In this document: one piece after another, positions 1-64,000 of the stretch
Layout of the letters: every line of letters begins with the position of its first letter
Position numbering within the stretch: the first letter of the stretch is position 1
Origin: a phage
Sequence record: PZ445487.1
Reading direction: 5' to 3' (one strand)
Length of the DNA: 64,000 nucleotides
The notes under the pieces: model-generated
Seen by the model: only the letters and a program-made list of their open reading frames with translations
Database searches by the model: none
What the model was told of the DNA's origin: nothing
Program-made: the position numbers and the translations under genes

Positions 1-360
1 CATAGCGCCGAAGGAGCTAATCCAGCCGTCCAGATACAGAGACAACAACATCTTAAAGCTGTCATGGTTGCCTTGTGCCACCTTGATGATAAAGTTCGGA
101 CGCCAGTCATCGGGAACGGGGCGTCGCTTAAACTCATCAATGTTTCGCTTGGCACCCTCCCGCATCAGGCGAATGAACCCTTCAGCCCCGATGAAGCATA
201 TATCACCAGCCAGTTCAAGAACGTCCCGAGACTTCAACCCCTGAAAGATACTGTCAATGACCGCAGCGTCATGGGCTTCCTGTGTATCAAATCCACGCGG
301 TTTAAAGACCTTCTTATGCCCAAGATGAGTGTCACCAAGGTGCTTTACAATTCCCGCCAT
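1..360 (-). CDS. Calcineurin-like metallophosphoesterase, N-terminal 120 codons (gene runs off the window start); Mre11/SbcD-like motifs
   Basis: ATG at 360..358 preceded by GAGGA; open to position 1. Translation [15 protein letters not shown]...LAGDICFIG...VAQGNHDSF carries metallophosphatase motifs I-III (GDxHLG, GD, GNHD), as in Mre11/SbcD/T4 gp47-type nucleases. Not in ORF track because it has no stop in the window. Confidence 0.5.
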
Positions 361-701
361 TATGGTTTCCTCAGCCATTCTAAAATCGGTACGTTCACAA
401 ACCCTTTATGCCAACGATGCGGTTTGTGACCTCTATTATGTTCGAGCAAACACGTGTCTGGTGGGACACTGAAGTGGATGCCGTCGATGTCGTAGTAATG
501 TCCATCAATCAGAGTATACACATGACCTTCAATCTGGCTATAATGGATCTCTGCTTGAGGATACACATGCTTCAGAACCAGAGCAACCTGATAGCACTTT
601 CCGTTCTTCCCAACATACTCAACATCCACCTGTTGTGGGAAGACGTCTTTGATAAGATTTATCAATCTCGTGATGTCATTTACAACAACCGAACATTTCA
701 T
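360..701 (-). CDS. hypothetical protein (113 aa), His-rich
   Basis: ORF track 360..701; ATG at 701 abuts the stop of the upstream QueC-like gene; stop overlaps the start of the downstream phosphoesterase (TAATG). Confidence 0.5.
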
Positions 702-703
702 CT

Positions 704-1366
704 CTATGATAACTCATGGCGATGTCGAACACAGGCAGGGCAATCACAATTCTTTTTCAAAATTGGCAATTCACACCATGTCATTAAGTCATGTATTGGG
801 GACATGTGATGATAGAACCAAGATTTCTTGAGACTAATCAATGGATATAAAATTTCAATAGATCTTTCCCCGTCTCTGGTCATCATGTTGTATCCTTCAA
901 TAACTTTATTAAAGGCGGGTATCCAGTGTATTGCGTCATCGCCGTTAACATATGCCAAGATATACGTGGGTGGCAAGCCACTGCCTTTAAATTGCGTGTT
1001 TAATAACCATATCGGGGCTTGTGCTAAACAAGCGCGAAAACCACCGTTCGGGACGTTGATGCTACTGATAGGTTCTTGATGATGTGTCCAACGATACATG
1101 AGAAGTGGGGCATTTTTATTAATCCAGTTGTATATTTTATTCCTCGCCCAATTTTCGCGTTTAGATTTAAATTTATTATTTTCGAGGTGGCAATACACAG
1201 TATGAACTGAATATCCTTTCGATAGCAACCAAATCAACATGTATGTGCTATCCACCCCACCAGACCAGAACAACGTCACTTCTTGATTATTCTGCGGCAA
1301 TGGAGCATCCCCTTGAAGAACACGGTATACAAAATCACAATCAGATATTGAGACAACAATTTCCAT
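704..1366 (-). CDS. queC: PP-loop ATPase, QueC-like (7-cyano-7-deazaguanine synthase family)
   Basis: 220 aa; N-terminal LFWSGGVDSTYML resembles the QueC SGGxDS PP-loop, followed by VH.V....E as in E. coli QueC; C-terminal CDCPAC cysteine cluster resembles the QueC zinc site. Confidence 0.55.
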   Translation of the reverse strand: MEIVVSISDCDFVYRVLQGDAPLPQNNQEVTLFWSGGVDSTYMLIWLLSKGYSVHTVYCHLENNKFKSKRENWARNKIYNWINKNAPLLMYRWTHHQEPISSINVPNGGFRACLAQAPIWLLNTQFKGSGLPPTYILAYVNGDDAIHWIPAFNKVIEGYNMMTRDGERSIEILYPLISLKKSWFYHHMSPIHDLMTWCELPILKKNCDCPACVRHRHELS

Positions 1367-1662
1367 TAAAATATTCCTCTTAAAGAATCATTTATCCTGC
1401 GCAATTCGTTTTCCACTTTTATCTTCATATTTTTATCGTCGTTCACGAAAATCATTTTATCTAAATCTTCGCCATTAATCTTTGTATAAAAATAAATGTC
1501 ATGCTCAAAGAAAATCGTTTTTCCAACAGAACGCATGGCAAAGAACGTTGCGATAGTTCTTGGTAAAGGTTTGAATTTAATGGCATTGAAACGCAAAGCC
1601 TGATAGAGAGGTTTTAATGTTCCTAAGCGAATACAATGCTGGATAATTTCTTGCTCTTTCAT
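1366..1662 (-). CDS. hypothetical protein (98 aa)
   Basis: ORF track; same strand and tightly packed with neighbours; start overlaps upstream stop. Confidence 0.45.
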   Translation of the reverse strand: MKEQEIIQHCIRLGTLKPLYQALRFNAIKFKPLPRTIATFFAMRSVGKTIFFEHDIYFYTKINGEDLDKMIFVNDDKNMKIKVENELRRINDSLRGIF

Positions 1663-1718
1663 TTGTTGTGTGCCATAAAGATATGATGGTACAATGATAA
1701 TACATTATACAAATAGAA

Positions 1719-1740
1719 AAGCCCCTTTCGGGGCTTATTT
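1719..1740. terminator. stem-loop aagcccc-tttc-ggggctt followed by T-rich tract
   Basis: Perfect 7-bp GC-rich stem seen directly; overlaps stop of gene 1735..2025. Confidence 0.45.
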
Positions 1741-2025
1741 GTCTTCAGATTCGTACAAACGCCAATTGCCGATGCTAAACCATTCCCCTACATTATTTGA
1801 ATATCTGGTTGTTCGGACTCCTCCGACTTCATACGCCCATTTGAAGAATTTCCATTTGGACGATAAAGAAGGACATTCGCTTCCAGATTTCAAAGAACAC
1901 GCTGTGAGCCAACGTGTAATACTGAGAGCCTGAAAAATCGGATGGATAAATGAAGAATACAATATCCAAAGCGTTATGACAACAAAAACAATGGTCGTGA
2001 TCACCCCGACAATTTGAAAGAACAT
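1735..2025 (-). CDS. small membrane protein (96 aa)
   Basis: ATG at 2025 preceded by GGAGG at 7-nt spacing; N-terminal hydrophobic segment FFQIVGVITTIVFVVITLWIL. Confidence 0.5.
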   Translation of the reverse strand: MFFQIVGVITTIVFVVITLWILYSSFIHPIFQALSITRWLTACSLKSGSECPSLSSKWKFFKWAYEVGGVRTTRYSNNVGEWFSIGNWRLYESEDK

Positions 2026-2102
2026 TTAAGAACCTCCAAAATATTGAACACAGACTATGAAGAAAACTATGATTGTAAACAACCATGAAAACAAGGAAAG
2101 AT

Positions 2103-2735
2103 TCATCCTTCTACCTTCAGCCCCATCAGGTCTTCCATGGTTTTCTGAATGCGTAGCCAGTCAAGCGCCGCATCATAACGAGGATCATGATAGACCATGC
2201 CTTCCAGTTCCCACGCCTTGATACCAGCATATCGATCCTGCTGCCCAACACCCTTCAGCCAGCTTACGATGTCAAATGTGTGGTGATAGTCCCAAGGTTC
2301 GTTGGAATCTTGCTTACACGTCACCTCAATGATGTGCTGAGCCTTGCGTAGGTCAAACAGATTCCTATCACACCAGTCAACCGATCGCGGGTCGATCCCA
2401 AGGCGATGGCATCCCCTGCGAATTTCATCGGCCAATTTGAAAATAGAAATATCCTTGTCGGTCGGATATAGACTGATAGTTCGGGCGGCGTCGCACGGGT
2501 TGCGTTTACCTGTACCCAGCCACCATTCCACAGTGCCCTGGTCTTTCACACGGCCAAGTTCAATCTGTTCTTTGACATTCAGTTTGATAAATGTCGTGCG
2601 CTCTACAACAAGCTGCTGAAGAGTATAACGCTTGGTCAGGTCGGCGATAGTCTGTGCCCAAGACAACATGACAGCATCATCCCAACGACCGAGAGTTTCG
2701 CTATCAGCGACGGCCAAGAAATTAGATTTATACAT
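2103..2735 (-). CDS. 3'-5' exonuclease, DnaQ/DEDDh family (T4 DexA-like)
   Basis: 210 aa; Exo I-like motif AVADSETLG (DxE), WW motif (TVEWWLG), C-terminal YHDPRYDAALD (H-x4-D Exo III motif). Confidence 0.6.
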   Translation of the reverse strand: MYKSNFLAVADSETLGRWDDAVMLSWAQTIADLTKRYTLQQLVVERTTFIKLNVKEQIELGRVKDQGTVEWWLGTGKRNPCDAARTISLYPTDKDISIFKLADEIRRGCHRLGIDPRSVDWCDRNLFDLRKAQHIIEVTCKQDSNEPWDYHHTFDIVSWLKGVGQQDRYAGIKAWELEGMVYHDPRYDAALDWLRIQKTMEDLMGLKVEG

Positions 2736-3072
2736 CAGTTTCCCCTGCTTTCTCTAAAAGGAGTTTCAAAGGATATGTCCCACAAGCGGTGGCATACTCG
2801 ACTTTGAAATATGAATTATCGTTCATGGCGAAATTTCGATGTGGGAAATATTCCCCGTCATCCAACCCGCCTAATCCCCCGCCGACGCGATATTGTTTCA
2901 ACTCAACTTCGCCGCCATAACGGAGTTGGGCATATAGGCCGATAGGAGCGCGAACGTAATGCTCCAGCCATACCCAATTTCCGTCGTGTAAACGTGTAGG
3001 GATAAATGCAAAACGCACCTTGGGATGAAGAACGGCTTTGGCGAGCATCTCTTCTGTTATTTCACGCTTCAT
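2728..3072 (-). CDS. hypothetical protein (114 aa)
   Basis: ORF track; overlapping start/stop with neighbours in an operon-like arrangement. Confidence 0.45.
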   Translation of the reverse strand: MKREITEEMLAKAVLHPKVRFAFIPTRLHDGNWVWLEHYVRAPIGLYAQLRYGGEVELKQYRVGGGLGGLDDGEYFPHRNFAMNDNSYFKVEYATACGTYPLKLLLEKAGETDV

Positions 3073-3674
3073 CCAATACCTTCCTCTTCGATGATATCTT
3101 CTTCACTAGCGACGACAGAGATTCCGTAGTCCACCATCTGGGAAAGTTCTTGTAAATCTTGTTCAAACCCGTCACCCTGTCGGATATAAAAGACGGGTAC
3201 GACACGACGCCTGGTATCTTCGAAGATAGTCTCCGCGATTTTATTAATCTGACTCACTACATGAAACAGTTTCAAACCACCGATGCCACAGCCGATGGCG
3301 GGTAAACCAACATAGACTGTTTCGTCAGTTTTTGCCTCAATGATATCGTGAACTTGTTCAAACATAATCTGAACTGAACTGATAATGGAAGGCATGCGTG
3401 CGTTAGGACCAGGGTAGAACTGAGTATACAAATTGAATCCCCAGACACCAGTGTCATGATCAAACGCATAGGACATGTTCCCCAAACGTTGTTCCGGACC
3501 ACGTTCATCTAATTGGTCGGCTCGGTAAATTTCTGGGAAATCTAATCGAACATGGTTGGCGATACCTGCGCCCATCACAGACCAACAATTTGCTCCATGA
3601 GCGAAAGCATTGATGAGATTAAAACTCGTAGCGGCTTTCAGTAAATCGCCGTTTGTGATAACATATGTGGTCAT
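3069..3674 (-). CDS. macro-domain protein (ADP-ribose binding/hydrolase fold)
   Basis: Start moved to ATG 3674 (GGAG at 9 nt; ATGA overlap with upstream stop). Motifs NAFAHGANCWSVMGAGIA and LPAIGCGIGGL resemble the macro-domain signatures (NAAN...GGGV and PxIGTGxxG). Confidence 0.6.
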   Translation of the reverse strand: MTTYVITNGDLLKAATSFNLINAFAHGANCWSVMGAGIANHVRLDFPEIYRADQLDERGPEQRLGNMSYAFDHDTGVWGFNLYTQFYPGPNARMPSIISSVQIMFEQVHDIIEAKTDETVYVGLPAIGCGIGGLKLFHVVSQINKIAETIFEDTRRRVVPVFYIRQGDGFEQDLQELSQMVDYGISVVASEEDIIEEEGIG

Positions 3675-3907
3675 GCGTAACGTCTCCATTGTATAATTTC
3701 GTTGTTGACACAGCTAACCTGGATGATACACATATTCTGGCGATGGTCAGTGAGTGTCATAATAAAACTATCTGTCTGTGTCATAACGCAATTGACAGAT
3801 ATTCCTCGCATCATCAAACGAACACAGATTTCTTGATATAATCGTTTCATGTATCCTGAAACTGAAGCGGACTCATACACGCGTTCAAATTCATATAACT
3901 CGTTCAT
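3671..3907 (-). CDS. hypothetical protein (78 aa)
   Basis: ORF track; overlaps neighbours by 4 nt at both ends. Confidence 0.4.
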   Translation of the reverse strand: MNELYEFERVYESASVSGYMKRLYQEICVRLMMRGISVNCVMTQTDSFIMTLTDHRQNMCIIQVSCVNNEIIQWRRYA

Positions 3908-4128
3908 TTATTCAGACCATCAATAGCGTGTTCAGAAATATATTCAACAAATTGGTTATCAGCTGCCATCTTTAAAAGTTCAAATAATTCCGTTCCAACG
4001 GTACTCCCAAACATCCCTTCCAATACACCCTGAACATCTTCATCTATTTCTTCGATGACGAGTCCATACGATTTCAGGCGGCGTGAAATAGCACGGAACT
4101 GGGCAATATCACCAATTTCATTTGCCAT
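3904..4128 (-). CDS. hypothetical protein (74 aa)
   Basis: ORF track; ATGA-type overlap with downstream gene. Confidence 0.4.
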   Translation of the reverse strand: MANEIGDIAQFRAISRRLKSYGLVIEEIDEDVQGVLEGMFGSTVGTELFELLKMAADNQFVEYISEHAIDGLNK

Positions 4129-4177
4129 GTTATTTGTCTCATTATGGGGTTAGGCGGCAATTATACCGCCAATTTAT

Positions 4178-4591
4178 TCAATAGAGGTCTTCGGAAAAGA
4201 GTTTTTTGAAAGGAGTGTTCTTCAAACGGACCTGATTAGTTTGTCCGGCTTCACGGGCGACCACAGCGGCCTCTTCACGGGACATCCATTGCCCATAGTT
4301 ATCAATAAACCCTTGTTCACGAGTGTGGGTGGTTTCGATAATACCTGCTTCCTTCAATCGTTTGAGTTGCGTGTTCATCAATTTGTCGTGATGTCGGGCG
4401 CTTACAACGATCACATCACCATATTTGTTGGCAGCAGCCACAACACGCCGATCAAACTTGGTTGGGTCAGGTATATCACGAGCATACAAGGCGATGTGAG
4501 TGTCGTCCACGTCCCCTTTCACTTCAGAGTATAATTGACACCCATTAGGAGATCCAGTAGGCAAAGAACGAAAATATCCAAGTAATTTCAT
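4178..4591 (-). CDS. hypothetical protein (137 aa)
   Basis: ORF track; same strand as flanking genes; no motif recognised. Confidence 0.45.
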   Translation of the reverse strand: MKLLGYFRSLPTGSPNGCQLYSEVKGDVDDTHIALYARDIPDPTKFDRRVVAAANKYGDVIVVSARHHDKLMNTQLKRLKEAGIIETTHTREQGFIDNYGQWMSREEAAVVAREAGQTNQVRLKNTPFKKLFSEDLY

Positions 4592-4594
4592 AAT

Positions 4595-4906
4595 CTAATC
4601 TATCCATATTTCAGGTTCAGGAATATCGACCATCTCCACGGTTTGATTCTTTAATTCGTGGAAACAATCTCCAAGGAATTGTAATTTACCATCAGTCAAG
4701 AACAAATGACAACGACTCGCCGGATGAGAATGATTCACCAACAGACTAGGAGTGAAAGTCGGTGATTCGAGATCGTGATTCCATTGCCATATTGGGCCAG
4801 GCATTTGCCCTGAAATGCGATAAGGATGAAGCATATTACATCCAGGACAATGAAAATATATGGAACCACCCATTGATAATAATTTTGGAGTCAATAATTT
4901 TGACAT
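4595..4906 (-). CDS. hypothetical protein with CxxC zinc-ribbon-like motif (103 aa)
   Basis: Start moved to ATG 4906 (GGAGG at 7 nt); contains HCPGC...C...C. Confidence 0.45.
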   Translation of the reverse strand: MSKLLTPKLLSMGGSIYFHCPGCNMLHPYRISGQMPGPIWQWNHDLESPTFTPSLLVNHSHPASRCHLFLTDGKLQFLGDCFHELKNQTVEMVDIPEPEIWID

Positions 4907-4907
4907 A

Positions 4908-5186
4908 TCACGCCTCCACTTCTTCATCAGGATTGTATGGGTGTAATTCTCCAATTAACTTAGGGAATAATGCGAATCCAAATAAATTAAATGAACGCAT
5001 GGTGCCAACCATACCCACTTCATCCGATTCGGTTACATCAGAAAGAGCGCAAAGAGGTATCCATAAATCTTGTTGGCCTTCATGATTGACAAAAGCAACT
5101 TCCTCTTTAATAAAACGAGGGCATAAGATATCGAACAACCAATAGAAGAAAGTCAGCAATGAGAGACTGCGGAAATATACAAACAT
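4908..5186 (-). CDS. small membrane protein (92 aa)
   Basis: Start moved to ATG 5186; hydrophobic LSLLTFFYWLFDIL segment; stop adjacent to next start. Confidence 0.4.
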   Translation of the reverse strand: MFVYFRSLSLLTFFYWLFDILCPRFIKEEVAFVNHEGQQDLWIPLCALSDVTESDEVGMVGTMRSFNLFGFALFPKLIGELHPYNPDEEVEA

Positions 5187-5228
5187 GGTGAACCCCTTGC
5201 TTGTTTGGAGGGAATTCACCCTCCGGAT

Positions 5229-6560
5229 TTATAGGCCCAATGCCTTTTCAAGATCATCTAAATCTTCAGTATAAAGATCGATGTCTTGCTTATTATTTAA
5301 TTCTTCTCGTTGAACTTCTAAATTCTTTATCTGGTTCAACAAACGTTCACGGGCATCTAGTGTAATTGATGATAAAGACATCTTGAATAAATCATCGAGA
5401 TCGCCATCAAAATCAGGATAGTCTGTCTGGAATAACGCTTTCAGTTCCGTGAGGCTCCGGCGCATATCTGTAACGACAGCCCACCCAATGAATATGGCAC
5501 GATTGTTCAAACGGTGTATTTTGTCGGTCAATTCCTTGATAAGATACTGACGTCTATCTTCATAGCGACTCAGGCGATAATTGAAAAATGGAAGCAACAT
5601 ATCTTTCCAACCATCGTAACGGTGAATAACACCATCTTCATCCCAAGCTGTCCACACGGGCTTATTAGCTGAGTAGAGGCGGAACATTTGTTCAACCTGT
5701 TCGTCATTCAACTTAGACAATTCACCCCGCTTGAATACAACAGTGATATCCCAACCATCTTCGGTCGTATCGTTAGCATATTCAGTGAGTATGCCGGATT
5801 TGTACAACGGCAACAACACTTTGGTCTCATAGGTTTTAGAGAACCAACCAATAGGAACCTCGGTGATGTTCAGAGTGGTTGCATTGACGCGGGTGAACAA
5901 ACCACGACTGTATGCTCTTCCTTCCTCAGTATAGCCTGTCTCTCCTTTGAAACCATTCCAGTACGGTTTTAAGTCCTTCGGGTCTTCGCCACGGAGAAGT
6001 GCTCTCAGGGCACTGAGTACGGACTTAACGCAGTGACATGGGGTGTCGGTGGCATAACCCGAGCCGATACCATTGATACCATTCACGAGAAACATGGGCA
6101 GGATGGGTAAAAAGAATTTCGGCTCCAGTTTCTCTTCCCCAAGATAATTGTATTCCAATATCCCATCGTCCTCCTTTCGGAAGATTTTACGGATAACTTC
6201 AGACACTGCCACTGAAATATAACGAGCGGAAGACGCTTCGCGCCCCATGATTGAACCAAACTGTCCGTCGCGGTCAAAGTATGGGATGTTATTCGTACCT
6301 GGGAACCCCTGAGCCATGTTCACGATCGTACCGCTCATGTTCTCACCACCGGATTTGTAATTCGTGCGAGCGGCGGCGAACATGCCAAGGCGGTCAACAA
6401 TCTCCTCCTTGTTGTATTCAAGAGCAGCGAAGAGTATCTTGCGCTGGCTTGGCTTCAGGCTGTCAATCAGCTGAGGGATTTGACGGATGCTGTTGACCAC
6501 GGAAAACTCCTTGTGGTCAGTGTTGACAAAGTCCGTTACAGTAATGCTCTTGGCAACCAT
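5229..6560 (-). CDS. 52: DNA topoisomerase II medium subunit (T4 gp52-like, GyrA-type)
   Basis: 443 aa from ATG 6560 (GAGG 9 nt upstream), versus 442 aa for T4 gp52; motifs IDSLKPSQRKILFAAL, GQFGS...ARYI, FFLPILPMFLVNGINGIGSGYAT parallel T4 gp52. Confidence 0.85.
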   Translation of the reverse strand: MVAKSITVTDFVNTDHKEFSVVNSIRQIPQLIDSLKPSQRKILFAALEYNKEEIVDRLGMFAAARTNYKSGGENMSGTIVNMAQGFPGTNNIPYFDRDGQFGSIMGREASSARYISVAVSEVIRKIFRKEDDGILEYNYLGEEKLEPKFFLPILPMFLVNGINGIGSGYATDTPCHCVKSVLSALRALLRGEDPKDLKPYWNGFKGETGYTEEGRAYSRGLFTRVNATTLNITEVPIGWFSKTYETKVLLPLYKSGILTEYANDTTEDGWDITVVFKRGELSKLNDEQVEQMFRLYSANKPVWTAWDEDGVIHRYDGWKDMLLPFFNYRLSRYEDRRQYLIKELTDKIHRLNNRAIFIGWAVVTDMRRSLTELKALFQTDYPDFDGDLDDLFKMSLSSITLDARERLLNQIKNLEVQREELNNKQDIDLYTEDLDDLEKALGL

Positions 6561-6561
6561 C

Positions 6562-8475
6562 TTATTCATCCTCGGTTTCAAATAGGCAAACATCGCTAAA
6601 CCAGGTTTTGCGGTAATCGGCGGCCTCATCACCGAAGCCATTCTTCAGTGACTGCTTGTATCCATCGTCCAGCGTGACCGTCGTAGTATACGCATCCAGG
6701 TTGTTTAGAATACGCTTGAAGTCTTCAGTGCTGTTACCGCCAAGACCTTTCAGATATTTCTTCTTCGTGATCTTCTTGGCGTCAGGTGTCTTCAGGAACT
6801 CCTCATATTCGGCATTGTTCATGAATTCATGCATTATATTACCACACCACACGCGCATGTATGGGGTACGAAGGAGCTTCAGCCTACCCTGACGAACGTA
6901 TTCAGGCCAGAACGTACAATACAGAGTTATTAACAACCCACGGATGTGAATGCCGTCGTCATCCGCGTCTGTTGCCACGACGGTCTGTGGATAGCGACTG
7001 ATATCAAGCGGCTGGCCTGGCACAGCACCGCCGTGAATGGTGCATAAATTCTTGAATTCTTCGTTCGCCATCACTTTTGAGCGCGGGGCGTTCAAGCAGT
7101 TGATAAACTTACCACGAAGCGGGAACAAACCAATTTTCTTGGTATCACGAGCGTTCAGGATAGGGTTGGATGCGCTATCACCTTCTGTCAGTAGCAGCGA
7201 ACACCCACTGCGGTCGCCTCTGGCGGTCGCCGGATAATACTTCTCAATCTCACGATAATCCCGTTTGCTGATATCCTTCTTCGCCTTTTCAAATTCGGCA
7301 TCTTCTTGTTCATTGCGTAATGAAGCCAGTTCTTTACTCAGCCCTGCTGTCACGAACTCAAGCGCCTTACGAATCAGACGTTCGCTTGGCTTGTAGGTCG
7401 TGCCAAACTGGCTAACAGGAGTCGTCATGCGCTCCTTGGTCTGGCTGTCAAAGCGAGGGTTGTTGATGTCGGCGGCGATGAACAATGACATGTGGTTCTT
7501 GATCATCGCTGGCTTCAGTTCGGTCTTGAACTTCTTAACCAGCTGAGGGCGTATAGCCGCCACGATCTGGTCAGCAACATAATCAACGTGAGGTCCACCG
7601 ATGTGCGTGGCGATTGAGTTCACGTATGATGCATGCATGAACGCACCAGATGAGGGAGTGATAGCAACAGACCAATCATCCGTTTCATCAACAGCCGAGC
7701 CAGCGTAGAAGTAATCAACGAAATGACCAAATCGATCAATGCGGATTTGCTTGCCGTTGAGAACAACCTTCAGGCGCGGGTTGCATGCCGCCACTTCGAA
7801 TGCACGACGGTAAATCATGAGCAGGTTGTTCTGGTCAAGCCCCTTAACACCCAGGCGCGCATAATCAGGGATCCAGGCAATAGTGGTGCCGAACTCTTTC
7901 GGTGTATTGCCGATGACCGGATTGGACTTCTTGCTCATGTTGTCTTCAAACAGCTGAGTATAAGACTTCTTGCCGTCACTGGTAGCAACGCGGAACCACT
8001 TTGAGAACACGTTGACGAGCGAAGCCCCTTCACCGTTCTGGCCGCCGGACTTCTGGTTGTTGTACTCCTCGTCCTCATCGTTGAAGTTGCTGCCCGCATA
8101 GAGCGAGCCAAACAACATCTCAGGGAGCCACTCATTGGTGACGCCATGCTTGACCACAGGGATACCCCCGTTGTCAGAAACGATGATTTGACCGTTCATA
8201 GGGGAGACCGTGACGGTGATTTCCGTCAAGCCTTTACCCTCAGAGGTCTTGCTGTGGTCAACACAGTTGGTGATGATTTCATCAAACTGTTTGATCAGCG
8301 CAGGGGAGTACTCAAAGTTGTCACGGAAGATGACTTTGTCTTTGGTTGGGTCATACACCCACACCGTCCCCACAGACGAACGGATACTGCCCAGATGACG
8401 CTCTGGGCGAAGTAGGATATGCTCTATGTGAGTGAGCTTTTTGTATTTGCGTTCAATATCAATTTTGTTGGACAT
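6562..8475 (-). CDS. 39: DNA topoisomerase II large subunit (T4 gp39/gp60-like, GyrB-type ATPase)
   Basis: 637 aa; GHKL ATPase and TOPRIM-like content; immediately upstream of gp52 on the same strand. Confidence 0.85.
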   Translation of the reverse strand: MSNKIDIERKYKKLTHIEHILLRPERHLGSIRSSVGTVWVYDPTKDKVIFRDNFEYSPALIKQFDEIITNCVDHSKTSEGKGLTEITVTVSPMNGQIIVSDNGGIPVVKHGVTNEWLPEMLFGSLYAGSNFNDEDEEYNNQKSGGQNGEGASLVNVFSKWFRVATSDGKKSYTQLFEDNMSKKSNPVIGNTPKEFGTTIAWIPDYARLGVKGLDQNNLLMIYRRAFEVAACNPRLKVVLNGKQIRIDRFGHFVDYFYAGSAVDETDDWSVAITPSSGAFMHASYVNSIATHIGGPHVDYVADQIVAAIRPQLVKKFKTELKPAMIKNHMSLFIAADINNPRFDSQTKERMTTPVSQFGTTYKPSERLIRKALEFVTAGLSKELASLRNEQEDAEFEKAKKDISKRDYREIEKYYPATARGDRSGCSLLLTEGDSASNPILNARDTKKIGLFPLRGKFINCLNAPRSKVMANEEFKNLCTIHGGAVPGQPLDISRYPQTVVATDADDDGIHIRGLLITLYCTFWPEYVRQGRLKLLRTPYMRVWCGNIMHEFMNNAEYEEFLKTPDAKKITKKKYLKGLGGNSTEDFKRILNNLDAYTTTVTLDDGYKQSLKNGFGDEAADYRKTWFSDVCLFETEDE

Positions 8476-8524
8476 CGGCCTATCCCGTCAATGGTAAACA
8501 CACAAGATTATGTATGGGGTTGGC

Positions 8525-9103
8525 TTATAGACCAAATTTACCACGCCACTTTTCAACTTTGTGTTCTATGGCATGTTCTACTTTAACGATCGTGTTGATA
8601 TGGTTTTGATTATACCCACACGCCAATTTGGCAGTATTGCGTATCAGATTTGAAACCAGGTCCACCATATTATCTTCTGAACGTTGAGGTTGGTTCAGTA
8701 AACGAGTGATGCGGCCTTTGTAATGATTAACCATCGCAAGATATTTGTCTATAGTTTCAACACCACTGCAGAACCAATAATCCTCCAACGTATGTTGGCT
8801 GAGATCAGTTGTGTGATTGGCCGTAGCCAAAGCAAACACCATGGAGTCAAAGATTTCTTCTTTGGTCATAGACCCATGTTGTTGAACTTGTTGATAATCC
8901 ACAACATATAATAGATCCAGAGCCGAGATGATAACGTCCGCCACTTCACCGTTCAGGGGTTCGGATGCAGCGATTCCATAAAGCACATCTGATAGTTCAC
9001 AAGACTCTTCCACGAGTTTGCAATATACAAACACAGGAGAACGATTAGGATCGCGCTGGCTGAGTTCATATGATGTGTTGAAGATAATTTTTAGAAAATT
9101 CAT
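8525..9103 (-). CDS. MazG-like all-alpha NTP pyrophosphohydrolase (T4 gp56 dCTPase analogue?)
   Basis: 192 aa; KLVEESCELSDVL and EVADVIISALDLLY resemble the paired E-x-x-E / E-x-x-D helices of the MazG/HisE family. Confidence 0.45.
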   Translation of the reverse strand: MNFLKIIFNTSYELSQRDPNRSPVFVYCKLVEESCELSDVLYGIAASEPLNGEVADVIISALDLLYVVDYQQVQQHGSMTKEEIFDSMVFALATANHTTDLSQHTLEDYWFCSGVETIDKYLAMVNHYKGRITRLLNQPQRSEDNMVDLVSNLIRNTAKLACGYNQNHINTIVKVEHAIEHKVEKWRGKFGL

Positions 9104-9116
9104 TTCAAATATCCTT

Positions 9117-9599
9117 CTAGACGGAAGCGGTTAATATGCTGTATGATAAAATCCATAGAGTTTTGAAAACTGTATTTCCCTGATGCTCATATGCATGAAT
9201 AAGGGGAAGACGGCTGTGGGCCAATTGGAATCTCAACTTGGATGGCATTGTCAGCAATTTTTGACTCGTCGCTGCGATAATGTCTCGTTTAAATTTGGGA
9301 TCATCAGGGGACAATACAACGATGCGTGACTTGGCCAGGGTTTGTCCAAATTGCTTGGCGTCGTTCCCGTAAAGACTACGCAAGTCGTCGTGGCGATATT
9401 TTAGCCAATACCAGTAGCCTTCTATTGAGTTGAAATTACCATCAACAGTATCCATGGGATGGTATGCAAAATGGGAAAGGAATCTGCCTAGTTCTGTGCG
9501 ACTTCGACTGTATATGTTGTAATGGGTCTTACCTTCACTATCCGGCGTCATACGTTCTTTTGGAACATTGAGTAATGGGAGCATGATATAGGGTCTCAA
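9117..9599 (-). CDS. hypothetical protein (about 160 aa; start uncertain)
   Basis: ORF track; first codon of the listed ORF is TTG; internal ATGs at 9584 and 9551 lack clear SD. Confidence 0.45.
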   Translation of the reverse strand: MRPYIMLPLLNVPKERMTPDSEGKTHYNIYSRSRTELGRFLSHFAYHPMDTVDGNFNSIEGYWYWLKYRHDDLRSLYGNDAKQFGQTLAKSRIVVLSPDDPKFKRDIIAATSQKLLTMPSKLRFQLAHSRLPLIHAYEHQGNTVFKTLWILSYSILTASV

Positions 9600-9863
9600 A
9601 TCAAAATTGCTGTGTGTGTGTTAAATCAGATCTTTTTGTACGCTTTCAAAGCACTAATAACCGAGACGCCGCCAAATAGAACTAACAATATGAATCGTTC
9701 CATCCTGAAATCAGGAAGGGAAAGCAGTCCCACAAGGCTGTCTAAAGCAATCATGAACGTTACTCCAGTCAGCATGCCCAACTTAAAGGAGTTGGAACCT
9801 CTTTTGCAACGTAGCATAAATCACCTCCGATTCAAATGGGGAGTTCTCTCCCCACACAGATAT

Positions 9864-10373
9864 CTAGCCCAGAAACACTACTAAAGTCAAATTTGTGAGA
9901 CTGGTCCGAGCATCCTGCAACATTTCACGGGCAGCGGCTAAACGTTTTACATCATGTAGAGTGTCAGAGAACACGATTATGTTAGCCTTATCGATCCTGG
10001 TCCCCATGAAATGGGTGATTGTCGTCGTGCTCTCTTTCTTGTCGACATCAGGGATAAGTAATTCTTCGCCCGTCTGAGGGTTGCGGGAAGGATAGAAGAA
10101 TGCATCACGTTCACGAGAAGTATGGAAGACGCCAAACACATATGCGTCGTTTTCGACCTGAAACTTTTTAGAAAGTAGTTTCTTCAGAGCGGCTGTATGT
10201 CCGGTCTGGCGGAGCATTCTGTAGTAGAGCATGTTGCCGGAGCAAATAGGGTCTATCACTCCCCTAATTTGACGTTCCTTTTGTATCTCATACGCATCTG
10301 CCACAAGCTGCTGGATCATATCGACATGGGCATTCATGGAGATTTCTATTTTACGTTTGATCATAGATTGCAT
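9864..10373 (-). CDS. hypothetical protein (169 aa)
   Basis: ATG 10373 preceded by GAGGA at 8 nt. Confidence 0.5.
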   Translation of the reverse strand: MQSMIKRKIEISMNAHVDMIQQLVADAYEIQKERQIRGVIDPICSGNMLYYRMLRQTGHTAALKKLLSKKFQVENDAYVFGVFHTSRERDAFFYPSRNPQTGEELLIPDVDKKESTTTITHFMGTRIDKANIIVFSDTLHDVKRLAAAREMLQDARTSLTNLTLVVFLG

Positions 10374-10424
10374 TTGGTATATCCTCAGTTAGGTTCCGCT
10401 CATGGGGAACGGGTCCATTATACA

Positions 10425-10462
10425 CCCAATGCTGGAAATGAAAAAGAGGCCGAAGCCTCTTT
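10425..10462 (-). terminator. rho-independent terminator-like hairpin (aaagaggc-cgaa-gcctcttt) with T-rich tract on the minus strand
   Basis: 8-bp perfect stem directly at the stop of gene 10461..10682. Confidence 0.5.
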
Positions 10463-10682
10463 AATCGTCGTATTGGCCTGTCCTGAAATTCCATTTTCGC
10501 GCCTTGGATAAATCCAAATCTTTGAAAATGCTGCCAAAGATCTTTTTAAAATCAGACTCTTCTTCAAGATCTTTTGGTTTTTTGACAGGCTCCTTAACCA
10601 TACCGCCTTCGGGTTTCCCCACATCGGCGGTCGTGGTTGCCGGAGCAGAAGAGTCTTCAAGGAAATCCTGGAAGCTCTTCAT
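10461..10682 (-). CDS. hypothetical acidic/lysine-rich protein (73 aa)
   Basis: ORF track; ATG 10682 right after the stop of the Ig-like gene; followed by terminator hairpin. Confidence 0.4.
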   Translation of the reverse strand: MKSFQDFLEDSSAPATTTADVGKPEGGMVKEPVKKPKDLEEESDFKKIFGSIFKDLDLSKARKWNFRTGQYDD

Positions 10683-10685
10683 AAA

Positions 10686-11507
10686 TTACACCACAGCCAT
10701 TTCACAACGAGTAGACGTGACAGAATGGCCATCTGCATCAGAAACAACACACCAATATTCGCCTTCATTTGCGGCTTCAACTGCTGTGATAACCAGGTTA
10801 GCAGTGGCGGCGGTGGCATTAGTGCCAGCATCGATAACTGACCCCGCACCCCCAGGAGTATCAGAGAAATGCCACACATAAGTGTATGGAGTTGTACCGC
10901 CCGCAGCAACAACACTAAAGGTTCCGTCTTGTCCAGAAGTCACGTCTTTGGTGGCAGGTAAATCAGTCGACAGCGATAGAGCGCCTGCAACTGTAATAAC
11001 CGTAGAATCTGTGTGATTCCCTTCAACCGTGACACCATAAACCGTTACAGTTCCTGAAGCCAGCAATTTGAATTTACCACCACCGACATGTACAGCTTTC
11101 GTAATATCACCAGAATACCAATTAACGCCTTGATATGTGGCATTGGCAGGGGATACCGTCGCTAGCAATTCAACAAATTGTCCGATCTCTCCGCTGGCTG
11201 TAGCTGGAGTAATCACAAGTCCGGTGGTTAAAATAGCATTCGGATCGTGGATTTCATAAGATACTTGAAAGCCGATAGGCTTGGTGGGATCCACTTTGGT
11301 GACACCGTCCGCTTGTAAATTGCTCTTGGTGAGCAGAGCGTCAAGACCTTTACATTCGGTCAGGATCTCATCAGGATCTTGGTTGAGGCTGGTCTTTTGC
11401 CAACCCTTTGCAACACCCGTCACGACATGATTGCGTTCGGTTTCGGGTTTGTTGCGGACAACTTCCGGTGCGACTAATACTGTGATTGTTGGCATGGTTT
11501 CCTCCAC
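10686..11507 (-). CDS. Ig-like domain protein (Hoc-like surface or decoration protein?)
   Basis: 273 aa rich in T/S/G/V beta-strand pattern; C-terminal EGEYWCVVSDADGHSVTSTRCEMAV is a typical Ig-domain Y-x-C motif. Confidence 0.55.
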   Translation of the reverse strand: MEETMPTITVLVAPEVVRNKPETERNHVVTGVAKGWQKTSLNQDPDEILTECKGLDALLTKSNLQADGVTKVDPTKPIGFQVSYEIHDPNAILTTGLVITPATASGEIGQFVELLATVSPANATYQGVNWYSGDITKAVHVGGGKFKLLASGTVTVYGVTVEGNHTDSTVITVAGALSLSTDLPATKDVTSGQDGTFSVVAAGGTTPYTYVWHFSDTPGGAGSVIDAGTNATAATANLVITAVEAANEGEYWCVVSDADGHSVTSTRCEMAVV

Positions 11508-11866
11508 TCATCCAAATCGTTGTTCAGAGCCATCATCAGCTCATTATCTGGTTCGTATGAACCGGAACATAAATCATCTCGCCAAACTCCTAACGTCAAC
11601 AGCGCTGCTTTAAGACGAGGATGTTGGTTCTTATCCGTTTTCAACACCAACATTCGGCACACGGCTTCGGTTTCAAAGGTATTGAAAAGAATAATCAATT
11701 GATTGATAAGTACTCGAGGACTTTTCCCTGGCACAAATCTTTTCAATGATTGATTAATTAGCGAAATTCGCTGAATGTCTACCATCAAATCATCTCTTGA
11801 GACACCAGGGGTGATATAATGTCTTAGAGCGTACTCCATCAAATTGCTTTCGTCAACGATAGCCAT
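11474..11866 (-). CDS. hypothetical protein (130 aa)
   Basis: ORF track; same-strand packing. Confidence 0.45.
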   Translation of the reverse strand: MAIVDESNLMEYALRHYITPGVSRDDLMVDIQRISLINQSLKRFVPGKSPRVLINQLIILFNTFETEAVCRMLVLKTDKNQHPRLKAALLTLGVWRDDLCSGSYEPDNELMMALNNDLDEWRKPCQQSQY

Positions 11867-11898
11867 ATTGAATTATAATCAGCAGTTATACACTGGGA

Positions 11899-12312
11899 TT
11901 ATTTAATCTGCAGTTTTTCAGCCAATTGCGAGATTATTTCATTACGGTCAGTCGCGTCGATACCCAGGGGTTCCGCAAGTGTTTTAAGATCATTGATATC
12001 GAGCAAAAGAAGAACTTCAACTGTAATATCGGTTGATACCACAGTACCTGGTTTCATCGGCTTACCGAATTTATCTAACCCATAACGGCGCAAAGTTCCG
12101 GCAAGTCCGGTGAGTTCCTCTAGAAGCTCCTTAGAGCCGTCTTTATATTCACACACCCAACCGTAGTCACCAGCGTAGACAATACCGCCGTCGCCGCCCT
12201 GAGGCACGTTATCCACCACGCGTTGCAGATAACTGGGAAGTTTATTTTCTTCCTGTGCAGTGATTTCTTGGATGGTTTGGGTGTTTTCAATTTTCTTTTG
12301 TGTCTTCGCCAT
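11899..12312 (-). CDS. hypothetical protein (137 aa)
   Basis: Start moved to ATG 12312 (GGAG upstream); the longer ORF start would overlap the upstream gene. Confidence 0.5.
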   Translation of the reverse strand: MAKTQKKIENTQTIQEITAQEENKLPSYLQRVVDNVPQGGDGGIVYAGDYGWVCEYKDGSKELLEELTGLAGTLRRYGLDKFGKPMKPGTVVSTDITVEVLLLLDINDLKTLAEPLGIDATDRNEIISQLAEKLQIK

Positions 12313-12586
12313 GATCAGTTCTCCTATAGACTGTAATATATTTACCACAACAATTGCAGCAATAAACATGCATGGAATATCCGTCGTCGTTAAAGTCACA
12401 GCCGCCACAACGACAAAATAATTTCACGAACTGGTCGCCTATGACTTCTCTCGGAGGAAAATTCCTGAACGAGTATTCCTTGAGTTCTCCATCAAATTGG
12501 AATGAATCAACAAGGAACTTTGTTTTTCGGCGCAGTGATCCAAATGCCTGTTGCTCATACACGAAGTAAACATCTCTGGTTTCCAT
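12287..12586 (-). CDS. Cys-rich zinc-finger-like protein (99 aa)
   Basis: CRCGGCDF...CCNCCGKY cysteine clusters; ORF track. Confidence 0.45.
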   Translation of the reverse strand: METRDVYFVYEQQAFGSLRRKTKFLVDSFQFDGELKEYSFRNFPPREVIGDQFVKLFCRCGGCDFNDDGYSMHVYCCNCCGKYITVYRRTDHGEDTKEN

Positions 12587-12639
12587 ATCGACCTCAAAGA
12601 AAAGGAGGCCGAAGCCCCCTCTTTTATGTCAGTTCGCGG

Positions 12640-14223
12640 TTACTTGTATAGACCTTCAACATCAATGGATTTATGTTGGCGGTTGTATTCCGTGGTGTAA
12701 TCGTCTAATACCAGATATTCACAGCAGCGGATTTTACTGGAGCCATAATCATCAGTGATAGACACGATATCTTTCGGGTTCAGTTTGCAACGGACAACGC
12801 GTTGTCCCAGGCTACCAAAACATTGTTTCAGATAAGCCAGAGAACAAACGTGAAGACCGTAAGAGCACAGATCTTTGTTGTTATCGTTCACGAATGAGCG
12901 AGCCATCCGAACAATGGTGCCAGGAGCATTACTAACTTTTCCTGTGCGCTTGTCCATGTAGTTACCGCGAACGGATTTATACAGAATGATATCACCGTCT
13001 TCATGAATTTCGATATCCGAATATGCCATGAATTCATAGATTCGACCGGACTGAACCAGCGCGGCGCTCGGGTTTTGGAACATTTTGTCCAGGAAACGAC
13101 CCAAGCGTTCCAAGTTCGGATAATCGCCTTTTAATGCCAAAGCCAAAATGCGTTTGGCAACGGAAGTTCCGGTGATATCATAGCCACCCCAGCGAACACG
13201 ATTGTCTGAAAGGTCAACCATGCCTGTGGTGAATTGTTTGATGGCTTCACGCGGTTTCATCAGAGTGTACGCTGTTTTGACGTCACGATTTTTAATCGCT
13301 TCAACAATACGGTCATACGCCTGGTGGCTCGTTGTGATCGTTTCCGGTTTACCATCAACCACGATCACGATACTTTCCGGCAAAATCATGATCTGGTGTT
13401 CGTTCAGGAACACAGACAGATCTTTTTCATTAAATGAATTCTGAGTTTGCTTGTCGCCTGTTTCTCCAACAACTGCAACAGTCTTGACCACGAATAATAC
13501 GGATGACAATGCCAGACGAAGTGTACGGCCTAAAATTACATCAAAGTAACCCACGCGCCGACGGGCATCAAGGGAACCGCGCATCGGGTATGTTTCGCCG
13601 TCATGTTGTACACTGATTACCACGCCATCATTGACTTTGGTAACGCCATCAACCAGTGCTGTCGCCAATTCGGCCAACGGCGAAATATTTTCTTCATTGA
13701 AGCGGCTTGACCGAGTTTCTAACGGTTTCAGTTCTTCGCTTCTGAAAAGTTTGGCCTGAATAGCAGCAGAGCTATCGTAACGCATACAGATAAACACTGT
13801 TTGGTTTTCCAGGAAACGGCCAACATACCATTCTTCGCCTTCAGAATCGACAGACACCGAACCTTCCAGAACTTCATAGGTGTCGGGGATTTTCCCTTCT
13901 TCAGTCAATTCTTTAATTGGCGAAATCACGACCACGTTATTAGATTCTTTGATGATACGAACCATCAGGGCGCGGGCAATTGTTTTGGCACTGACGCCAT
14001 AAACTGATGCCAGAGAAGAATTGCTTTCACCTTTGCTGCTCTTGGTTTGTATTTCTTGAATCTGTTCAGTGGTCAGAGACTTAATCGAAGCTGGATCCAC
14101 TCCCAGTTCTTTATCCGACACGCGTTGTATCATTGAGCGCGGTACGCCCAATTCACTGGCTATTGAACTTTGACTTCTGTTCTCATTCAACAGCTTGAGA
14201 ATACGTTTTTCTATAGCATTCAT
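12640..14223 (-). CDS. rIIB: rIIB-like protein
   Basis: 527 aa; C-terminus (EDGDIILYKSVRGNY...GKVSNAPGTIVRMARSFVNDNN...SYGLHVCSLAYL...RVVRCKLNPKDIVSI) parallels the T4 rIIB C-terminal region; N-terminal HTH-like segment; directly downstream of rIIA. Confidence 0.8.
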   Translation of the reverse strand: MNAIEKRILKLLNENRSQSSIASELGVPRSMIQRVSDKELGVDPASIKSLTTEQIQEIQTKSSKGESNSSLASVYGVSAKTIARALMVRIIKESNNVVVISPIKELTEEGKIPDTYEVLEGSVSVDSEGEEWYVGRFLENQTVFICMRYDSSAAIQAKLFRSEELKPLETRSSRFNEENISPLAELATALVDGVTKVNDGVVISVQHDGETYPMRGSLDARRRVGYFDVILGRTLRLALSSVLFVVKTVAVVGETGDKQTQNSFNEKDLSVFLNEHQIMILPESIVIVVDGKPETITTSHQAYDRIVEAIKNRDVKTAYTLMKPREAIKQFTTGMVDLSDNRVRWGGYDITGTSVAKRILALALKGDYPNLERLGRFLDKMFQNPSAALVQSGRIYEFMAYSDIEIHEDGDIILYKSVRGNYMDKRTGKVSNAPGTIVRMARSFVNDNNKDLCSYGLHVCSLAYLKQCFGSLGQRVVRCKLNPKDIVSITDDYGSSKIRCCEYLVLDDYTTEYNRQHKSIDVEGLYK

Positions 14224-14255
14224 CTTGTAGTTCTCACTGTGGGGTAATGGGGCTA

Positions 14256-16997
14256 TTATGCCCCGAGAATACGTTTTGAAATAGCCTTCACAAATCTAGT
14301 GGCATCTTCAATCGCGTTGTGTGCCGAAGGCTGATATGTTGACATCATGAATTTCACCAAACGATGACATTCAACTCGGTATCGGTTTTTGGCCTTTTGC
14401 TTTTGAGATATAGTGCTAGTGACCTTTATCTCATCAAATCCTTCAGCAGTTAATTTTTCATTCAATAAATCAACAACTTGAGTTAACTGGTTACAGGCGC
14501 GGAAAAATCTCGTAGTTGAGAAAGGCATTTCTATATGATAATGTAATTCCTCAACAGCCTTGCGGAAATAACCGTACCCCGATCCAGACGGATTTCGTTT
14601 GGCCAGCATACGAACAATCTTCCATTCTTCTTCAGTGATTTGTTGTTTCGCATAACTGATGATTGCTTTTGCCCTGTGTTGATGATGGGCATAGCCATCC
14701 GTAACTTTTCCATGGGAATCAATCAACAGCTTGGCACCATAATCAATGCGATGAGACATGATGTTTATGCCCTTGCGAAGTTTCAGGAGTTTCTTAGATT
14801 CAAGCGCCTGAAATTCATCTTTATAATGCTCAAGCAACATATCAAACACTGCGTCAATGGGGATGAATACTTCTGGGAATTTCTTCATCATCGGAACAGA
14901 TTTACGACGCGCAAGAACGATTGTTGGATGTGCTCCCAGCAAATCAAACAGGTTTTCGTTTCCATTCTCGCCGAACTTCGTTCTTTCCATCGCTTCACGC
15001 AAATGTCCAGCCGCGGATTGTCGTAAGGTATTACCATGAATTTTATGGATACCTTCTCGGCCAGATACTTCGATATATACGATCTTTTTGCCCGAATCAA
15101 TAATATCTGAAACGGTTTTTCCATCTAATTCATAAACGCGGTCGAAGTTAAATGAATTGTAATGGAAACTAAACATCCCAGGATCTTTTTCAACGGTCGG
15201 GCGAACATATTCCATTTCATGCATGAAATAGACTTCATCCGGATTGAATAAATCGCCAAAGACCTCGATCAGTTTATCGGCAAAGACCAGGTAGTCCGGC
15301 GTTGTTTCTTGTACACCGATCCATGATTCAAAATAAGACTTCAATTCCTCATGGTTGGTAAATGATTCTTTATGTGCCGCCAGCTGATTCCGATTACTGA
15401 AATAATTTTCATTCGGTTTGACGACGATAACGACATTGAAGTTATTGCGTGCTGTTTGTATCTTCAGGTTTCGAGCACGATTCGAGTTATCAATAATAAC
15501 AGCAATTTTTGATTTAGATTTCAACCAATTTCCGACAGAGTTCACATAAATGCTGTCGTGTACTACACCGTTGTCGTGTACTTCAATTTCGTAAGGACTA
15601 CCAATAGACCGGAAAGGTGCATCCAAAGAGTAATCGCGCACGACGTCCGGCGCTCCGATATAACGGAACGTGCCTTTGTAGAAACGGTTATCTGCAGGAA
15701 ATTCCCGTTCGACCAATTTACGGAAACCACTACCGAACATATCAGTCAGCTGAGTCTTTTTCATATACAACATAAGAGGACCCATAGATTCGGCCTGGCG
15801 AAGTTCATACATCTTCGCCTGCATAATATTGTCAGCCACATGCTTGAACACGCGGTTCAGGCTTTCACGGGTGAACTCGTCATATGACAAGTCTTCACGT
15901 GATGGAGGAACATTCAATTCTCCAAGTTCGAAGAAGGTATAGGAACTCGGGAATTTTTCCAGCACGGTGCATATTTCAGAGTCCAATTGGTCGAGATCTA
16001 TCGGGTAAGAAACCCCGCCCATGACAGCATAGTGGATGTTGTCGGAATCTAACTTCGGTTGGATATATGTGTTGCCTACACGGTTTTCGAAGTTGATGTC
16101 AGACCAACGGAAAGAATAACTGGCGTTTTCAACCTTCGGTCGCATTGAAGGTCGCATCACTCGACCCAAACGGACCAACTCTTGTTCAAAGGCGGTAAAA
16201 CGCTGATTCTTTACAGGAACTTTAACAGTCAGGCCGTTGAACTCATCAGTGTCCTCCGGTTTAGGATCACGGGTATCTAAATCCTTGGTAATGAGATCCA
16301 CAGTTGGGATTCTGTCCGCATTCAGATACATCAGGAAACGATACAGTTTCCCTTCATAGCGACTTTCTACTGTAAATGAATCAGATACAGCAAATGGGGA
16401 TTTAGAACCTAGCCCAAACGCCCCTATTTGCCCGTCGTCGTCCTCTTTTGTACTATGGAAGAGTGTTGTATACAAACCAGGTCCACGAATGATCTCGCCA
16501 TCCTCAGCGCGGAATACCAGTACCCCATTATAATAACCAGGTGTACCAATAACAGCAGTGCTATCAGGGATTTCGTCTTCCTTCACGACGATATTACCTT
16601 CAACCAGCACTTCATCTTCACGCGCTGTAATAGGCTCGCCGATGATCATTTCTAATGGAAGACCAACCCCATAATCTTTAATTTCCAGCCAGGGTTCCAT
16701 AACATCCGGTAAATGTACAACAACAGGAGTTCCCTTGGGGGCAAGATGTTTGCTGTATCGTTGAGGCATAGGAGTGAGAGGAGCATAATGCGATGGCATC
16801 CAGCGTTGTTGGCGATCACGCATATTATGTGAGTCTATACCATTACACAACGTCTCACGCAAAGACGCCGCCTCTTTATATTTGTAGAGACTTGAAAATA
16901 ATGTTTCAAATAATTTATCCGTCATCTTGACATTGAATGTCTGTCCGACGATGGTAGAAGAAGAGCGCACGAAATGCTCGGACTTGCGCATTTTCAT
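14256..16997 (-). CDS. rIIA: rIIA-like protein (GHKL-ATPase-type)
   Basis: 913 aa; position immediately upstream of rIIB; ATG 16997 with AGGAA upstream. Confidence 0.8.
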   Translation of the reverse strand: MKMRKSEHFVRSSSTIVGQTFNVKMTDKLFETLFSSLYKYKEAASLRETLCNGIDSHNMRDRQQRWMPSHYAPLTPMPQRYSKHLAPKGTPVVVHLPDVMEPWLEIKDYGVGLPLEMIIGEPITAREDEVLVEGNIVVKEDEIPDSTAVIGTPGYYNGVLVFRAEDGEIIRGPGLYTTLFHSTKEDDDGQIGAFGLGSKSPFAVSDSFTVESRYEGKLYRFLMYLNADRIPTVDLITKDLDTRDPKPEDTDEFNGLTVKVPVKNQRFTAFEQELVRLGRVMRPSMRPKVENASYSFRWSDINFENRVGNTYIQPKLDSDNIHYAVMGGVSYPIDLDQLDSEICTVLEKFPSSYTFFELGELNVPPSREDLSYDEFTRESLNRVFKHVADNIMQAKMYELRQAESMGPLMLYMKKTQLTDMFGSGFRKLVEREFPADNRFYKGTFRYIGAPDVVRDYSLDAPFRSIGSPYEIEVHDNGVVHDSIYVNSVGNWLKSKSKIAVIIDNSNRARNLKIQTARNNFNVVIVVKPNENYFSNRNQLAAHKESFTNHEELKSYFESWIGVQETTPDYLVFADKLIEVFGDLFNPDEVYFMHEMEYVRPTVEKDPGMFSFHYNSFNFDRVYELDGKTVSDIIDSGKKIVYIEVSGREGIHKIHGNTLRQSAAGHLREAMERTKFGENGNENLFDLLGAHPTIVLARRKSVPMMKKFPEVFIPIDAVFDMLLEHYKDEFQALESKKLLKLRKGINIMSHRIDYGAKLLIDSHGKVTDGYAHHQHRAKAIISYAKQQITEEEWKIVRMLAKRNPSGSGYGYFRKAVEELHYHIEMPFSTTRFFRACNQLTQVVDLLNEKLTAEGFDEIKVTSTISQKQKAKNRYRVECHRLVKFMMSTYQPSAHNAIEDATRFVKAISKRILGA

Positions 16998-17074
16998 AGT
17001 ATAGAATTCCTGTTCAGATCAAAGAAGAACACATTATTGGGTAAGGTTATGATACTGGCGGGTGGTTCAATAGA

Positions 17075-17096
17075 AAAGCCTCCAATCGGAGGCTTT
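17075..17096. terminator. perfect 9-bp hairpin aaagcctcc-aatc-ggaggcttt
   Basis: Seen directly between gene 17105..17458 and rIIA. Confidence 0.5.
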
Positions 17097-17104
17097 AATC
17101 AGGA

Positions 17105-17458
17105 TTAACTTCCCTGAACGTTTACAACGGTGGCGTTGAAATTGAATATCGGGTGGGTGGCACCTGGCTCTAACGTCTCTTCCAGATAACCCACAATATT
17201 GCGTGTCACAGATTTCGGCTCTGCGCGGGAAGGCTTCGTTGCGCCGAGGTCAATAATGCTCGAAGTGACTTGTTCAACCTGAGTGTGATTGACAACAAAA
17301 TGATAACGACTACCGAAGGCCGCAACTTCAACTTCTGTTATTTCTAAACCACTCAATTCAGAGCTGTTCAACTGCTTCACATTCAATTGAGAGCGGAGGT
17401 GCTCTACAATATTGCTGTAAACATATTGTGGTGTGATCAGCTGTTCAATAGAACTCAT
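17105..17458 (-). CDS. hypothetical protein (117 aa)
   Basis: ATG 17458 with GAGGA at 7 nt. Confidence 0.5.
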   Translation of the reverse strand: MSSIEQLITPQYVYSNIVEHLRSQLNVKQLNSSELSGLEITEVEVAAFGSRYHFVVNHTQVEQVTSSIIDLGATKPSRAEPKSVTRNIVGYLEETLEPGATHPIFNFNATVVNVQGS

Positions 17459-17627
17459 GACATATCCTCATTTCTTTGGGGGTTTATTGTTACTTAAACG
17501 GATCACCTCTGCTCGAAGGAAGAGGATTTCATCGGCCATCATTTTACCTTCTTGAAACATAACATGACATCGTGATGATCTGGGTTCACCTTCCGATAAT
17601 GCGTAAAGGCGATATTCGGGGATGACA

Positions 17628-17834
17628 TCATTTACGGCGTTTCTTTTTGTTCTTTCCATGGGTCTTGGCCTTTTTAGGACGACTGACGGAAGGACGAGCA
17701 TGCCCAGGTTCCCCAGGGGTACACCCTTGTGCATAACGATGATCATCCCAGAGACGACCATTATGCGTCATATCTTCAGCCATGGCGGACAAAGCAAGGG
17801 TTGCTACAGCCGCAGCAGATAATGGTTTAGACAT
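17628..17834 (-). CDS. small secreted/exported basic peptide (68 aa)
   Basis: ATG 17834 preceded by AAGGAG at about 6 nt; N-terminus MSKPLSAAAVATLALSAMA is signal-peptide-like; C-terminus KKAKTHGKNKKKRRK highly basic. Overlaps alternative frame 17468..17761. Confidence 0.4.
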   Translation of the reverse strand: MSKPLSAAAVATLALSAMAEDMTHNGRLWDDHRYAQGCTPGEPGHARPSVSRPKKAKTHGKNKKKRRK

Positions 17835-18273
17835 TTGTTTCTCCTTTTGCTGCATACGACAGAGCTTTTACGATCATAACAGCCAAACCGATAGGATCGT
17901 ATGCATTGTCGAATTCTTGTTCTATGTTCTGACGAATTTCATCAGAAGATTGTACTTCAGAGCAGTTCTTACTCTGTCTGCGTTGCTCTTGCTCGACTAG
18001 ATCTTTGAACAGAAGGTCTTTGAAAGAATACTCATCGAAGTTTTCAAGATACCGTTGGATGCTTGGTTGTTTTACATCCATCGTTTGACGCAAATTGCTA
18101 ATAGTTGAACTTGCCTGTTCGCGGTGTTTGTTCATAACAGCAAAGTTAACGGGCTTGCCCCAAGCATTCATCACTGGATTAGAGCATACTTGGCCAAAGA
18201 GATCTTGGAAGGCATCATCCATGTGGATCAACGCAGTGGCCAATTCCTCATAAGTCGGTTTTTGAGTAGTCAT
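17827..18273 (-). CDS. hypothetical protein (148 aa)
   Basis: ORF track; same-strand packing. Confidence 0.5.
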   Translation of the reverse strand: MTTQKPTYEELATALIHMDDAFQDLFGQVCSNPVMNAWGKPVNFAVMNKHREQASSTISNLRQTMDVKQPSIQRYLENFDEYSFKDLLFKDLVEQEQRRQSKNCSEVQSSDEIRQNIEQEFDNAYDPIGLAVMIVKALSYAAKGETNV

Positions 18274-18635
18274 TTTCGTTTACTCCGATTTTTATATTTC
18301 TTAGCCTGACGTTTATGTTGGGCGGCTCCATATAGGCGCGGCGGCTTTTGATAACGTTGTGACGCAATTATGTCTCTGTCATCGGCTTCACAATACGAAA
18401 TATCTGCCTTCCGTAACTGAGCCACCGCTTGAGATACCAAGGTTTTGCGTTCACTTTCTACCAGATCATCACAAATTATCATGCGTTCACCTGGTTCACA
18501 ACAACGTTTAGGAATATCGTCTACACTGATACATTCTACTTCAACACCTTTCAACTTTTCTTGAAGGATAATGGCCATAGTCCGAGCGCCGATTCCTCCT
18601 CCAATAATCGCTATCTTTCTTGTCTTGTCTGTCAT
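18270..18635 (-). CDS. hypothetical protein with N-terminal Rossmann-like GxGxxG motif
   Basis: KIAIIGGGIGARTMA dinucleotide-binding-like motif; start ambiguous (TTG 18665, ATG 18647 or 18635). Confidence 0.4.
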   Translation of the reverse strand: MTDKTRKIAIIGGGIGARTMAIILQEKLKGVEVECISVDDIPKRCCEPGERMIICDDLVESERKTLVSQAVAQLRKADISYCEADDRDIIASQRYQKPPRLYGAAQHKRQAKKYKNRSKRK

Positions 18636-18650
18636 GTTCTTGCCCATGAA

Positions 18651-18695
18651 AAGGGGATAGAGCAATAATACCCTATCCCCATTTATTGAAGAACT
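18651..18695 (-). promoter_or_regulatory. conserved intergenic hairpin element (ggggatag / ctatcccc, loop with TATTAT) preceded on the sense strand by TTCAATAAA
   Basis: One of three similar elements upstream of minus-strand genes (also 21637..21680 and 26262..26300). Confidence 0.35.
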
Positions 18696-18696
18696 A

Positions 18697-19119
18697 TTAG
18701 TCTTCCGAACCTACAACCCCACCACGCAGATCCTGTGCTGGCTTACCATCAGGTGCCATGACATAGATGGTATTGATAGTCTCAAACCAAGACAATAAAT
18801 CAACTCCTTCGGTGTATGGCGTTACCGGAACAGAAGTTTTGATTTCTTTCTGTTCATCCTTCAAATCCGGATGACTTCCCGATAGGGTTAACCAAGCGAA
18901 TCTTCCATTGGGATAAATAATGCCTTCTTTGAACATTACAATCTTTTTGCGAGGATTATTGGCTTCACCCAGGCACACCACCAGATGATGGATCATTTCG
19001 GGGCGCGTCAACAACGTGTCATCTTTGATAATGCCCTGCTTGACAGCAGAGATTACCACTTCATCCAGCAACGCCTGTTGCTGTTCCAGCGTCAGAGATT
19101 CGGTTAGTTTCACGCTCAT
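18697..19119 (-). CDS. hypothetical protein (140 aa)
   Basis: Start moved to ATG 19119, just after the stop of the upstream gene. Confidence 0.5.
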   Translation of the reverse strand: MSVKLTESLTLEQQQALLDEVVISAVKQGIIKDDTLLTRPEMIHHLVVCLGEANNPRKKIVMFKEGIIYPNGRFAWLTLSGSHPDLKDEQKEIKTSVPVTPYTEGVDLLSWFETINTIYVMAPDGKPAQDLRGGVVGSED

Positions 19120-19123
19120 AAGA

Positions 19124-19693
19124 TCAGCCTTTGAAGTTAATCGGAGTCTGGACACCAGAGTCAAATGCGGCCTGGGTGCGGGTGTCACTCACCACCTGAC
19201 ATGTCTTGTCAAGATCGATACGCGGATATCCAAAGATTCCTGCTATCAGAGAACCAGGGAACTGGCCAAGTTTAGTTTCATAGATCGCACATGCGTCCAA
19301 TTTTTTAGTTTGGCTAATGCGGAATTCATCCCGACCTGAGCTGATAACAACCTGAATCTCTTTGTACAAAGATGAATCAAACTGAATATTCTGTTCCTGA
19401 ATCCATTGCATTACTGCTTTAGAACCGTCTGCGCCATAACGGCCTTGGAAAGTATCTTTGATCACTTCCTTCAAACCGTTTTTGTACATGTCAGGAATCT
19501 GCGCCGTCTCCTGAACTTTGAGCGTGTAGTTGCTCAGGTGGTTTTCAGAATCTTTGTTGAACTTTTTGACCTGTTGTTCAATGCGGTTGAAGTCATTGAA
19601 ATAGCTAACCACACTGCCAATCCCAATTACAGCAAATGCTAGAATCGCCAACCCAACAATCCAACCAATTGAAATACCTTTACGTTGTGACAT
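19124..19693 (-). CDS. membrane-anchored protein (189 aa, N-terminal TM helix)
   Basis: N-terminal ISIGWIVGLAILAFAVIGIGSVV hydrophobic helix; ORF track. Confidence 0.55.
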   Translation of the reverse strand: MSQRKGISIGWIVGLAILAFAVIGIGSVVSYFNDFNRIEQQVKKFNKDSENHLSNYTLKVQETAQIPDMYKNGLKEVIKDTFQGRYGADGSKAVMQWIQEQNIQFDSSLYKEIQVVISSGRDEFRISQTKKLDACAIYETKLGQFPGSLIAGIFGYPRIDLDKTCQVVSDTRTQAAFDSGVQTPINFKG

Positions 19694-19708
19694 CTTTACT
19701 TCCTCTTG

Positions 19709-20818
19709 TTAAAACAAACGTTTATAAGTTCGACCATTGTACTGCATGCGGCCTAATATGAAAACTGCGGTAAAAGGGATACATCCAAACAGCACGACGA
19801 TAATCACTTCCCAAGTTTTAAGATCTCGCCATTTCAGATATTCCATTTCCTTCATCTCAACTCGGTTGTATCCCTTACTGATATTGACCGCAACTTCTTG
19901 GAACACGGATATGCCCATTGGTTTCCCAGTCAATGAAAGTCCGTTACGAGAATGGAGTTCCATGTTGTTCATGCCGTCGGCAAATGACGTAGACTTACCC
20001 CAATTAATTTTCATATCCTTTGAAATATCGGTGACTACAATAACATCGTTCTTTTTACCGCCAGACCATGCATATAGAAGTCCCTGAAAATATTCAACAG
20101 GCTGGCCAGAAGTCACAACCCAAACGATATTAACCTGACGTGAAGCACCTAATGTTTTCAGAGTATTGTTCAGATAATCATTCCAGTAATCAACAGGAAT
20201 GTCCATCCCTGACATATTCAGAACACGAGTTACTCGGTAATAATCATACACCCTCGGATATGAAGGGATATGCTCTTTGAACTTCTCGGCGAATTTCTGG
20301 TCAGATTTAGAGAATAATGAATCTTTGTTGCCCAGCACATAATTCATATATGAATGTTCACGTGCCGCAGGTTCCCCGATTTTAACTTGTGCCCAACGCG
20401 GAGGCTCTGTAGTACCCTGACGATCAATACGGTCAATGCTCAGATCACCGACGGTTGTTAATACGTCCCAATCAACGTCATAAGAGTGCTCATAGCATGT
20501 GCTGCAATGACGCGTTTGTGTACAAGATCGGTTATTTCCTGAACCTGTACAAGATGTTGTGTAATAACACATACATTCATAAGAATGTTCACAACCCACC
20601 TTATTCCGTTGCTTATCAGTTACATATCCATTCAGGATTTCCACGTCCCCAGAACTACCAAGGGAGAAAGCAGCATATAATCCCGACTGGATAAGGCAAG
20701 ACAATACGATAACAATGGCCGTGGCGATCAAAGTCTCCTTTGGCTCATGAGTCTTGCGGTGATATATCACAAACAAGATGGCCAAAATTACAGGAACCAC
20801 AAACAGAAGGTAAATCAT
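19709..20818 (-). CDS. membrane protein with N- and C-terminal TM helices and Cys-rich central domain (369 aa)
   Basis: N-terminal LLFVVPVILAILFVIY and C-terminal VIIVVLFGCIPFTAVFILG hydrophobic segments; central region with at least 10 Cys. Confidence 0.55.
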   Translation of the reverse strand: MIYLLFVVPVILAILFVIYHRKTHEPKETLIATAIVIVLSCLIQSGLYAAFSLGSSGDVEILNGYVTDKQRNKVGCEHSYECMCYYTTSCTGSGNNRSCTQTRHCSTCYEHSYDVDWDVLTTVGDLSIDRIDRQGTTEPPRWAQVKIGEPAAREHSYMNYVLGNKDSLFSKSDQKFAEKFKEHIPSYPRVYDYYRVTRVLNMSGMDIPVDYWNDYLNNTLKTLGASRQVNIVWVVTSGQPVEYFQGLLYAWSGGKKNDVIVVTDISKDMKINWGKSTSFADGMNNMELHSRNGLSLTGKPMGISVFQEVAVNISKGYNRVEMKEMEYLKWRDLKTWEVIIVVLFGCIPFTAVFILGRMQYNGRTYKRLF

Positions 20819-21201
20819 AACACACCATCCACGAGTTGTTCCTTCGTCATACCAAGAAGTTGATTTTTATGCTCAGATTTAGCCCCATTTTTCAACAACA
20901 GATCCCAACGTTCTTCATGATACTGTGGAGTCATTGCATCGTCAAAAGAAACATGGTGGAGATGCATAATTGTTGCAACGGTATGAAGAACGATTGCTGT
21001 TTCTCTTTTTAAAGCACGTGTATCCGTGATATGGTCTTCATATTCGATTCCCATCAAATCGAGTTCTTTTCGGATATATGCTATAGACAAATCACCTTCA
21101 GAATGCAATTTAACAATAGTCGCTTTCTTAGGATGTAACACGCCGTCTGTTTCTTTCATGAACAGATCGTACAGGTACTGTTTGTATTCGGACTGTGTCA
21201 T
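20815..21201 (-). CDS. hypothetical protein (128 aa)
   Basis: ORF track; 4-nt overlaps with neighbours. Confidence 0.5.
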   Translation of the reverse strand: MTQSEYKQYLYDLFMKETDGVLHPKKATIVKLHSEGDLSIAYIRKELDLMGIEYEDHITDTRALKRETAIVLHTVATIMHLHHVSFDDAMTPQYHEERWDLLLKNGAKSEHKNQLLGMTKEQLVDGVL

Positions 21202-21410
21202 TTAGATTCTCCCATGACGATAACAGGAGCGCCATTACGGAAACAACTATATTCTGCAGGAAGACCTTCGCGAACCTTCTGGGCGAACGCTTCAGAAACA
21301 ACCAAACGACCAACCAGAGGTTCTTTTTGTTTTGGGGTGGACTCAAAGTAATCACCAAAAGTCGCTTCCATATCGAGCACAGACATGTCTTCAATTCGTT
21401 GCATTGCCAT
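21198..21410 (-). CDS. hypothetical protein (70 aa)
   Basis: ORF track; ATGA-type overlap. Confidence 0.4.
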   Translation of the reverse strand: MAMQRIEDMSVLDMEATFGDYFESTPKQKEPLVGRLVVSEAFAQKVREGLPAEYSCFRNGAPVIVMGESK

Positions 21411-21421
21411 GATATAGGACC

Positions 21422-21613
21422 TCAGTATAATTTCGTATAAACTTGTTTAACGCCAATATCGGCAGGAGCTGTGCTCTGCTGCATATTATAGAATGCCAAA
21501 TCTGCTTGTTCTTTGTTTTCAAAATCAACTACAACTGTGTGTACTGATATTGCTTCACCCTGTCCATAAGCATAACAACGGCTGGTGACCAATATTTTGT
21601 ATTGAGGTGTCAT
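21422..21613 (-). CDS. hypothetical protein (63 aa)
   Basis: ORF track. Confidence 0.4.
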   Translation of the reverse strand: MTPQYKILVTSRCYAYGQGEAISVHTVVVDFENKEQADLAFYNMQQSTAPADIGVKQVYTKLY

Positions 21614-21636
21614 AAAATCAATCCTTGCAAAAAGAA

Positions 21637-21680
21637 AGGGGAACGGGCTAATAATAACCCATTCCCCTTTATTGAAGAAC
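21637..21680 (-). promoter_or_regulatory. conserved intergenic hairpin element (aggggaa / ttcccct, loop with TATTATT) plus TTCAATAAA
   Basis: Paralogue of the element at 18651..18695; upstream of gene 21422..21613. Confidence 0.35.
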
Positions 21681-21695
21681 GCAATCGCAATCAGA

Positions 21696-21863
21696 TTACT
21701 TTTTCTTCAGCTCGTCCAGTTTGGCTTCGATTTGTTCCAGGATGTCTTTACCCTTCTGAACAATCACTTCACCGTCTTGCGCGTGTTTGCGAAAGACCAG
21801 AGCGCCAGCGATGAAGCCGACAACCACACCAGGAAGCGCATAAACCAACAGATCTTGTAACAT
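21696..21863 (-). CDS. small membrane protein (55 aa)
   Basis: Not in ORF track (<60 aa). ATG 21863 preceded by GAGGA at 8 nt; translation MLQDLLVYALPGVVVGFIAGALVF... has one TM helix. Confidence 0.4.
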   Translation of the reverse strand: MLQDLLVYALPGVVVGFIAGALVFRKHAQDGEVIVQKGKDILEQIEAKLDELKKK

Positions 21864-21898
21864 GATAATATCCTCACTTTATAGCGAGGATATTTATA

Positions 21899-23140
21899 TC
21901 AGCGTTTCAAGAGTGTCATGAGGTTCACACTTTTAGAAGGATACACAGTACCATTTCGGCTCATGGTGTCCAATTTACCAACTGACAAACAAACCTCAGA
22001 CGGTTCCCAACGTGTACCCTGCTGTAAATGCCAGATATGTAGAGGAACACCCGTCTCAAAGAACACGGGCATCTTCCACTTCTGGACGCCTGGAACGTGC
22101 CCTGCAGGAGCCTTCTCACATAACAGGGTATCTGGTAGCCAGAGTGAACGGGCTTCCCAGAGAGGTGCACAGGAGTATTCAGGCCAAATACGTTCCATAT
22201 AATCGATCTCGTCCCATGTACGCTCGGCGTCCCACCCGATGTAACGGGTATTCTTCAGTCGGAAGAATTTCTTCAACCAACAAGCACCGGAGGTCTCAAA
22301 GTTCAGACGATTGATAAACGTGATGTGGCCAAACTCTTCAACGCATTCCTGAAACGCTTTCTCAAGGTCGGTTTCGAGTATATCACATTCTTCGTCTGTA
22401 ATAGGACAACCGTTAATCTTTTTCTTCCCGTGCTTGGTCACCCAATCATCACGGTTGGATAAGAATGCCGCGCCGTTACGATTGGATTCGCTACCATCAC
22501 GGTCACGCAACATGAAACCAGGGACGTCTATATCCCATATGTTACCGAAGACCATGTTCAGGGCTTCCAGGAAGTTCCATGCGCTCAGGCGACCGAAGTA
22601 TTTCCATGACATCGCCGTATTCCACAGTTCGGTGAATTGGTCTTCCTTGGTAGTGCATTCCAACATCCAACGAAAAGAATCCATTTGGGTTTTACCACCC
22701 AACCAATCGATATAGGACTGAACGCACGGAATCATCTTCGACTTACGATAACGACAATCTGTATCGAAGCGCATACGATCAAAGTTCAGGTTATACCAAT
22801 CAGAAAATCGCTGAAACTCTTTCGGAGATTGTGGGGGTACAGGAAATTCACTGTAAATTGTCCATGGTCCAATCCCATTATAGCAACAACCCCACAAAAA
22901 GGCCATCCAAATCTTGCGCTCGATCTTCTCGAGCTGTGTGATGCCTTCTGTAACCTCGATGGCATAATCCATCAGACGGACTTGCTGGTTATGCTCTTCA
23001 GTGTAGGATAGCGCCTCCACCCATGCCTTGAGCAGGTACATGCGATTTTCTGGCTTACGATAATCTACTGCCAGATCAATCGGGTATTTCCATTTTTCAG
23101 GGGCTTTATATCCCTGCGGCATTTTAGAAATGTGTATCAT
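21899..23140 (-). CDS. hypothetical protein (413 aa), Trp/Cys-rich
   Basis: Long ORF on the coding strand; no motif recognised. Confidence 0.55.
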   Translation of the reverse strand: MIHISKMPQGYKAPEKWKYPIDLAVDYRKPENRMYLLKAWVEALSYTEEHNQQVRLMDYAIEVTEGITQLEKIERKIWMAFLWGCCYNGIGPWTIYSEFPVPPQSPKEFQRFSDWYNLNFDRMRFDTDCRYRKSKMIPCVQSYIDWLGGKTQMDSFRWMLECTTKEDQFTELWNTAMSWKYFGRLSAWNFLEALNMVFGNIWDIDVPGFMLRDRDGSESNRNGAAFLSNRDDWVTKHGKKKINGCPITDEECDILETDLEKAFQECVEEFGHITFINRLNFETSGACWLKKFFRLKNTRYIGWDAERTWDEIDYMERIWPEYSCAPLWEARSLWLPDTLLCEKAPAGHVPGVQKWKMPVFFETGVPLHIWHLQQGTRWEPSEVCLSVGKLDTMSRNGTVYPSKSVNLMTLLKR

Positions 23141-23322
23141 CCGATTTTACTCCCGAGTTCAACACGGAACGCCAGATAGAAGAAAGTGGCGATCGATACT
23201 GGACAGATCACCAAGAATGGGCGCTGTTGCACCCCTTCTGTGACCATGACGCCGACCAGCGAAACCGTAAAGATAACGAACATCAGCATCATGAAGATAA
23301 AATCAACATGCTTGATTTTCAT
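23137..23322 (-). CDS. small membrane protein (61 aa)
   Basis: Two hydrophobic segments; ATGA overlap with downstream gene. Confidence 0.4.
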   Translation of the reverse strand: MKIKHVDFIFMMLMFVIFTVSLVGVMVTEGVQQRPFLVICPVSIATFFYLAFRVELGSKIG

Positions 23323-23689
23323 CTTTCACTTCCTCTACAGGAGAAACAACTTCAGGCTCAGCTTCGGGAGCCAGCTGAATTTCTTCGGGGCTTACTACGG
23401 GCTGTCCCAGAGACCAGATAGGCAGGAAACGACGATCATTCGTCACCAACCAAATTTGCTTGGCGGTTTTCGTCTTTTCGGAAATAAAATGCTGGGCATT
23501 GACCTGGGTACGAGCCAAACCCACCTGACGCCAAGAACCGAAATCCTTAGAAGAAGGATTGGTATTCAGTTGAAATTGTGGGACGATTTTATTCTGTTCC
23601 GGATAATAACGGACAGCGTTAATCATCTTCGCATCACCACGGTAATCAATAGCAACAGCGACAACGTTGCGTGGAATGAGGATTTTCAT
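23303..23689 (-). CDS. hypothetical protein (128 aa)
   Basis: ORF track. Confidence 0.45.
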   Translation of the reverse strand: MKILIPRNVVAVAIDYRGDAKMINAVRYYPEQNKIVPQFQLNTNPSSKDFGSWRQVGLARTQVNAQHFISEKTKTAKQIWLVTNDRRFLPIWSLGQPVVSPEEIQLAPEAEPEVVSPVEEVKDENQAC

Positions 23690-23690
23690 T

Positions 23691-23894
23691 TTAATTCCTT
23701 TTGAAACTCTGAATTATGTTATAGACGAAAGGCGTTAATAAGATAGCACCCCCCAAATAATATAACGCGTAAACGTTCAATATTTCGGTTGAATCCAACT
23801 CAACGATGCCCAAATATTTCATGACACCGACAAGCACAGCTGTGATACACATCACCAATCCGACGAACACAAAATATTTAGACATCTGTTTCAT
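23691..23894 (-). CDS. small membrane protein (67 aa)
   Basis: Two hydrophobic helices (FVFVGLVMCITAVLVGV, YYLGGAILLTPFVY). Confidence 0.45.
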   Translation of the reverse strand: MKQMSKYFVFVGLVMCITAVLVGVMKYLGIVELDSTEILNVYALYYLGGAILLTPFVYNIIQSFKRN

Positions 23895-23896
23895 TT

Positions 23897-24802
23897 CTAA
23901 CCCTTACTCAACAGGCCGAGAAGGGATACAGAGGACTTTGTTACCTCTCCCTTGGCGCTCGCCTTGGTTTTAGATTTGGTCGCCTTCTCAGGGACTCGAT
24001 GCGCTAGAGGATCATCCCCACCGACTTCACGCGTCATTGGGTCAGTTTCACAGAATCCGTAGAAATCTTTGATGTCCAGACCCATGGCGTGAAACTCACC
24101 ACGCATTTGATGATGAATAGCGTTGCCAATCACCCATAAAGGTGCATCAAACGGCATCATGGCTAATTCGCTATCATTTCCTGTTTTGAATTCTTGAGTG
24201 TTTGTAGGCGATTGACGGTACAACACGTCTTGCCCGCTGTAGTCATTGACCACCACTTCCCAACCCAGCACCAGCATTTCAGTCTTCGACTTCTCAAACT
24301 CCTTGGAGTAAGATTCGTTGCGTGACCAGCCGGAGTCCCCTGCTTCCTTACCAGAGCGACCACGGATGCGTGCATCATACTGATAGCGGTCTGGGTATGC
24401 AAAATAAAGCAACGCCAGAGATTCAATCGGATAGTTCTTGAACATCCATTCAGGACGCCATTTATCCGATAGCATGAGGGGTTCACCCTCGCACACCAAA
24501 GTGTAACCCTGAGCCAGCCAGCCTTTGACCAGATCACGGGCGATATCACCCGAGCCTGTGGCGGCGTGGATGGCGTCCATGGAAGTCCAGGAAGCCAGGC
24601 CGGATTTGTTGGACACAGTATACTGGCCAACGAAGATTAACTTCAGCTCTTCGAACTTCAGGCCGAATGGGCGCGTCTTGTCACCAATGGTGTAGGTGAG
24701 TTCAGTAGGCTCCAGCTTAGTTCGGAGCCATTCGATGAACTGGACTACTCTCGTACCCTTGCCCGTGGCCGAGGTGCCTTTCACTACAATTATTTTAGCC
24801 AT
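23897..24802 (-). CDS. P-loop kinase (dNMP kinase gp1-like or 5-hydroxymethyluracil DNA kinase-like)
   Basis: N-terminal Walker A IIVVKGTSATGKGT resembles the T4 gp1 N-terminus pattern. Confidence 0.55.
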   Translation of the reverse strand: MAKIIVVKGTSATGKGTRVVQFIEWLRTKLEPTELTYTIGDKTRPFGLKFEELKLIFVGQYTVSNKSGLASWTSMDAIHAATGSGDIARDLVKGWLAQGYTLVCEGEPLMLSDKWRPEWMFKNYPIESLALLYFAYPDRYQYDARIRGRSGKEAGDSGWSRNESYSKEFEKSKTEMLVLGWEVVVNDYSGQDVLYRQSPTNTQEFKTGNDSELAMMPFDAPLWVIGNAIHHQMRGEFHAMGLDIKDFYGFCETDPMTREVGGDDPLAHRVPEKATKSKTKASAKGEVTKSSVSLLGLLSKG

Positions 24803-25050
24803 TATGCATCTTCCTCAATACGCCAGCTCACACCGCCCAACCAGGGAGACCAGAAAACAGCAACCTGTGGACGTTCGTTTTCTACAAACTTCACTTTATA
24901 CTGGTCTTCAAAGTTATAGAAAATTTCATCGTCATCTGGTGCCATACCGTTTTCTATCAGAACACGCTTTAACTCCAGCGCCGCACCAACGGAAGTGGGT
25001 GTGGTTTGTTTACGAATGAAGTTGTTCACATGGATAATAACGCCATCCAT
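24802..25050 (-). CDS. hypothetical protein (82 aa; start uncertain)
   Basis: Start moved to ATG 25050 to avoid overlap with the HAD gene; stop overlaps kinase start. Confidence 0.35.
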   Translation of the reverse strand: MDGVIIHVNNFIRKQTTPTSVGAALELKRVLIENGMAPDDDEIFYNFEDQYKVKFVENERPQVAVFWSPWLGGVSWRIEEDA

Positions 25051-25117
25051 ATCGCTATCACCGGAACGCTTGTCTGGGGTTTCCCCAAACTTAGATTGTT
25101 CTTGCACGATGTCCTCC

Positions 25118-25900
25118 TCAACGGACGTATTGATAATGGCCAATCAGGCGATTCACCACTTCGACAATATTACGGTTCAGGAAGTCGAAGTGGTTCTGGC
25201 CTTCTACTGGTTTAATATAAAGCATATCTTCCGAGTTCGAAAGATCCAGTTTTTCATAATTTCCCTGAGGAACAAAGATGACAAAAATATTGTTCATCGC
25301 ACAGGGTTCAACGTATTTCGGGTTATCATCAATTAAAACATCACCTGCCAAAAGATGCTTTTCGTCGGTGCTGACAAACCCGTTGAAGATGCCAGGGAAC
25401 TTGTCATAGACAAACTGGCGCTTGCTGCGCTCGTGTTCTGGCTCACACTTAGATACTGCGATCAATTCAACATTTTCAAAGTCTTCGAGTAGGATCTTCT
25501 TCAGATTCACCAGGAACTCGTAAGCGCCTGGAAGCGGGTTCATCTTGGCATACAGGTCCGGCATGCGCCACCAATCCATAGGATCACGTCCTGTAGGTGA
25601 ATCCATCCATTGACCAGCAACAAACACACGGCGTGTCAACCATGCTGGGTGAGCGCGTTCCCGCATGAGGATCGCCAGATCACCAGCATGAGCCATATAG
25701 CACTCTTTGGTGATTGGTTGAAATTCAGATGGGTAGTCGTGACAACCCATGTTTTCCGCAGCAGCTTTTGAATTGGAAATATTAAACCAATCCACCCAAG
25801 GGGAGAGGCTATCAACCAAAGTCAAGTCTACGTCTACCAGGATACGATACATTCCACCGATTTTAGAATTGGCATCATACAGACCAACATGATTATTCAT
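25118..25900 (-). CDS. HAD-superfamily phosphatase (5'-deoxynucleotidase-like)
   Basis: Start ATG 25900 (GGAG at 8 nt); motif I ILVDVDLTLVD (DxDxT) and later LIDDNPKY (DD motif). Confidence 0.5.
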   Translation of the reverse strand: MNNHVGLYDANSKIGGMYRILVDVDLTLVDSLSPWVDWFNISNSKAAAENMGCHDYPSEFQPITKECYMAHAGDLAILMRERAHPAWLTRRVFVAGQWMDSPTGRDPMDWWRMPDLYAKMNPLPGAYEFLVNLKKILLEDFENVELIAVSKCEPEHERSKRQFVYDKFPGIFNGFVSTDEKHLLAGDVLIDDNPKYVEPCAMNNIFVIFVPQGNYEKLDLSNSEDMLYIKPVEGQNHFDFLNRNIVEVVNRLIGHYQYVR

Positions 25901-26237
25901 CAGACTTCTCCACTTGATCATAACCAGTTGCGGTGCATTGCTCTTCTGTGCAATCTGCATACAGAACCACAGAAGATTCCTTCACGTAAGTGGTGCAGTG
26001 ATAGGTTTCATCTTCCTGGATGGAATCATCATAATTGCAAACAGTTTGCAACGGACCAGGAGTGGTGTTGTCCAAAGCTGCATGTGCCTTGATGGTGTCT
26101 TCCATCTTATTCACCGCTTGCTGATTGGTGAACGTCGGCGCATCGAGGTCAACAGTAGACGCAACGTCCAGAAGGGTAGAGCATGCAGTGGTAGAGAAAG
26201 CCAGAGCACACACCAGAAGAATCTTATTGAGTTTCAT
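25893..26237 (-). CDS. putative lipoprotein (114 aa)
   Basis: Start ATG 26237; N-terminus MKLNKILLVCALAFSTTAC is signal-peptide plus lipobox-like. Confidence 0.5.
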   Translation of the reverse strand: MKLNKILLVCALAFSTTACSTLLDVASTVDLDAPTFTNQQAVNKMEDTIKAHAALDNTTPGPLQTVCNYDDSIQEDETYHCTTYVKESSVVLYADCTEEQCTATGYDQVEKSDE

Positions 26238-26261
26238 AACAATACCTGTTGTCAAAGGGAT

Positions 26262-26300
26262 AACAGGGGGAATTATATCCCCCTTTGGTTTATTGAATCA
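26262..26300 (-). promoter_or_regulatory. hairpin ggggg-aattatat-ccccc (sense loop GATATAAT) between DNA polymerase stop and lipoprotein start
   Basis: Third copy of the TTCAATAAA-plus-hairpin motif; the -10-like TATAAT lies in the loop. Confidence 0.35.
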
Positions 26301-29294
26301 ACCTTTCTTGCCCATCATGGACAACAGATTAACTCGACGTTTATGAGACCAACCAACCACATCCAAGATAGACTGAATTGGCTCTATAAAGGTCTTTTCA
26401 AACGTGGTGTGGTAATCCACCCATTTATCCAATCCCAATTCTGGAGGAAGGAAGTCAGGGAAGGCTATGCGATCATTCCCCACAGGATTGCCAGGTTTCA
26501 GGTTGATGATTTTAACCTTATCACCGGATTCGATAGGCGGAAGACCGAGATCTTCGTGCTTATCGATCAGCTTGTTGTACATAATACAAGCCTTGGCAGC
26601 AAAGTGCGTACCGCTGATGTAATTCCCGTTCGCGTCTAACCACTTCTCAATATCGCTCACACCAGATGCCTGAGCGATATCATCCACGGTGAGTTCCATA
26701 TATTCCTTTTTGTATCCAGCGATTAATTCCTGAACCTCCGCCTCAGTACCGAGCAGGACTTTCTCATAACATTTGACAAGACGCTCACGACACCATTCCG
26801 GCGTTGTAGATTTACGCGCTTCCAGACCTTTGAATTTGATCTTTGGTTTCTCATACTTGATGCCTTCGCTATCGTATACTGCCATGCAATACATCTTCTT
26901 GGCTCGCCATACAGCAGACGATGCGATGACCTCACGTTCCCAGACCATGCGCTGCTCAAACCCGTTCATGGTATTACACAGCAATTGCGCCCATTCACTA
27001 GTTTTTGGTTGGTAATTCTCTTTGATCCATTGGTCGATGTTATCAACAAGTTTATGATGATCCTTTTCATCAGGCCATAATTGCTTGACCAGGCGTTCAA
27101 TGCAAATATAATTGGAGTCTGTATCACCTGCGATAACAAAATCCTGACCAGTAGTACCACAAAGTTTGTTCAGATAATCATCAGTGTGGCGTTTGTTCCA
27201 TTTATTGATCAGCTGGCCGGAAGTGGTAATTGCTTCAGCGATGTTGATGTTGAAGTATTCTTTAAACCAGACGTTAGAAATTGCACCATATCCTGCGTTC
27301 ATCAAGATCTTCAGACCTTGTTGTAACGTATCTTGGGCAACTCCCAAATCTTCCCACTTGTGCATGACTTCGGTCAGGTGATCAAGGTCGATATGCTTGT
27401 GTTCTTCATACCATTCAGGATCGTAGAAACGAGACTTCATGGCGGATTCAAGGTGGAAATCACCTTTAGACATTTCCTTACACCAACCAGCCCATTGCTC
27501 ATACTTCAGGCCAGTTGCTTTCTCTCCTTTACGGTCAGCGTATATGCCTCGCATAATTTCGGAAAGGAAGGACATCTTCTCATTACTGAAGAACTGAACG
27601 TTCGGGGTAAAAGAAACGTTATAACGGCGTAACGTTTCAAAATGGAATTCACCCAGCGCGACCAATTCATCAACAACTTGTATGCGTTCATCAATAGCAC
27701 GCTGCAGCTTGTCGTGAAGATTTTTGAGATGACGGCGCTTGTTCATAGGCGTTGTCATATCATTCATCGCTTTGGTCAATTCTTCACACATGGACTCAAT
27801 GATATCGCGACGTGTGTGCTTGTCAGAAACGATAGTCTCAGGACCAAGGTTGTATTGCTGTATGATGTGGGGATACAGGGAGTTTAAGTCCTCAGAGAAT
27901 ACCCAGAAATATATCCCTGGTGCAACCTCCATGACATATGCGCCTTCAAAGTCCGTTGGACCATCATATACACGCTGTATTTTAGGGACAATCCCCTTTT
28001 CATAAAGACGATAGTAACACATCGCCAGCCATGGTGCTACAGTCCCAAGACCGTCTTCATAGTTAGATTTGGTGCGATACGCCAATACGAACATCAGCTG
28101 TATCAAACGCAGCTTTTGTTCTAAACGCCACACGAGTTTGACGTCTTTGATACCATATCGGGTGTGTTTGCAATAATCATTAAAATATAGATCATACAAT
28201 GACTTGCTTTCACTATAATCCAACTTCTTCTCACCGAGTTCACAATAAGCGATCCAATCCAGTGAGTATTTTTCGCGGGTCGTGTACGTGTGTTTCTTGT
28301 AAACTTGCATGTAGTCCATCATAGGACAACCGACGAATTGATAAGAAGTCACGTCGCCTTTACGGTCTTTGATGAAACGTTTCTTGAGTTTGCTCCAAGG
28401 ACTGAGACGCTCTGCCTGAGTTTCACCGAGAACCTGCGTAATACGTTCAACCAAGTACGGGCTATCAAACGTTTCGATGTTCCAGCCAGTCCAACCATCA
28501 AATTGACGTTCAGACCAATAATCTAAGAAAGCGCGAAGAAGTTCTTGTTCAGTAGTGTATTCTTTGTATTCAACCTCAAGACCACCTATCTCTTCATCAT
28601 TTGGATCATATTTGAATTTATGGCGATCCTTAGAGCACGGCATACCCCAGACATAGAACTTGTTGGTGTTCATGTCTTGAAGCTGGATGAGCGTAATAGG
28701 GAAGGCGGCATTCATGTTCTGTGTGATCTTCCCATTACTATCAATGATAGGGAACTGGTCAGTCACGTTGTTGGAAATAAAGGAACCTGGGAAATGCTCT
28801 CGAACGAAATCATGGTTGGCCAACACTTGCTTATGAAATCGGCGAACACGCGCCTCGCTCCCCTTAAACGTGTGGGATTCAATCGTCGCGTGAGGAAATG
28901 GACCTTTAGTCATTTCTCCATCGCGCCACCCAGCCGAGAAAACTTCGATATCCACGTTGGCGATGTGAATATTTGAGTAATCGGGGGTAATCATCCCAGG
29001 AAAACTATGCGCTATGAATTGATATGCATAATCCGTTTGCCCGTAAACGGCAGCGCCTTCGACCTCCTTATATTCCTCCAGATAGTTGTCGGCGTCACGC
29101 ATTGACGCAAATTTTTTAGACACCAACGGTTCATTGAGGAGGCCAATCTTTTCAACTTTGGAATAATCGGCTGTGGGTAAATACAAGGTGGGTTCGAATT
29201 TCTTACGCAACATACGGCGATTGCCGTTGTCGTCTGCAATACGAATCAGAAGGTCGTTACCCTGTCGGGCAACGTTCGTATAGAAAACAGTCAT
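26298..29294 (-). CDS. 43: DNA polymerase (T4 gp43-like, family B)
   Basis: 998 aa from ATG 29294 (MTVFYTNVARQGNDLLIRIADDNGNRRMLRK parallels the T4 gp43 N-terminus); the ORF-track start at 29453 adds 53 unsupported residues. Confidence 0.9.
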   Translation of the reverse strand: MTVFYTNVARQGNDLLIRIADDNGNRRMLRKKFEPTLYLPTADYSKVEKIGLLNEPLVSKKFASMRDADNYLEEYKEVEGAAVYGQTDYAYQFIAHSFPGMITPDYSNIHIANVDIEVFSAGWRDGEMTKGPFPHATIESHTFKGSEARVRRFHKQVLANHDFVREHFPGSFISNNVTDQFPIIDSNGKITQNMNAAFPITLIQLQDMNTNKFYVWGMPCSKDRHKFKYDPNDEEIGGLEVEYKEYTTEQELLRAFLDYWSERQFDGWTGWNIETFDSPYLVERITQVLGETQAERLSPWSKLKKRFIKDRKGDVTSYQFVGCPMMDYMQVYKKHTYTTREKYSLDWIAYCELGEKKLDYSESKSLYDLYFNDYCKHTRYGIKDVKLVWRLEQKLRLIQLMFVLAYRTKSNYEDGLGTVAPWLAMCYYRLYEKGIVPKIQRVYDGPTDFEGAYVMEVAPGIYFWVFSEDLNSLYPHIIQQYNLGPETIVSDKHTRRDIIESMCEELTKAMNDMTTPMNKRRHLKNLHDKLQRAIDERIQVVDELVALGEFHFETLRRYNVSFTPNVQFFSNEKMSFLSEIMRGIYADRKGEKATGLKYEQWAGWCKEMSKGDFHLESAMKSRFYDPEWYEEHKHIDLDHLTEVMHKWEDLGVAQDTLQQGLKILMNAGYGAISNVWFKEYFNINIAEAITTSGQLINKWNKRHTDDYLNKLCGTTGQDFVIAGDTDSNYICIERLVKQLWPDEKDHHKLVDNIDQWIKENYQPKTSEWAQLLCNTMNGFEQRMVWEREVIASSAVWRAKKMYCMAVYDSEGIKYEKPKIKFKGLEARKSTTPEWCRERLVKCYEKVLLGTEAEVQELIAGYKKEYMELTVDDIAQASGVSDIEKWLDANGNYISGTHFAAKACIMYNKLIDKHEDLGLPPIESGDKVKIINLKPGNPVGNDRIAFPDFLPPELGLDKWVDYHTTFEKTFIEPIQSILDVVGWSHKRRVNLLSMMGKKG

Positions 29295-29373
29295 TGTTTG
29301 TCTCCGGTTAACCGTGCCGTTAGCACGTCCCCGTAATTTAGCCGAGGAACGTTCAATGACCAAGGAGTTTATT

Positions 29374-29946
29374 ATGGCAATCCCCTTTGTGAGTATGATC
29401 CCAGGGGCGCTCAAGCAACTCTGGAACCTCGGGACTGATTTGATCCAATACAAGCGGGAAGTTGTTCAGGCCAAACACGATGTCAAGCTAGAGGCTATCA
29501 AGTCCTCCTCAGATTGGGAGCTGTCTAAGATCACCGAAGTCGGCGGGTCTTGGAAAGACGAATTCTGGACTATCGTGTTAGCTGTTCCCGCTATCCTCGT
29601 CATGACTGCTCCGGTTGTGGAACTAATTCTGTTCCCTGATGAGTATCATAAAGGGGATTTCATCAAAGCAGTAATCGACGGCCTCCAGGCGCTCGATACC
29701 GCACCTGAATGGTATACCTATTCGTTATTGACAGCAATTAGTGCATCATTCGGTATCAAGGGGTATAACCATTACAAAAGCAACAGCCGGAAGGCGCAAG
29801 CTGTGGATGCTCTCAAGCAGTTTGGGGTCAAAGTGGTTAACAAAGATCCCACTGTTGTTACTCAGTCGGGTTCTCCCGATCTTGAGTCTGCTCCCCCAGC
29901 TGGGTCTACTGCGACCTCTGGTGCGTGGCCTGATCTGAAGAAATAA
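29374..29946 (+). CDS. hypothetical protein with central TM segment (190 aa)
   Basis: ATG 29374 preceded by AAGGAG at 6 nt; divergent from the polymerase; FWTIVLAVPAILVMTAPVV hydrophobic. Confidence 0.5.
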   Translation: MAIPFVSMIPGALKQLWNLGTDLIQYKREVVQAKHDVKLEAIKSSSDWELSKITEVGGSWKDEFWTIVLAVPAILVMTAPVVELILFPDEYHKGDFIKAVIDGLQALDTAPEWYTYSLLTAISASFGIKGYNHYKSNSRKAQAVDALKQFGVKVVNKDPTVVTQSGSPDLESAPPAGSTATSGAWPDLKK

Positions 29947-29987
29947 GTTAGAGGGGAGGAAACTCCCCTTTCTTTTGGTGTTAAGGA

Positions 29988-30200
29988 ATGAAAGTGGTAA
30001 ACAAGAGATTGCTGGTCACCCAAGGCGGGGCGACGATAGTGAGAGGAAGGATTTACGAACAGATTCAGCTGGGTGATCATAAGACACGCCTGACTGTCAA
30101 AGCACCGGACGGCGGATGGCCCACAAAGGTGGTTGTCCCCGACGGCCTCATAGAACGAGGGAAAGCAGTGTACAAAGGAGCAGAGTTCAAAATTTATTAA
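29988..30200 (+). CDS. hypothetical protein (70 aa)
   Basis: ORF track; AAGGA upstream. Confidence 0.45.
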   Translation: MKVVNKRLLVTQGGATIVRGRIYEQIQLGDHKTRLTVKAPDGGWPTKVVVPDGLIERGKAVYKGAEFKIY

Positions 30201-30295
30201 AATATTTATTGAATAAAGTTTACTTCTTCAATAACTGGCGTATACTTCTAATTGTAGTACGAACAAACAACAATCTGAAGAGAAGGAAATACATC

Positions 30296-30853
30296 ATGGC
30301 AATCGAAATTATCGCTCAATCTAAATCCGGCAAAACTGTATTGTTCGGCACCGAAGAAGGCCGTGTAATCACCACTTTGGGCACAGTTGACGGCAGCAAC
30401 CCCGTAAAAGGCGGTCGCTTCCTGGTTGAGTACGGTTCTCGTGTCGTGATGGTAAGTAAAATTGATGGGCGTGATATCACCGCTCCTCGTCAAGAATTCT
30501 TTGATTCACGTTCTGCCGCCATGCAATTCTTTCTCTTCCAGAAACGTCATGAACTCTTTGTAGAAGCGAAAGACGCAGGTCTGGACGACGAAACGGCTGA
30601 GCTGATTGCCGAAGGTAAAATGACTCTTGAGACTGCTCTGGGAGACATGGATTGCGAAGCCGAAGCGCATTATATTGAATATTCCGCATATCAGAACGAA
30701 TGTGAAGATGATCCGGAAGACGACGGATTCGACCCTGACCTCCACGGCGGCGAAGACGATAACACCCCTTCCTTAGAAGTTCTGATGGCTGGCGGCCAGG
30801 CCGCTTGGGAATGGCAGAACGAGAAGAACGCCTGGCTGGATTCCCGTATCTAA
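30296..30853 (+). CDS. hypothetical acidic protein (185 aa)
   Basis: Start moved to ATG 30296 (AGAAGGAAAT upstream); acidic C-terminus. Confidence 0.5.
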   Translation: MAIEIIAQSKSGKTVLFGTEEGRVITTLGTVDGSNPVKGGRFLVEYGSRVVMVSKIDGRDITAPRQEFFDSRSAAMQFFLFQKRHELFVEAKDAGLDDETAELIAEGKMTLETALGDMDCEAEAHYIEYSAYQNECEDDPEDDGFDPDLHGGEDDNTPSLEVLMAGGQAAWEWQNEKNAWLDSRI

Positions 30854-30860
30854 TTGACTG

Positions 30861-30885
30861 AAGCCCCTTCGGGGGCTTACTTTGA
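30861..30885 (+). terminator. rho-independent terminator (aagcccc-ttcg-ggggctt, then T-rich)
   Basis: Perfect 7-bp stem directly after the stop at 30853. Confidence 0.55.
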
Positions 30886-30901
30886 ACTGAAGGACTATAT
30901 C

Positions 30902-31054
30902 ATGATTTTAATCTTATGGTTTGTATTCACATTTCTGGCCATGGCCGACATCGGCAAGTATCACGTTCTCCCAAGCGACCTGACCGTCCTGCTATACGGC
31001 ATAGTTTCGTTTGTGCTGGGTTCCTTGCGCGCCCATATGAGGACTATATCATGA
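30902..31054 (+). CDS. small membrane protein (50 aa)
   Basis: ATG 30902 after AAGGACTATATC; two hydrophobic helices; ATGA overlap with next gene. Confidence 0.4.
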   Translation: MILILWFVFTFLAMADIGKYHVLPSDLTVLLYGIVSFVLGSLRAHMRTIS

Positions 31055-31593
31055 GCACCCCAAAAACTCCTGTCCGTATCGCTGTTGAGCCTCTGCTGGT
31101 TGATGCTGAGAATGCTGCTGAGCAGTACGCGAACAAAATCATCAAGAACATAATGGACGATCTAGCATCCAACGGCTGGGACGTTGAGAAGTGCGCTCCG
31201 TGGCCATCTTCGGTTGGCGTCAAGTTTGGTGATCCAGATTACCAACGAATGAAATCAAAACACGCACTCTACCGTTCTTTGACCCAGGCAGTGAATCCTT
31301 CTTACACACCTGGGAAGCCGGATATTGTCAAAGCTGATCCTGAACGCCATGCTCTATTTGTCAAGGAAGCACGTCGAAACGCTGCGATGCAATATGAGTC
31401 TTTCATTTGTAAACTGGAAGACAAAATTGGTGGGCACAGCGCGGCTGTGCTGAATGGTTCCCATATATGGGGTTATTCAATCCTAACCGTGACTACACCA
31501 GAGGGGATCGAGCGCTGGAAGACTCAGACGATTATCAATGTGTCCAAGCTGGGCAAACTCTTTAACCAATATCCAACGAGGAAGGTGAAATGA
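31051..31593 (+). CDS. hypothetical protein (180 aa)
   Basis: ATG 31051 preceded by the same GGACTATATC context as the previous gene. Confidence 0.5.
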   Translation: MSTPKTPVRIAVEPLLVDAENAAEQYANKIIKNIMDDLASNGWDVEKCAPWPSSVGVKFGDPDYQRMKSKHALYRSLTQAVNPSYTPGKPDIVKADPERHALFVKEARRNAAMQYESFICKLEDKIGGHSAAVLNGSHIWGYSILTVTTPEGIERWKTQTIINVSKLGKLFNQYPTRKVK

Positions 31594-31964
31594 TGAAAAA
31601 CTTCGCACAAGAATTACAGACTACGATTGACCAGGCTCAGATTTGGGAAGCCATGGGGATAGTTGAAAAAGCCGTTGATATCTTTGTTTGCAAAATGAAG
31701 AAGCAACTCGTTTCCCAAGCAAATCGCGGAGTTGAAATTGATGACATGGTGTACGCTGTTGGTGGCCACAGGTTTGACGAAATATTAACCGCATTTCAAC
31801 AGGCATATAAGTCTCAAAAATACCCAACAGACAAGCAAGTCGAAAAGTTCAAAACATTGTTGGTGGCGAGTCTTCTGAAGGAAGGTTTGAAGTTCGAATT
31901 ACACAAGGATGAAAGAACAGATGTCGTAACAATGAGATTCACAGTACACACAAACGATATCTAA
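31590..31964 (+). CDS. hypothetical protein (124 aa)
   Basis: ORF track; ATGA overlap with upstream gene. Confidence 0.5.
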   Translation: MMKNFAQELQTTIDQAQIWEAMGIVEKAVDIFVCKMKKQLVSQANRGVEIDDMVYAVGGHRFDEILTAFQQAYKSQKYPTDKQVEKFKTLLVASLLKEGLKFELHKDERTDVVTMRFTVHTNDI

Positions 31965-31995
31965 AACAAAGGGGCATTAAGCCCCTTTGTTTATT
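31965..31995. terminator. bidirectional terminator hairpin (aaaggggc-attaa-gcccctt) between convergent genes
   Basis: 8-bp stem flanked by A-run and T-run. Confidence 0.55.
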
Positions 31996-32449
31996 TCCCA
32001 TCCCAAAAGTCGTCTTCATCGTCTACTTCATCAAACGCAGAATCCAATTCTTCGTCAGAGTACTCTGGAAGACGACCATTCTGTTTCAGATATTCAATTT
32101 CGTCATCTTCCAATTGAAGATCCGTGGCTATAAACAGCGCCCCTGTTTCTTCATCGTGCTCAATACTGTAAGATGTATATTCAGCACCCTGGACTGTAAT
32201 GATGATAGACGTCGGGTCTTCTGGGTCCACATGGGCTTCAAACGGGATACCGTCAATCGGGGCGTCCTCTAAAAATGTAGCAAGAGCTACGGCGGCGCGG
32301 ACGACGTCTGTCCCTTGCACGGAAGCATAAATCTCTTCAGCGCCTGTTTCCCCGCGCTCAAAGAATTCAATCGTAGTCCCGTCTTGAACACCAGTCCAGA
32401 TAGGCATGTCTGCTGGGGAATCCGCTTCAAATAATTTCGAAATTGGCAT
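31991..32449 (-). CDS. hypothetical acidic protein (152 aa)
   Basis: ORF track; highly acidic C-terminus. Confidence 0.5.
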   Translation of the reverse strand: MPISKLFEADSPADMPIWTGVQDGTTIEFFERGETGAEEIYASVQGTDVVRAAVALATFLEDAPIDGIPFEAHVDPEDPTSIIITVQGAEYTSYSIEHDEETGALFIATDLQLEDDEIEYLKQNGRLPEYSDEELDSAFDEVDDEDDFWDGK

Positions 32450-32484
32450 GGTAATGTCCTCTTGAATAAACCGCTTTGGACTAT

Positions 32485-32934
32485 TTAGGCTTCTCTGGTC
32501 GCCAACCCTGGCTTAAACACCACCATTTCCTCAACGTTATTGGCACTCATAGAGGCTATAGAATCGAACCCTTTGTTGATAAGTTCTTTCACATTATCAT
32601 GTATCTTACCAGGCTTTATCCCCAACTCTCGCATTTTATTTTCCCACACCGAAACATTGTTGGAATCTATTACAAGAGTCTTCTTGGCCTTGACACGAAA
32701 TGCCATGACAATAGGTTCACCAGATTGACGATAGCGCACGGCATTTTCTGCGTAGATCTGTGCCTTTTCTGGATCCCCCGTCAGGTAAAACCCAGCACCC
32801 ATCGTACCAGAGTCAGTCTGGCCAAATTTTTCAAAATCAAAGATATCGAATTCAACATTAGACCCATGATACAAAACGATATTCGTAAAATCAGGTAACG
32901 TTGATTCGCGATAAAATTCTAGAAAGGTTTTCAT
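32485..32934 (-). CDS. ADP-ribosyltransferase-fold protein (PARP-like H-Y-E class; Tpt1/KptA C-domain-like)
   Basis: 149 aa; VLYHGSNVEF ... MGAGFYLTGDPEKAQIYAENA parallels the PARP/Tpt1 NAD-binding signature (HGS, GxGxYFA, second Tyr). Confidence 0.4.
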   Translation of the reverse strand: MKTFLEFYRESTLPDFTNIVLYHGSNVEFDIFDFEKFGQTDSGTMGAGFYLTGDPEKAQIYAENAVRYRQSGEPIVMAFRVKAKKTLVIDSNNVSVWENKMRELGIKPGKIHDNVKELINKGFDSIASMSANNVEEMVVFKPGLATREA

Positions 32935-32973
32935 AGATACCCCACACTGGTCGTATGGGGTATTTAGGATGGA

Positions 32974-34167
32974 TTAGCTGGGGACAAACTCATTCACAGG
33001 AACATGTTCAGGTATTGATAATTCAGGACAAGCAGCTTTCATCGCTTCCAGATATGGCTTGCTACCCACGATCCAAAACAATGAGTTCTCATTAAGCAAT
33101 TCTGGTTTGTGTTCCTGTATCCATGTCATCACCTTCCCTTCATAACGAGGATGCAACTCAATATCTCCCCACTGGTAATCCATGAGGTCGTTGTAACGAA
33201 CCCAATTAGTGGTATGAAGATCCCAATGGTGTACCTCAAAACGAGGAAGCACGATATCCGGCTCGTTCTTTGGCCTGATACCACTTAGGAGGCCAGCCAG
33301 CGAAACGCTCTTAGAGGCATGCTGGAGATCCTTCTTACCATACACATAGTCTGGGTTGTCGTGATAGCGACGAGTGAAATCAGTTATGTGAGGGAGGTTT
33401 GCTTGCTTACCGATAATGCGCAAACGACTTTCAATGAAATCTAATCGGTTTGGGCCAATCCCGATCAGATAAACATTCTTCAGATTTGGTTTCGGATGCA
33501 TCGCCAAACCTGTCAGGATACTGGTGCATGAATTACAAGAACCAGCAGGAATGATCAGATCAGTGATATGGTCTGGGATATTGGCAACCTGCTCGCCACC
33601 CAGCATATGGAATCCAGCAATGCGTTCTGGTGAATGAACGGTATGATCCAATGTAATGCCATATTCCAGATAATACGCCTTTGGATTTAATTGTTCAATG
33701 AGTTTCTTACAGCGCGGCTGAATGGTGCTATTGTAACCAGATCCAACAAAGTTGAACTCACTACCAAACCATGCTGACATTGAAACCATATCATGATTCA
33801 TGCATGTGGTTGGTTTAGTGGCACCCAGCACAGTGGTTGTCTTACCGCCGAAATGCCGTGAGACTGCCGTCGCCATAGGGGACTGCGGACTACCAACGAC
33901 AGTACCATGGATAAGATCTGGGGATCCTCCAGCTTTCAGATGCTCCATCATGAGCCAGATGGCCTGACGGAGTTTGCTGCCATTGATCCCCTGCTTGCCA
34001 TTCATATAGCATGACAAAGGCGCGAAGTAATCTTCACGTTTGAACCAAACCTGCTGATTGGTTTCTGGATTGGCAATGAGTTCGCACGGGGTGTGTTTGT
34101 AGAGATAATCTTCCCAATGAACCAGATCGCGGTTGAGGGAAAGAGTATCGAAGATGGTTTTGTTCAT
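32974..34167 (-). CDS. PLP-dependent enzyme, fold-type II (ACC deaminase / D-cysteine desulfhydrase-like)
   Basis: 397 aa; NGSKLRQAIWLMMEHLKAGG resembles the GGNKxRKLEF PLP-lysine motif. Confidence 0.5.
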   Translation of the reverse strand: MNKTIFDTLSLNRDLVHWEDYLYKHTPCELIANPETNQQVWFKREDYFAPLSCYMNGKQGINGSKLRQAIWLMMEHLKAGGSPDLIHGTVVGSPQSPMATAVSRHFGGKTTTVLGATKPTTCMNHDMVSMSAWFGSEFNFVGSGYNSTIQPRCKKLIEQLNPKAYYLEYGITLDHTVHSPERIAGFHMLGGEQVANIPDHITDLIIPAGSCNSCTSILTGLAMHPKPNLKNVYLIGIGPNRLDFIESRLRIIGKQANLPHITDFTRRYHDNPDYVYGKKDLQHASKSVSLAGLLSGIRPKNEPDIVLPRFEVHHWDLHTTNWVRYNDLMDYQWGDIELHPRYEGKVMTWIQEHKPELLNENSLFWIVGSKPYLEAMKAACPELSIPEHVPVNEFVPS

Positions 34168-34236
34168 TCTATTTCTCCTGTAGGCATTGGCTTATCATAG
34201 CGTATCTACAGGAGTATAGAAAAGGAGAATCTCAGA

Positions 34237-34923
34237 TTACTTAGTCAGGAAGTCCAGCAGACGGCGGAAGAACGATTTGCGATCTACTGGTTTCTTCGAT
34301 TCCGGTACAGGATATTGAAGGATAGGTGGGAGTTCAGGGTATCCACCAGGGAAACATTTATCCAGATCATTTAAACTACAACTGGCCAGAGGAGTCGGCT
34401 TCAAAGATTTAATTGCCTGATTCAAATCGGAATTATCCACGACACCCACTTCTTCACCGACCGTAACGCATGGTTTGATTAGAACGGATTTCTTAGATTG
34501 CTCATATTGATGAGCGATATCCAGATATTTCTTGCGCTCTGCGTAGAAATCAACATTCTTTACTTTACGGCGGCGAGCAGTAGAACTCTCTTCACCATAG
34601 AAATCATAACCATTTTTGAATAACCAATTCACGGCTTGCTCAAATGAATTGAATACCATATACAGGCCGCGCCGCCCGTTGACCATATCGTCTTCGCTGG
34701 AATAACCGATGAACACCGCTTGGCCTTTCTTGTTCAGATCAAATGGGGTGCAGACGCCCGTATCATCTAGGGAACGCGGTGCGAGGTGCCCGTCTCTGTA
34801 AATGTAAGCCGGATACAAGAACTCATTCAGAGTGCGCTTGTTGCCTTTATATGTGTACAGACGAGCAAATGGAGGCAGATCACAAACAACATCATTGTAA
34901 TCCCAAATTGTTACATTGCGCAT
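34237..34923 (-). CDS. hypothetical protein (228 aa)
   Basis: ORF track. Confidence 0.5.
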   Translation of the reverse strand: MRNVTIWDYNDVVCDLPPFARLYTYKGNKRTLNEFLYPAYIYRDGHLAPRSLDDTGVCTPFDLNKKGQAVFIGYSSEDDMVNGRRGLYMVFNSFEQAVNWLFKNGYDFYGEESSTARRRKVKNVDFYAERKKYLDIAHQYEQSKKSVLIKPCVTVGEEVGVVDNSDLNQAIKSLKPTPLASCSLNDLDKCFPGGYPELPPILQYPVPESKKPVDRKSFFRRLLDFLTK

Positions 34924-34994
34924 GGTGTTTCCTCAAATCAATGAAGGGGTTTATAAACGGTTAAATTTTAAACCCCTCTTCCTCATTGAACAAA

Positions 34995-35513
34995 TCAAAT
35001 ACTAGTCATATAGAGTGGGACAACCTGCTCAGCGATCAACACGACCTCGGTAATGGTAAAATCACCACCATAAGAGTACAGTTTCATTTGCGCCCCGTTG
35101 GTCGCCAGGTTCCCATCCTTGTCAACGCTGAAGAATGTAATGAAAGACAAAGTGTCCGGCGGCGGTACGCTAGCATCACGACTTCTTGATAACTGGTTCC
35201 CCACAGAACCCACAAAATCTAATATCATGGTTCTATTAGAAGTAGACCCAGACCATGATCCGACAATATTAACCTTCACAGGAAGAATAGAATCATAGGG
35301 AAACGCATGAAATTTGTGATCTGATAATTTAAAGAACGGAGCCAAACCAGTAGGAGAAGAAGGGTTCGGAGTCTTCCCATCCAACACAGTTAACAAATCT
35401 ATTCCAGTTGCCCCAGAAGTTAGAAGTTGTGACAAACCGGAAAATCTGACTTCTGTTTTGATGCGATGGGTCTGAAGCATATTCCCCAAATAGGGAGATA
35501 TCAAAATGGCCAT
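34995..35513 (-). CDS. hypothetical protein (172 aa)
   Basis: ORF track. Confidence 0.5.
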   Translation of the reverse strand: MAILISPYLGNMLQTHRIKTEVRFSGLSQLLTSGATGIDLLTVLDGKTPNPSSPTGLAPFFKLSDHKFHAFPYDSILPVKVNIVGSWSGSTSNRTMILDFVGSVGNQLSRSRDASVPPPDTLSFITFFSVDKDGNLATNGAQMKLYSYGGDFTITEVVLIAEQVVPLYMTSI

Positions 35514-35522
35514 ACTCCCTCC

Positions 35523-35756
35523 TTAAGAAACGATAACCGTCGCATCAGAATTAATTGCCTTAACCCATCCCACCGTCGGCGGGGTTAAAACGACCATATT
35601 TCCTTGATATATGACATGCGCGTTGTTACCCGTTGGAGTGCTGGGGCTATCACACAGATACACAGAACCGTGAGTCACTTGAAGAGTTTTCAAAGATGTG
35701 CCGTCTGAGACTTGCGTCCATGTACTTGCGTTTGGTGTGATCTTAGCAGTTGCCAT
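35523..35756 (-). CDS. hypothetical protein (77 aa)
   Basis: ORF track. Confidence 0.4.
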   Translation of the reverse strand: MATAKITPNASTWTQVSDGTSLKTLQVTHGSVYLCDSPSTPTGNNAHVIYQGNMVVLTPPTVGWVKAINSDATVIVS

Positions 35757-35884
35757 AATAGACCTCCTTTACAAGTCAGATCTATTTATTACAGACAAAA
35801 AGAAACCCGATCATCCTGATCGGGCTATGTTAAACCATCGTGGGGATGGAAAGACTACTCACAGCAATTTCTGATAATGGGCGT

Positions 35885-35913
35885 TGGGAGAGTGCGTCGG
35901 GAATCGAACCCGA
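35885..35913 (-). other. orphan tRNA 3'-module (T-arm tcggg/cccga, 7-nt acceptor strand, no cloverleaf completed)
   Basis: Sense reads ...TCGGG-TTCGATT-CCCGA-CGCACTC-T-CCCA; nearest complementary 5' acceptor strand (GAGTGTG) is about 150 nt upstream at 36034..36040. Confidence 0.3.
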
Positions 35914-36047
35914 AACCGTCAGGACAATGAAAAGCTATTGCATTTCACCTTGCATATCCTCCGGCTTTCTTAACTTCCTTAACCCCAGATTGTTATGAAG
36001 TCGGCATGCACACCTTCTTCATCTTCAGGAAGTCACACTCATTGTTC

Positions 36048-36136
36048 TGGTTGCTTCAACTGGATTCGAACCAGTGACCTCAGGCACCTTGTTCTCTCGA
36101 AACTTTCCTGCGCTCTACCACTCGAGCTATGAAGCA
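36048..36136 (-). tRNA. tRNA-like gene with non-canonical anticodon domain (possible pseudo-tRNA or insertion)
   Basis: Perfect 7-bp acceptor stem (TGCTTCA/TGAAGCA), D-arm GCTC-GAGTGGTA-GAGC, T-arm ACTGG-TTCGAAT-CCAGT and encoded CCA; the anticodon region is a 4-bp stem CAGG/CCTG enclosing 22 nt, and no 5-7-5 anticodon hairpin is found. Confidence 0.4.
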
Positions 36137-36139
36137 ATT

Positions 36140-36228
36140 TGGCGGAAGGTGAAGGATTCGAACCTTCGGGGGCTAAAAGCCCCACTCGATTAGCAGTCGA
36201 GTCCCTTAAACCTCTCGGGCAACCTTCC
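36140..36228 (-). tRNA. tRNA-Ser (anticodon GCU), class II, encoded CCA
   Basis: Hand-folded: acceptor GGAAGGT/ACCTTCC, anticodon arm CTCGA-CTGCTAA-TCGAG, long variable arm TGGGGC-TTTTA-GCCCCC, T-arm GAAGG-TTCGAAT-CCTTC, discriminator G, CCA. Confidence 0.85.
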
Positions 36229-36232
36229 AATT

Positions 36233-36316
36233 TGGAGCGGGAGAACAGGATTCGAACCTGTCCAGTGATCGTCGCCGATGATCAGTCGGCTACTGGCCAA
36301 CCCCTATGGCTCCCGC
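36233..36316 (-). tRNA. tRNA-Ile-like (anticodon GAU), atypical (12-nt variable region, one-nt bulge before acceptor 3' strand)
   Basis: Acceptor GCGGGAG/CTCCCGC (7 bp), anticodon arm GCCGA-CTGATCA-TCGGC (perfect), T-arm ACAGG-TTCGAAT-CCTGT, CCA encoded; D-stem has one A.A mismatch. Confidence 0.45.
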
Positions 36317-36319
36317 GAA

Positions 36320-36930
36320 ATTAGGACGGGCTTCACACCCGATTGTGCATTTGATCTGCCGTAGCCCAACTCCCCGCGCTTATCAGCGCCGATTGGTTAA
36401 CTGGCACCAGTGCCTTCTGGTTCGATCTCCTGGAACTTTACAGGCTTCGCGCCCGACCATTTCTGGAAGTTGGGGCATCGTTTTCGATGTGGAGTCACCC
36501 CATTTTATACACAGCTGGCTGCAACGCTTACTGTGTTTGGTCTACCACCACGTGCTGGGCCACGCTTGAGGACATCGGCCATCCTTCCTCAGCTAATCCA
36601 CGCAGTGATAGATTTGTATCAGAGTGTCCGGTGTAGCTTTCCGTGAGGTGCGCACTACTGTAGCCTCTACACTCTGAATTTGGTGGGCGTTACTTTCGTC
36701 GGGTTCAGATTCCGTTCGGCTATTGGACGTCGCTCGAGAGAACTTGTCGTTCGCGTACTTCGTGCTTACTTGCTTTCGTTTCACACCCATTGTTTGTCGT
36801 CGGGCGGGGGATTCAAACCCCAATCTTTAGTTTGCGTTTCTTCAAAGCTATCATATGTTCACTTTGAATACTAGACTCCCCTGGACATCAAAACAGGATC
36901 TCTATTCCATCCTGCAAGACCCGACATAAT
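36320..36930 (-). other. GC-rich ORF-poor spacer between tRNA genes with a T-arm-like motif (ggggattcaaacccc at 36806..36820)
   Basis: No convincing ORF; only a low-complexity 76-aa frame; candidate stable RNA. Confidence 0.3.
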
Positions 36931-36932
36931 CC

Positions 36933-37008
36933 TGGCGACGACGGCAGGACTTGAACCTGCGACATACGATTTAACAGACCGCCGTTCTACCGACTGAACT
37001 ACATCGTC
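36933..37008 (-). tRNA. tRNA-Asn (anticodon GUU), encoded CCA
   Basis: Hand-folded: acceptor GACGATG/CGTCGTC, D-arm GTTC-AGTCGGTA-GAAC, anticodon arm GCGGT-CTGTTAA-ATCGT, T-arm GCAGG-TTCAAGT-CCTGC, discriminator G, CCA. Confidence 0.8.
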
Positions 37009-37182
37009 TCTATTCTTACTTTCGTAAACATTCTTTATTCTGCATGAAGACCCAGGGCAGGATCATAACGATCGTAAGTTTTTGGATGAGACCCGTTCTT
37101 GATGCTCACCATCCGACCTTCCCAACTAGCGCGAATTCTGTTGGAAATTACCACCCAAATATTCTTCATAATATAGAACCCT

Positions 37183-37383
37183 TCAACTATGTTTATTCGC
37201 TTCGATCGCCCCTAATTGGGCGTCCGCGTCAGCTTTGGTGTCATGTGTCCCAAGAACTTTAGTCTTGGTGTGGTCAAGGACAACCCACTTATCGCCTCGC
37301 TTTTCAACAAACTCAACAATCTCTTTGTTGTCAGTAGCGAGACCATCCCACTCAGTAAGAAACTCACCGAACGTTTTCATCAT
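37183..37383 (-). CDS. small hypothetical protein (about 66 aa) inside the tRNA island
   Basis: ATG 37383/37380 after GGTGAG; CTAAATA-like motif (plus-strand tatttag at 37412..37418) upstream. Confidence 0.3.
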   Translation of the reverse strand: MMKTFGEFLTEWDGLATDNKEIVEFVEKRGDKWVVLDHTKTKVLGTHDTKADADAQLGAIEANKHS

Positions 37384-37420
37384 ACTCACCAATTGTTTAT
37401 TGAACAACTGGTTTATTTAG

Positions 37421-37495
37421 TGGTGACCCTGGCTGGACTTGAACCAGCGACCAATCCCTTATGAGGGGGCTGCTCTACCACTGAGCTACAGGACC
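37421..37495 (-). tRNA. tRNA-Met or tRNA-Ile2 (anticodon CAU), encoded CCA
   Basis: Hand-folded: acceptor GGTCCTG/CAGGGTC (two G.U), D-arm GCTC-AGTGGTA-GAGC, anticodon loop CTCATAA (one C.A mismatch in stem), T-arm GCTGG-TTCAAGT-CCAGC. Confidence 0.7.
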
Positions 37496-37941
37496 TTTTG
37501 TTTCTTCAAATTATCTAACACATGTGGATTGGATTTCAACATCTTCTTCATGTTGGCCTCCTTACTCAGCAATTGTAAATTCCACAATACGCAATTATAC
37601 TTATTTTCATCAACATGATCTATTTCAAACCCTTCTGGGACTAGACCATTAAATGCAACCCAGACAAACCAGTGTAGATATTTCCTGAAATATTTGCCCT
37701 TATATTCTACTTTGATTTGCAAATAACCAGTTCCATTGTCTACGCCCACCAAATATCTTTCAGGTAGTTTTTGTTCATATTCTCCAAACTGATTTTTACG
37801 GCGTATAGTCAGTTCTGGCTTTTTAATTTTTCCATAGTTGCTGACAAATACATGAATGCCAATTTTGTCTAAATACAACTCTTTCCAAATCTCTTCCATA
37901 ACAACTACCCACAGCAATATGAATTTGTTGTGTCCAATCAA
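37486..37941 (-). mobile_element. HNH homing endonuclease gene (free-standing, abutting tRNA-Met)
   Basis: EIDHVDENKYNCVLWNLQLLSKEANMKK is a classic HNH motif; AT-rich relative to surroundings; 3' end overlaps the 5' end of tRNA-Met; start ambiguous (ATG 37899 or alternative start 37941). Confidence 0.55.
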
Positions 37942-38132
37942 GGACTGTCAACCTTTTATCCCGTTTGTGCATGATCAGTTCATGCAGGCCTCTTTGTGCG
38001 CCTCACGGCAACGCGCTTCTGTAGGTCATTGACTTGCACCGTAGTCTCACCACAGGCGTTTATTTTTCCAGGGCTTTCCACTTACAAGTCTTAACCAGAT
38101 CGGGATACGGGCTTGTAAGATCAGATTGGACA

Positions 38133-38210
38133 CAACTTTGATGGCTCTAGGACTAAAGATCCCGCGTCACCCATAGACTTGGTTTATAAAATCTAGAGCC
38201 ATCAAAGTTG
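38133..38210. repeat. perfect 18-bp inverted repeat (caactttgatggctctag / ctagagccatcaaagttg) enclosing 42 nt
   Basis: Seen directly; arms at 38133..38150 and 38193..38210. Confidence 0.7.
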
Positions 38211-38585
38211 CAACCAATGTCGCAACTCGCACTTCAGCGTCTTCGTCTCGCTTCAGCACTTGTCCTCTACGCTCGGACCAAACGAGGCTGGCCGACAGAA
38301 ACATGACACCACTCATCACTAGAGCGAGGATGTGGTTGATAGCCACGATGCTATATCTCTGTCGCAGAGTGATCACACTTGTCAGGATGATCACTGTTTT
38401 GCGAACTTGAAAATACTGCGCCTGTCTCGGGTTTCCCCTTAGTTCGGCCTCTCATTGTTCGTCTAGTCAGGGAGCTACCCTTGATGACCAGCTTATTTTG
38501 AGATCTTCGCCAGCACCCACTAGTGTCTAGAATATGTAGGTGTCGAGGTCTGCAAGGCATTGCCCTATTTCATACAACGCTCTCT

Positions 38586-38730
38586 CAAGTACGCAAATCG
38601 AAGTTCTCTGGGCTTAACAGGTTCGACCCAACATGTTGTATATCGCCTAACTTACTCATGGGACGGCCACTTCTGTGTACAGACCTTGAGGGTTAAAAGA
38701 TATACCCAAAGAACTTCGATTTGCGTTGTG
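38586..38730. repeat. long-range inverted repeat (17-bp core acgcaaatcgaagttct / agaacttcgatttgcgt) enclosing about 100 nt, followed by hairpin gtgggggc-aaa-cccccac
   Basis: Core arms at 38591..38607 and 38710..38726; hairpin at 38728..38745. Confidence 0.6.
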
Positions 38731-38884
38731 GGGGCAAACCCCCACACGGCTACTTCTTTGACAGGGATTGCTAGCCCTGGGGATTCCACTGTTTAAGGCT
38801 TTATCCCATAACGCCCGAGGCGCGTTTTAACTTATTGAAGCTTGCATAACTGCAAACTGATGCGCTGTGAGACACATCTTTGAG

Positions 38885-38992
38885 GGCACTCAGTGTACGA
38901 CAGGCTCCGATATTTCATAGGGCATTACTGCCTCGGATTTAAGTTGCCTTTCTCCTGAAACTCCATACAGTCTCGCGTCTGACGCGGAATGC
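38885..38992. repeat. long-range inverted repeat (atctttgagggca / tgccctcaaagat) enclosing about 82 nt
   Basis: Arms at 38885..38897 and 38980..38992. Confidence 0.55.
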
Positions 38993-39003
38993 CCTCAAAG
39001 ATA

Positions 39004-39031
39004 TGGAGCCGTTTTAGGGAGTCGAACCCAA
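39004..39031 (-). other. orphan tRNA 3'-module with encoded CCA (T-arm TTGGG-TTCGACT-CCCTA, acceptor AAACGGC)
   Basis: No canonical D/anticodon arms within 120 nt upstream; a possible 5' partner GCCGTTA lies at 39121..39127. Confidence 0.3.
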
Positions 39032-39130
39032 ATGCTTGGCCAGCGCTGACCTTACATCCCATCTGACTTAGGCAACCCACCTCTGCTTACTCAGGAGCTT
39101 ATCCCCTTTGGACAGTCAGATATAACGGCT

Positions 39131-39158
39131 TTGGGATTGGAGGAAGGACTCGAACCTT
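39131..39158 (-). other. orphan tRNA 3'-module with encoded CCA (T-arm GAAGG-TTCGAGT-CCTTC, acceptor CTCCAAT)
   Basis: Upstream 41 nt is too short for D plus anticodon arms and no 5-7-5 hairpin is found. Confidence 0.3.
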
Positions 39159-39231
39159 CTCATGTACGCTCCTGATTTCTCAGAAGTAGTCTGCTCCCAT
39201 CGACCTATTAAGTACACGCTCCGCTCATTGT

Positions 39232-39262
39232 CGGCGGGAGATTATTAATCACACCCTCCCGC
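39232..39262. repeat. hairpin ggcgggag-(15 nt)-ctcccgcc
   Basis: 8-bp GC-rich stem seen directly. Confidence 0.5.
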
Positions 39263-39545
39263 CTATTTTAGTGCGCCGAATTTTGTTATGAGGAATCGGA
39301 AGACCTCACTGGTGTATGGCTATTAAGCTACTGCCAGGAACGTGTTATCATTAGCGATTATTTTTGTGGTCAGTTTCTAAAAACCCGCAAAGTCACGCAC
39401 AACGAAAACGAAAACCTGTTTGAGTCCTAAACCTACCTGTCTTGGTCTCACATCGCTATGAGTGGCCAGGACTCAAACAGCTTGCCGTTCAGTGAGTTAA
39501 CTATACTTTGTAACCCGTTATTGATAAAACCTTTTATTTTTGTTG

Positions 39546-39569
39546 ACGAGGGTGTGGAATCGAACCACA
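39546..39569 (-). other. orphan tRNA 3'-module without CCA (T-arm TGTGG-TTCGATT-CCACA)
   Basis: Possible 5' acceptor partner about 100 nt upstream (39644..39650). Confidence 0.25.
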
Positions 39570-40273
39570 CTTCTGAGCGCCACCCCGTGTCACCAATGCA
39601 CCACCTCACCATCGATTTGCCGGAACTTACGCATCCGGCCTCGTCCTGTCGGTGTTCTTCTGAATCCGGGAAGATCAGCAGGAACTATGAATCAAGTTAA
39701 TTCAACCAACAGGAATCCTCTTGTTGCCCTTTGACGCAACATTATGAACCCTCTATGAAGACTCATAATGTTGTCGGCGTGATGGAGATTAGCGCCCCCG
39801 ACCTCCCCTTATATGTTGGTGTCGACTTGCCAACGGGGTGCTCTCGTTTTTCTGAGCTAATCACGCTACAACAGGGAGTTTCGTTCTCCGACGGTCAAGT
39901 GCGTCCACTGACACCAGCGAGGTGGCTATTACGCCTCTATTCACACAAGCCCCTGAGACTAGGGGTTAACTGGTTTTGGGCTGCAAACCCGACTCCCACT
40001 GTGTTATTTCCCTCATGTTTAATACTTTACCGCAGCCCAGCTAATTTGAAAAGTCCTCTCCCCTTTGAGCTACACTGCCCACAGCAGTGCGGACGAACCT
40101 TCACTCAAAACCGGATGCGCCGAAGTGGGCAACTGTTTACCGGACTGATCAGGTAGACCCAGGAGAGAGCAGGTAATCCCGATCAGGAGGATGAGGAGTA
40201 ACATCATGTAAAACATAGTGTTCCCTCCCTTCCATGCAACTAACTTTACTACAATTATTTATTGAATAAAGCG

Positions 40274-40846
40274 TTATTTTACCACTTTTAACTTCACATC
40301 GCGCTCAATCAGATACACATATTCACGGGCGGCGGCCTGTGACATATAATGAGTGGAAGGAGTGCTGTGTTTGTTCAGTGTCTCTTTTAATTCAACGCGC
40401 TCAGCCCACCCATTGATGGAGGTGCCGTAGAAACCGATCACGGCGGCAAAATAAATGTGTTGAGAGCCTGGCTCGACAATATAATTTATCGTGAAGCAAG
40501 TGTCAGAACGGATTGCCTCCAATTTGATTCCAACGCGGGTGATCGGTAAATCATTAGCAACACATAAATGACGAAAGCGGTCACGGCGAGATTGTGTTGA
40601 CTGCATTAATTCACCCATTAGTGTCGCAGTGGCATCGATATTAAAAGAGAATGTCGAAGATGTTTTGAAGTCAGACTTTGCAAGTTCTACCCCAGAAGAA
40701 AGTACACGACGGTAATTGACATCTTTATTTGTCAGACGCTTTATTTCGGTGCGAATTTTCTCAAATGGCACTTCAGACATTACTTTCCCTTCATATTTTT
40801 CTAACAAAGGGATGATATGTTTTAATACAGCAGTGTTGATATGCAT
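40274..40846 (-). CDS. hypothetical protein (190 aa)
   Basis: ORF track; divergent from the late structural module. Confidence 0.5.
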   Translation of the reverse strand: MHINTAVLKHIIPLLEKYEGKVMSEVPFEKIRTEIKRLTNKDVNYRRVLSSGVELAKSDFKTSSTFSFNIDATATLMGELMQSTQSRRDRFRHLCVANDLPITRVGIKLEAIRSDTCFTINYIVEPGSQHIYFAAVIGFYGTSINGWAERVELKETLNKHSTPSTHYMSQAAAREYVYLIERDVKLKVVK

Positions 40847-41151
40847 GAGAGGTTCCTTGATAACGGTTGTTTGTCCAGACTATTATATTCGTACAAGTGT
40901 TATTGAATTAAAGGCCAACAAAATAGGAGCGTGATTTATTAATAGGTAAAAACTACTTTTCTACAACATCAAGAAACTGTATCTTAACGCGGTGCCCTTC
41001 GAGTTGTGAGTGTTAACGAACAACGAGAAGCAGCCTCCATGGCTGTGGAATGGGACTGCCTGTCAAGGCGGTGTTACGAGCGAGGGCGTCAGCCCCCTCG
41101 CGAGTATATTCGAATAAATTAAACGCGCGCGAGCGTTTTGATTCCCGTTGG

Positions 41152-41162
41152 CTAAATATCTT
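41152..41162 (+). promoter_or_regulatory. late-promoter-like motif CTAAATAtCtt upstream of gp6
   Basis: T4-type late promoters are TATAAATA; CTAAATA-plus-pyrimidine-run recurs upstream of late genes here. Confidence 0.45.
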
Positions 41163-41198
41163 CAACACCATATTCAAACTCAGGTGATGGAGATTATC

Positions 41199-42980
41199 AT
41201 GGCCACGCAAACAGTTCCTTCACTCGACGTCAGAGCATTTGAATACATTATTAAACAGCGAATGAAAGCTGATCCCACCTTTAAAGATTATGACTTTGAA
41301 GGTTCTGGTCTTAGTGCGATTATTCGTTTGTTGGCATCTGACGCGAACGCCATAGCCTTTATGCAAAACATGCTTAATGGTGAAGGCCATTTGAAGACAG
41401 CAAATCAACGTTCAAACGTCGGTTTATCTGCTGCATTTCTTTCCTACACGCCTGACAACTATCGGGCAGCATACATGTATGTCAACATCAAAGTTACGCC
41501 TTATGACGCCAGCACAGCCCCCAATGAGATCATCATGGATCGGCGCGTAATGTTCGTTGGGGCAAAAGACGGCAGTTCCTACAACTTTACTGTTGAGAAA
41601 CCAGTGTCGGCAACGTTGACTGCAGACGGTTATTACATGTTCAACAATGTAAAGTTGGTACAGGGGAATTGGTTGTACAAGACATATGATGTTGAAGGAA
41701 GCGCGATTTCAACATATACGATTCCTTCTGGGAATGTCGATATCAATCATATGGTCGTGCAAGTACAAGAATCAGAGTCTTCCGACGTTTCGACGACATA
41801 TCAACGTTACAACAGTCCATTTGATCTGAGCCAATATGCCTACCTGTATTTCGTAGAATTGGGTATTGATGGTCTGTATGTGTTTGAATTCGGAGATGGT
41901 TATCTTTCGCGTCGAGTAGAAGATGGGAACGTCATATTCCTTCAATACTTAGAAACTTCTGGTGCTGATGGGAATGATATTACAAGCCTGTCATCAGCGT
42001 CATCCATAGGCGGGTTTAACCAGGTCGACGTAGAATTGGTTTCCGAACGTAGCGCAGGTGGAGACGATCCGGAATCTATTGAGGACACTAAACGGTTGGC
42101 TCCTTTAGCTTATCAGGCTGATGGTGCTGCGGTTACAGAAACAGATTATGGTGTATTGACTGAAAGGTTATTCTCCAACGTCTCCCGAGCTAAATCATAT
42201 GGTGGTGACACGCTGTCTCCTCCTGATTCTGGCTATGTTTACATCGCTGTTATACCTTCTGTTGGTGAGACACTTTCGGACGCTGAGAAGGCCGATATCG
42301 TTGCTGCTCTGGACAAGTATAATGTGGGATCTATTACCCCCAAAATAGTAGACTCCGAGATCACATATATCCAAGTCTCAACGACTATATTTTGGGATCC
42401 TACTTCTACAGTCTACGTTGAAGAACAGATGAAAGTTGTTGTTGGAAACAGTATCGTTAAATGGGGTGAAAATAATCTCGGCGGATTTGACCAATTGTTT
42501 GACAAAGAAATATTGCAGGAAGCAATTACGAAAATGGAACGTTCTATCAACTCGAATATTACTTCAGTTGGTTATAAACGCCATTTCAAACCTGATTATG
42601 GAGTCTTAGACAGTTTCACATTCAGTTATGGACGAAGTATCAAACCTGGTTCTGTGAAAATAACGGGGTTCAAACCGCTTCCTGCCGAGGTGGATTTCAC
42701 TTACTACATGCGCGACAATAATGGCGATTTGAACATGTATAAAGTGAATAACAATGACACGACAAAAGAGTTTTTAGTTCAAAAAACAGGGGTTGTGGAT
42801 TATGCAAATGGGGTTGTAGACCTTCAACAGATCACGGTCTCCAACTATAACCCTGAAGGGGTGACCATAGTCGTGTTACCGGATGGACTGAACCAGAACA
42901 TACAGGCTACACAAAACCAAGTATTCAAGATTGGTGATGTGGTTGTTACGCCAGAGGTGCGCTATGTCCAAAGATCTTAA
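41199..42980 (+). CDS. 6: baseplate wedge protein (T4 gp6-like)
   Basis: 593 aa from ATG 41199 (GGAG at 6 nt); FKDYDFEGSGLSAIIRLLA...TANQRSNVGLSAAFLSYTP parallels the T4 gp6 N-terminal region. Confidence 0.8.
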   Translation: MATQTVPSLDVRAFEYIIKQRMKADPTFKDYDFEGSGLSAIIRLLASDANAIAFMQNMLNGEGHLKTANQRSNVGLSAAFLSYTPDNYRAAYMYVNIKVTPYDASTAPNEIIMDRRVMFVGAKDGSSYNFTVEKPVSATLTADGYYMFNNVKLVQGNWLYKTYDVEGSAISTYTIPSGNVDINHMVVQVQESESSDVSTTYQRYNSPFDLSQYAYLYFVELGIDGLYVFEFGDGYLSRRVEDGNVIFLQYLETSGADGNDITSLSSASSIGGFNQVDVELVSERSAGGDDPESIEDTKRLAPLAYQADGAAVTETDYGVLTERLFSNVSRAKSYGGDTLSPPDSGYVYIAVIPSVGETLSDAEKADIVAALDKYNVGSITPKIVDSEITYIQVSTTIFWDPTSTVYVEEQMKVVVGNSIVKWGENNLGGFDQLFDKEILQEAITKMERSINSNITSVGYKRHFKPDYGVLDSFTFSYGRSIKPGSVKITGFKPLPAEVDFTYYMRDNNGDLNMYKVNNNDTTKEFLVQKTGVVDYANGVVDLQQITVSNYNPEGVTIVVLPDGLNQNIQATQNQVFKIGDVVVTPEVRYVQRS

Positions 42981-43818
42981 TAATGGACACAACGGGGTTA
43001 AGTATGAAACTCCGTTGTTCTACCAGAATGATTTCCCTCTGTTCATAGAATTTATGGACACGTTCTTCAATTGGTTGTATAGACAGCAGGGGTTTACTCA
43101 AGAAGAGATCTTGGCATATCTGGCAGATACGTCTAGTTGGATGAATCCTGAGAGTGAAGATTCTCCAGTTAAGCAGCTGATTGATTTAAAGGCTGACAAG
43201 ACCCCAGGCTCAGAGGCCAAGGATTATTTGTCAGATAAATTTTTGGTCAGAACATTTGAGAACATGATGGCTCTGGATGCCGAAGAACTTTTAGATGCCG
43301 ACGGAAGGCCGCTACTGTCAATAGAAGATAAGAACAAACAGATAGATGACTGGTATAATGATTTTGGTTTCCAACGAACTGTTGATAAATCATTTCAGGA
43401 ATTTGGTCATTTTATCCCAGTTGGTTCGGATTCTTTATTGACGGCCACGGGCGATACGTTCTCTGTTTATATCGAAGGAACGAAACGAAGAACTCTGGAT
43501 CATCCGCGTTGGCTGAAATTGTTGAAACACATCTATAAAATACGTGGAACAAAGAAAGCGATTGAATTGTTCTTTTGGATATATTTCGGTTGTCCAGTCA
43601 GCGTCTATTTTACGAAAGAAGACATAGGCGGTCTGGACGGAAATTTTGAATGTGACGGCACGACAGGGATGCGTGATGATTACTATTATGATGAATACAC
43701 TTATGTTATAGGAGTCCCAGGCGACGTATCTGATTTTGAAGGTGTGTTTGAGCGCGTCTTCCGTCAGCATTTTCATCCTGCTGGATTTACTGTATTCCTA
43801 GAAAGCACAAGGAGCTAA
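42964..43818 (+). CDS. baseplate-associated protein (284 aa)
   Basis: Start ATG 42964, overlapping the gp6 stop; position within the baseplate/fibre operon. Confidence 0.5.
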   Translation: MSKDLNNGHNGVKYETPLFYQNDFPLFIEFMDTFFNWLYRQQGFTQEEILAYLADTSSWMNPESEDSPVKQLIDLKADKTPGSEAKDYLSDKFLVRTFENMMALDAEELLDADGRPLLSIEDKNKQIDDWYNDFGFQRTVDKSFQEFGHFIPVGSDSLLTATGDTFSVYIEGTKRRTLDHPRWLKLLKHIYKIRGTKKAIELFFWIYFGCPVSVYFTKEDIGGLDGNFECDGTTGMRDDYYYDEYTYVIGVPGDVSDFEGVFERVFRQHFHPAGFTVFLESTRS

Positions 43819-43820
43819 AA

Positions 43821-45011
43821 ATGGCCGATTTCCTGAGTCAATATACAGGTCAGCAGATAGATCAGATATTGGGTTCTGTTGACGACAAAGTAAGTAAAAA
43901 CGACGTCATTGATGATTTTGAAGTCAGCGACTCATTGTTTCCACCGTCTGCTCGCCTGACATACGAGTTGAAAAGATCTGTTGACACAATCAATGATACT
44001 CTGGCCAACAAAGTTATTCGGACAGATAGTGGTGAACAAACAATCAATGGCAAAAAGACTTTCAATGCGTTGTTGGTGACCAATGGGGGCATACAAGTCC
44101 CTGCTGGAAAATCCGTTTCAATCACAGATGAACCAACGAACTCGACAGATGGTGTTAACCTGAGCATGTTGAGAAAGCATGGCGTCAGTGAAGACACAAC
44201 CCCGCCCGGTTCTGGTTTAGCTGGGGAGTTGTTGACATCCGGATATTACAAATTCAATTTGGATTTCACCAGATTGTCTGCGTATACCGGACCAACGTTG
44301 CCGACTTCAGTTCCAGTACAAACAGATTCTGGAGCGCATTATTGGACAATGACTGCATTTTTTGATGCGTTGTTTGCAGATAACCGATTTAATGGATATG
44401 TGACAACGACAGCGTATGATGCAGATATGCTGAGTTTAGAGTCCCAGATTAATAACATCAACACGTCGTTGAACGGGAAAGTCAACACCTCGACTTACAA
44501 CACTAAGATGGCGTCATTGGATTTGAGTATCTCCAATATCAATACGTCTCTGGGTAATAAAGTCGAGGTTAGCACGTACAACACGAAGATGACATCTCTG
44601 GATAACAGCATCAGTTCTCTTTCCAGTGATAAAGTTAGTGTATCAACGTATAATGCCAAGATGACCTCTATCGACAATAGTTTGGGGAACGCCGTTTATC
44701 GTACCAAAACGAATTTGTCGTCATACACGGTTTCGGCTTCTGGAACGACGGCTCTTCCAGATTTTGATTTGGTGAACCTTTGTCAAATACTGGTAACTGC
44801 GCAATGGGGGACAGGTAACGTTGTTGACACATATCGAGTAACCATAACTCGTGACGGAACGATCAAAACAGAGTTGTTGGTTCAGAAAAGTACGAGCGGT
44901 ACAGTGACGTTCACAGGGGCTGTGGTGGGTGGTAAATTGAGAATTTCCGTTGTTAATGCAAACACGACAACTGCTTGTTCTGTCGACTATTCTATTGCAG
45001 CTTCTTTCTAA
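43821..45011 (+). CDS. tail fibre protein with tandem 21-aa repeats
   Basis: AAGGAG RBS; repeats NINTSLNGKVNTSTYNTKMASLD / NINTSLGNKVEVSTYNTKMTSLD / KVSVSTYNAKMTSID. Confidence 0.7.
   Translation: MADFLSQYTGQQIDQILGSVDDKVSKNDVIDDFEVSDSLFPPSARLTYELKRSVDTINDTLANKVIRTDSGEQTINGKKTFNALLVTNGGIQVPAGKSVSITDEPTNSTDGVNLSMLRKHGVSEDTTPPGSGLAGELLTSGYYKFNLDFTRLSAYTGPTLPTSVPVQTDSGAHYWTMTAFFDALFADNRFNGYVTTTAYDADMLSLESQINNINTSLNGKVNTSTYNTKMASLDLSISNINTSLGNKVEVSTYNTKMTSLDNSISSLSSDKVSVSTYNAKMTSIDNSLGNAVYRTKTNLSSYTVSASGTTALPDFDLVNLCQILVTAQWGTGNVVDTYRVTITRDGTIKTELLVQKSTSGTVTFTGAVVGGKLRISVVNANTTTACSVDYSIAASF
44451..44690 (+). repeat. three tandem copies of an approximately 63-nt (21-codon) repeat inside the tail fibre gene
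   Basis: Seen directly in nucleotide and protein sequence. Confidence 0.6.
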
Positions 45012-45013
45012 AA

Positions 45014-45053
45014 CTAAATACCCCTAGATGACATGAATACATTTAGGGGTATT
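45014..45053 (+). promoter_or_regulatory. late promoter motif CTAAATACCCC overlapping a 9-bp hairpin (atacccctA...Taggggtat) upstream of TSP4
   Basis: Same architecture upstream of TSP3 and TSP2. Confidence 0.5.
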
Positions 45054-45057
45054 ACAA

Positions 45058-48000
45058 ATGGCCAACAAACCAACACAGCCTCTTTTCCCTTTGGGTTTAG
45101 AAACTTCTGAGTCTTCGAACATAAAAGGCTTCAACAACTCCGGCACTATTGAGCATTCCCCTGGTGCCGTAATGACATTTCCTGAAGATACTGAAGTTAC
45201 AGGTCTTCCATCTTCTGTGCGTTACAATCCTGATAGTGATGAATTTGAAGGTTATTACGAAAACGGTGGTTGGTTGTCTTTGGGGGGTGGTGGAATACGC
45301 TGGGAAACGCTCCCTCACGCTCCCTCTAGCAATTTGTTAGAAGGTCGTGGATATCTCATTAATAATACCACAGGGACATCTACAGTGGTTCTCCCTTCCC
45401 CTACGCGTATTGGGGATTCCGTTACTATTTGTGATGCTTATGGGAAATTTGCCACTTACCCATTGACCGTGTCTCCTTCTGGAAATAATTTGTATGGCTC
45501 CACTGAAGACATGGCTATAACAACTGATAACGTATCAGCAACGTTCACTTGGTCTGGACCTGAACAAGGTTGGGTTATTACATCCGGCGTCGGTCTTGGT
45601 CAAGGCCGTGTCTACAGTCGTGAAATCTTTACACAAATTTTGGCGTCTGAAACAAGTGCTGTCACTCTCAATACTCCACCAACAATTGTGGACGTGTATG
45701 CTGACGGAAAACGTCTTGCGGAATCCAAATATTCATTAGATGGGAATGTAATCACTTTCAGTCCTTCTTTGCCAGCCAGCACTGAATTGCAGGTAATAGA
45801 ATATACTCCTATTCAATTGGGTAATGGCGGTGGTTCTGGTTCTTCTACGATTACCTGGGTCTATAATGGGGGTTCAGCGATTGGCGGTGAAACCGAAATC
45901 ACGTTAGACATCGTTGTTGATGATGTTCCGGCCATTGATATAAACGGAAGTCGCCAGTATAAAAATCTGGGGTTCACATTCGATCCATTAACCAGTAAAA
46001 TCACTCTTGCGCAAGAACTGGATGCAGAGGATGAAGTTGTTGTAATTATCAATGGAACGCCAAACATCTATAATCAAATTGATTATACTTTGCGGGAAGT
46101 GGCTCGCGTAACCAATGTTAAAGATACAGAGGTCATTTATTTTAGTGTTGGTGCTGTGTTAAGCGGGTATAAAGTTATCTATGATAAAGTAACACAGAGA
46201 TCATATTTTATTCCAGAGCTACCGACTGGAACCACGGCAGTCAGCCTTAGTTCTTCGGCTATACTTGTGCATTCTGCTGGTAGTGTTGATCTGGGCGCAT
46301 TAGCTGTATCTCGTGAAGAATATGTTACATTGTCTGGGACATTTGATTCTGGTGCTGTCATCAATACTAAAAATGAATTACTCACCCATACTGATGGAAA
46401 GTATCGTTGGGATGGTACACTTCCTAAAACTGTAGCTGCTGGCTCAACTCCAGCAACAACTGGAGGTGTTGGTTCGGGAGCGTGGTTGAGTGTTGGTGAT
46501 GCATCTCTGAAAAGTAATTTAAATAAACCAAATGGCTTATCTTATATAGGAACCGTATCATCAGTTTCTGAATTATCATCAATAGCAGGATTAATTGGTG
46601 ATTCTATAATTCTTGATTCGTATGTTGACGGGTTTAATCTTGGTGGCGGTGTTATGGTGGCTGTTAACTCAGATACTGTGGTGGATAATATCGTTACTTT
46701 CCAAGGCAATGGTGTCGTTTGGAAAAGGAAATTATTCAACGGTGTGGCGGATGTGTACGAAGCTGGTTATACTGGAACCGGAGATTTGGCTATATTCATC
46801 AATAAAATAAATGCCGTCGGATTTGACTGTATAGTCCCTGTTTCTGGTGAGATAACAACACCGATTATTTTTGATATAGCAAAAGGTGCACTTATTGGAA
46901 AAAATAAATGTACTCTAATAGAATCTGCATCTGCAACGGGCGACTACTATCTAACCATCGTTAATACAGACACGGATTACACCAATAGAGATGTAATTAA
47001 CGCAACTGCGTTAATGACTGGAGTGTCATTTGTTGGAAAAGGGACCAGGAAATTGGCGATCGGTGGTTCTACCAGTGGAGAAGTCTCAGAGTTAAGAATA
47101 TCTAATTGCGGGTTTATCTCAACTGCTGGAATTGAGTTTCTTGATAATGCATATCGTATTCTTTTTGATAAATGTGCGTTGTCCAGAAGTTTTACAAATT
47201 CTGTTATTTTCAATTCACCAGCGAATTCCGGTGAAGTTATAAAATTTAATCATTGTTGGATGGTTGACAACGGTGGACCTTTTACATTCAAGAATGGACA
47301 ATTTATATTCGATAGCTGCTCTCTACCAGCAGGTAAAAAATCAGGATATTTTGACCCTGTTGTTGCGTTATCAGATAACGCAACAACAGTTTTCACAAAT
47401 GGCAACATTGAGTACCAACCTGGTCAGAGTTTCGTTGGGTTTACTGTAGATGGTAGTTCACGATTAAGCATCAGTGATTCGACAATACTGTTGCCGAATG
47501 ATTATTCTACAGTACCTATTGTAAACAACGGGGATGGGGTTGTTAGTCTAAATAATTGCTCGTTACCTCTCTATGGAAGCACAACGATTGCTACTGGGTT
47601 TGCCACACGGCAGTTGATAGGTGGGTTGAGTAAAAAAATAATGTCCAGAGGTTGCTATCCACGAGCAGGGTTTATAACAAGTAACTGGAATTTAGGGTGC
47701 ATTGTAAGCCCTTATATTAATAGTGTTAGTAATGGCTCAGGGCAGTTTGAAAATATATCTAACTGGACACTCTCACAAACTGGAACAGACGTTGTCACTG
47801 TTACTACAGGAAACGATGTTCCTAACGATTTAATGTTTTCAACTTCTTTTGTCTTATCCGTACCAACAGTGGGTGCAGCGGCTAATTTCACCCAGACAAT
47901 CATTGACTGTGAGCCTGGGCGTTATTTTCAACTTGGGTTTTGGGCTAAAAATACAACAACCACCCTGGCATCAATTAGATTCCTGGACCAGCAAGGAAAT

Positions 48001-48168
48001 GCTGTCGCGGATTCCATAGGATATAACATCCCAGTAGGAAACACGTTCAACTTTTATGCTTTGGTGGATTGCGTTCCGCCAGGAGCTTACAAAGCTGAAA
48101 TTAATTTCAATGTTTCCTCTATTGTTGGTGGTATCGCAATACACAATGTCATTTACGGATTGATATGA
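45058..48168 (+). CDS. tailspike protein TSP4-like (1036 aa)
   Basis: Size equals the 1036 aa I recall for CBA120 TSP4; long N-terminal extension plus shared module (VKDTEVIYF...AVSREEYVTL...GKYRWDG) and beta-helix-like C-terminus. Confidence 0.8.
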   Translation: MANKPTQPLFPLGLETSESSNIKGFNNSGTIEHSPGAVMTFPEDTEVTGLPSSVRYNPDSDEFEGYYENGGWLSLGGGGIRWETLPHAPSSNLLEGRGYLINNTTGTSTVVLPSPTRIGDSVTICDAYGKFATYPLTVSPSGNNLYGSTEDMAITTDNVSATFTWSGPEQGWVITSGVGLGQGRVYSREIFTQILASETSAVTLNTPPTIVDVYADGKRLAESKYSLDGNVITFSPSLPASTELQVIEYTPIQLGNGGGSGSSTITWVYNGGSAIGGETEITLDIVVDDVPAIDINGSRQYKNLGFTFDPLTSKITLAQELDAEDEVVVIINGTPNIYNQIDYTLREVARVTNVKDTEVIYFSVGAVLSGYKVIYDKVTQRSYFIPELPTGTTAVSLSSSAILVHSAGSVDLGALAVSREEYVTLSGTFDSGAVINTKNELLTHTDGKYRWDGTLPKTVAAGSTPATTGGVGSGAWLSVGDASLKSNLNKPNGLSYIGTVSSVSELSSIAGLIGDSIILDSYVDGFNLGGGVMVAVNSDTVVDNIVTFQGNGVVWKRKLFNGVADVYEAGYTGTGDLAIFINKINAVGFDCIVPVSGEITTPIIFDIAKGALIGKNKCTLIESASATGDYYLTIVNTDTDYTNRDVINATALMTGVSFVGKGTRKLAIGGSTSGEVSELRISNCGFISTAGIEFLDNAYRILFDKCALSRSFTNSVIFNSPANSGEVIKFNHCWMVDNGGPFTFKNGQFIFDSCSLPAGKKSGYFDPVVALSDNATTVFTNGNIEYQPGQSFVGFTVDGSSRLSISDSTILLPNDYSTVPIVNNGDGVVSLNNCSLPLYGSTTIATGFATRQLIGGLSKKIMSRGCYPRAGFITSNWNLGCIVSPYINSVSNGSGQFENISNWTLSQTGTDVVTVTTGNDVPNDLMFSTSFVLSVPTVGAAANFTQTIIDCEPGRYFQLGFWAKNTTTTLASIRFLDQQGNAVADSIGYNIPVGNTFNFYALVDCVPPGAYKAEINFNVSSIVGGIAIHNVIYGLI

Positions 48169-48179
48169 TTAACAACCAT

Positions 48180-48207
48180 CCCCCGCTTTTGGCGGGGGTC
48201 TTATTAT
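48180..48207 (+). terminator. rho-independent terminator (cccccgc-tttt-gcggggg plus T-rich)
   Basis: Directly after the TSP4 stop. Confidence 0.6.
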
Positions 48208-48264
48208 AAATTTTATTGGTTCTCAGACTAAATACCCCATATTGGTCATCCTTTATGGGGTATT
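48208..48264 (+). promoter_or_regulatory. 57-nt conserved element: late promoter CTAAATACCCC (48228..48238) plus hairpin ataccccat/atggggtat
   Basis: Nearly identical to 50202..50258. Confidence 0.5.
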
Positions 48265-48267
48265 AAC

Positions 48268-50151
48268 ATGATTTCTCAATTCAATCAACCACGCGGCTCC
48301 ACTTCCATAGAAGTTAACAAACAATCTATCGCTCGAAATTTCGGTGTCAAAGAAGACGAAGTCATTTATTTCACTGCTGGTATTGATCTCAGTGGATTTA
48401 AAGTAATTTATGATGAGTCTACCCAACGGGCTTATTCTCTCCCTTTCGGTATTGTTTCAGGGACAACTGCAATTAGTCTGGATGAAAGAGCTATCCTCAC
48501 TCATTCCGCTGGCTCTGTTGACCTTGGGGAATTAGCAGTAAGCCGCGAAGAATATGTGACTTTACCTGGTTCTTTTAATTTCGGCCATACCATTAATGTG
48601 AAAAATGAACTTCTTGTTCACGATGATAAAAAATATCGATGGGATGGTTCTTTGCCAAAGGTAGTTGCCGCTGGTTCTACTCCAGATAGTTCAGGTGGTG
48701 TTGGTTTAGGTGCATGGTTGAGTGTTGGTGACGCGGCATTGAGGGCTGAGTTAAATACAAAGGTCTCAGATGGAACCTTCCCTGCAACTATAAAATATAA
48801 ATATGGGTTGCCATCTGTTATTGATGGTGCTATATACAGAACTGTACAAGATAAGCTGGATGATTTTGTTTTTCTGGAAGACTTTGGAGGCAAGGATGAT
48901 GCTGGTAGTACCGACAATAGCATAGCGTTTCGGAAGGCTTTTGCTTCTGGTGCAAGAAAAATTAGGCTGCGTGGTTCTGGTGTTTATGGTATGGCGACCA
49001 GAGATATTGAGCTTCCAGCAAAATATGAAATTATCGGCAATGCAAAAAATCCAGAAATCAAATATTTAGGCACAGATACATCATTCACTATGTTCACCCT
49101 CACTGGTAGTGGGCCTGCTTCTAACCAGTGGAAACAGGGTGGCATGTTCCGTGATTTAATCATTTCTTCTGATGTGAAGATCAACTGGATGCTAGGCCGA
49201 CATGTACAGAACTTGGATTATGATCGTGTATTCTTCTACAACTCAGCTACTGTGCTGAACAACTATCACTATGTGAACTTTACTCGATGCGAGCGTTGGG
49301 GTAGTGCCTTCATTGGTCGTGCTGATTTGAACACAATACAGTTCATTAGTGAGTCACCTAAGTTCCACTTGTGCTTTAGCTCTGGTTCACCAATTGATGT
49401 GTGGGACACAGCAGACTTGGCAATCACCAAGTGTACTATGTTCGCAGGTGATTATGCAGTTCGTACCCGTGTAACACAGAAACAGGTAACAGCACCAGAC
49501 TTGTTCGCAGGATACCCTGTGCTCATCACGTGTAGTGTGTTCGATGCGGTACGTGGCCATGCTTGGGATTTGGAGGGTTCGGTCTACTCTACCATCACTG
49601 GCAACCTTGTGAGTGCTGGACGTGATACAAACAGTCACGGTGCATACATCAAGGGCGGGCGTAGTTTGTCACTTACTGGCAATGTGTTCACTTACTGTGG
49701 TAACTATGGATTGGTCCTCGAAGATGTACAGCAGTCTGGTTTCGTTGGTAATGTCTTCAACGGTAATAAGACAGGCGGTCTAGGAACCCTCGCCTGCAAA
49801 GACCTCAGCATTGTTGGTGGTAGTATGGGTACAACCTATGTACGTGGTGGGTACTACACTCAGCCTGTAGGTTATTCTGATATATCAAGTAACTCAACTG
49901 GCATTTTACTTAGTGGTGTTGCTTTCGATGAAGCCTTAACTACTAAGGTCTACTTGGACACTAGCATCACTACAAGGAACAAAGTTATTAACTGCTCAGG
50001 TGTTCCTGATACAATAGCTCGTGGTAGTACAGCCAATAGACCTGCCAATCCACAGGCAAGTTATCAATATTATGATACTACTTTAGGCATTCCTATCTGG
50101 TGGAACTCAGTTAGCGGCACATGGAAAAACGCGGCTGGAGCTGATGTTTGA
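48268..50151 (+). CDS. tailspike protein TSP3-like (627 aa)
   Basis: Size equals the 627 aa I recall for CBA120 TSP3; shared N-terminal module; beta-helix-like C-terminus. Confidence 0.8.
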   Translation: MISQFNQPRGSTSIEVNKQSIARNFGVKEDEVIYFTAGIDLSGFKVIYDESTQRAYSLPFGIVSGTTAISLDERAILTHSAGSVDLGELAVSREEYVTLPGSFNFGHTINVKNELLVHDDKKYRWDGSLPKVVAAGSTPDSSGGVGLGAWLSVGDAALRAELNTKVSDGTFPATIKYKYGLPSVIDGAIYRTVQDKLDDFVFLEDFGGKDDAGSTDNSIAFRKAFASGARKIRLRGSGVYGMATRDIELPAKYEIIGNAKNPEIKYLGTDTSFTMFTLTGSGPASNQWKQGGMFRDLIISSDVKINWMLGRHVQNLDYDRVFFYNSATVLNNYHYVNFTRCERWGSAFIGRADLNTIQFISESPKFHLCFSSGSPIDVWDTADLAITKCTMFAGDYAVRTRVTQKQVTAPDLFAGYPVLITCSVFDAVRGHAWDLEGSVYSTITGNLVSAGRDTNSHGAYIKGGRSLSLTGNVFTYCGNYGLVLEDVQQSGFVGNVFNGNKTGGLGTLACKDLSIVGGSMGTTYVRGGYYTQPVGYSDISSNSTGILLSGVAFDEALTTKVYLDTSITTRNKVINCSGVPDTIARGSTANRPANPQASYQYYDTTLGIPIWWNSVSGTWKNAAGADV

Positions 50152-50162
50152 TTGTGATTAAT

Positions 50163-50190
50163 AACTCCGCTTCAGCGGGGTTATTATTAT
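50163..50190 (+). terminator. terminator-like hairpin (ctccgc-ttca-gcgggg) plus TTATTATTAT
   Basis: Directly after the TSP3 stop. Confidence 0.5.
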
Positions 50191-50201
50191 GCCTTTGTTC
50201 A

Positions 50202-50258
50202 TAAATTTTATTAGTTCAGACTAAATACCCCATATTGGCAAATCCTTTATGGGGTATT
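50202..50258 (+). promoter_or_regulatory. 57-nt conserved element: late promoter CTAAATACCCC (50221..50231) plus hairpin
   Basis: Paralogue of 48208..48264. Confidence 0.5.
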
Positions 50259-50263
50259 TTCAA

Positions 50264-53029
50264 ATGACTAGAAATGTAGAAGAATTATTCGGCGGTGTAA
50301 TCACAGCTCCCCACCAGATTCCTTTCACGTATAAATCAAATGTCGGTGGAGAAACTTTCCTTTCCTTGCCGTTCTATCCTGTCACTGGCGTAGTCACAAT
50401 CAACGGTGGTATGCAAGTTCCGTTAGACAACTTTGAAATCGAAGGAAATACATTGAATCTCGGACGCGCATTGTCCAAAGGCGATGTTGTGTATTGCTTA
50501 TTCGATAAAATTCTTTCGCCAGAAGATACAGCCAAAGGTATCCGCATATACAAATTTCAGGCCGTAGGAGGTGAAACCGAGTTCACTCCTGATTTCACAT
50601 CTTATGGAGTCCAATCTCTTTATATCGGTGGCGAGTACAAAACACCCGAAATTGAATATTCCTATGACAGCACGACAGGAAAAGTATCTTTGCAAACTGC
50701 ACTGTCTGCAGGCGTTTGGGTAGTCGCTGAAATGTCTGTTAAACAACCGAATATCAGTCCGGCGTTTGACCGAAGTATTCAAGAAATCGCCCGTTCTGCT
50801 AATGTGAAAGACTCTGAAGTCATCGTTAGTACGGACACCATATCTTTGTTGGATGGGAAGAAAGTTGTTTATGATATAGCGACGCAAACCAGTTATGGTT
50901 TACCAACCATTCCTGATGGTTCTGTCATTTCTTCTGTATCTGCTGGGAAATTGAATTACAACCCAGGTGATGTGCAGGTTGATTTGTTGCCTTTAGAAGA
51001 TTCATTTATTAACGTGATAAACACTCTGGGGCGCAATGATGGTGCCAAGTATATTGGAGAATGCCATTCTGTTGCTGATCTCAGGAATACTGAACCCACT
51101 ATGGATGGACAACGCATTATTCTTAAGCAACACACTGCGGGTACTCTTCTTGGTGGAGGGGTATTCCGTGCGTTAATTGATGGTACAGGAAAGACTGATA
51201 ATAACGGTACTGTGATCAAAACTGTTGGCGGCGCAGCATGGTTACGTGTTAATGCTGATAGAGTTAACCCATTCATGTTTGGTGCTTTGGGTGGTTCTAA
51301 TGATGATACTATTCCAGTACAATCTTGTGTGGATAGTGGTAAGGCCACACAATTAACTGATGCACATTACGTTAGCAATATCCAGTTAAAATATAATACG
51401 TCGTCTATTTATGGGTCTGGATTACATTACTCAAGGTTGCATCAGTTGCCTTCTGCTACTGGGAATTGTATTACCATAAAAGATACATGCTCCCTTATTG
51501 TATTAGACGCCTTTGGGGTATATGGCACAGGTGCACAACAAGGCACGTCATTTACTGCGGGTACAACAGGTATCTATGTAGAAACTCCTTCAGGTCTCTC
51601 AGCCGATTATCCGTTCCACACTACCGCAGACCCAAGACGCGACTTGTGTATTTCTAAAGTCCATATAGCAGGTTTTGATGAATATGGGTTAAATATTGAT
51701 AGTGGTAACTTTAGTGTTACTACAGATTCTCTTTTAGTCAACCACATCAATCAGGTGGGTGTCCGTTGTGCTACTACTGATTGGACTTGGACAAATATCC
51801 AGGTTAATACCTGCGGTAAACAATGTCTAGTTCTTGATGGTTGTGGTAATGGTCGTATTATTGGCGGTAAATTCATTTGGGCTAACTGGCAACCTTATGG
51901 TACAGTAGGACAGTTTCCAGGCATTACTATTAATAACAGCCAGAATATGGTTATTAATGGTATTGAGGTACAAGATTGTGGCGGGAATGGTATTGAGATT
52001 AGCGAGTCATATTCAATTTCCATGAACGGATTGAACACCAATCGTAACGGCATCAATGCTAACAACACTTTCTACAACATCGTATTTAACAAAAGTGATG
52101 CAGTTATCAACGGATTCGTAGGACTCAATTATGCCGCGAATAGTGGTTCAGGTGCTAACTCTAGTGCAGGCAATTTTCAGTTCCTGTCTAATGATTGTAG
52201 TGTCACCATTAATGGTGTGGTTGAGACTGGTTATATGGGCATTAACTTTATTGGTGATAACAATATTATCAACCCCACCAATTCCGACCTGAGCATTAAC
52301 GGATTGGTTAATTATTCCAAGACTGGTTTGCAAACCATGAACGAGACCCCTACATTTGATGGTGTTAGCACTACACCTGTTTATGTAAGTGTCCCATCTT
52401 CTGTGGGGCAAGTAAATGGTCTGAGACTATCACAAGCCAACAAAGATAAATTACTGTACTCAAGAACAGCAGGTCCAGAAGGTATTACCATGGCTGCTGT
52501 TATAGTACCTACCATATCTGGAGCTGAAGTATTTAACTTCATGGCCATTGGTTCAGGGTTTAGTGATACATCCAACAGTCTTCATCTTCAATTAGTTATA
52601 GACGCTTCTGGAAAACAAACAATTGCTTTGCTATTGGGGGGCGATGGTACAACCCAAATTTTATCTGGGGATTTACCTAACGACCTTAAACTACAAAGTG
52701 GTGTGCCATATCATATAGCTATTGGTGCTAAACCTGGATATTTCTGGTGGAGTATTCTTAATATTCAGACGGGTAAGAGAATCAGACGGTCATTCCGAGG
52801 CGCTTATTTAGCCGTACCATTTAATTCTATATTCGGATTAACTTCCTCATTAACATTCTTCTCGGATAGCAATGCTGGTGGGGATGCTTGTTCTGGGGTG
52901 GGCGCTAAAGTGTATGTTGGTATGTTCTCTTCTGAGAACGATTATGTAGCTTCACGATACTACAACCTGATTAATCCTGTAGACCCTACTAAGTTAATTA
53001 GTTACCGTATATTGGATTCTTCTATTTAA
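50264..53029 (+). CDS. tailspike protein TSP2-like (921 aa)
   Basis: Start at the second ATG (50264, MTRNVEELFGG) gives 921 aa, matching the size I recall for CBA120 TSP2; ORF-track start 50249 lies inside the promoter hairpin. Confidence 0.8.
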   Translation: MTRNVEELFGGVITAPHQIPFTYKSNVGGETFLSLPFYPVTGVVTINGGMQVPLDNFEIEGNTLNLGRALSKGDVVYCLFDKILSPEDTAKGIRIYKFQAVGGETEFTPDFTSYGVQSLYIGGEYKTPEIEYSYDSTTGKVSLQTALSAGVWVVAEMSVKQPNISPAFDRSIQEIARSANVKDSEVIVSTDTISLLDGKKVVYDIATQTSYGLPTIPDGSVISSVSAGKLNYNPGDVQVDLLPLEDSFINVINTLGRNDGAKYIGECHSVADLRNTEPTMDGQRIILKQHTAGTLLGGGVFRALIDGTGKTDNNGTVIKTVGGAAWLRVNADRVNPFMFGALGGSNDDTIPVQSCVDSGKATQLTDAHYVSNIQLKYNTSSIYGSGLHYSRLHQLPSATGNCITIKDTCSLIVLDAFGVYGTGAQQGTSFTAGTTGIYVETPSGLSADYPFHTTADPRRDLCISKVHIAGFDEYGLNIDSGNFSVTTDSLLVNHINQVGVRCATTDWTWTNIQVNTCGKQCLVLDGCGNGRIIGGKFIWANWQPYGTVGQFPGITINNSQNMVINGIEVQDCGGNGIEISESYSISMNGLNTNRNGINANNTFYNIVFNKSDAVINGFVGLNYAANSGSGANSSAGNFQFLSNDCSVTINGVVETGYMGINFIGDNNIINPTNSDLSINGLVNYSKTGLQTMNETPTFDGVSTTPVYVSVPSSVGQVNGLRLSQANKDKLLYSRTAGPEGITMAAVIVPTISGAEVFNFMAIGSGFSDTSNSLHLQLVIDASGKQTIALLLGGDGTTQILSGDLPNDLKLQSGVPYHIAIGAKPGYFWWSILNIQTGKRIRRSFRGAYLAVPFNSIFGLTSSLTFFSDSNAGGDACSGVGAKVYVGMFSSENDYVASRYYNLINPVDPTKLISYRILDSSI

Positions 53030-53036
53030 AAAATAT

Positions 53037-53062
53037 ACCCCTCTTCGGAGGGGTCTTTACTA
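53037..53062 (+). terminator. rho-independent terminator (acccctc-ttcg-gaggggt plus T-rich)
   Basis: Directly after the TSP2 stop. Confidence 0.55.
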
Positions 53063-53081
53063 GAAAAACAATGAGGTACTT

Positions 53082-55394
53082 ATGAACGAAATGTTTAGTC
53101 AAGGTGGTAAAGGTTCAACTGGAATCTTAACCAATAAACAAGCAGTAGCCAGACACTTTGGAGTTAAACAATCTGAGGTTGTTTATTTCTCAGTTGGTGT
53201 AGATTTAGGTGGGTATAAAGTTATCTATGACAAGGAAACGCAAAGAGCTTATTCCTTACCTGTTGGTATTGCTTCTGGTACTACTGCCGTCAGTCTTAGT
53301 ACTGCTGCTGTACTTGTACATTCAGCAGGTTCTGTAGACTTAGGTTCATTAGCTGTATCTAGGGAAGAATATGTAACTTTACCTGGTTCATTTGATTCTG
53401 GTTCTACGCTTAATGTTAAAAATGAATTACTTACTTATACGGATGGTAAGTATCGCTGGGATGGGATACTACCTAAAACTGTAGCTCCTGGTTCAACTCC
53501 TGCATCAACTGGCGGCGTTGGTTTAGGCGCGTGGATTAGTGTTGGTGATGCTTCTTTGAGAACACAACTGGCAAACGGCGATGGCTCGTTGATTGGAATT
53601 CATCCACAGGGAACGCTAAATAATGTATTAACTGTACGCACACCTGAACAGTACAATGCGGTAGGCGACGGAATAGCTGACGACACTTCAAAATTAAAAG
53701 AAATGCTTTCAGATATAAACAACGTTCCTGAAACACTTCCTGATGCTGCGGCTGTAAACTCATACATGGAGCAAGTAGCAGTAAAAATTGACCTGACCAA
53801 GTTATACCGTTTCACGGAGACGCTATACATACCACCAGGTGTTTCAATTGAAATACCAACATCAAACTTTTTTACTCGTGAGTGTAAGCAAGGATTGTTT
53901 TATGACCCAGTAGATAAGAATACAGCAGCAATTAGCTTAATGGTGTACCGTAAACAGCCAGATGGTTCATACAAACTCAATAAAGATGTAGATTATTATC
54001 CTACTGGGTTAGATATTGATAATGGGGATGCTATAACATGTGCCAGAAAAATTGATATTAATAACCTTAACCTGATTACAGCACCGGGTGTAAAGGTCGG
54101 TGTTAAATGGATAGGTGGGGCAGGTTGCACTACAAAAGGGTTATCCATTGGGGAGAATACAGGGAGCGATATTACAACAGCAAGACTGCCAAGAGTAGGA
54201 TTATTGCAGTCAGCATCATGGGGTTCTATTCATGAAAATCTACGTATCCTGTATAAAACTCAGGGCGCAGTGTTCATTGACTCTAATGGCGGGGCTGCTG
54301 TAAACAATGCTTACATTTCTCGCCTTGGTAATACTAATGGTGAGTTGGAACAAGCGGTGTATAAACCAGCAGGGTTTACTGAGGTAGGTGATGTTGCCGT
54401 CACTCAGTTTGCAGGTTCAGAGGTTAAGTTTAATAGCCCAATCATCGAACAAGCATCCTTCGACTTTGTTCACGCTGGTCGGGATACTGATTCCTATGGT
54501 TTATTTATGGTTGATAAACCCCATATTGAGTCATCTGGCGGGAAGAAAAAACATAGCTTCTATCTTATCAATACCAGTTCGAATGTTACGTTGTCAGGAG
54601 TAGGTCTTTCAGGACAAGACCCTGATTTGGATAGCATGTACTTCCTTAAAAACTGTCCAGAAACTGCCAGAAATGTTGTTAGAGGACAAATGCCAATAAG
54701 TGGCGTAAAACTCGTTAGGGGTACTGGTAATTACCCCACATTGGTACTCGACTGTACAAATATGGGAAGTCAATTCCAATTTGGAGAAGTTGGTGACATT
54801 TTCTATATCAAAGATGTTGTTGGTGTAAAAGCAGATACTCTTTATATAGACCCAGTGAATGGTAATAATTATAACTGGGGGACCAATGGGACTAAACCTA
54901 TACGGGAATTAACTAATATTGCAAAGATATGCCAGCTTTTTAGATGTAAAAGTGTTTATCTTAATGCTGGAGAATCAGTTATTACATCTAACACAGAATT
55001 GCCTATGGTGGTGTTTGAAGGTCCTGGAAGCTTAAAAGCAAATTCTGGTAGTAGTTTCCTTATTAAAGCAGGTGGCACATTATCACTAATTGGCCTTTCT
55101 GGAATATCTACAGATGGTGGTCATATGTTCAGGGTGTCCACAGTAGAGAAGGTAAATATACACACAAACTGTTCAGTTAATGCTGGTGCGGCTTATGTTG
55201 TTCTAAGTGAGGTTCAAGGTAATATTGAATACAGGCAATTATTTTATTCAGTAAACTGTTCTAAGTATATTGGTGCAACTGCTGGACAAACTATCGCTGG
55301 TATTATGGTTAAGACTGCAACAAGACCGACAGGAATCGATGCTGCTCCAGTTGATGGTAATGTTTCTCTAACCTATAAAATTATAGAATCATAA
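53082..55394 (+). CDS. tailspike protein TSP1-like (770 aa)
   Basis: Size equals the 770 aa I recall for CBA120 TSP1; shared N-terminal module (VKQSEVVYF...AVSREEYVTL...GKYRWDG). Confidence 0.8.
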   Translation: MNEMFSQGGKGSTGILTNKQAVARHFGVKQSEVVYFSVGVDLGGYKVIYDKETQRAYSLPVGIASGTTAVSLSTAAVLVHSAGSVDLGSLAVSREEYVTLPGSFDSGSTLNVKNELLTYTDGKYRWDGILPKTVAPGSTPASTGGVGLGAWISVGDASLRTQLANGDGSLIGIHPQGTLNNVLTVRTPEQYNAVGDGIADDTSKLKEMLSDINNVPETLPDAAAVNSYMEQVAVKIDLTKLYRFTETLYIPPGVSIEIPTSNFFTRECKQGLFYDPVDKNTAAISLMVYRKQPDGSYKLNKDVDYYPTGLDIDNGDAITCARKIDINNLNLITAPGVKVGVKWIGGAGCTTKGLSIGENTGSDITTARLPRVGLLQSASWGSIHENLRILYKTQGAVFIDSNGGAAVNNAYISRLGNTNGELEQAVYKPAGFTEVGDVAVTQFAGSEVKFNSPIIEQASFDFVHAGRDTDSYGLFMVDKPHIESSGGKKKHSFYLINTSSNVTLSGVGLSGQDPDLDSMYFLKNCPETARNVVRGQMPISGVKLVRGTGNYPTLVLDCTNMGSQFQFGEVGDIFYIKDVVGVKADTLYIDPVNGNNYNWGTNGTKPIRELTNIAKICQLFRCKSVYLNAGESVITSNTELPMVVFEGPGSLKANSGSSFLIKAGGTLSLIGLSGISTDGGHMFRVSTVEKVNIHTNCSVNAGAAYVVLSEVQGNIEYRQLFYSVNCSKYIGATAGQTIAGIMVKTATRPTGIDAAPVDGNVSLTYKIIES

Positions 55395-55395
55395 T

Positions 55396-55425
55396 AAAAA
55401 CCCCGCTTCGGCGGGGTTTTTATTT
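55396..55425 (+). terminator. strong rho-independent terminator (aaaaaccccgc-ttcg-gcggggttttt)
   Basis: Perfect GC stem plus U-tract after the TSP1 stop. Confidence 0.7.
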
Positions 55426-55448
55426 CTATCCTGTTTGTTGGCTGTATA

Positions 55449-55459
55449 CTAAATATCTC
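55449..55459 (+). promoter_or_regulatory. late-promoter-like motif CTAAATAtCtc upstream of the 1612-aa gene
   Basis: Motif family as above. Confidence 0.4.
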
Positions 55460-55488
55460 TATAAAATGGCACTCTATGGAGCATCAAA

Positions 55489-58400
55489 ATGCAATCTACA
55501 AATTTAAACCGTCGCCCGTATTGGGATGACTGGAATCCTGGGAAACGTTTTTCACGGATTCTTTTTCGTCCGATGCCTATCAAGGTTCAGACTCGCGAAC
55601 TGAACCAGATGCAGACTATTCTTCAGGATCAAATTGAAAAACTGGGCAACCATTTGTTCAAAGATGGTTCTATGGTTATCCCTGGCGGTTTGACGATCAC
55701 TAACGCCGCAGTCTCTTTGAAATTCACTTTGGCGGGTGGTACTGAATTCACCGATCTGGAAGGTATTTCTGAACTCTACGTTTTGGGGAAAGACAATAAC
55801 GCCAAAGCGCGTGTGTTGTCTCTTGAACGTGATCTGTCTGCTCCTGATACGATGTTAGCCATCCTTGAGATGACTGAAGCGGGTAATGCTGACGGATTCC
55901 ATGTTAACGATAATCTGTATTTCCAGACTTACGACGTGAATGATAATTTCATTCGTATTGGTTATGGTATCGCAGCTGCGGTGACTGGTTCTATCGTTGC
56001 TCGTATGACGAAAGGCGTTTACTTCATTCGTGGGATGTTCCTAGACGTTGATGACGCGACTCTTATCGTTGATAAAACTTCGAACACGTCTTCCCACCGC
56101 GTCGGATTTAAAGTCACTGAAACCATCGTGACTGAATCTGAAGACGAATCCCTTTATTCAAATGCTCAGGGAACGATTAACTCCAAAGCCCCAGGCGCTC
56201 ATCGTCTTCGAATAGATCTGGTCTTATCCCGATTTGACTATGACGCGGTGGTTGAAGACTTTGTTGAATTGGCCAAAGTCCGTGATGGTAAAATCCAGTC
56301 TATGGTGACTCAGTCTACCTATAATATTCTGGAAGACACGTTAGCCCAACGGACTTATGAAACCAATGGCGATTACAACGTTTCAACCCATCAGATCGAC
56401 ATCCGCGAACACCTGAAAGTCAATAACAATGGTGGTGTATTCAATGCTGCTGATGGCGGTGACGAAAGTAAATTCGTGTCTGTAATGAAACCAGGTATTT
56501 CCTATGTTCGTGGTCGCCGTATCGAAAACGTCGGGGAAGAGTTGGTGATCGTTGATAAGGCGCGGGATACCGATGTCCTGAACAACACTCCTGTTGCGGT
56601 GGCCACAGGCAATTATCTGGTCACTAAGAATTCTAAAGGTGTGCCAGTGATATCCCGCACCGTCCGATACAAATTACTGAATGCTTCAGGCGTTACCCAG
56701 GCTACAGCACTTTGTATATCAGCTGAACGTAATTCAACAGAATTTCGTCTGTATATGCGCGACCTGGTCGTTACTGGCGATGCATCCACTATCACCAAAG
56801 TGTCTTACGAAGAAAGCGGTATCACCATGTTCTCTGCTGAACTGGAATCCAATCAGTTTAACCAGAGTTCTATGATAGATCTGATCTTCTCTCTTCCGGT
56901 ATTCGGTGTCAAGACTTTAGCACCAACTGGCTCCGTGGATATCAACTACACTGTTCTCAGAACGTATAAAGTGACGTTGGACAACAGCGGCGCGGGTTCT
57001 ATTTCTGCTCCATTGGGATATAGTTTTTCCCCAGAATTTTCGTTATACTCTGCAGCGAAATCAGATGGTTCGGAAGCGCAGTTCGATATCTCTGGTTCTT
57101 TGTCTTTGACTGGTTCTCCGGTCGGTTCGGCGCTGCAGATTTCTCTGGGCAGTGGTAATGCTAACCAGTCAATCAATTTGCTGGCGCTGATGATTCGTAC
57201 CACGGCCACAATCAAAACGAAGACCATCACTGAAACAACTGAAACAGTGACGTTCACCTCGCAGACTAGCCGCCCTTTGGCGAATCACGATGGTTGGAAA
57301 TTGGTGTCGGTCAAAAACGATACTGGCGCAGACGTGACCTCCAGCTTCGTCCTAGATGGCGGACAGCGTGATGCAGGGTATTACAAGTCTAACTTGTTAT
57401 CCAGCGCTGGAGCAATCTCAGGGACGTATACAGTGGTGTATCAATACTTCGCCCACAGTTCCGGTGATTTCTTCTCTGCTGATTCGTATACTTCGATGGA
57501 TTATAAAGATATCCCGAATTATACATCTTCTACATCAGGCGCGGTGTACGGCCTGGCAGATAGTTTGGATTTCCGTCCGAAAATCACCAACGGAACTTCT
57601 GACACAGATATGGTTCGTCCAAACACTGCAGTTATTCTGGACACAGAATATTATCTGCCGCGTATTGACGCGATTTATCTGGCAGACAACGGCGTGTTCG
57701 GAGTGGCTCGTGGCATCAGTTCGAACAATCTGGCTTCTCCAGCAATCCCAGCGAACGCCATGCGTTTGTATGAATTGTTGATCCCGCCGTATACACCGAA
57801 TATTGATGATATTCAAATTCGAACTATTGATAATCGTCGTTATACGATGCGCGATATTGGTAAACTGGAAACCCGTATTTCCAATGTTGAATACTATACC
57901 TCTCTATCACAGCTGGAATCTTCAGCGATGACACAGCAAGTGTTCGACCCCATCACGGGCAATCCCCGTTTCAAAAATGGTATTGCAGCTGATCCGTTCA
58001 AAGACTTCCGGTTGATTGATGACTTGTCTGAAGATTGGATGGGTTCTATCGATACCGAAAACGGACGTCTACGCCCGTTTGTACAACAGAACGTTGTTGA
58101 CATGACTCCTGTTGGCTGGAACAAAGTGATGGATGGGATGGTGGTTTGTAATTACACGCCTGAAATCTCAGTGAACCAAGAATATGCGACGACGACGATC
58201 AACGTTAACCCGTATGCAGTATTCAATTGGGAAGGTTTCTTGAAGATTAACCCGACCACAGACTACTGGTTCGAAAACTATTATGTTGCGCCGCGTATTA
58301 TCAATGAAACGATCAACACCCGTGGTACTGTACAAGAAGGTTCAGTGTACGGAACATGGCGTACTGTTTCTGTTTCTGATCGTGTTTGGGAACCGCATGG

Positions 58401-60327
58401 TGCTGGTGGTGTGTGGTGGGGATATCGTTACCGCACGACTGTTTCTGCCCGTGATGTCACCACATATACATACACGGACAAAACAACCACGACCATGACT
58501 GGTGAACAGATTGTGGAGACGCAAGTTATCCCATACATGCGCGAGATCGATATTTCTTTCGACGCATCTGGGCTGCGACCTTTCACTCGTATGTATGCGT
58601 TCTTCTCTGGTCGTGACGTCAATCTGTATTGCAAACCGAATGGCGGTAATTTCGGAGACCCAATCACCACTGATGCCAATGGTGCTGTTAAGGGTGTATT
58701 CCGCGTTCCACAGAACGATACAATCAAGTTCAACACAGGCGACAACGTGTTCCGCTTAACGGATAGCCCTGTTGACAGTAAATCTGCGGATGATACACTG
58801 ACCAATGCAGAAATTGTTCATAAATCTTTCGGTAAGAAACAAGGTATTCAAAAGACCTTTGTCAACACTCGTGTCCTGGGTTACACTGCCAGTACTCGCA
58901 CCGAAACCAGCACTTCTGAAGTTGTGGTCGACCAATGGCGTGATCCGATTGCCCAATCGTTTATGGTGGCGACTAAGAATGGCGGCGAGTATATCGAAGG
59001 CGTGGAAGTATTCTTCTCTACCAAGTCACGTGATGTTCCGATCACTCTGGAAATTCGAGAGATGGAGAATGGCTTACCTTCTCACACAGTCATTACTCGT
59101 AAGACTTTGAACCCATCTGAAGTGACGATCTCTACAGACTCTTCCGGCGGTACGAAGTTCACCTTTGATTATCCGGTGTATCTGCAAGCATCTACTGAGT
59201 TTGCTATCGTTTTGTTGGCGAATACCCAGGATTACAACGCGTATATCGCGGAAATGGGCAAGAAAAACCTTCTGTCCAACGAATATATCGCCAAACAACC
59301 GTATACAGGGGTGTTCTTCACTTCTTCAAACGGTTCTACATGGTCTCCAAACCAAATGGCTGATATGAAATTCCGCATATATCGTTGTAACTTCGCTGCG
59401 GGGCAGAACGTTGTAACATTTGATCCGAAGCTCGGGCCAAAACAACGTCCGTTGGGATTGAATACTCTGAACTGCGTAAGCGGGTCTTCTGTTGTGACTG
59501 TGTTTGCACCTGGTCATGGTTTGGTTGCTGGGAACAATGTCACTCTTTCTGAATTGACAGGCGGTTGTGGCTTTACTCCTGAACAACTTAACAAAACGTT
59601 TACTGTGACAGATGCGAGCTATACTTCATTCAAGATTGACGTCGGTACGGCAGCAGACAGCAATGGACAAATCGGTGGAGATAATGCTTCTTTCTTGGGC
59701 AATTATCTGGTTGATATGTTCTATGCCAGCGTTACCAATTCGGCTCTGGAAGGTTCAATTCTGAAATTGGAATACCGTTATCGCGATGCCACTTCAAATT
59801 CTATGTCTGATTGGGCTGAGTTTGAAACTGACACTGACGTGGCATTGCCGACTGAAGGTATCTATCGTCAGGTCGGGGATTTCCAAATCCGAGCCACCAT
59901 GACGCGTAGTGAAAACAACGTGTACACTGCTCCAATGATTGATGGCGATGACCTGAGCGTAATCTTCAACTCATACGGTGTGGATCCATTTGAAGATGTC
60001 TTCAAATACGTGACAAAGGACATCGGATTTGATAATCCGTGTTCTACTGTGAAGTTGTTCTTTGGTGCAATGCTCCCATCTCAGTCTTCGATGAAGGTGC
60101 AGGTGAAACTTCTACGAGCAGGGCAAGAGATGGATAGTGTGGCTTGGGAAGACGTCACCCCAACTTCGCCTCTGGTTAACGACGGTTCCACATTCTTTGA
60201 ATATGAGTATGACAAGACTGTGGCGAGCAATAACCCGTTTGTTGGCCTGAAAGTCCGAGCGCTTGTACGGGGGAACCGCGTTGCTCCTCCTTCATTTAAA
60301 GACTTCCGTCTTATTGCTCTGGCATAA
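55489..60327 (+). CDS. large virion structural protein (1612 aa; putative baseplate or tail-associated)
   Basis: Single long ORF with GGAG RBS in the late structural module between tailspikes and neck genes; function inferred from position only. Confidence 0.75.
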   Translation: MQSTNLNRRPYWDDWNPGKRFSRILFRPMPIKVQTRELNQMQTILQDQIEKLGNHLFKDGSMVIPGGLTITNAAVSLKFTLAGGTEFTDLEGISELYVLGKDNNAKARVLSLERDLSAPDTMLAILEMTEAGNADGFHVNDNLYFQTYDVNDNFIRIGYGIAAAVTGSIVARMTKGVYFIRGMFLDVDDATLIVDKTSNTSSHRVGFKVTETIVTESEDESLYSNAQGTINSKAPGAHRLRIDLVLSRFDYDAVVEDFVELAKVRDGKIQSMVTQSTYNILEDTLAQRTYETNGDYNVSTHQIDIREHLKVNNNGGVFNAADGGDESKFVSVMKPGISYVRGRRIENVGEELVIVDKARDTDVLNNTPVAVATGNYLVTKNSKGVPVISRTVRYKLLNASGVTQATALCISAERNSTEFRLYMRDLVVTGDASTITKVSYEESGITMFSAELESNQFNQSSMIDLIFSLPVFGVKTLAPTGSVDINYTVLRTYKVTLDNSGAGSISAPLGYSFSPEFSLYSAAKSDGSEAQFDISGSLSLTGSPVGSALQISLGSGNANQSINLLALMIRTTATIKTKTITETTETVTFTSQTSRPLANHDGWKLVSVKNDTGADVTSSFVLDGGQRDAGYYKSNLLSSAGAISGTYTVVYQYFAHSSGDFFSADSYTSMDYKDIPNYTSSTSGAVYGLADSLDFRPKITNGTSDTDMVRPNTAVILDTEYYLPRIDAIYLADNGVFGVARGISSNNLASPAIPANAMRLYELLIPPYTPNIDDIQIRTIDNRRYTMRDIGKLETRISNVEYYTSLSQLESSAMTQQVFDPITGNPRFKNGIAADPFKDFRLIDDLSEDWMGSIDTENGRLRPFVQQNVVDMTPVGWNKVMDGMVVCNYTPEISVNQEYATTTINVNPYAVFNWEGFLKINPTTDYWFENYYVAPRIINETINTRGTVQEGSVYGTWRTVSVSDRVWEPHGAGGVWWGYRYRTTVSARDVTTYTYTDKTTTTMTGEQIVETQVIPYMREIDISFDASGLRPFTRMYAFFSGRDVNLYCKPNGGNFGDPITTDANGAVKGVFRVPQNDTIKFNTGDNVFRLTDSPVDSKSADDTLTNAEIVHKSFGKKQGIQKTFVNTRVLGYTASTRTETSTSEVVVDQWRDPIAQSFMVATKNGGEYIEGVEVFFSTKSRDVPITLEIREMENGLPSHTVITRKTLNPSEVTISTDSSGGTKFTFDYPVYLQASTEFAIVLLANTQDYNAYIAEMGKKNLLSNEYIAKQPYTGVFFTSSNGSTWSPNQMADMKFRIYRCNFAAGQNVVTFDPKLGPKQRPLGLNTLNCVSGSSVVTVFAPGHGLVAGNNVTLSELTGGCGFTPEQLNKTFTVTDASYTSFKIDVGTAADSNGQIGGDNASFLGNYLVDMFYASVTNSALEGSILKLEYRYRDATSNSMSDWAEFETDTDVALPTEGIYRQVGDFQIRATMTRSENNVYTAPMIDGDDLSVIFNSYGVDPFEDVFKYVTKDIGFDNPCSTVKLFFGAMLPSQSSMKVQVKLLRAGQEMDSVAWEDVTPTSPLVNDGSTFFEYEYDKTVASNNPFVGLKVRALVRGNRVAPPSFKDFRLIALA

Positions 60328-60379
60328 ATAATGTTGAAAGGTGGGCGTAAAGCCCACCAAACCAATAGAGGATAAAGAT

Positions 60380-60628
60380 ATGCGTGGAGTGAAAGTACAG
60401 GGGCACGCATCCATGTTGAGAAGCAGTTCTTGCCCTGGCGCGATTATTTGCACCGATCACGCCGCTGGCATGGCTGCATTGCAAGCCCGTCAACGCAATG
60501 AAACTCGTGAAGCCACCATTGTTGAACAATCAAACCAGATATCTAATCTGGAGGCGACAATCAAAATGATGGCCGAAAAGTTGGGGATCGAAATCCCCGA
60601 AGGAGGTCAGAATGGCGACGCAAGCTGA
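60380..60628 (+). CDS. hypothetical protein (82 aa)
   Basis: Start moved to ATG 60380 (GAGGA at 7 nt). Confidence 0.45.
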   Translation: MRGVKVQGHASMLRSSSCPGAIICTDHAAGMAALQARQRNETREATIVEQSNQISNLEATIKMMAEKLGIEIPEGGQNGDAS

Positions 60629-60953
60629 AAGAACGGGGCTTGACATCCGTGGTATCTTAACCGCTGTCGTGGCTTCTGCATTGGTCTCGGCAGCATCGTT
60701 CCTTTGGTTCATGGGCGGGATGGAAACGCGCGTGAATGTATTGGAACGAGATTCCAACAAGATGGATCAAGTTCTTCAGAAAGTGAATGACATGAGTGAA
60801 CGTATGGCGATCATGAATACTGACCTCGCATATGTCAAACAAAACATGGCTGAGTTAAAACTCAATAGCAGCAGTCTTTCAGATGATGTTCGCACACTGC
60901 GGATTACTGTATCTGATTTGCAGCAAAAGGGGAATAACAATGGCCGTCAATAA
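60612..60953 (+). CDS. membrane-anchored coiled-coil protein (113 aa)
   Basis: GAAGGAGG RBS; TM helix ILTAVVASALVSAASFLWF followed by heptad-like segment. Confidence 0.5.
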   Translation: MATQAERTGLDIRGILTAVVASALVSAASFLWFMGGMETRVNVLERDSNKMDQVLQKVNDMSERMAIMNTDLAYVKQNMAELKLNSSSLSDDVRTLRITVSDLQQKGNNNGRQ

Positions 60954-61692
60954 GATTCGAGACAAAAAATCTTTTATGAATTATGTCTTGCGTAAATTGG
61001 GCGCTCCTGTGATCCAAATTAACCTTGACAGTTCACAAGTCGAAGATGCAGTCGATGATGCTCTGCAGAAATTTTGGGAATATCATCGTGATGGTAGCCA
61101 AGATGCGTTCTTCCTGTACCAAGTTAAACAAGAAGATATCGACAAGGGATATATAGAATTTCCCGATGATATTGACGATGTGATTGAAGTTATCCCTGGA
61201 CCTCCTATTGAGTCAATCGGAAACTGGGCAACTCCTCAATGGCAAATGGCTCAAGCAATGCTTGTCCCCAAAGCAGCGCTGGTTTCTATTCGTCTCATTG
61301 ATTATGTTTCCATGCAACAACGCCTGTCGGATATCACAAGCGTCTTAAATGTTCGCCGTAATTTTGTGTACAAGAAGTTCCAGCGACGCCTTTACCCGCA
61401 GTTTGCTGCCATTGTTGATGAAACCCTGGCTTTTCGTTGTTATCAAAATATCGACCCCGAATCGGAAGAAAACGCTGAAGCATGGAATGATATGTGGTTG
61501 AAAGCGTATGCGACTGCATTGGTCAAGCGCCGTTGGGCAGAGGTGCTTAAGAAGGCAAGAGGCATCCGTCTCCCTGGTGGTATCGAACTGGATGGTGATA
61601 GTATGTTCAGTGAGGCCGAGACCGAGATAGAGCGGTTGGAGGAAGAATTGCGTACTGGCCAGCAATACCCTATCGATTTTATGATGGGATAA
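60940..61692 (+). CDS. 13: neck protein (T4 gp13-like)
   Basis: Start ATG 60940; MNYVLRKLGAPVIQINLDSSQVEDAVDDALQKFWEYHRDG parallels the T4 gp13 N-terminus, and C-terminal LPGGIELDG...EIERLEEEL parallels the gp13 C-terminus. Confidence 0.75.
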   Translation: MAVNKIRDKKSFMNYVLRKLGAPVIQINLDSSQVEDAVDDALQKFWEYHRDGSQDAFFLYQVKQEDIDKGYIEFPDDIDDVIEVIPGPPIESIGNWATPQWQMAQAMLVPKAALVSIRLIDYVSMQQRLSDITSVLNVRRNFVYKKFQRRLYPQFAAIVDETLAFRCYQNIDPESEENAEAWNDMWLKAYATALVKRRWAEVLKKARGIRLPGGIELDGDSMFSEAETEIERLEEELRTGQQYPIDFMMG

Positions 61693-61695
61693 GAG

Positions 61696-61722
61696 AAGGC
61701 GGGATAACCCGCCTTTCTTTTT
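61696..61722. terminator. bidirectional terminator hairpin (aaggcggg-ataa-cccgcctt plus T-run)
   Basis: Between convergent gp13 (+) and gene 61721..61933 (-). Confidence 0.55.
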
Positions 61723-61933
61723 ATAACTTGATGTCGCGTCCGGAAGGATCTGAATTTGCTAGAATATAACCATCAACCACGTTCTTTTCGTCCCACCATT
61801 CAATAAAATCATTTCCCTTTTCGCCTTTGATAAGACCCACAATGTTATATGAACCATCGGCGATTTTAGCATCTACACAGATAATTCTCACACGCCTTCC
61901 GTCACGAGTTTCTTTAATATCTTCAACCTTCAT
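61721..61933 (-). CDS. small hypothetical protein (70 aa) on the opposite strand inside the late module
   Basis: ATG 61933 with GAGGAA at 8 nt; flanked by terminator. Confidence 0.45.
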   Translation of the reverse strand: MKVEDIKETRDGRRVRIICVDAKIADGSYNIVGLIKGEKGNDFIEWWDEKNVVDGYILANSDPSGRDIKL

Positions 61934-61964
61934 TTATCAATTCCTCAAAAGAATTAATGATTGA

Positions 61965-61975
61965 CTAAATACCTT
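61965..61975 (+). promoter_or_regulatory. late-promoter-like motif CTAAATACCtt upstream of gp14
   Basis: Motif family as above. Confidence 0.4.
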
Positions 61976-61994
61976 CAAAATTGAGGGTAAAGTC

Positions 61995-62636
61995 ATGGCT
62001 ACTTCAAAATATTTCAACTATACAGCACATCAAGGTACTCAAAAATTAATTGATGACTTGGTGGTCGAGATGATACAATTGCGTGGGATTGACGTCAAGT
62101 ATATCCCACGTTCTATTGTTGAAAAATACCCAATTTTAAACGAGGCCGAACACAAATTCGACCAAGCGTTTGACATCGAAGTGTATATGCAGGATTATCA
62201 AGGCTTCAACACACAGATGTGGGAAAAGTTCGGCGGTATCCAATTACAAGATGAAGTGACATTCACTATTGCTCGTCGTCGTTTTTCAGAAGTTATTGGT
62301 AATGGTCCAGGCCTTGAACAAATGCCTCAAGAAGGTGATTTGATATATCTGCCTATGGCTAACAAAATATTTAAAGTGAATAACCCGAATAACGATGAAG
62401 AATTCATGCAATTTGGGAAATGGTACACATATTCCCTACCATGTACGTTGTTCCAATACGGTAACGAAGATTTCGATACAGGTGTATCTGAAATAGACGA
62501 TATCGATAAACGATTGCAGGATCTGGAAGGAGACGGTGTGTACAAAGACGCCAGCCTGCAAACGGATAACCAATTTGCGGACGAAATAGAGAAAGATCTT
62601 TCGCCCAATAAAATGAAGATAGACTTCGGGGAATAA
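61995..62636 (+). CDS. 14: neck protein (T4 gp14-like, by position)
   Basis: 213 aa between the gp13-like and gp15-like genes; GAGGG RBS. Confidence 0.55.
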   Translation: MATSKYFNYTAHQGTQKLIDDLVVEMIQLRGIDVKYIPRSIVEKYPILNEAEHKFDQAFDIEVYMQDYQGFNTQMWEKFGGIQLQDEVTFTIARRRFSEVIGNGPGLEQMPQEGDLIYLPMANKIFKVNNPNNDEEFMQFGKWYTYSLPCTLFQYGNEDFDTGVSEIDDIDKRLQDLEGDGVYKDASLQTDNQFADEIEKDLSPNKMKIDFGE

Positions 62637-62638
62637 TC

Positions 62639-63337
62639 ATGGCCAGACCATTTGAAAAATATTTCTATCATGAATCATTGTTGAAATACATACATGTGTT
62701 CAACGCTATCATGTCAGATTTAAAAGTCAAAACCGAACGTGGCTTGATGGAAATCCCGCTGCATATGGCCATTGGCCGCCGTAATGACCTCAACAGGAAC
62801 GTGCCAGCCAATATGCTGCCATTTGCAACAATGTCCTTTGGTCAGTTCGAAATCAATAAACAGGTGACGAAGTCATACCACAACCAAATATCGACCGCTA
62901 CGGCACGGTCCAAACAACGCATTCCGATCATTATAGATTTTGAATACAATATCAGAACTAAAAAATTGGTCGAAATGTTGCAAGTATTAGAACAAATTTA
63001 TTCTGTGTTCACTCCTTCTATTGATTGTCAGATAAAAGACAACGATACTTTATCTCAAGATCAGAACGTGAAGATAATGTTGGTAAATCACACGATTTCT
63101 GACAACTGGGAAGGAGACGCAACAGAATCACCACACATAGATTGTTCATTCAATTTTCAATTACATGGTCACATCTATGGAGAAGATTATTGGGTTGATG
63201 ATGGTTCGGGCGGTGGGGATCCAAACGTCATCAAAGAGATAATTATTGAAATGTCTAATGATTTGAACATGCCATGGTCGGAACTTCCTGAATGGTTCCG
63301 AGTTGATAAAGACGGCATACATCATCCGGAGGATTGA
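62639..63337 (+). CDS. 15: tail sheath stabiliser/completion protein (T4 gp15-like)
   Basis: LLKYIHVFNAIMSDLKVKTE and IIDFEYNIRTKKLVEMLQVLEQIYSVF parallel T4 gp15 segments. Confidence 0.65.
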   Translation: MARPFEKYFYHESLLKYIHVFNAIMSDLKVKTERGLMEIPLHMAIGRRNDLNRNVPANMLPFATMSFGQFEINKQVTKSYHNQISTATARSKQRIPIIIDFEYNIRTKKLVEMLQVLEQIYSVFTPSIDCQIKDNDTLSQDQNVKIMLVNHTISDNWEGDATESPHIDCSFNFQLHGHIYGEDYWVDDGSGGGDPNVIKEIIIEMSNDLNMPWSELPEWFRVDKDGIHHPED

Positions 63338-63339
63338 TC

Positions 63340-64000
63340 ATGAGCAATATGTCAGAAAGGTTACTCGCCACACTTGATGCGGTGACTGCCCGAGACGAAG
63401 TTGGGAAGGAGGCAATGGAGGCTGTCGCCCCTCGTCCAGGTATTGACTTCGATGAAAATACAGGTGAATGGTTTGGTGAACGTCCGGAAGGGTATCAGCC
63501 GATTCCTGAACCGCCTTCATTGGAGGATATTGCTTCCAAGGAATCCAAAGTACCTGAGTTTGCGGACACTGATGCTACAACGGATTACAAACGGATACGC
63601 GACACAACATATGCCATGCAAGAAGCCACAATGTTCATGATGGGACAAGCCGCTAAATTGGCTGCATCCACAGAAGCTCCGCGAGCATTTTCTGTTTTCC
63701 GTGAATTGGGTGAACTCATGCGAGGTCTGAATAAAGACTTGATGGAAAACCAGAAAACCATCAAGGCAGTAACAGGTGATAAAGAACCACCTGTTGATGA
63801 CACGACAGTGGATGTTACAACTTCACCAGACGGAACAACAACAGTATCGGTTGGGAAAAAGGCGCGATCTTCTCGCGATTTATTGAAGACGATCGAAGAT
63901 GCACGCCGCCGCGCTGAAGAAAGAGCACAAGCAAAGGCCGCACAACAACCAGAAGATGAAATCATTGATGGTGAAACAGTTGATGTGAAGGAAGAAGACG
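63340..64000 (+). CDS. 16: terminase small subunit (T4 gp16-like), 5' portion (runs off window end)
   Basis: ATG 63340 with GGAGGA at 7 nt; TDYKRIRDTTYAMQEATMFMMGQAAKLAASTEAPRAFSVFRELGELMRGLNKDL parallels the T4 gp16 central region as recalled. Confidence 0.5.
   Translation, partial: MSNMSERLLATLDAVTARDEVGKEAMEAVAPRPGIDFDENTGEWFGERPEGYQPIPEPPSLEDIASKESKVPEFADTDATTDYKRIRDTTYAMQEATMFMMGQAAKLAASTEAPRAFSVFRELGELMRGLNKDLMENQKTIKAVTGDKEPPVDDTTVDVTTSPDGTTTVSVGKKARSSRDLLKTIEDARRRAEERAQAKAAQQPEDEIIDGETVDVKEED

Follow-up and report, generated by a model that had tools for sequence, protein, structure and literature searches.

A co-oriented array of tRNA-like cassettes with a putative tmRNA-derived RNA in Escherichia phage CBA120

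What kinds of RNA are encoded where a phage genome lines up T arms and acceptor strands in series, only some of which belong to recognizable tRNAs? The question is raised by the minus strand of a 64-kb stretch of DNA (64,000 nt in full, here called the window), whose source is Escherichia phage CBA120. A preliminary description had listed nine T-arm plus acceptor modules there and had proposed for the unusual ones, without choosing among them, tRNA genes with insertions, processed stable RNAs with tRNA-like 3' ends, or decayed tRNA genes. A regular-expression scan for T arms (5-bp stem and loop U[U/G]CRANN) confirmed the modules: nine clean T arms were found on the minus strand of the island (35,885-39,645), and just 5 weaker matches in the rest of the window on both strands. 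In 8 of the 9 modules the T arm is followed by an acceptor 3' strand with encoded CCA, which bears out that most modules carry a genome-encoded CCA; the exception is module 39546, which ends ...CCUCGUC-A-ACA. On the minus strand from 35,797 to 39,645, structured RNA cassettes follow one another in a single orientation and are probably transcribed as one polycistronic RNA or a few. Three of them are working tRNAs and two are aberrant tRNAs; there are also at least five tRNA-like cassettes, with acceptor-like or long helices as their closure, and one tmRNA-derived RNA (Table 1). The array occupies a gene-poor 4.4-kb region of CBA120. The HNH homing-endonuclease ORF, annotated as orf221 in the CBA120 record, overlaps tRNA-Met with its 3' tip.

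Table 1. Features of the RNA island and their positions in the window
Feature	Position	Strand	Description
Intrinsic terminator, end of island	35797..35826	(-)	10-bp stem, then U run
Cassette P (module 35885)	35885..36040	(-)	four-way junction: 7-bp acceptor, T arm, two long arms, tail UCCCA
Aberrant tRNA T	36048..36136	(-)	acceptor, D and T arms canonical; anticodon loop replaced by 22-nt loop AAAGUUUCGAGAGAACAAGGUG
tRNA-Ser (GCU), canonical	36140..36228	(-)	ARAGORN; Rfam 56 bits
Aberrant tRNA (ARAGORN Ile-GAU)	36233..36316	(-)	odd D arm, 13-nt variable arm, C37
Cassette 36800	36798..36925	(-)	acceptor GUCGGGU/GCCCGAC; degenerate T loop UUUGAAU; predicted fold
tRNA-Asn (GUU), canonical	36933..37008	(-)	ARAGORN; Rfam 70.2 bits
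tRNA-Met (CAU), canonical	37421..37495	(-)	ARAGORN; Rfam 60.9 bits
HNH homing-endonuclease ORF	37486..37899	(-)	Pfam HNH_3, E 2.6e-13
Helix-closed cassette	38873..39005	(-)	long helix CAUCUUUGAGGGCA/UGCCCUCAAAGAUG
Cassette 39004	39004..39129	(-)	acceptor GCCGUU/AACGGC, U73, encoded CCA, two long arms; predicted fold
Cassette 39131	39132..39226	(-)	GGAG/CUCC, 7-bp helix and T arm; tail AAUCCCA
PK3-like pseudoknot	39233..39275	(-)	CGCAC with GUGUG in loop of hairpin GGCGGGAG/CUCCCGCC; invariant loop GAUUAAUAA
PK2-like H-type pseudoknot	39276..39308	(-)	hairpin UGAGG/CCUCA; loop CCGA with downstream UCGG
Helix-5-like stem	39309..39337	(-)	surrounds final tag codons; stop codon in loop
Tag reading frame	39323..39355	(-)	GCU AAU GAU AAC ACG UUC CUG GCA GUA GCU UAA = ANDNTFLAVA*
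A-rich linker	39356..39367	(-)	12 nt, ACAAAAAUAAUC, with U(-5)A(-4)
Antisense arm	39368..39417	(-)	colinear reverse complement of host tmRNA nt 56-107
5' hairpin, Ackermannviridae-specific	39416..39480	(-)	CUGUUUGAGUCCU / AGGACUCAAACAG
Candidate sigma-70-like promoter	39500..39527	(-)	TTATCA-16-TATAGT upstream of tmRNA-like RNA; pattern match only
Cassette 39546	39544..39645	(-)	acceptor GACGAGG/CCUCGUC, T arm, no encoded CCA
T arms of regex scan	39569-39553, 39159-39143, 39031-39015, 37448-37432, 36960-36944, 36261-36245, 36167-36151, 36075-36059, 35913-35897	(-)	

ARAGORN called Ser-GCU, 'Ile-GAU', Asn-GUU and Met-CAU, and Rfam at its gathering score called the Ser, Asn and Met tRNAs, so the three modules that had been folded by hand into canonical tRNAs stand as such. 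The two described as near-canonical are aberrant tRNAs by their ARAGORN and Rfam results. On the 'Ile-GAU' module the Rfam tRNA model made no call, and in E-value mode it was matched by tRNA-Sec with only 23 bits (36237-36316); it is 95-100% conserved in Agtrevirus. The covariance models, proposed earlier as a check on all unusual modules, did recognize tRNA T (48.7 bits for the Rfam tRNA model in E-value mode, 36051-36136) and found no tRNA in the four modules without a cloverleaf. The anticodon loop of T has 22 nt against 9 expected by the Rfam model; its motif is conserved and common to phage HK620 and HK620-type prophages. The encoded CCA of T varies (ACCA, AUCA or AACA).

Modules 35885 (156 nt, cassette P), 39004 (126 nt), 39131 (95 nt) and 39546 (102 nt) combine a tRNA-like acceptor and T arm without a cloverleaf. 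The earlier observation that D and anticodon arms are missing held: no covariance model gave any of the four a tRNA fold at E≤10, and RNAfold places long hairpins where these arms would be, with the same type of closure, an acceptor-like stem beside the T arm, in all of them. Comparison with other Ackermannviridae, also proposed in the preliminary description, located cassette P in 235 records of this family (71-100% identity), with its four-way junction kept across Kuttervirus, Agtrevirus and Taipeivirus and its internal loops conserved. RNAalifold predicts 46 pairs for P from five sequences, 10 of them with both-sided compensatory changes, and P is the only tRNA-like cassette with good covariation. 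Cassette 39004 was found in 199 phage records, full length in 196 of them and with 96-100% identity across genera whose flanks are about 75-83% identical; a single C:G to U:A compensation was noted in L070. Cassette 39131 exists in two natural versions with the same outer architecture and a wholly different inner helix (CGUGUAC/GUACAUG vs AGGUGCU/AGCACCC), and is not present in L052 and L127. The weakest module is 39546, with a fold z-score of -0.27, no better than shuffled sequence; its T stem is compensated in T751 (GUGUGG/CCACAC to GUAUGG/CCAUGC). A tenth, degenerate module, cassette 36800, is 91-98% conserved as far as Dickeya Limestonevirus. The helix type that closes the 38873..39005 cassette surrounds other inserts in Agtrevirus and other Kuttervirus genomes, with a T arm inside in L070 and L127. 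Because of the compensatory changes in P and the cross-genus identity of 39004, the non-cloverleaf modules are conserved cassettes rather than decayed genes. Among the three explanations offered at the outset, processed stable RNAs with tRNA-like 3' ends fit best in view of the covariation in P, the identity of 39004 and the two versions of 39131; an insertion fits only 36048-36136, and decayed genes are disfavoured.

Between modules 39546 and 39131, at 39,417-39,233 on the minus strand, lies a putative tmRNA-derived RNA, on which neither ARAGORN nor Rfam at gathering thresholds makes a call. The preliminary description overlooked it, though tmRNA stood among the Rfam families it suggested for checking. 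That check gives sub-threshold matches (tmRNA_permuted 20.6-27.3 bits, beta_tmRNA 14.6-18.1 bits) that coincide exactly with the tag and helix 5, and the posterior probability is high over CAAAGAUAAAUGCAAACGAUGA...UAA. The 3' half, with its resume context, ssrA-like tag of 10 codons, helix 5 and a pair of pseudoknots, is a sense homologue of the template part of tmRNA; the resume context is identical to that of genuine two-piece tmRNA at 17 of 17 positions. The candidate promoter upstream has 9/12 consensus matches in a consensus scan, and the siphophage, DS8 and wV8 copies have TTGACA-17-TAGATT or TATAGT, with the predicted start just ahead of AGUUUUCG. The stem of the 5' hairpin covaries between CBA120 and Vi01/T751 (GAGUCCU/AGGACUC to GGGCACC/GGUGCUC).

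Among 100 unique copies, U(-5) is present in 97 and A(-4) in all, and the linker measures 12 nt in 91 of the 95 that have the standard ...GACC arm end; E. coli tmRNA has the equivalents U85 and A86 and an 11-nt linker after PK1. The tag frame starts with an Ala resume codon, without AUG or Shine-Dalgarno sequence, and stops are present in both other frames. Its 28 distinct ORFs encode 17 peptides, every one 10 codons plus stop. Residues 1, 2, 7 and 10 never change, although synonymous codons are used for them, and the C-terminal ...MAA or ...AVA of the tags resembles ClpXP degrons. The helix-5-like stem, with a stop-codon arrangement matching that of E. coli tmRNA, is formed by A1 columns 89-92/115-118, where pair 92:115 is AU in 20 and GC in 17 sequences. 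Covarying pairs were also found in the PK2-like pseudoknot, three in stem 1, which RNAalifold recovered independently, and two in stem 2 (130:149 GC 25, AU 12; 131:148 AU 29, GC 7). The PK3-like hairpin stem has five, and its loop helix, also predicted by RNAalifold, is compensated in wV8 (CGUAC:GUAUG) and pYD38-A (CGCAU:AUGUG). In the core 92.8% of cells hold a pair vs 33-45% in slid controls, 15 pairs show both-sided changes, the observed score was reached by 0 of 500 shuffles, and RNAalifold agrees on two helices. The only candidate for a tRNA-like domain, in wV8, was rejected as a degenerate tRNA-Arg.

The 5' 40-50 nt of the RNA form an arm antisense to host tmRNA, for which the E. coli molecule served as reference. 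Its target covers the 3' part of PK1, the A-rich linker, the resume codon and codons 2-6, with a median of 31 matches and 2 mismatches to nt 56-107 (z -4 to -6.4) and a perfect 8-11-nt seed to ssrA 96-106 in every variant. The BLAST plus/minus alignment has 28 of 39 columns identical, with 3 mismatches and two gaps (3 and 5 nt), and the antisense score exceeds the sense score in 99 of 99 variants. RNAduplex gives -45.5 kcal/mol vs -33.5 ± 3.0 for dinucleotide shuffles, 1 of 500 of which reached the observed value; since it tolerates large internal loops, its absolute energies are inflated. Cofolding with full-length tmRNA still yields a gain of -11 to -21 kcal/mol. The best site for the arm inside the 4.4-kb island is weaker (-39.4), pairing with the 3' half of its own RNA is poor (-23 to -29 kcal/mol), and no signal came from the other island loops. 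The arm comes in three types of divergent sequence (main, wV8 and L051/SSU5), each antisense to this one tmRNA stretch, which is nearly invariant across Enterobacterales and Vibrio. The Salmonella tmRNA tag is ANDETYALAA, which would leave Salmonella phages with a mismatch in the seed. The arm also weakly resembles tmRNA helix 2a in sense (GCGAC UUUGCG).

From these sequence relations we infer binding of the phage RNA to host tmRNA, whose tag template it would replace or block, a model that adds putative processing, docking and tag exchange to the homology, covariation, coding constraint and complementarity described above, and to which we give an even chance. Host RNase P, RNase Z and perhaps RNase III would free the cassettes by cleavage at the acceptor/T-arm mimics and long closing helices. 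The conserved seed (U)AGUUUUCGU(C) would then bind the tag codons of host tmRNA, which are single-stranded, and the duplex would zip via the resume codon into PK1. This would mask the host template and place the phage resume codon 12 nt past the end of the duplex that is closest to helix 2, a spacing comparable to the 11 nt by which the host resume codon follows PK1. On ribosomes under rescue by host Ala-tmRNA-SmpB, the phage tag AANDNTFLAVA would be copied in place of AANDENYALAA, so that the phage RNA would serve as a parasitic 'coding piece' with the entire host tmRNA as its acceptor piece. To our knowledge there is no case of a template given in trans to intact tmRNA. It counts against docking that PK1 needs displacing and that the imperfect ~45-bp duplex could just be an RNase III substrate, and against the tag swap that phage tags resemble ordinary degrons.

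The same complementarity would be expected of an antisense inhibitor or sponge that does no more than block or destabilise host tmRNA, either by hiding the resume codon and tag or by triggering RNase III, which we regard as possible if rather doubtful. A nuclease could plausibly attack a long imperfect duplex, the phage RNA has no tRNA-like domain, and prophage-encoded anti-sRNAs are known. The tmRNA-like 3' half would then be a decoy for S1, RNase R or SmpB, or an evolutionary leftover, but the exact 10-codon frame is kept over 28 ORF variants with synonymous turnover at invariant residues, the stop codon stays fixed in the helix loop, and U(-5)A(-4) and the 12-nt linker are preserved. It is very unlikely, in our estimate, that the phage encodes a complete two-piece tmRNA, in which a cassette such as 39004, 39131, T or P is an aminoacylatable acceptor piece pairing with the coding RNA. 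CCA-encoding T-arm cassettes do adjoin the core in Ackermannviridae, the resume context matches natural two-piece tmRNAs, and P contains AAGGUGUGCAUGCCGA, similar to tmRNA nt 38-51. Yet no module with G3:U70 accompanies the core and no cassette carries it, adjacent cassettes swap freely between phages while the core ends stay constant, the SP-058 copy is ended by a terminator with no T arm in between, in DS8 and HK620 the only T-arm modules are degenerate and lack an encoded CCA, and nothing in the island pairs better with the arm than host tmRNA does.

For the tRNA-like cassettes, the processing role assumed in the docking model competes with one as decoys or substrates for tRNA-directed host factors (anticodon nucleases or other tRNA-targeting defences, modification enzymes, CCA-adding enzyme, synthetases). 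Phage tRNAs are known to counter tRNA-cleaving defences, the cassettes have other sequence in place of the anticodon region but retain acceptor and T arm, in most cases with CCA, and the conserved internal loops of P and T suggest specific ligands. We consider such a role unlikely, as any partner is hypothetical, T has no conserved encoded CCA and the long helices that close the cassettes look more like processing sites. That the island is non-functional debris, with decayed tRNA genes and a captured ssrA fragment left, for instance, by an attachment site or homing-endonuclease scars, is hardly credible, and the data already speak against it. In its favour, ssrA is a frequent integration site of phages, an HNH endonuclease lies within the island and its content is mosaic between phages; attachment sites, however, carry the ssrA 3' end and not the tag region, the core is constrained in both structure and coding and occurs in unrelated phage families, and P and 39004 are conserved with compensatory changes.

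The tmRNA-like RNA family was found in 649 phage records (Ackermannviridae, Felixounavirus, Mooglevirus, Schitoviridae, siphophages, HK620 and SSU5) and in prophages of 144 of 5,426 E. coli genomes, in both almost never annotated. The presence in one RNA of a degradation-tag template and an arm complementary to host tmRNA, with no tRNA end, suggests interference with ribosome rescue by many enterobacterial phages. Copies located in tRNA clusters or lambdoid late leaders point the same way as the tRNAs or late transcription, and the siphophage copies have their own promoter and are located between tail genes in opposite orientation.

The stretch 35,700-40,300 is 100% identical to positions 134,002-138,602 of JN593240.1 (Escherichia phage CBA120; Kuttervirus, Ackermannviridae), a record in which this interval is annotated with four tRNAs, one HNH endonuclease and several very small ORFs. 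A T-arm scan yielded nine clean T arms between 35,897 and 39,569, in agreement with the nine minus-strand modules of the preliminary description; both strands of the rest of the window gave five matches, all weaker. CCA was said to be encoded in most modules, and an acceptor 3' strand with CCA indeed follows eight of the nine T arms. The three modules folded by hand as canonical tRNAs were called by ARAGORN and by Rfam at gathering score as Ser-GCU, Asn-GUU and Met-CAU. Of the two modules regarded as near-canonical, 36048-36136 stands by its Rfam score (36051-36136 as tRNA in E-value mode, 48.7 bits) and has a loop of 22 nt where the 7-nt anticodon loop would be, whereas 36233-36316 is accepted by ARAGORN ('Ile-GAU') and not by Rfam, where it scores 23 bits as tRNA-Sec and does not qualify as tRNA (RF00005). 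Besides an irregular D arm, this aberrant tRNA (minus strand) shows C37 and a variable arm of 13 nt, and its tRNA-Sec-like Rfam alignment is weak; non-canonical 8/4 or 9/3 'allo-tRNAs' are known from bacteria and phages (PMC5389517). Modules 35885, 39004, 39131 and 39546, described as lacking a cloverleaf, are folded as tRNA by no covariance model (E<=10), and module 36800 likewise gave no RF00005 cloverleaf with these models. In the RNAfold structures each of the four is closed by an acceptor-like stem beside the T arm, and long hairpins stand where a tRNA would have its D and anticodon arms. The T-arm scan, ARAGORN, Rfam and RNAfold results thus confirm the initial observation, to which a tenth module is added in the table. 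At a Dickeya phage locus (L007:4425-4501) we noticed a tRNA(CAU) that is the positional and sequence orthologue of the Kuttervirus tRNA-Asn(GUU) (36933-37008, minus strand); as the acceptor, D and T arms were kept and the anticodon arm alone was replaced, the pair represents an anticodon-arm swap.

Features of the RNA island, in order of the minus strand
Feature	Position	Strand	Remark
Promoter-like site	39,527-39,500	minus	pattern match
tmRNA-like core	39,417-39,233	minus	
HNH_3 homing-endonuclease ORF	37486-37899	minus	end falls inside tRNA-Met (37421-37495)
Tenth, degenerate module	36,925-36,798	minus	
Strong terminator	35,826-35,797	minus	closes the island

Decay of tRNA genes had been considered as one origin of the unusual modules. 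This was not borne out, since they are conserved cassettes, two of them (P and 39004) with compensatory changes. Module P (36,040-35,885) was found in 235 Ackermannviridae records at 71-100% identity, and RNAalifold on five sequences folds it into a four-way junction of a 7-bp acceptor, two long arms and the T arm, with both-sided changes in 10 of the 46 pairs. In 196 records from different genera, module 39004 keeps an identity of 96-100%; its flanks there are far more divergent, and it shows a single compensation from C:G to U:A. Two versions of module 39131 have a common frame (GGAG / helix / T arm / CUCC-AAUCCCA) and unrelated inner helices; the module is missing from some Kuttervirus genomes, where GACAAUG is left joined to CCGUUAUAUC, and Vi01 carries another cassette at this site. 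Further cassettes are closed by 13-17-bp helices, e.g. CAUCUUUGAGGGCA/UGCCCUCAAAGAUG, some with T arms inside. The 22-nt loop of the tRNA at 36048-36136 ('T'; ARAGYUUCGRRAGAACAAGGUG) is common to HK620-type prophages, and its encoded CCA is not conserved. The predicted folds contain the acceptor/T-arm/CCA geometry, which covaries in module P, and modules and tRNAs lie in the same orientation between the promoter-like site and the terminator. The simplest explanation for the cassettes would be their release as RNAs by the tRNA-processing enzymes of the host. A hairpin loop of module P (35885-36040, minus strand) around 36016, AAGGUGUGCAUGCCGA, differs little from nt 38-51 of E. coli tmRNA (AAGGUGCAUGCCGA, the 5' strand of helix 2), and the loop of 'T' includes CAAGGUGC; neither AAGGUGUGCAUGCCGA nor CAAGGUGC is a significant antisense match to tmRNA.

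A tmRNA-derived element, hereafter the core, was missed by the preliminary description. The entry point was a 140-nt stretch (39,270-39,409) with roughly 78-80% nucleotide matches in unrelated siphophages of 44-48 kb, and on reading these loci a tmRNA-style tag frame was recognised. In CBA120 it reads GCU AAU GAU AAC ACG UUC CUG GCA GUA GCU UAA (ANDNTFLAVA and stop). Sub-threshold Rfam matches to tmRNA_permuted and beta_tmRNA lie exactly at the tag frame, with high posterior probability across ...CAAAGAUAAAUGCAAACGAUGA...UAA and the next hairpin. The core is single-copy in the window by nhmmer profile, and a 201-nt query detected it in 649 of 50,697 phage records spanning Ackermannviridae, Felixounavirus, Mooglevirus, one Schitoviridae member, DS8-like and Klebsiella siphophages, HK620 and SSU5, almost always unannotated. 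Of 5,426 complete E. coli genomes, 144 (~2.7%) also carry it in prophages, Shiga-toxigenic lineages included, with no annotation in any of the E. coli prophage matches listed, and an IMG/VR pattern scan contributed >120 additional loci. Standard annotation overlooks this common family. Three contexts recur: tRNA clusters (wV8, SP-058, Sf14); the lambdoid late leader, where the core reads in the direction of late transcription and lies between pR'/qut and tQ (HK620) or past Q (other lambdoid prophages); and a small island of RNAs set between tail genes in siphophages and equipped with its own promoter. Core copies of lambdoid phages and siphophages (HK620 1370-1860, i.e. L010, and loci L008, L009 and L012) have on their flanks 'X modules' whose closing helix of ~16 bp, CACAACAGGUAAGAGCA/UGCUCUUUCCGUUGUG, covaries in DS8 as GGAAAUAGUA/UACUAUUCCC; T arms lie inside some of these modules, which may mark sites of processing by RNase III or RNase P.

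The 3' half of the core carries the tag. Among 129 copies (100 unique) we found 17 peptides encoded by 28 distinct ORFs, all of exactly 10 codons plus stop and following the pattern AN[DE]xxxL[AM][AV]A. Residues 1, 2, 7 and 10 are invariant while their codons vary (GCA/GCU, AAC/AAU, CUG/UUG, GCU/GCG/GCC), the stop is UAA, UGA or UAG, and both alternative frames contain stops. No conserved AUG or Shine-Dalgarno sequence accompanies the frame across the copies, and the AUG of AAAUGCA is missing in Kuttervirus, which argues against a conventional small ORF. U(-5) is present in 97 and A(-4) in all 100 unique copies, corresponding to U85 and A86 of E. coli. In a 37-sequence alignment (A1) the proposed structure is 92.8% paired, compared with 33-45% for slid partners, and shows both-sided changes in 15 pairs (102 cells); of 500 shuffles, 0 attained the score observed. 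Its elements are a helix 5 whose loop contains the stop codon and two pseudoknots, one PK2-like and one PK3-like; two of the helices emerge independently with RNAalifold, and wV8 and pYD38-A provide extra compensations. The peptides terminate in ...MAA or ...AVA; in a ClpXP degron screen the terminal Ala-Ala was critical and LVA was recognised too. As in tmRNA's mRNA-like domain, the core thus has a resume codon independent of AUG and Shine-Dalgarno, a short tag with a hydrophobic, Ala-final end, U(-5)A(-4), and a stop codon in the loop of helix 5 followed by pseudoknots, of which there are two instead of three. The sequence comparisons and the modelled structure provide evidence that this half would be a working tmRNA-type template.

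The core as a whole is not a tmRNA. ARAGORN made no tmRNA call, and the best tmRNA-model scores in Rfam, 20.6 bits for the window and 27.3 bits for DS8, stay below the gathering score (47); the ssrA of E. coli MG1655 reaches 295.8 bits. The core lacks a PK1 upstream of the resume codon and a helix 2 that would join the template to a tRNA-like domain. The 40-50 nt upstream contain no convincing internal pseudoknot: the candidate CUUUG/CAAAG is just 89% paired with weak covariation, and RNAalifold returned nothing over the 5' 88 columns. A two-piece coding piece would begin with a GGGG... acceptor 5' strand, which is absent here; in three lineages the pattern-predicted promoter lies directly upstream and positions the 5' end at (GAU)AGUUUUCG. 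Scanning genome contigs with ATAAATGCAAACGA gave mostly chance matches and no phage-type core, and yielded genuine two-piece tmRNAs having the phage-type resume context. The phage context AUAAAUGCAAACGAUGA is identical to that of the Pelistega two-piece tmRNA. This genuine permuted RNA of Pelistega indica (L175, 12150-12479; tag ANDESYALAA) matches the phage RNA in 17 of 17 nt of resume context and shares with it two short stretches past the tag, GUGUGAUU and AUAACAGG, which hints at derivation of the phage sense half from a two-piece-type coding piece.

In place of PK1 the core carries a 5' arm antisense to host tmRNA. We compared the arm, in which GUUUUCG is invariant, with the real E. coli ssrA taken from MG1655 (363-nt tmRNA). 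Every arm variant contains an 8-11-nt perfect complement to ssrA nt 96-106, i.e. tag codons 3-6, which the seed AGUUUUCGU faces. The complementarity extends colinearly: BLAST aligned DS8 nt 3-33 with ssrA 106-68 on the minus strand (DS8 TAGTTTTCGTGA---GCGACT-----TTGCGGGTTTTTA, ssrA TAGTTTTCGTCGTTTGCGACTATTTTTTGCGGCTTTTTA), the first 39 positions of the nhmmer profile match the ssrA minus strand, and RNAduplex predicts pairing along the full length of the arm (40-50 nt) to nt 56-107 of tmRNA, with energies of -40 to -48 kcal/mol that are inflated by permissive loops. The corresponding z values are -4.0 to -6.4, the main type being equalled by 0-1 of 500 dinucleotide shuffles; the wV8 arm is shorter and weaker (z -2.6). 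Against the reverse complement of ssrA, 99 unique copies have a median of 31 matches and 2 mismatches, with an antisense score above the sense score in 99 of 99, and cofolding with full-length tmRNA still gains 11-21 kcal/mol. The best site for the arm within the 4.4-kb island is weaker than host tmRNA, and the core's own 3' half weaker still; in the other conserved loops (P, T and the PK3 loop) antisense to tmRNA was not significant. Three divergent arm types (main, wV8/Sf14 and L051/L067-type) are antisense to one tmRNA stretch, and by eye the arms of Bue1 and SSU5 retain the GUUUUCGU and GCGA(C/U) blocks. The predicted pairing is extended, above chance, conserved and target-specific, as in trans-acting antisense RNAs. 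The target stretch is nearly invariant among the tmRNAs of the hosts concerned; the Salmonella tag is ANDETYALAA, which would give a seed mismatch. Judged by its sequence, this RNA seems to have arisen when part of the template region of tmRNA was duplicated in inverted orientation, with an antisense half still matched to the host and a sense half that appears to have diverged just enough to avoid pairing while staying translatable.

In the predicted duplex the 3' end of the arm pairs beside helix 2 (nt 56-62), and 12 nt separate it from the resume codon of the phage RNA; in host tmRNA the resume codon lies 11 nt past PK1. This geometry is suggestive. In the model best supported by these computational results, the phage RNA would dock on host tmRNA, cover its resume codon and tag and present its own, thereby acting as a coding piece for which the entire host tmRNA serves as the acceptor piece. 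Stated in full, enterobacterial phages and prophages would encode a 'template-swap' RNA: a tmRNA coding module without its former tRNA end would pair with PK1, the resume codon and the first six codons of host tmRNA, charged host tmRNA-SmpB would bring the phage tag template to stalled ribosomes, and the cassettes would form a mobile toolkit released by host tRNA-processing enzymes; this fuller reading we put forward tentatively, as less likely than not.

The main rival is a pure inhibitor or sponge of tmRNA; it leaves the coding constraint on the 3' half unexplained. It is unlikely that the phage encodes an acceptor piece of its own. No G3:U70 acceptor/T-arm module accompanies the core in 133 loci screened over 2.5 kb on each side; the sole adjacent match, in wV8, is a degenerate copy of the canonical tRNA-Arg(UCU) of Mooglevirus, and the 3' end GGCUCCA of module 39004 resembles an Ala-type acceptor, with GCCGUU as actual partner giving C3:G70. 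The SP-058 core runs into an intrinsic terminator with no T arm, and in Ackermannviridae the cassettes 3' of the core are interchangeable while its ends are constant. Debris is a very unlikely source of a core with conserved tag residues and compensated helices, and docking with template delivery is the reading we favour.

Compared with one-piece tmRNA (SsrA, RF00023) and its SmpB partner, the phage RNA has the same Ala resume codon after U(-5)A(-4), a similar 10-codon AND...AA-type tag, the stop in the helix 5 loop and H-type pseudoknots downstream. Unlike tmRNA, it has no acceptor stem, G3:U70, T arm, CCA or helix 2 of its own, PK1 is replaced by the arm antisense to host tmRNA, only two pseudoknots are present, and it remains uncalled by ARAGORN and at the Rfam gathering score. 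With the coding pieces of alpha- and beta-proteobacterial two-piece tmRNAs (RF01849, RF01850, RF04321) it shares being a separate template RNA in need of a partner RNA with an aminoacylated end. In natural systems, however, the coding piece contributes the 5' strand of the acceptor and has as its partner a dedicated acceptor piece encoded upstream in the same gene, whereas the presumed partner here is the complete host tmRNA, paired at its template region. T4 species 1 and 2 are stable RNAs inside a tRNA gene cluster, transcribed together with its tRNAs and with tRNA-like ends usable by host processing enzymes. Like them, the CBA120 cassettes would be non-tRNA RNAs of a phage tRNA cluster; the cassettes are more numerous, modular and common to several phage families. 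AgvB and AsxR of EHEC are prophage-encoded anti-sRNAs or RNA sponges that pair with host non-coding RNA. Such pairing is predicted for the phage RNA as well, and lambdoid core copies lie in the same late-leader region; AgvB and AsxR target Hfq sRNA, while the phage RNA would target tmRNA and adds a translatable tmRNA-type template. Phage-borne tmRNAs occur in the mycobacteriophage Bxz1 group and Bacillus phage G, and DS6A has the tRNA-like domain only (Hudson et al. 2014, PMC4131195). These too are phage-encoded tmRNA members or derivatives, DS6A being a case of partial tmRNA in a phage; they are complete or a tRNA-like domain alone, and the CBA120 RNA is the reciprocal, template only plus antisense arm. 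Enterobacterial phages are not reported as tmRNA carriers in that survey (PMC4131195).

A search of open-access papers and bioRxiv gave no mention of the tag peptides, no account of a phage-encoded tmRNA mimic or of antisense RNA directed at tmRNA, and no transcriptome of these phages. The tmRNA-SmpB pathway is the main bacterial ribosome-rescue system and a drug target, and we know of no virus that manipulates it via RNA. If true, the proposed mechanism would be without precedent in two respects: a virus would re-program trans-translation, and an intact tmRNA would be provided with a tmRNA template in trans. If docking takes place, both the handling of stalled ribosomes and truncated proteins during phage takeover and the question whether a tmRNA template works in trans become directly testable, and the core family could provide a natural scaffold to re-tag or inhibit trans-translation.

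A largely ORF-free stretch of 2.5-4.5 kb occupies the equivalent position in every Ackermannviridae genome fetched, flanked by a tail-needle-knob neighbour and a baseplate wedge gene, and is a mosaic of blocks of 74-99% identity interspersed with unrelated inserts. More broadly, phage 'tRNA clusters' of several families appear as mosaic structured-RNA islands in which tRNAs are a minority. The wV8 and Agtrevirus RNA islands contain HNH ORFs as well, so the shuffling of cassettes may be driven by homing endonucleases. A perfect hairpin of 18-20 bp (CAACUUUGAUGGCUCUAG/CUAGAGCCAUCAAAGUUG) at 38116-38231 (minus strand), with sub-threshold microRNA-like Rfam matches, may be a further long-helix cassette or an RNase III site. 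Some 470 nt at 36320-36795 (minus strand) without credible ORF are 85-92% identical between Kuttervirus and Dickeya Limestonevirus, above the 74-80% of the protein-coding edges in that comparison, and probably represent another structured RNA, one without Rfam match. The stretch 39650-40270 is 74-92% conserved across genera, contains as ORFs the annotated 48-aa orf219 and a spurious-looking plus-strand ORF, and may also be part of the island.

Follow-up and report, generated by a model that had tools for sequence, protein, structure and literature searches.

Phage tRNA clusters are usually read as a supply of codons and, lately, as a source of replacement tRNAs that counter host defences. tRNA-like domains are also known in non-coding RNAs, including tmRNA, YrlA and viral tRNA-like structures. 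One relevant system is artificial. In the engineered tRNA scaffold of Ponchon and Dardel a cargo RNA takes the place of the anticodon stem-loop, and tRNA processing and the compact fold give a stable RNA (PMC7961669, PMC3753655). That scaffold is a laboratory design, whereas the phage gene described here, in which the anticodon stem-loop is likewise replaced, appears to be a natural counterpart known from its sequence.

The natural RNAs that resemble this gene do so in part. YrlA/Y RNAs and tmRNA also put D-, T- and acceptor-like elements to a non-decoding purpose (PMC4201824). In YrlA, however, the ends of the RNA lie on the 'anticodon' side, in the Ro-binding stem, and the acceptor is closed (PMC4201824), whereas the phage gene has a normal acceptor that ends with CCA. 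Identity with a YrlA/Y RNA was rejected on this opposite topology, together with the lack of an Rfam match at E values up to 10. Identity with tmRNA, which combines a tRNA-Ala-like domain with a tag reading frame, was also rejected: ARAGORN finds no tmRNA in the window (the whole stretch of 64,000 nt that was analysed, sequence record PZ445487.1), and Rfam gives no match.

Phage tRNAs that act against tRNA-targeting defences provide another comparison. Examples are the anticodon-loop variants of T5-like phages (PMC10264068), a phage tRNA-Lys that counters PARIS (PMC11464382) and a phage tRNA-Tyr that counters retron Eco7 (PMC11555353). Like the gene considered here, they belong to tRNA clusters and have an anticodon region unlike that of the host; in these tRNAs the interaction takes place at the anticodon end. 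However, they still decode and have 7-nt loops. In the gene considered here the anticodon is absent altogether. No earlier description seems to exist of a natural phage tRNA gene in which the anticodon arm has given way to a portable module that another RNA family also carries; a literature search by sequence strings and keywords returned no description of a module-bearing tRNA-shaped RNA or of the kissing-hairpin RNA that carries the same module.

The tRNA body and its locus

The window comes from Salmonella phage SS3, a Kuttervirus of the Ackermannviridae, and is 100% identical to MK972698. Its tRNA cluster is highly variable among Kutterviruses. One promoter-like site and one terminator were found (Table 1), and the cluster therefore looks like a single transcription unit of about 1.7 kb. 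ARAGORN calls four tRNAs in the window. The gene at 36048-36136 is not among them, and an Rfam search of the whole window with default filters misses it as well. A 3.5-kb search with permissive filters recovers it (E = 1.2e-8). The Rfam tRNA model RF00005 then matches 36051-36136 on the minus strand over its full length (model positions 1-71), scoring 48.7 bits against a gathering score of 29. Read from 36136 to 36048, the gene is UGCUUCA-UA-GCUC-GAGUGGUA-GAGC-G-CAGG-AAAGUUUCGAGAGAACAAGGUG-CCUG-AGGUC-ACUGG-UUCGAAU-CCAGU-UGAAGCA-A-CCA. All arms are paired in the model alignment, and 22 nt are skipped where the model expects 9. An earlier note on this DNA had described the acceptor, D and T arms as intact and had proposed covariance-model scoring as a check; the full-length match scores above the threshold.

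Table 1. Coordinates of the tRNA-shaped gene, its parts and neighbours in the window, and of example scaffolds in other sequences.
Feature	Position	Strand	Remarks
tRNA-shaped gene, 89 nt including ACCA	36048..36136	-	5' end 36136, 3' end 36048; Rfam tRNA model, MFE cloverleaf
Acceptor stem, 5' strand UGCUUCA	36130..36136	-	pairs with 36052-36058
D arm GCUC-GAGUGGUA-GAGC, with G18 G19	36112..36127	-	Rfam model alignment
30-nt module CAGG/AAA/G-U-UUC/GAGA/GAA-C/AAGGUG/CCUG	36081..36110	-	replaces anticodon arm
GNRA tetraloop, GAGA in SS3, closing 3-bp UUC/GAA helix	36095..36098	-	MFE fold
Internal loop, 3' strand AAGGUG	36085..36090	-	conserved across variants
T arm ACUGG-UUCGAAU-CCAGU	36059..36075	-	Rfam model alignment
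Acceptor stem, 3' strand UGAAGCA, with discriminator A and CCA	36048..36058	-	
tRNA-Ser(GCU), directly upstream of the tRNA-shaped gene, same cluster (context only)	36140..36228	-	ARAGORN; Rfam 56 bits
Terminator-like hairpin closing the RNA gene cluster	35804..35826	-	
Promoter-like site upstream of tRNA-Met	37539-37510	-	
Scaffold example, L030	11690-11810		
Scaffold example, L191 (HK620)	1501-1621		
Scaffold example, L190 (phage P1)	2501-2645		
Scaffold example, L192 (Klebsiella phage Magnus)	2001-2244		
Scaffold example, L013	4020-4135	-	

The body has the features of a decoding tRNA: a 7-bp acceptor stem, a D arm with G18 and G19, a T arm with a UUCRA loop and an above-threshold score. 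In 11 distinct tRNA bodies that carry the module, standard pairs fill 264 of 264 pair cells. Five of the seven acceptor pairs are changed on both sides among these carriers, with 100% of cells paired; the stems seen are UGCUUCA/UGAAGCA and, in the pSb-1 group, GCCCACU/AGUGGGU and once GUCCACU/AGUGGAU. The D stem and the T stem are invariant in all 11, and the D loop is variable. Position 14 of that loop is a G in SS3, not an A. The encoded CCA, taken as canonical in the earlier note, is present in SS3 but is not conserved: many Kutterviruses have UCA instead (the site reads AUCA), and the pSb-1 and EP_H11 versions lack it. The SS3-type D loop without A14 and the many copies without CCA could be signs of relaxed constraint.

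It is the anticodon arm that is missing. Its position is occupied by a 4-bp stem (CAGG/CCUG) around 22 nt, seen earlier in the letters and now also in the MFE fold, which is a cloverleaf that includes this stem and, inside it, a UUC-GAGA-GAA hairpin. The earlier note had found no 5-7-5 hairpin in the 35 nt that separate D arm and variable loop, and indeed no 17-nt window among them forms even four of five stem pairs. An alternative fold with a normal anticodon arm, which the earlier note had named as evidence that would count against it, was found neither in the MFE fold nor by enumerating deletions. The combination of 5-bp stem, 7-nt loop, U33, anticodon and purine 37 that marks a decoding tRNA is absent. 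The gene also has neither a G3:U70 pair nor a long variable arm. IleRS identity depends on the anticodon (PMC9976931), and there is no anticodon in this gene. It cannot decode. That the gene is tRNA-shaped and lacks an anticodon arm is an observation well beyond chance. Depositors leave it unlabelled or call it tRNA-OTHER, tRNA-Pro or tRNA-Leu, some annotators give Asn, and the protein-coding potential of the site amounts to short ORFs that overlap tRNA genes.

A clue to the origin of the gene is found at the same locus in sister phages. Right after tRNA-Ser, vB_SenM-AKM_ssTn, Mooltan, ECML-4, PS5 and others have a 76-nt tRNA-Ile(GAU) that matches the SS3 gene in acceptor stem, D stem, variable loop, T arm, discriminator and flanks. 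Only the D loop and the arm set the two alleles apart: tRNA-Ile(GAU) has the 17-nt arm UUCCC-CUGAUAA-GGGAG, whereas the SS3 gene has the 30-nt module, a different D loop and no anticodon. The two arms share no sequence. This excludes an insertion of roughly 15 nt into the anticodon loop, an option raised in the earlier note, because the whole 17-nt arm has been replaced. Comparison of the two alleles shows exchange of the entire anticodon arm of a tRNA-Ile gene as the origin. The module allele (+13 nt) is present in about 140 database phages and tRNA-Ile(GAU) in about 40, although Kuttervirus genomes are 95-99% alike and conservation within the genus says little. In the suggested comparison with the CBA120 and Vi01 loci, both type phages have the module allele at 100% identity. 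The D and T arms are nearly identical in all carriers, so recombination within them would allow the replacement arm to spread among tRNA genes.

What if the extra nucleotides were simply removed? An intron or other removable insertion, matured to leave a decoding tRNA, would fit an arm that is 13 nt above the normal length. It would also fit the call of 'tRNA-???' that ARAGORN makes on an Agtrevirus copy and the Pro, Leu and Asn labels given by some annotators. However, of all contiguous 13-nt deletions that leave a 17-nt arm, none yields more than four stem pairs and none leaves U33, so that no such excision restores an anticodon arm. Thirteen nucleotides are far too few for a group I intron, the bacterial kind, and to our knowledge bacteria have no bulge-helix-bulge splicing endonuclease, which serves archaea and eukaryotes. 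The arm also has no sequence in common with the Ile arm that it replaced, and the same 30 nt are present in an RNA that is not a tRNA (see below). An intron-containing tRNA is essentially excluded.

Several neighbours in the cluster are unusual in their own right. ARAGORN reports an 84-nt 'tRNA-Ile(GAU)' with a long variable region at 36233-36316 (minus strand); Rfam scores it below threshold, at 23 bits as tRNA-Sec, position 37 would be a C, and it is no orthologue of the tRNA-Tyr located nearby in other Kutterviruses. The interval 36317-36932 is without any annotated gene. It includes a non-coding stretch of about 190 nt (36320-36520, minus strand) that is common to phage EP_H11 (L009 1620-1800), with about 82% identity over a 72-nt core, and the EP_H11 counterpart lies about 100 nt from the module-bearing tRNA-like gene of that phage. 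A 44-codon ORF is annotated in SS3 at about 37035-37169 (minus strand), and the homologous 135 nt are annotated 'tRNA-OTHER' in phages kage and rabagast. Further away, a long near-perfect inverted repeat at 38116-38231 (CAACUUUGAUGGCUCUAG ... CUAGAGCCAUCAAAGUUG) adjoins an annotated HNH homing endonuclease gene and is the source of spurious matches to microRNA families on both strands.

There is also a second tRNA-shaped RNA that is not a tRNA. It is 156 nt long and lies directly downstream of the first (35885-36040, minus strand), where it is unannotated or labelled hypothetical protein. Its acceptor stem has 7 bp (GAGUGUG/CGCACUC), its T arm is UCGGG-UUCGAUU-CCCGA, its 3' end is UCCCA, and two long arms stand where the D and anticodon arms would be; the fold z is -2.9. 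The RNA is conserved in Kuttervirus, Agtrevirus and Taipeivirus (72-100% identity), with compensatory changes in 13 of 43 predicted pairs. A further candidate at 36790-36926 (minus strand) combines an acceptor-like GUCGGGU/GCCCGAC, a T-arm-like GGGG-UUUGAAU-CCCC, a 7-bp hairpin in the D position and an expanded interior, but its fold z is only -1.3. Since the RNA at 35885-36040 covaries in three genera of the Ackermannviridae, the use of tRNA-like scaffolds for other RNAs looks like a habit of this locus.

The 30-nt module and its carriers

Within the module, a 4-bp stem leads through an asymmetric, purine-rich internal loop to a helix of 3-4 bp, which has a bulged pyrimidine and is capped by a tetraloop. 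The consensus is CAGG-ARA-G-Y-UUC-GNRA-GAA-C-AAGGUG-YCUG; in an alignment of 12 variants, 24 of 32 positions do not vary. Among the unpaired nucleotides, AAGGUG and the AAA at 36104-36106 are conserved best. AAGGUG is unchanged in 11 of the 12 variants, the exception being AAGGUA in L073. The tetraloop is GAGA, GAAA, GGAA or GGGA, which is GNRA every time, and the pair beside the internal loop is G-C or G-U. Loop variation that stays within GNRA, together with a near-invariant internal loop, indicates selection for structure plus specific sequence. The inner helix varies too little to give covariation support. At one stage the internal loop and the tetraloop seemed to covary (A/G), but this vanished once more variants were included.

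Module copies with a tRNA body are spread over at least five phage lineages (11 distinct sequences). They occur in Agtrevirus (pSal-SNUABM-02 and two IMG/VR genomes), in N4-like Schitoviridae (Klebsiella phage VLCpiP4b, Shigella phage pSb-1 and two metagenomic contigs of 72-73 kb), in the T5-like 111-kb Escherichia phage EP_H11 and in one short metagenomic contig. The identifiable hosts of module carriers are all Enterobacteriaceae. A covariance model searched against 1.5 Mb of related loci for diverged copies gave chance matches only (one inside a coding region), and the module pattern has no match in the GTDB species-representative genomes. The sharing of the module could reflect recent horizontal transfer instead of long purifying selection, because the module varies little and the covariance model found no diverged copies.

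Could the module be a copy of a known RNA element? Mimicry of a 16S, 23S or 5S rRNA segment was rejected, as local alignment to the rRNAs of E. coli gives top scores of 16-28, while shuffled queries have means of about 21 and maxima of 26-32. The sarcin-ricin loop has a C-GAGA-G tip, a bulged-G motif (AGUA/GAA) and an invariant GAGA loop. The module has a plain Watson-Crick UUC/GAA helix under a loop that is also GAAA, GGAA and GGGA, and this candidate was rejected too. The K-turn, the 11-nt tetraloop receptor and SRP domain IV were compared by eye and set aside; their consensus nucleotides are not matched, and Rfam gives no SRP match. Apart from tRNA, no Rfam family matches the gene at E values up to 10.

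The kissing-hairpin scaffold of temperate phages

When IMG/VR was searched with the module core, the matches comprised tRNA-bodied copies and about 45 contigs of temperate phages. In these contigs and in HK620 the module is 87-97% identical over 33 nt (window 36081-36113), and everything surrounding it differs. Here it is an arm of another RNA, likewise four-armed and about 105 nt long. This scaffold runs closing stem P1, GAAU, hairpin GCGCA-GGCUGA-UGCGC, module, UAUACAA, hairpin GCCGG-AGAUCAGCA-CCGGC, C, P1, and its conserved core is GAAUGCGCAGGCUGAUGCGC ... GCCGGAGAUCAGCACCGGCC.

Searches with either hairpin gave 116 distinct scaffolds, with 87 different inserts in the first scan alone. The inserts measure from 26 to at least 178 nt (26-162 nt in the first scan). 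Only one of the 87, the module, matches the window; the other 86 have no match there. Pairs 2-7 of P1 are formed in 113-116 of the 116 scaffolds, with four to six pair types each, figures that call for caution because the search itself demanded at least six of seven pairs. Both hairpin stems covary, the first as GAGCA/UGCUC, GCGUA/UACGC and GCGAA/UUCGC and the second as GCCAG/CUGGC, GUCGG/CCGAC and GCAGG/CCUGC. Within the loops, the segments GCUGA and UCAGC could pair with each other in 112-116 of 116 scaffolds, which suggests that the two loops kiss much as the D and T loops meet at the elbow of a tRNA.

The kissing-hairpin RNA of HK620 and phage P1 bears comparison with the tRNA-shaped gene. 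It too is four-armed with a putative loop-loop contact analogous to the D/T elbow, and in HK620 the 30-nt module is the arm between its two hairpins. Unlike the tRNA-shaped gene, it lacks CCA and the sequence features of a tRNA. Neither scaffold hairpin is present in the window, even with up to three mismatches allowed. The tRNA-shaped gene is thus no member of the kissing-hairpin frame, and the insert alone is shared.

The scaffold has a wide distribution. Among the matches listed, more than 120 species-representative genomes contain an exact copy of the 20-mer from the first hairpin; they belong to Alpha-, Beta- and Gammaproteobacteria, with a few from other groups, and the copies lie in prophage-like regions. 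The 20-mer is also present in phage P1, just after trnA-trnT, and in the Klebsiella Ackermannviridae phage Magnus. A tRNA gene lies within 600 nt of 12 of 103 scaffolds, on the same strand every time. Rfam 15 has no family for the scaffold RNA at E values up to 10. The HK022 put RNA is a known RNA-only antiterminator; it was rejected as the identity of the scaffold, having two stems and no closing helix. A scaffold of kissing hairpins with interchangeable inserts may be a new, widely distributed RNA family. Its insert arm accepts more than 80 unrelated inserts and so might be peripheral and neutral in function.

The location of the scaffold raises the possibility that the module works in cis. 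The module-bearing form is found in 108 of 5426 complete E. coli genomes. It generally lies between the Q antiterminator and holin genes, as in strain HS; in HK620 (16080-16200) it lies between the annotated pR'/qut and the late terminator, and in L013 between a Q-like gene and holin-lysozyme-Rz. In another group its place is between a nutL-like boxA/boxB and an ORF whose arginine-rich motif resembles that of N. A loosely defined boxA-like sequence of the GCUCUU type precedes 25 of 103 scaffolds. These untranslated leaders, the boxA-like sequences and the placement of the window gene inside the unit of about 1.7 kb, with its one promoter-like site and one terminator, would suit a cis-acting element of a polycistronic tRNA/ncRNA transcript. 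It might, for example, admit an RNase, assist folding or signal anti-termination, and the tRNA body would be incidental. However, such an element would have no need to take the exact place of the anticodon arm in an otherwise complete tRNA. Moreover, the conserved parts of the scaffold are the two hairpins, not the insert, and these hairpins are what the window lacks. The precedent of the put RNA does not help, given its different two-stem architecture. A cis-acting role is improbable.

Other elements accompany some scaffolds. In the prophage of L013 a hammerhead-like sequence is located upstream of the scaffold (4307-4368, minus strand; Rfam Hammerhead_3, 30.5 bits, below threshold), and some inserts (L079, L104) have hammerhead-like CUGAUGA cores, that of L079 being the full CUGAUGA-GGCC-AUAA-GGCC-GAAAC. 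Many scaffolds (L064 3190-3310, L036, L192 1890-2015) have a long stem just upstream, CACAAC-A-GG-U-AAGAGCA ... UGCUCUU-U-CC-GUUGUG, which encloses a T-arm-like hairpin (GGUUCGAUUCC). The 3' strand of this stem is boxA-like (GCUCUUU) and overlaps the closing stem of the scaffold. In L064 a sigma-70-like promoter stands ahead of a conserved non-coding block of about 400 nt.

What the gene may be

Is the gene merely dead? This is the main rival explanation. A single illegitimate recombination would have destroyed the anticodon arm of tRNA-Ile, leaving a neutral pseudo-tRNA that persists through kinship and transfer of the cluster. Decoding is impossible, and the Ile function is dispensable, given that two alleles exist at the locus. 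The loss of A14 from the SS3-type D loop and the unconserved CCA are what a decaying gene might show. Conservation within the genus is uninformative, the cluster is highly variable, and annotators have called the gene tRNA-OTHER, Pro, Leu or nothing. Nevertheless, none of the four stems of the body is broken in any of 11 distinct copies, which come from at least five phage lineages, and compensatory replacements have occurred in the acceptor stem. Furthermore, the replacement arm is a structured module, conserved on an unrelated scaffold and with a loop held to GNRA, and it is the majority allele, found in type phages. A neutral pseudogene is on these grounds rather unlikely.

The earlier note had left three options open, the loop insertion already dismissed, a pseudo-tRNA and a tRNA-shaped RNA with another role. 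The second was right in that the gene cannot decode. Simple decay fits poorly, because the arm is conserved in three unrelated contexts, its loop stays GNRA and the acceptor changes are compensatory. The third fits best, with the role itself putative. At the level of sequence three points are established: the arm was exchanged, the module is conserved on two scaffolds that are unrelated, and the tRNA body has been maintained. The gene is probably a small functional RNA, neither a working nor merely a broken tRNA. The reading preferred here, with a probability of about 0.5, is that it is a non-decoding small RNA on a tRNA scaffold, an allele of tRNA-Ile(GAU) that displays a portable 30-nt binding module.

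How might such an RNA work? With a tRNA body, the RNA would be released from the polycistronic transcript of the cluster through RNase P and trimming of the 3' end. The body would also provide a stable, L-shaped RNA, with the module held at the tip in place of the anticodon. The module would then be the active part, most likely a sequence-specific binding site acting in trans, which might bind or titrate a protein or RNA of Enterobacteriaceae cells or of their phages. That any GNRA loop is accepted while the internal loop is fixed suggests such a binding site and not a base-pairing seed. All identifiable carrier hosts are Enterobacteriaceae and the covariance-model search of 1.5 Mb of related loci gave no diverged copies, so the partner may be specific to this group. 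The favoured candidate is a factor that inspects the anticodon end of tRNAs, for instance a tRNA-targeting defence nuclease, for which the module RNA would be a decoy. This guess is made by analogy, because phage tRNA clusters counter tRNA-targeting defences (PMC10264068, PMC11464382, PMC11555353). A broader proposal, which is tentative and open to doubt, is that phages own cassette-like RNA 'cargos' on L-shaped scaffolds (the tRNA body and the kissing-hairpin RNA), and that the module has moved between both and acts in trans.

If the preferred reading is right, the tRNA fold carrying an unrelated RNA module would be a third use for genes of phage tRNA clusters. The gene is present in well-studied and applied phages, including Vi01, CBA120 and many biocontrol phages of Salmonella and E. 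coli O157. Tracing its module has also exposed a widespread, strongly covarying phage RNA, found in the late leader of HK620 and beside the tRNAs of phage P1. Both RNAs are small and easy to delete, which makes their function directly testable.

Follow-up and report, generated by a model that had tools for sequence, protein, structure and literature searches.

Stable RNAs other than tRNAs are annotated in the tRNA clusters of phages T4 and T5. The T4 tRNA operon contains rnaC (species 1, 139 nt) and rnaD (species 2, 119 nt), each located directly after a tRNA and on the same strand. The structure of rnaC combines a closing stem, a canonical T arm by its 3' strand and long internal hairpins. 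In T5 (NC_005859), eight genes for 'stable RNA with unknown functions', 73-719 nt long, are interspersed with the tRNA genes (RNAI, RNAIII, RNAIV, RNA1, RNA2, RNA2H, RNA3 and RNAX). Several of these are tRNA-like by label, with 5'/3' closing stems in the fold and CCA ends. GOLLD, ROOL, YrlA and tmRNA are further structured non-coding RNAs often found beside tRNA genes in phages. YrlA consists of a long terminal stem and a tRNA-like domain.

We analyzed a 64,000-nt stretch of phage DNA (PZ445487.1, the window), which belongs to Kuttervirus and is 100% identical to Salmonella phage SS3. A 616-nt region on its minus strand (36317-36932) lies inside a tRNA operon. This region is composed, as a mosaic, of at least five RNA modules (five or six), E, D, C, B and A, each folded and conserved on its own (Table 1). 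Like rnaC and rnaD, the chain is located in a tRNA operon, on the tRNA strand and directly after a tRNA. Sequence comparison makes it probable (about 0.6) that the spacer is a tandem array of small non-coding RNA genes on the minus strand of the operon, co-transcribed and processed to stable RNAs. The modules are best read as new RNA families within the class already known from T4 and T5. They differ from the T4 stable RNAs in forming a chain of five or six that is shuffled between genera, and in that B and C are not tRNA-like.

Table 1. Features of the tRNA operon in the window, in the direction of the minus strand
Feature	Position	Strand	Basis and remarks
Sigma-70-like promoter candidate, TTGAAA-18-GATAAT	37510..37539	minus	Consensus scan, 10/12 matches; directly upstream of tRNA-Met
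tRNA-Asn(GUU)	36933..37008	minus	ARAGORN and Rfam (70.2 bits); upstream neighbor, same putative transcript
Module E, tRNA-like RNA, ~128 nt	36798..36925	minus	Sequence, fold, compensatory T-stem change
Module D, purine-rich RNA, ~109 nt	36681..36789	minus	Conservation; closing stem predicted
Module C, three-helix RNA, about 60 nt	36616..36680	minus	Covariation (alignment A1), CM R1
Module B, long hairpin, 70 nt	36542..36611	minus	Covariation (alignment A2), CM R2
Module A2	36430..36535	minus	Three hairpins; compensatory change, folding z-score -2.14
Module A1	36317..36429	minus	Predicted branched domain (36427-36353) and terminal hairpin
tRNA-Ile(GAU)-like element, 84 nt, non-canonical	36233..36316	minus	ARAGORN; downstream neighbor
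Intrinsic terminator candidate, 10-bp stem and U-run	35804..35826	minus	Consensus scan; would close the operon

The spacer in the tRNA operon

The earlier note on this DNA had described a spacer of about 600 nt, with no credible ORF, between a tRNA-Ile-like element and tRNA-Asn. This description holds. The boundaries from ARAGORN give 616 nt, and each of the four candidate frames is interrupted in relatives. The tRNA-Ile-like element is indeed non-canonical, its sole Rfam match being tRNA-Sec at 23.2 bits, below threshold. Among relatives this element is kept, missing or truncated. The flanking tRNAs score 56-70 bits in Rfam. Within the region, ARAGORN found no tRNA or tmRNA. The Rfam search that the note had proposed as a check came back empty: no Rfam 15 family, GOLLD, ROOL, tmRNA, Y RNA, riboswitches and ribozymes included, matched 36317-36932 at the gathering threshold or at E<=10. 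The note had also called the spacer richer in GC than its flanks. This is correct over 36150-36750 (0.53-0.55) and incorrect in the right third, where the GC content (0.45-0.48) equals that of the flanks.

All modules are co-oriented with the tRNAs. Between 38309 and 35804, the consensus scan found no minus-strand terminator-like site besides the terminator candidate. An HNH endonuclease gene adjoins tRNA-Met. Literature searches found no Kuttervirus transcriptome, and those on CBA120 transcriptomes, T5 stable RNAs and tRNA-like decoys gave nothing on modules A-E.

The region contains four ORFs of at least 64 aa, and each is interrupted by stops or frameshifts in relatives in which the DNA is still conserved. 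Three are on the plus strand. The fourth, a 76-aa frame on the minus strand (36593..36823), starts with TTG and is 66 aa long if counted from ATG; in-frame stops or frameshifts interrupt it in Ag3, SKML-39, P46FS4, Limestonevirus, Taipeivirus and bering. None of the four candidate frames is a conserved ORF among the several genera compared. Judged by these comparisons, the region is non-coding.

Folding of the whole region gave a z-score of -1.1, with no improvement over shuffles on either strand. The z-scores of individual modules, -1.5 to -2.1, indicate a modest gain over shuffles, except for D (+0.2). It is the comparative evidence, identity to other genera and covariation in B and C, that places the region above chance, and not thermodynamics.

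Structure and conservation of the modules

The modules are gained, lost and reordered independently across the Ackermannviridae. Kuttervirus has the order Asn-E-D-C-B-A, Taipeivirus has Asn-D-x-B-x-C-A, and Limestonevirus, with its single tRNA, has Met-E-D-C-B-(part of A). In bering, Mansal and Ag3, tRNA-Tyr sits between B and A, and the junction at its insertion contains a 6-nt microhomology overlap, AGACCA. The module boundaries are sites of tRNA turnover (tRNA-Tyr, tRNA-Gln and tRNA-Trp). Conservation among relatives, another check proposed in the note, was borne out. Compared to Menlow, the modules are 86-99% identical and thus conserved as the tRNAs are (88-96%), whereas the flanking CDSs are only 68-78% identical. 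This pattern across genera shows that the modules are discrete units on which purifying selection acts. Recent lateral exchange, instead of selection, may explain part of the high identity between genera, because module C is closer between Kuttervirus and Taipeivirus (98.6%) than between two Kutterviruses (only 83%). The alignments cover about 20 distinct variants per module, out of about 350 phage records for each.

Module C is composed of three helices. P1 is CAGAGUG/CACUCUG, P2 is GAGG/CCUC around the loop CUACAGUAG and the 6-nt palindrome UGCGCA, and P3 is CGG/CCG with the loop AAAGCUACA. The family is defined as P1-UA-P2 (4 bp; CUACAGUAG plus 6-nt palindrome)-R-P3 (CGG/CCG; ..GCUACA)-GA-P1'. 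In alignment A1, 98.1% of the cells are paired, compared to 30-45% with partners slid, and five pairs are changed on both sides. The copy in the window scores 88.3 bits with CM R1. The palindrome occupies a fixed position in the loop and varies in sequence (UGCGCA, GUGCAC or UGAUCA), yet its self-complementarity is always kept. This suggests dimerization, with two copies of C pairing through the loop palindrome. The retroviral dimerisation initiation site is also a 6-nt palindrome in a hairpin loop, a resemblance that is an analogy and not homology.

Module B is a long hairpin. Its P1 measures 13-14 bp in the window and up to about 24 bp elsewhere. The internal loops are GAUUA and GUGGCCCAG, and P2 (GCUGAGGA/UCCUC(A)AGC) carries a 13-nt loop, AGGAUGGCCGAUG. 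ACCA (36541-36538) follows directly. In this family, a long terminal helix whose sequence varies encloses the core GAUUA-GCUGNRGA-AGGNNGGCYGAUR-UCYNC(A)AGC-GUGGCCCAG; three unrelated P1 sequences flank this almost invariant core. In alignment A2 (20 variants), 98.7% of the cells are paired and 13 pairs are changed on both sides. The alignment contains 31 G.U cells versus 6 A.C cells, which identifies the minus strand of the window as the one with the RNA sense of B. The copy in the window scores 91.7 bits with CM R2. Covariation in the two alignments shows that B and C have these secondary structures. We also considered pseudoknots in C (GUAG:CUAC) and in B (GGCCG:UGGCC, with one pair broken in one sequence). 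Both are compatible with the alignments but unsupported by covariation, because the pairs are invariant.

Module E begins 7 nt past the CCA of tRNA-Asn, and it follows tRNA-Met in Limestonevirus. In its 7-bp closing stem, which is acceptor-like, GUCGGGU (36925-36919) pairs with GCCCGAC (36805-36799), and a discriminator G comes next. The T-arm motif that the note had reported, ggggattcaaacccc at about 36808-36822, is present and reads UGGGG-UUUGAAU-CCCCC on the minus strand (36822-36806). It had been called degenerate, which would imply decay. The data point to conservation instead, with a compensatory change of G-C to A-U in the T-arm stem in Limestonevirus. One-sided, G.U-compatible changes occur elsewhere. 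The internal hairpins are CAGGAU...AUCCUG and UUCAAAG...CUUUGAA. E is present or absent as a unit and is the most dispensable module. It is found in only 102 phage records, which comprise a subset of Kuttervirus plus Limestonevirus; Mansal, Ag3 and Taipeivirus lack it.

In architecture and size, E is similar to T4 rnaC, and in this comparison long internal hairpins replace the D and anticodon arms. E, and none of A-D, shares both the location and the closing-stem/T-arm architecture of T4 species 1. T5 RNA1 and RNA2 also have the acceptor stem and T arm seen in E. Homology of the modules to rnaC or rnaD was not found beyond 11-15 nt of the T arm, and blastn of the T5 stable RNAs against the window gave matches of T-arm length only. 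The earlier proposal of a stable RNA analogous to those of T4 is therefore apt for the architecture of E, but the region is a mosaic of at least five mobile modules and not one RNA. The T arm does belong to such a candidate, E; the best-supported structured RNAs, B and C, are not tRNA-like.

Module D is conserved and weakly structured. Its conservation is 80-99% in all four genera. A 7-bp closing stem is predicted between UGGGUGU (36789-36783) and ACGCCCA (36690-36684), and the 3' end is an encoded CCA (36683-36681). Changes in this stem are one-sided only (U.G to U-A), with no pair changed on both sides. With a folding z-score of +0.22, D folds internally no more stably than expected by chance. 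A scan of IMG/VR with a 17-nt D motif gave, outside the Ackermannviridae, unrelated chance matches only.

Module A is conserved with little covariation, containing only two doubly compensated pairs. The hairpins in A2 are CACAGU...GCUGUG (36535-36510), UGGGG...CCCCA (36502-36471, with an inner CAUCG-AAAA-CGAUG) and CGGGC-GCGAA-GCCUG (36455-36441). In relatives, GGGG/CCCC is replaced by the compensatory GAGG/CCUC. The branched domain of A1 includes the hairpin GGCGC-UGAUAA-GCGC, which in relatives becomes GGCGC-UUCG-GCGC or GGCGU-UACG-ACGC, with stem compensation and UNCG tetraloops. The terminal hairpin is CGGG-UGUGAAG-CCCG (36341-36327). A1 is 90-100% conserved across genera and otherwise nearly invariant, so its branched fold is unproven; since A and D are almost invariant, their folds are predicted ones. 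SKML-39, P46FS4 and Limestonevirus have lost the segment matching 36506-36430 in one block. A predicted long-range closing helix of A (columns 78-86 with 207-215) is doubtful, since these phages lack its 5' half. A likeness between the plus strand of A1 and the type I-E CRISPR repeat TCCCCGCGC was judged by eye to be coincidental, as the strand is wrong and the remainder differs.

The tRNA-like features of the region are the acceptor stem, T arm and discriminator base of E, the encoded CCA of D and B, and the genomic context. Unlike tRNA genes and pseudogenes, the modules have no cloverleaf, no anticodon arm and no tRNA match in ARAGORN or Rfam.

Modules B and C in other phages

CM R1 recognizes C in Ackermannviridae, T5-like phages and Ithacavirus, with 75-89 bits and a single copy in each. 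CM R2 finds B with 75-94 bits in Ackermannviridae, Gamaleyavirus and Kuravirus, and a metagenome scan for the B core recovered the same three phage groups only. The loop sequences of B and C are invariant across four phage families. T5 itself is without B and C, with no hit of R1 or R2 in its tRNA region. In T5-like phages, C starts a few bases from the 3' end of tRNA-Lys, and in T5-like Salmonella phages it is flanked by tRNA-Lys on one side and by a T5 RNA2 homologue on the other. An origin of C as a relic of tRNA-Lys was rejected, as the blastn match lies just 3' of tRNA-Lys with a 4-nt overlap. The C core is also found in metagenomic phage contigs without tRNAs, upstream of the portal gene.

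At the Gamaleyavirus and Kuravirus loci, ARAGORN found no tRNA within about 400-600 nt on each side of B in PhAPEC5, UE-M3, Mimir124, YW01, ev_rybdy3 and XT32, although in the UE-M3 record a tRNA-Cys is annotated about 150 nt downstream of B. A conserved block lies upstream of B at these loci, and in Gamaleyavirus a hairpin followed by U6 is found downstream. B and C thus exist in other phage families, in part with no tRNA nearby.

No match to B or C was found in 5,426 complete E. coli genomes, and the only hits of a pattern scan through 185,579 representative genomes are chance ones by CM score. We therefore rejected a host origin, or host mimicry, of B and C. The two modules are conserved in structure and loops across unrelated phage families that share enterobacterial hosts.

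Possible roles and alternative explanations

The transcription, processing and stability of the modules, their action in trans, dimerization and any biological role are inferred here from sequence. A single transcript would start at or upstream of about 37510 and end at the terminator (35826-35804). It would contain, in order, tRNA-Met, two small ORFs, tRNA-Asn, E-D-C-B-A, the 84-nt tRNA-like element, tRNA-Ser and more tRNA-like elements. The closing helix of each module would be formed by its own 5' and 3' ends. Between the modules are short A/U-rich linkers predicted to be single-stranded (GGAUUAU, ACAAACAA, AAUU, AUACAAAU and UAUAAAAU). The modules are probably excised by the host tRNA-processing machinery, with RNase P acting at the acceptor-like stems and RNase E and 3' exonucleases at the linkers. 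Shielded by their terminal helices, the products could accumulate as stable RNAs like T4 species 1 and 2 and those of T5. The invariant loops of B and C may be the working surfaces in trans, with a protein or an RNA of host or phage as the binding partner.

A more specific and tentative possibility, which we would not favor as a whole, is that B and C are two undescribed families of trans-acting RNAs exchanged among phages, with a core that binds a conserved host factor and with C homodimeric. The exchange would be horizontal and would link virulent phages of enterobacteria from at least four families (Ackermannviridae, Demerecviridae, Schitoviridae and Kuravirus). The core would be compact and possibly pseudoknotted, and one possible role is that of a decoy, either for an RNA-processing enzyme or for a defence that targets RNA. 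In that case, the stable RNAs in the tRNA clusters of phages would form a mobile host-manipulating toolkit and not by-products of tRNA operons.

Under the broader reading of tandem non-coding RNA genes, the stable non-tRNA RNAs annotated in T4 and T5 would extend to the whole Ackermannviridae, and such clusters would be built from discrete exchangeable RNA modules. B and C are small and defined (60-70 nt) with clear covariation, which makes the old question of the stable RNAs experimentally approachable.

The modules could instead be cis-acting scaffolds, which space, fold and protect the tRNA precursor for RNase P and RNase E and have no role after cleavage. Their positions between same-strand tRNA genes with no terminator in between are consistent with this, as are the encoded CCA of D and B just before A/U-rich linkers, similar to tRNA 3' ends, and the closeness of C to tRNA-Lys in T5-like phages. 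However, the C core beside the portal gene is in contigs without tRNAs, most Gamaleyavirus and Kuravirus B loci have no ARAGORN tRNA nearby (UE-M3 with its annotated tRNA-Cys aside), and Limestonevirus retains E-D-C-B despite its single tRNA. A mere spacer would also not need loops that are invariant across four families. We consider this explanation unlikely.

Less probable still is that the modules act as DNA, in the form of hairpin or palindromic sites at which recombination takes place or a homing endonuclease or other DNA-binding protein acts. Such sites would account for the cassette-like mobility within tRNA clusters, and the AGACCA microhomology at the tRNA-Tyr insertion and the HNH gene beside tRNA-Met fit this explanation. 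The 6-8-nt palindromes of C are also restriction-type sites (GTGCAC and TGATCA). Against it, the G.U pairs of B are A.C mismatches on the opposite strand, and their excess fits a single-stranded RNA of one sense and not recognition of duplex DNA. In addition, B stems are fully replaced with pairing kept, and the change of the C palindrome with retention of self-complementarity is unlike a protein recognition site.

Neutral drift of decayed tRNA genes is very improbable. The acceptor stem and near-canonical T arm of E, the 7-bp closing stem and CCA of D, the chance-level folding of D and the turnover of tRNA genes at module boundaries are what decay might leave. However, no tRNA model matches even at E<=10, the modules are conserved like functional tRNAs and far above neighboring coding genes, and compensatory changes maintain helices that are not those of tRNAs, with B and C free of cloverleaf features.

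A coding role for the region, with one small protein or several, can practically be discounted: the 76-aa (or 66-aa) frame is present, annotated in Mooltan as a hypothetical protein with a ribosome-binding site and also annotated in a few other records, but the frames are broken in relatives while the nucleotides are conserved, and this one spans modules whose order differs in Taipeivirus. Annotation pipelines leave such regions empty or assign them spurious 'hypothetical proteins'.

Organization and conservation of the spacer

Sequence comparison indicates that the 616-nt 'spacer' between tRNA-Asn and an 84-nt tRNA-Ile-like element is made up of small structured RNA genes in a chain, members of a class that is likewise unexplained in T4 and T5. 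The minus strand carries every tRNA gene at the locus. Together with a sigma-70-like site, the sole terminator-like site downstream of it on that strand suggests that the region lies within a single minus-strand tRNA operon. The region is 100% identical in Salmonella phage SS3 (Kuttervirus, Ackermannviridae).

Features of the locus in the window
Feature	Position	Strand	Remarks
HNH homing endonuclease gene	37486-37941	minus	
sigma-70-like site	37539-37510	minus	TTGAAA-18-GATAAT
tRNA-Met	37495-37421	minus	
two small ORFs	37035-37407		
tRNA-Asn	37008-36933	minus	
region ('spacer')	36317-36932	minus	
module E	36925-36798	minus	
T-arm-like hairpin	36822-36806	minus	UGGGG-UUUGAAU-CCCCC
module D	36789-36681	minus	
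module C	36680-36616	minus	
module B	36611-36542	minus	
module A	36535-36317	minus	
'tRNA-Ile(GAU)', 84 nt	36316-36233	minus	long variable arm, C at position 37
tRNA-Ser	36228-36140	minus	
tRNA with 22-nt anticodon-loop insert	36136-36051	minus	Rfam tRNA model, 48.7 bits
tRNA-like element, ~150 nt	35888-36039	minus	downstream of region
terminator-like site	35826-35804	minus	

Aligned with loci from Ackermannviridae (nine) and IMG/VR (21), the region divides into blocks that are present, missing or rearranged as units. In RNA sense, the order is Asn-E-D-C-B-A2-A1-'Ile84'-Ser in Kuttervirus (the window) and Asn-D-x-B-x-C-A2-A1-Gln in Taipeivirus. Limestonevirus, with the order Met-E-D-C-B-(fragments of A), has a single tRNA, yet retains most of the chain. 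Mansal and Ag3 are without E, and SKML-39 and P46FS4 miss a 77-nt piece of A. A tRNA-Tyr is inserted precisely at the B/A junction in bering, Mansal and Ag3. Identity to Klebsiella phage Menlow is 98.6% for C, 93% for A, 92% for D and 86% for B, in which a stem is replaced. The values are 96% for tRNA-Asn, 88% for tRNA-Met and 68-78% for the flanking protein genes. These alignments show a modular region that is conserved like tRNAs, unlike neutral DNA, since its identities are at tRNA level and above those of the flanking genes.

Modules B and C

The alignment of 20 distinct B variants revealed a terminal helix P1, internal loops GAUUA and GUGGCCCAG, an 8-bp P2 (GCUGAGGA/UCCUC(A)AGC) and a 13-nt loop AGGAUGGCCGAUG. 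Pairing is found in 98.7% of cells, versus 34-46% when helix partners are slid out of register. Both sides have changed in 13 pairs, including 11 of the 13 in P1 and two in P2. Three unrelated P1 sequences flank a near-invariant core: CUAUCACUGCGUG in Kuttervirus, CUGGAACCCGGUU in Taipeivirus and GAGUACAUUAGUU in podoviruses. G.U exceeds A.C (31 versus 6), which identifies the minus strand of the window as the RNA-sense strand. By comparison among variants, these patterns establish the secondary structure and strand of B.

Module C is formed by P1 (CAGAGUG/CACUCUG), a 4-bp P2 around CUACAGUAG and a palindrome, and P3 (CGG/CCG) with the loop ..GCUACA. Its secondary structure is likewise established by covariation: among fourteen variants, 98.1% of cells are paired versus 30-45% when slid, and five pairs are doubly compensated. 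P2 takes the forms GAGG:CCUC, AAGG:CCUU, AUGG:CCAU and AGGG:CCCU, and GUCG:CGAU in metagenomic contigs. The six bases 3' of CUACAGUAG are UGCGCA, GUGCAC or UGAUCA, palindromic in every case. Because the hexamer varies yet stays palindromic, we infer that two C copies may self-pair through it.

Both modules occur in several phage families, including tRNA-free contexts. Outside Ackermannviridae, B is found in Gamaleyavirus and relatives (PhAPEC5, KP8, UE-M3, Mimir124) and in Kuravirus (YW01, ev_rybdy3, XT32). ARAGORN found no tRNA within ~400-600 nt on each side of B in most of these loci; the exceptions are KP8, with tRNAs ~100 nt upstream, and UE-M3, with a tRNA-Cys annotated in its own record ~150 nt downstream. 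A conserved block common to Gamaleyavirus and Kuravirus, two different phage families, lies ~75 nt upstream of B (loci L048-L052, L013, L065 and L069). It consists of ..UUAGAUCUUACAUGCAAUAU.. and then the GGGAGG...CCUCCC hairpin GGGAGGAUUCGUCCCCUCCC, and may provide a stand-alone small-RNA gene with its promoter and 5' hairpin. In Gamaleyavirus, a small hairpin and U6 follow B, which there looks like a separate transcription unit.

With the covariance model for C, each genome gives a single hit in Ackermannviridae, in T5-like Salmonella and E. coli phages and in Ithacavirus. In the T5-like phages, C is immediately 3' of a tRNA-Lys and 5' of a T5 RNA2 homologue. Core-only C is located upstream of a putative portal gene in uncultivated, tRNA-less phage contigs (L034 11765-12190; also L017 and L033), where it is part of a larger multi-helix element. 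It is flanked by an 80-aa ORF and a 739-aa ORF, the latter read as the portal gene from size and position. Among complete E. coli genomes, 5,426 were searched and B and C had zero matches. Representative genomes of bacteria and archaea, scanned by pattern, gave chance matches only, and a metagenome scan for B added nothing beyond the already-known B phage groups. Backed by solid covariation, B and C are RNA motifs that span phage families and have apparently not been described before.

The modules would share a transcript with the tRNAs, from which the host RNases E and P would release them by cutting at A/U-rich linkers and acceptor-like stems. Terminal helices would stabilize them, and they may act in trans via their invariant loops. 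The alternative of a purely cis-acting scaffold is weakened by the tRNA-free occurrences. Decay from tRNAs is contradicted by conservation and covariation, and a role as DNA-level sites by the excess of G.U over A.C and the exchange of stem sequences.

Modules E, D and A, and coding status

Module E, found in 102 records only, combines an acceptor-like stem of 7 bp with a T arm and two hairpins in its interior. In Limestonevirus, a G-C pair in its T stem is changed to A-U, and the remaining changes are pair-compatible. The purine-rich D has a 7-bp closing stem and a CCA end; changes in this stem are one-sided only, and D folds no better than chance. Module A contains several hairpins and is nearly invariant apart from two compensatory events, GGGG/CCCC to GAGG/CCUC and GGCGC-UGAUAA-GCGC to GGCGU-UACG-ACGC (UNCG tetraloops). 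Its overall fold is therefore an unproven prediction. A predicted long-range helix in A is doubtful, since three phages have lost one half of it.

Folding energy by itself is unremarkable (z = -1.1 for the whole region, -1.5 to -2.1 per module and +0.2 for one module). An Rfam 15 search of the region gave zero matches, even at E<=10.

The earlier note made a real observation: the region, its T-arm-like hairpin and a 76-aa frame are all present. The GC-richness it described holds in the left two-thirds of the region (0.53-0.55), but not elsewhere. Its suggestion of a stable RNA pointed in the right direction, toward small structured RNA genes, but these form a chain of independently present, absent or reordered modules. 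It was also correct in finding no credible ORF. The 76-aa minus-strand frame and three plus-strand frames (64-87 aa) are hit by stop codons or frameshifts in Ag3, SKML-39, P46FS4, Limestonevirus, Taipeivirus and bering, and the DNA beneath is still 80-99% identical. The 76-aa frame crosses segments whose order differs in Taipeivirus. Comparison across phages shows the region to be non-coding, and the broken frames contradict the proposal that it encodes small proteins.

Known stable RNAs and neighboring elements

In the T4 record, rnaC and rnaD follow directly on tRNA-Arg and carry the annotation 'small, stable RNA'. The tRNAs in the T5 record are interspersed with eight genes annotated as 'stable RNA with unknown functions', some termed tRNA-like; RNAX measures 719 nt. 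The predicted folds of E, T4 rnaC and T5 RNA1/RNA2 all have a closing stem, T arm and internal hairpins. However, the window modules have no sequence or covariance-model homology to these T4/T5 RNAs, and B and C are in no way tRNA-like. By analogy of setting and architecture, the locus would thus belong to the same kind, built of different families. The end of the HNH gene coincides with the 5' end of tRNA-Met, and the promoter-like site is inside the gene; the tRNA clusters of T4 and T5 offer parallels in segB and hegA/C/D, respectively.

The 84-nt 'tRNA-Ile(GAU)' is matched by the Rfam tRNA-Sec model alone (23 bits), not by the tRNA model, and is complete, truncated or missing among relatives. 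It is probably a further non-canonical tRNA-like RNA and not a working tRNA-Ile. The tRNA with the anticodon-loop insert was missed in the window by ARAGORN, which calls its homologue in P46FS4 and SKML-39 'tRNA-??? (ag)'. The ~150-nt element has an acceptor-like stem (GAGUGUG/CGCACUC), a T arm (UCGGG-UUCGAUU-CCCGA) and a long insert. Conservation of this element extends to 235 phage records, where it is labeled 'tRNA-OTHER', 'tRNA-Leu', 'tRNA-Ile' or not at all. The Asn-Met interval differs by genus, containing tRNA-Ser, tRNA-Trp, tRNA-Arg or small ORFs. In bering (L003 2267-2410), an annotated 144-nt 'tRNA-OTHER' takes the place of the two small ORFs in the window. OR844942 ('Enterococcus phage Efm 3-10') and MN871475 ('Pseudomonas phage Pa-sanjiao') share 99-100% identity with Kuttervirus across the region and are likely mislabeled or contaminated entries.
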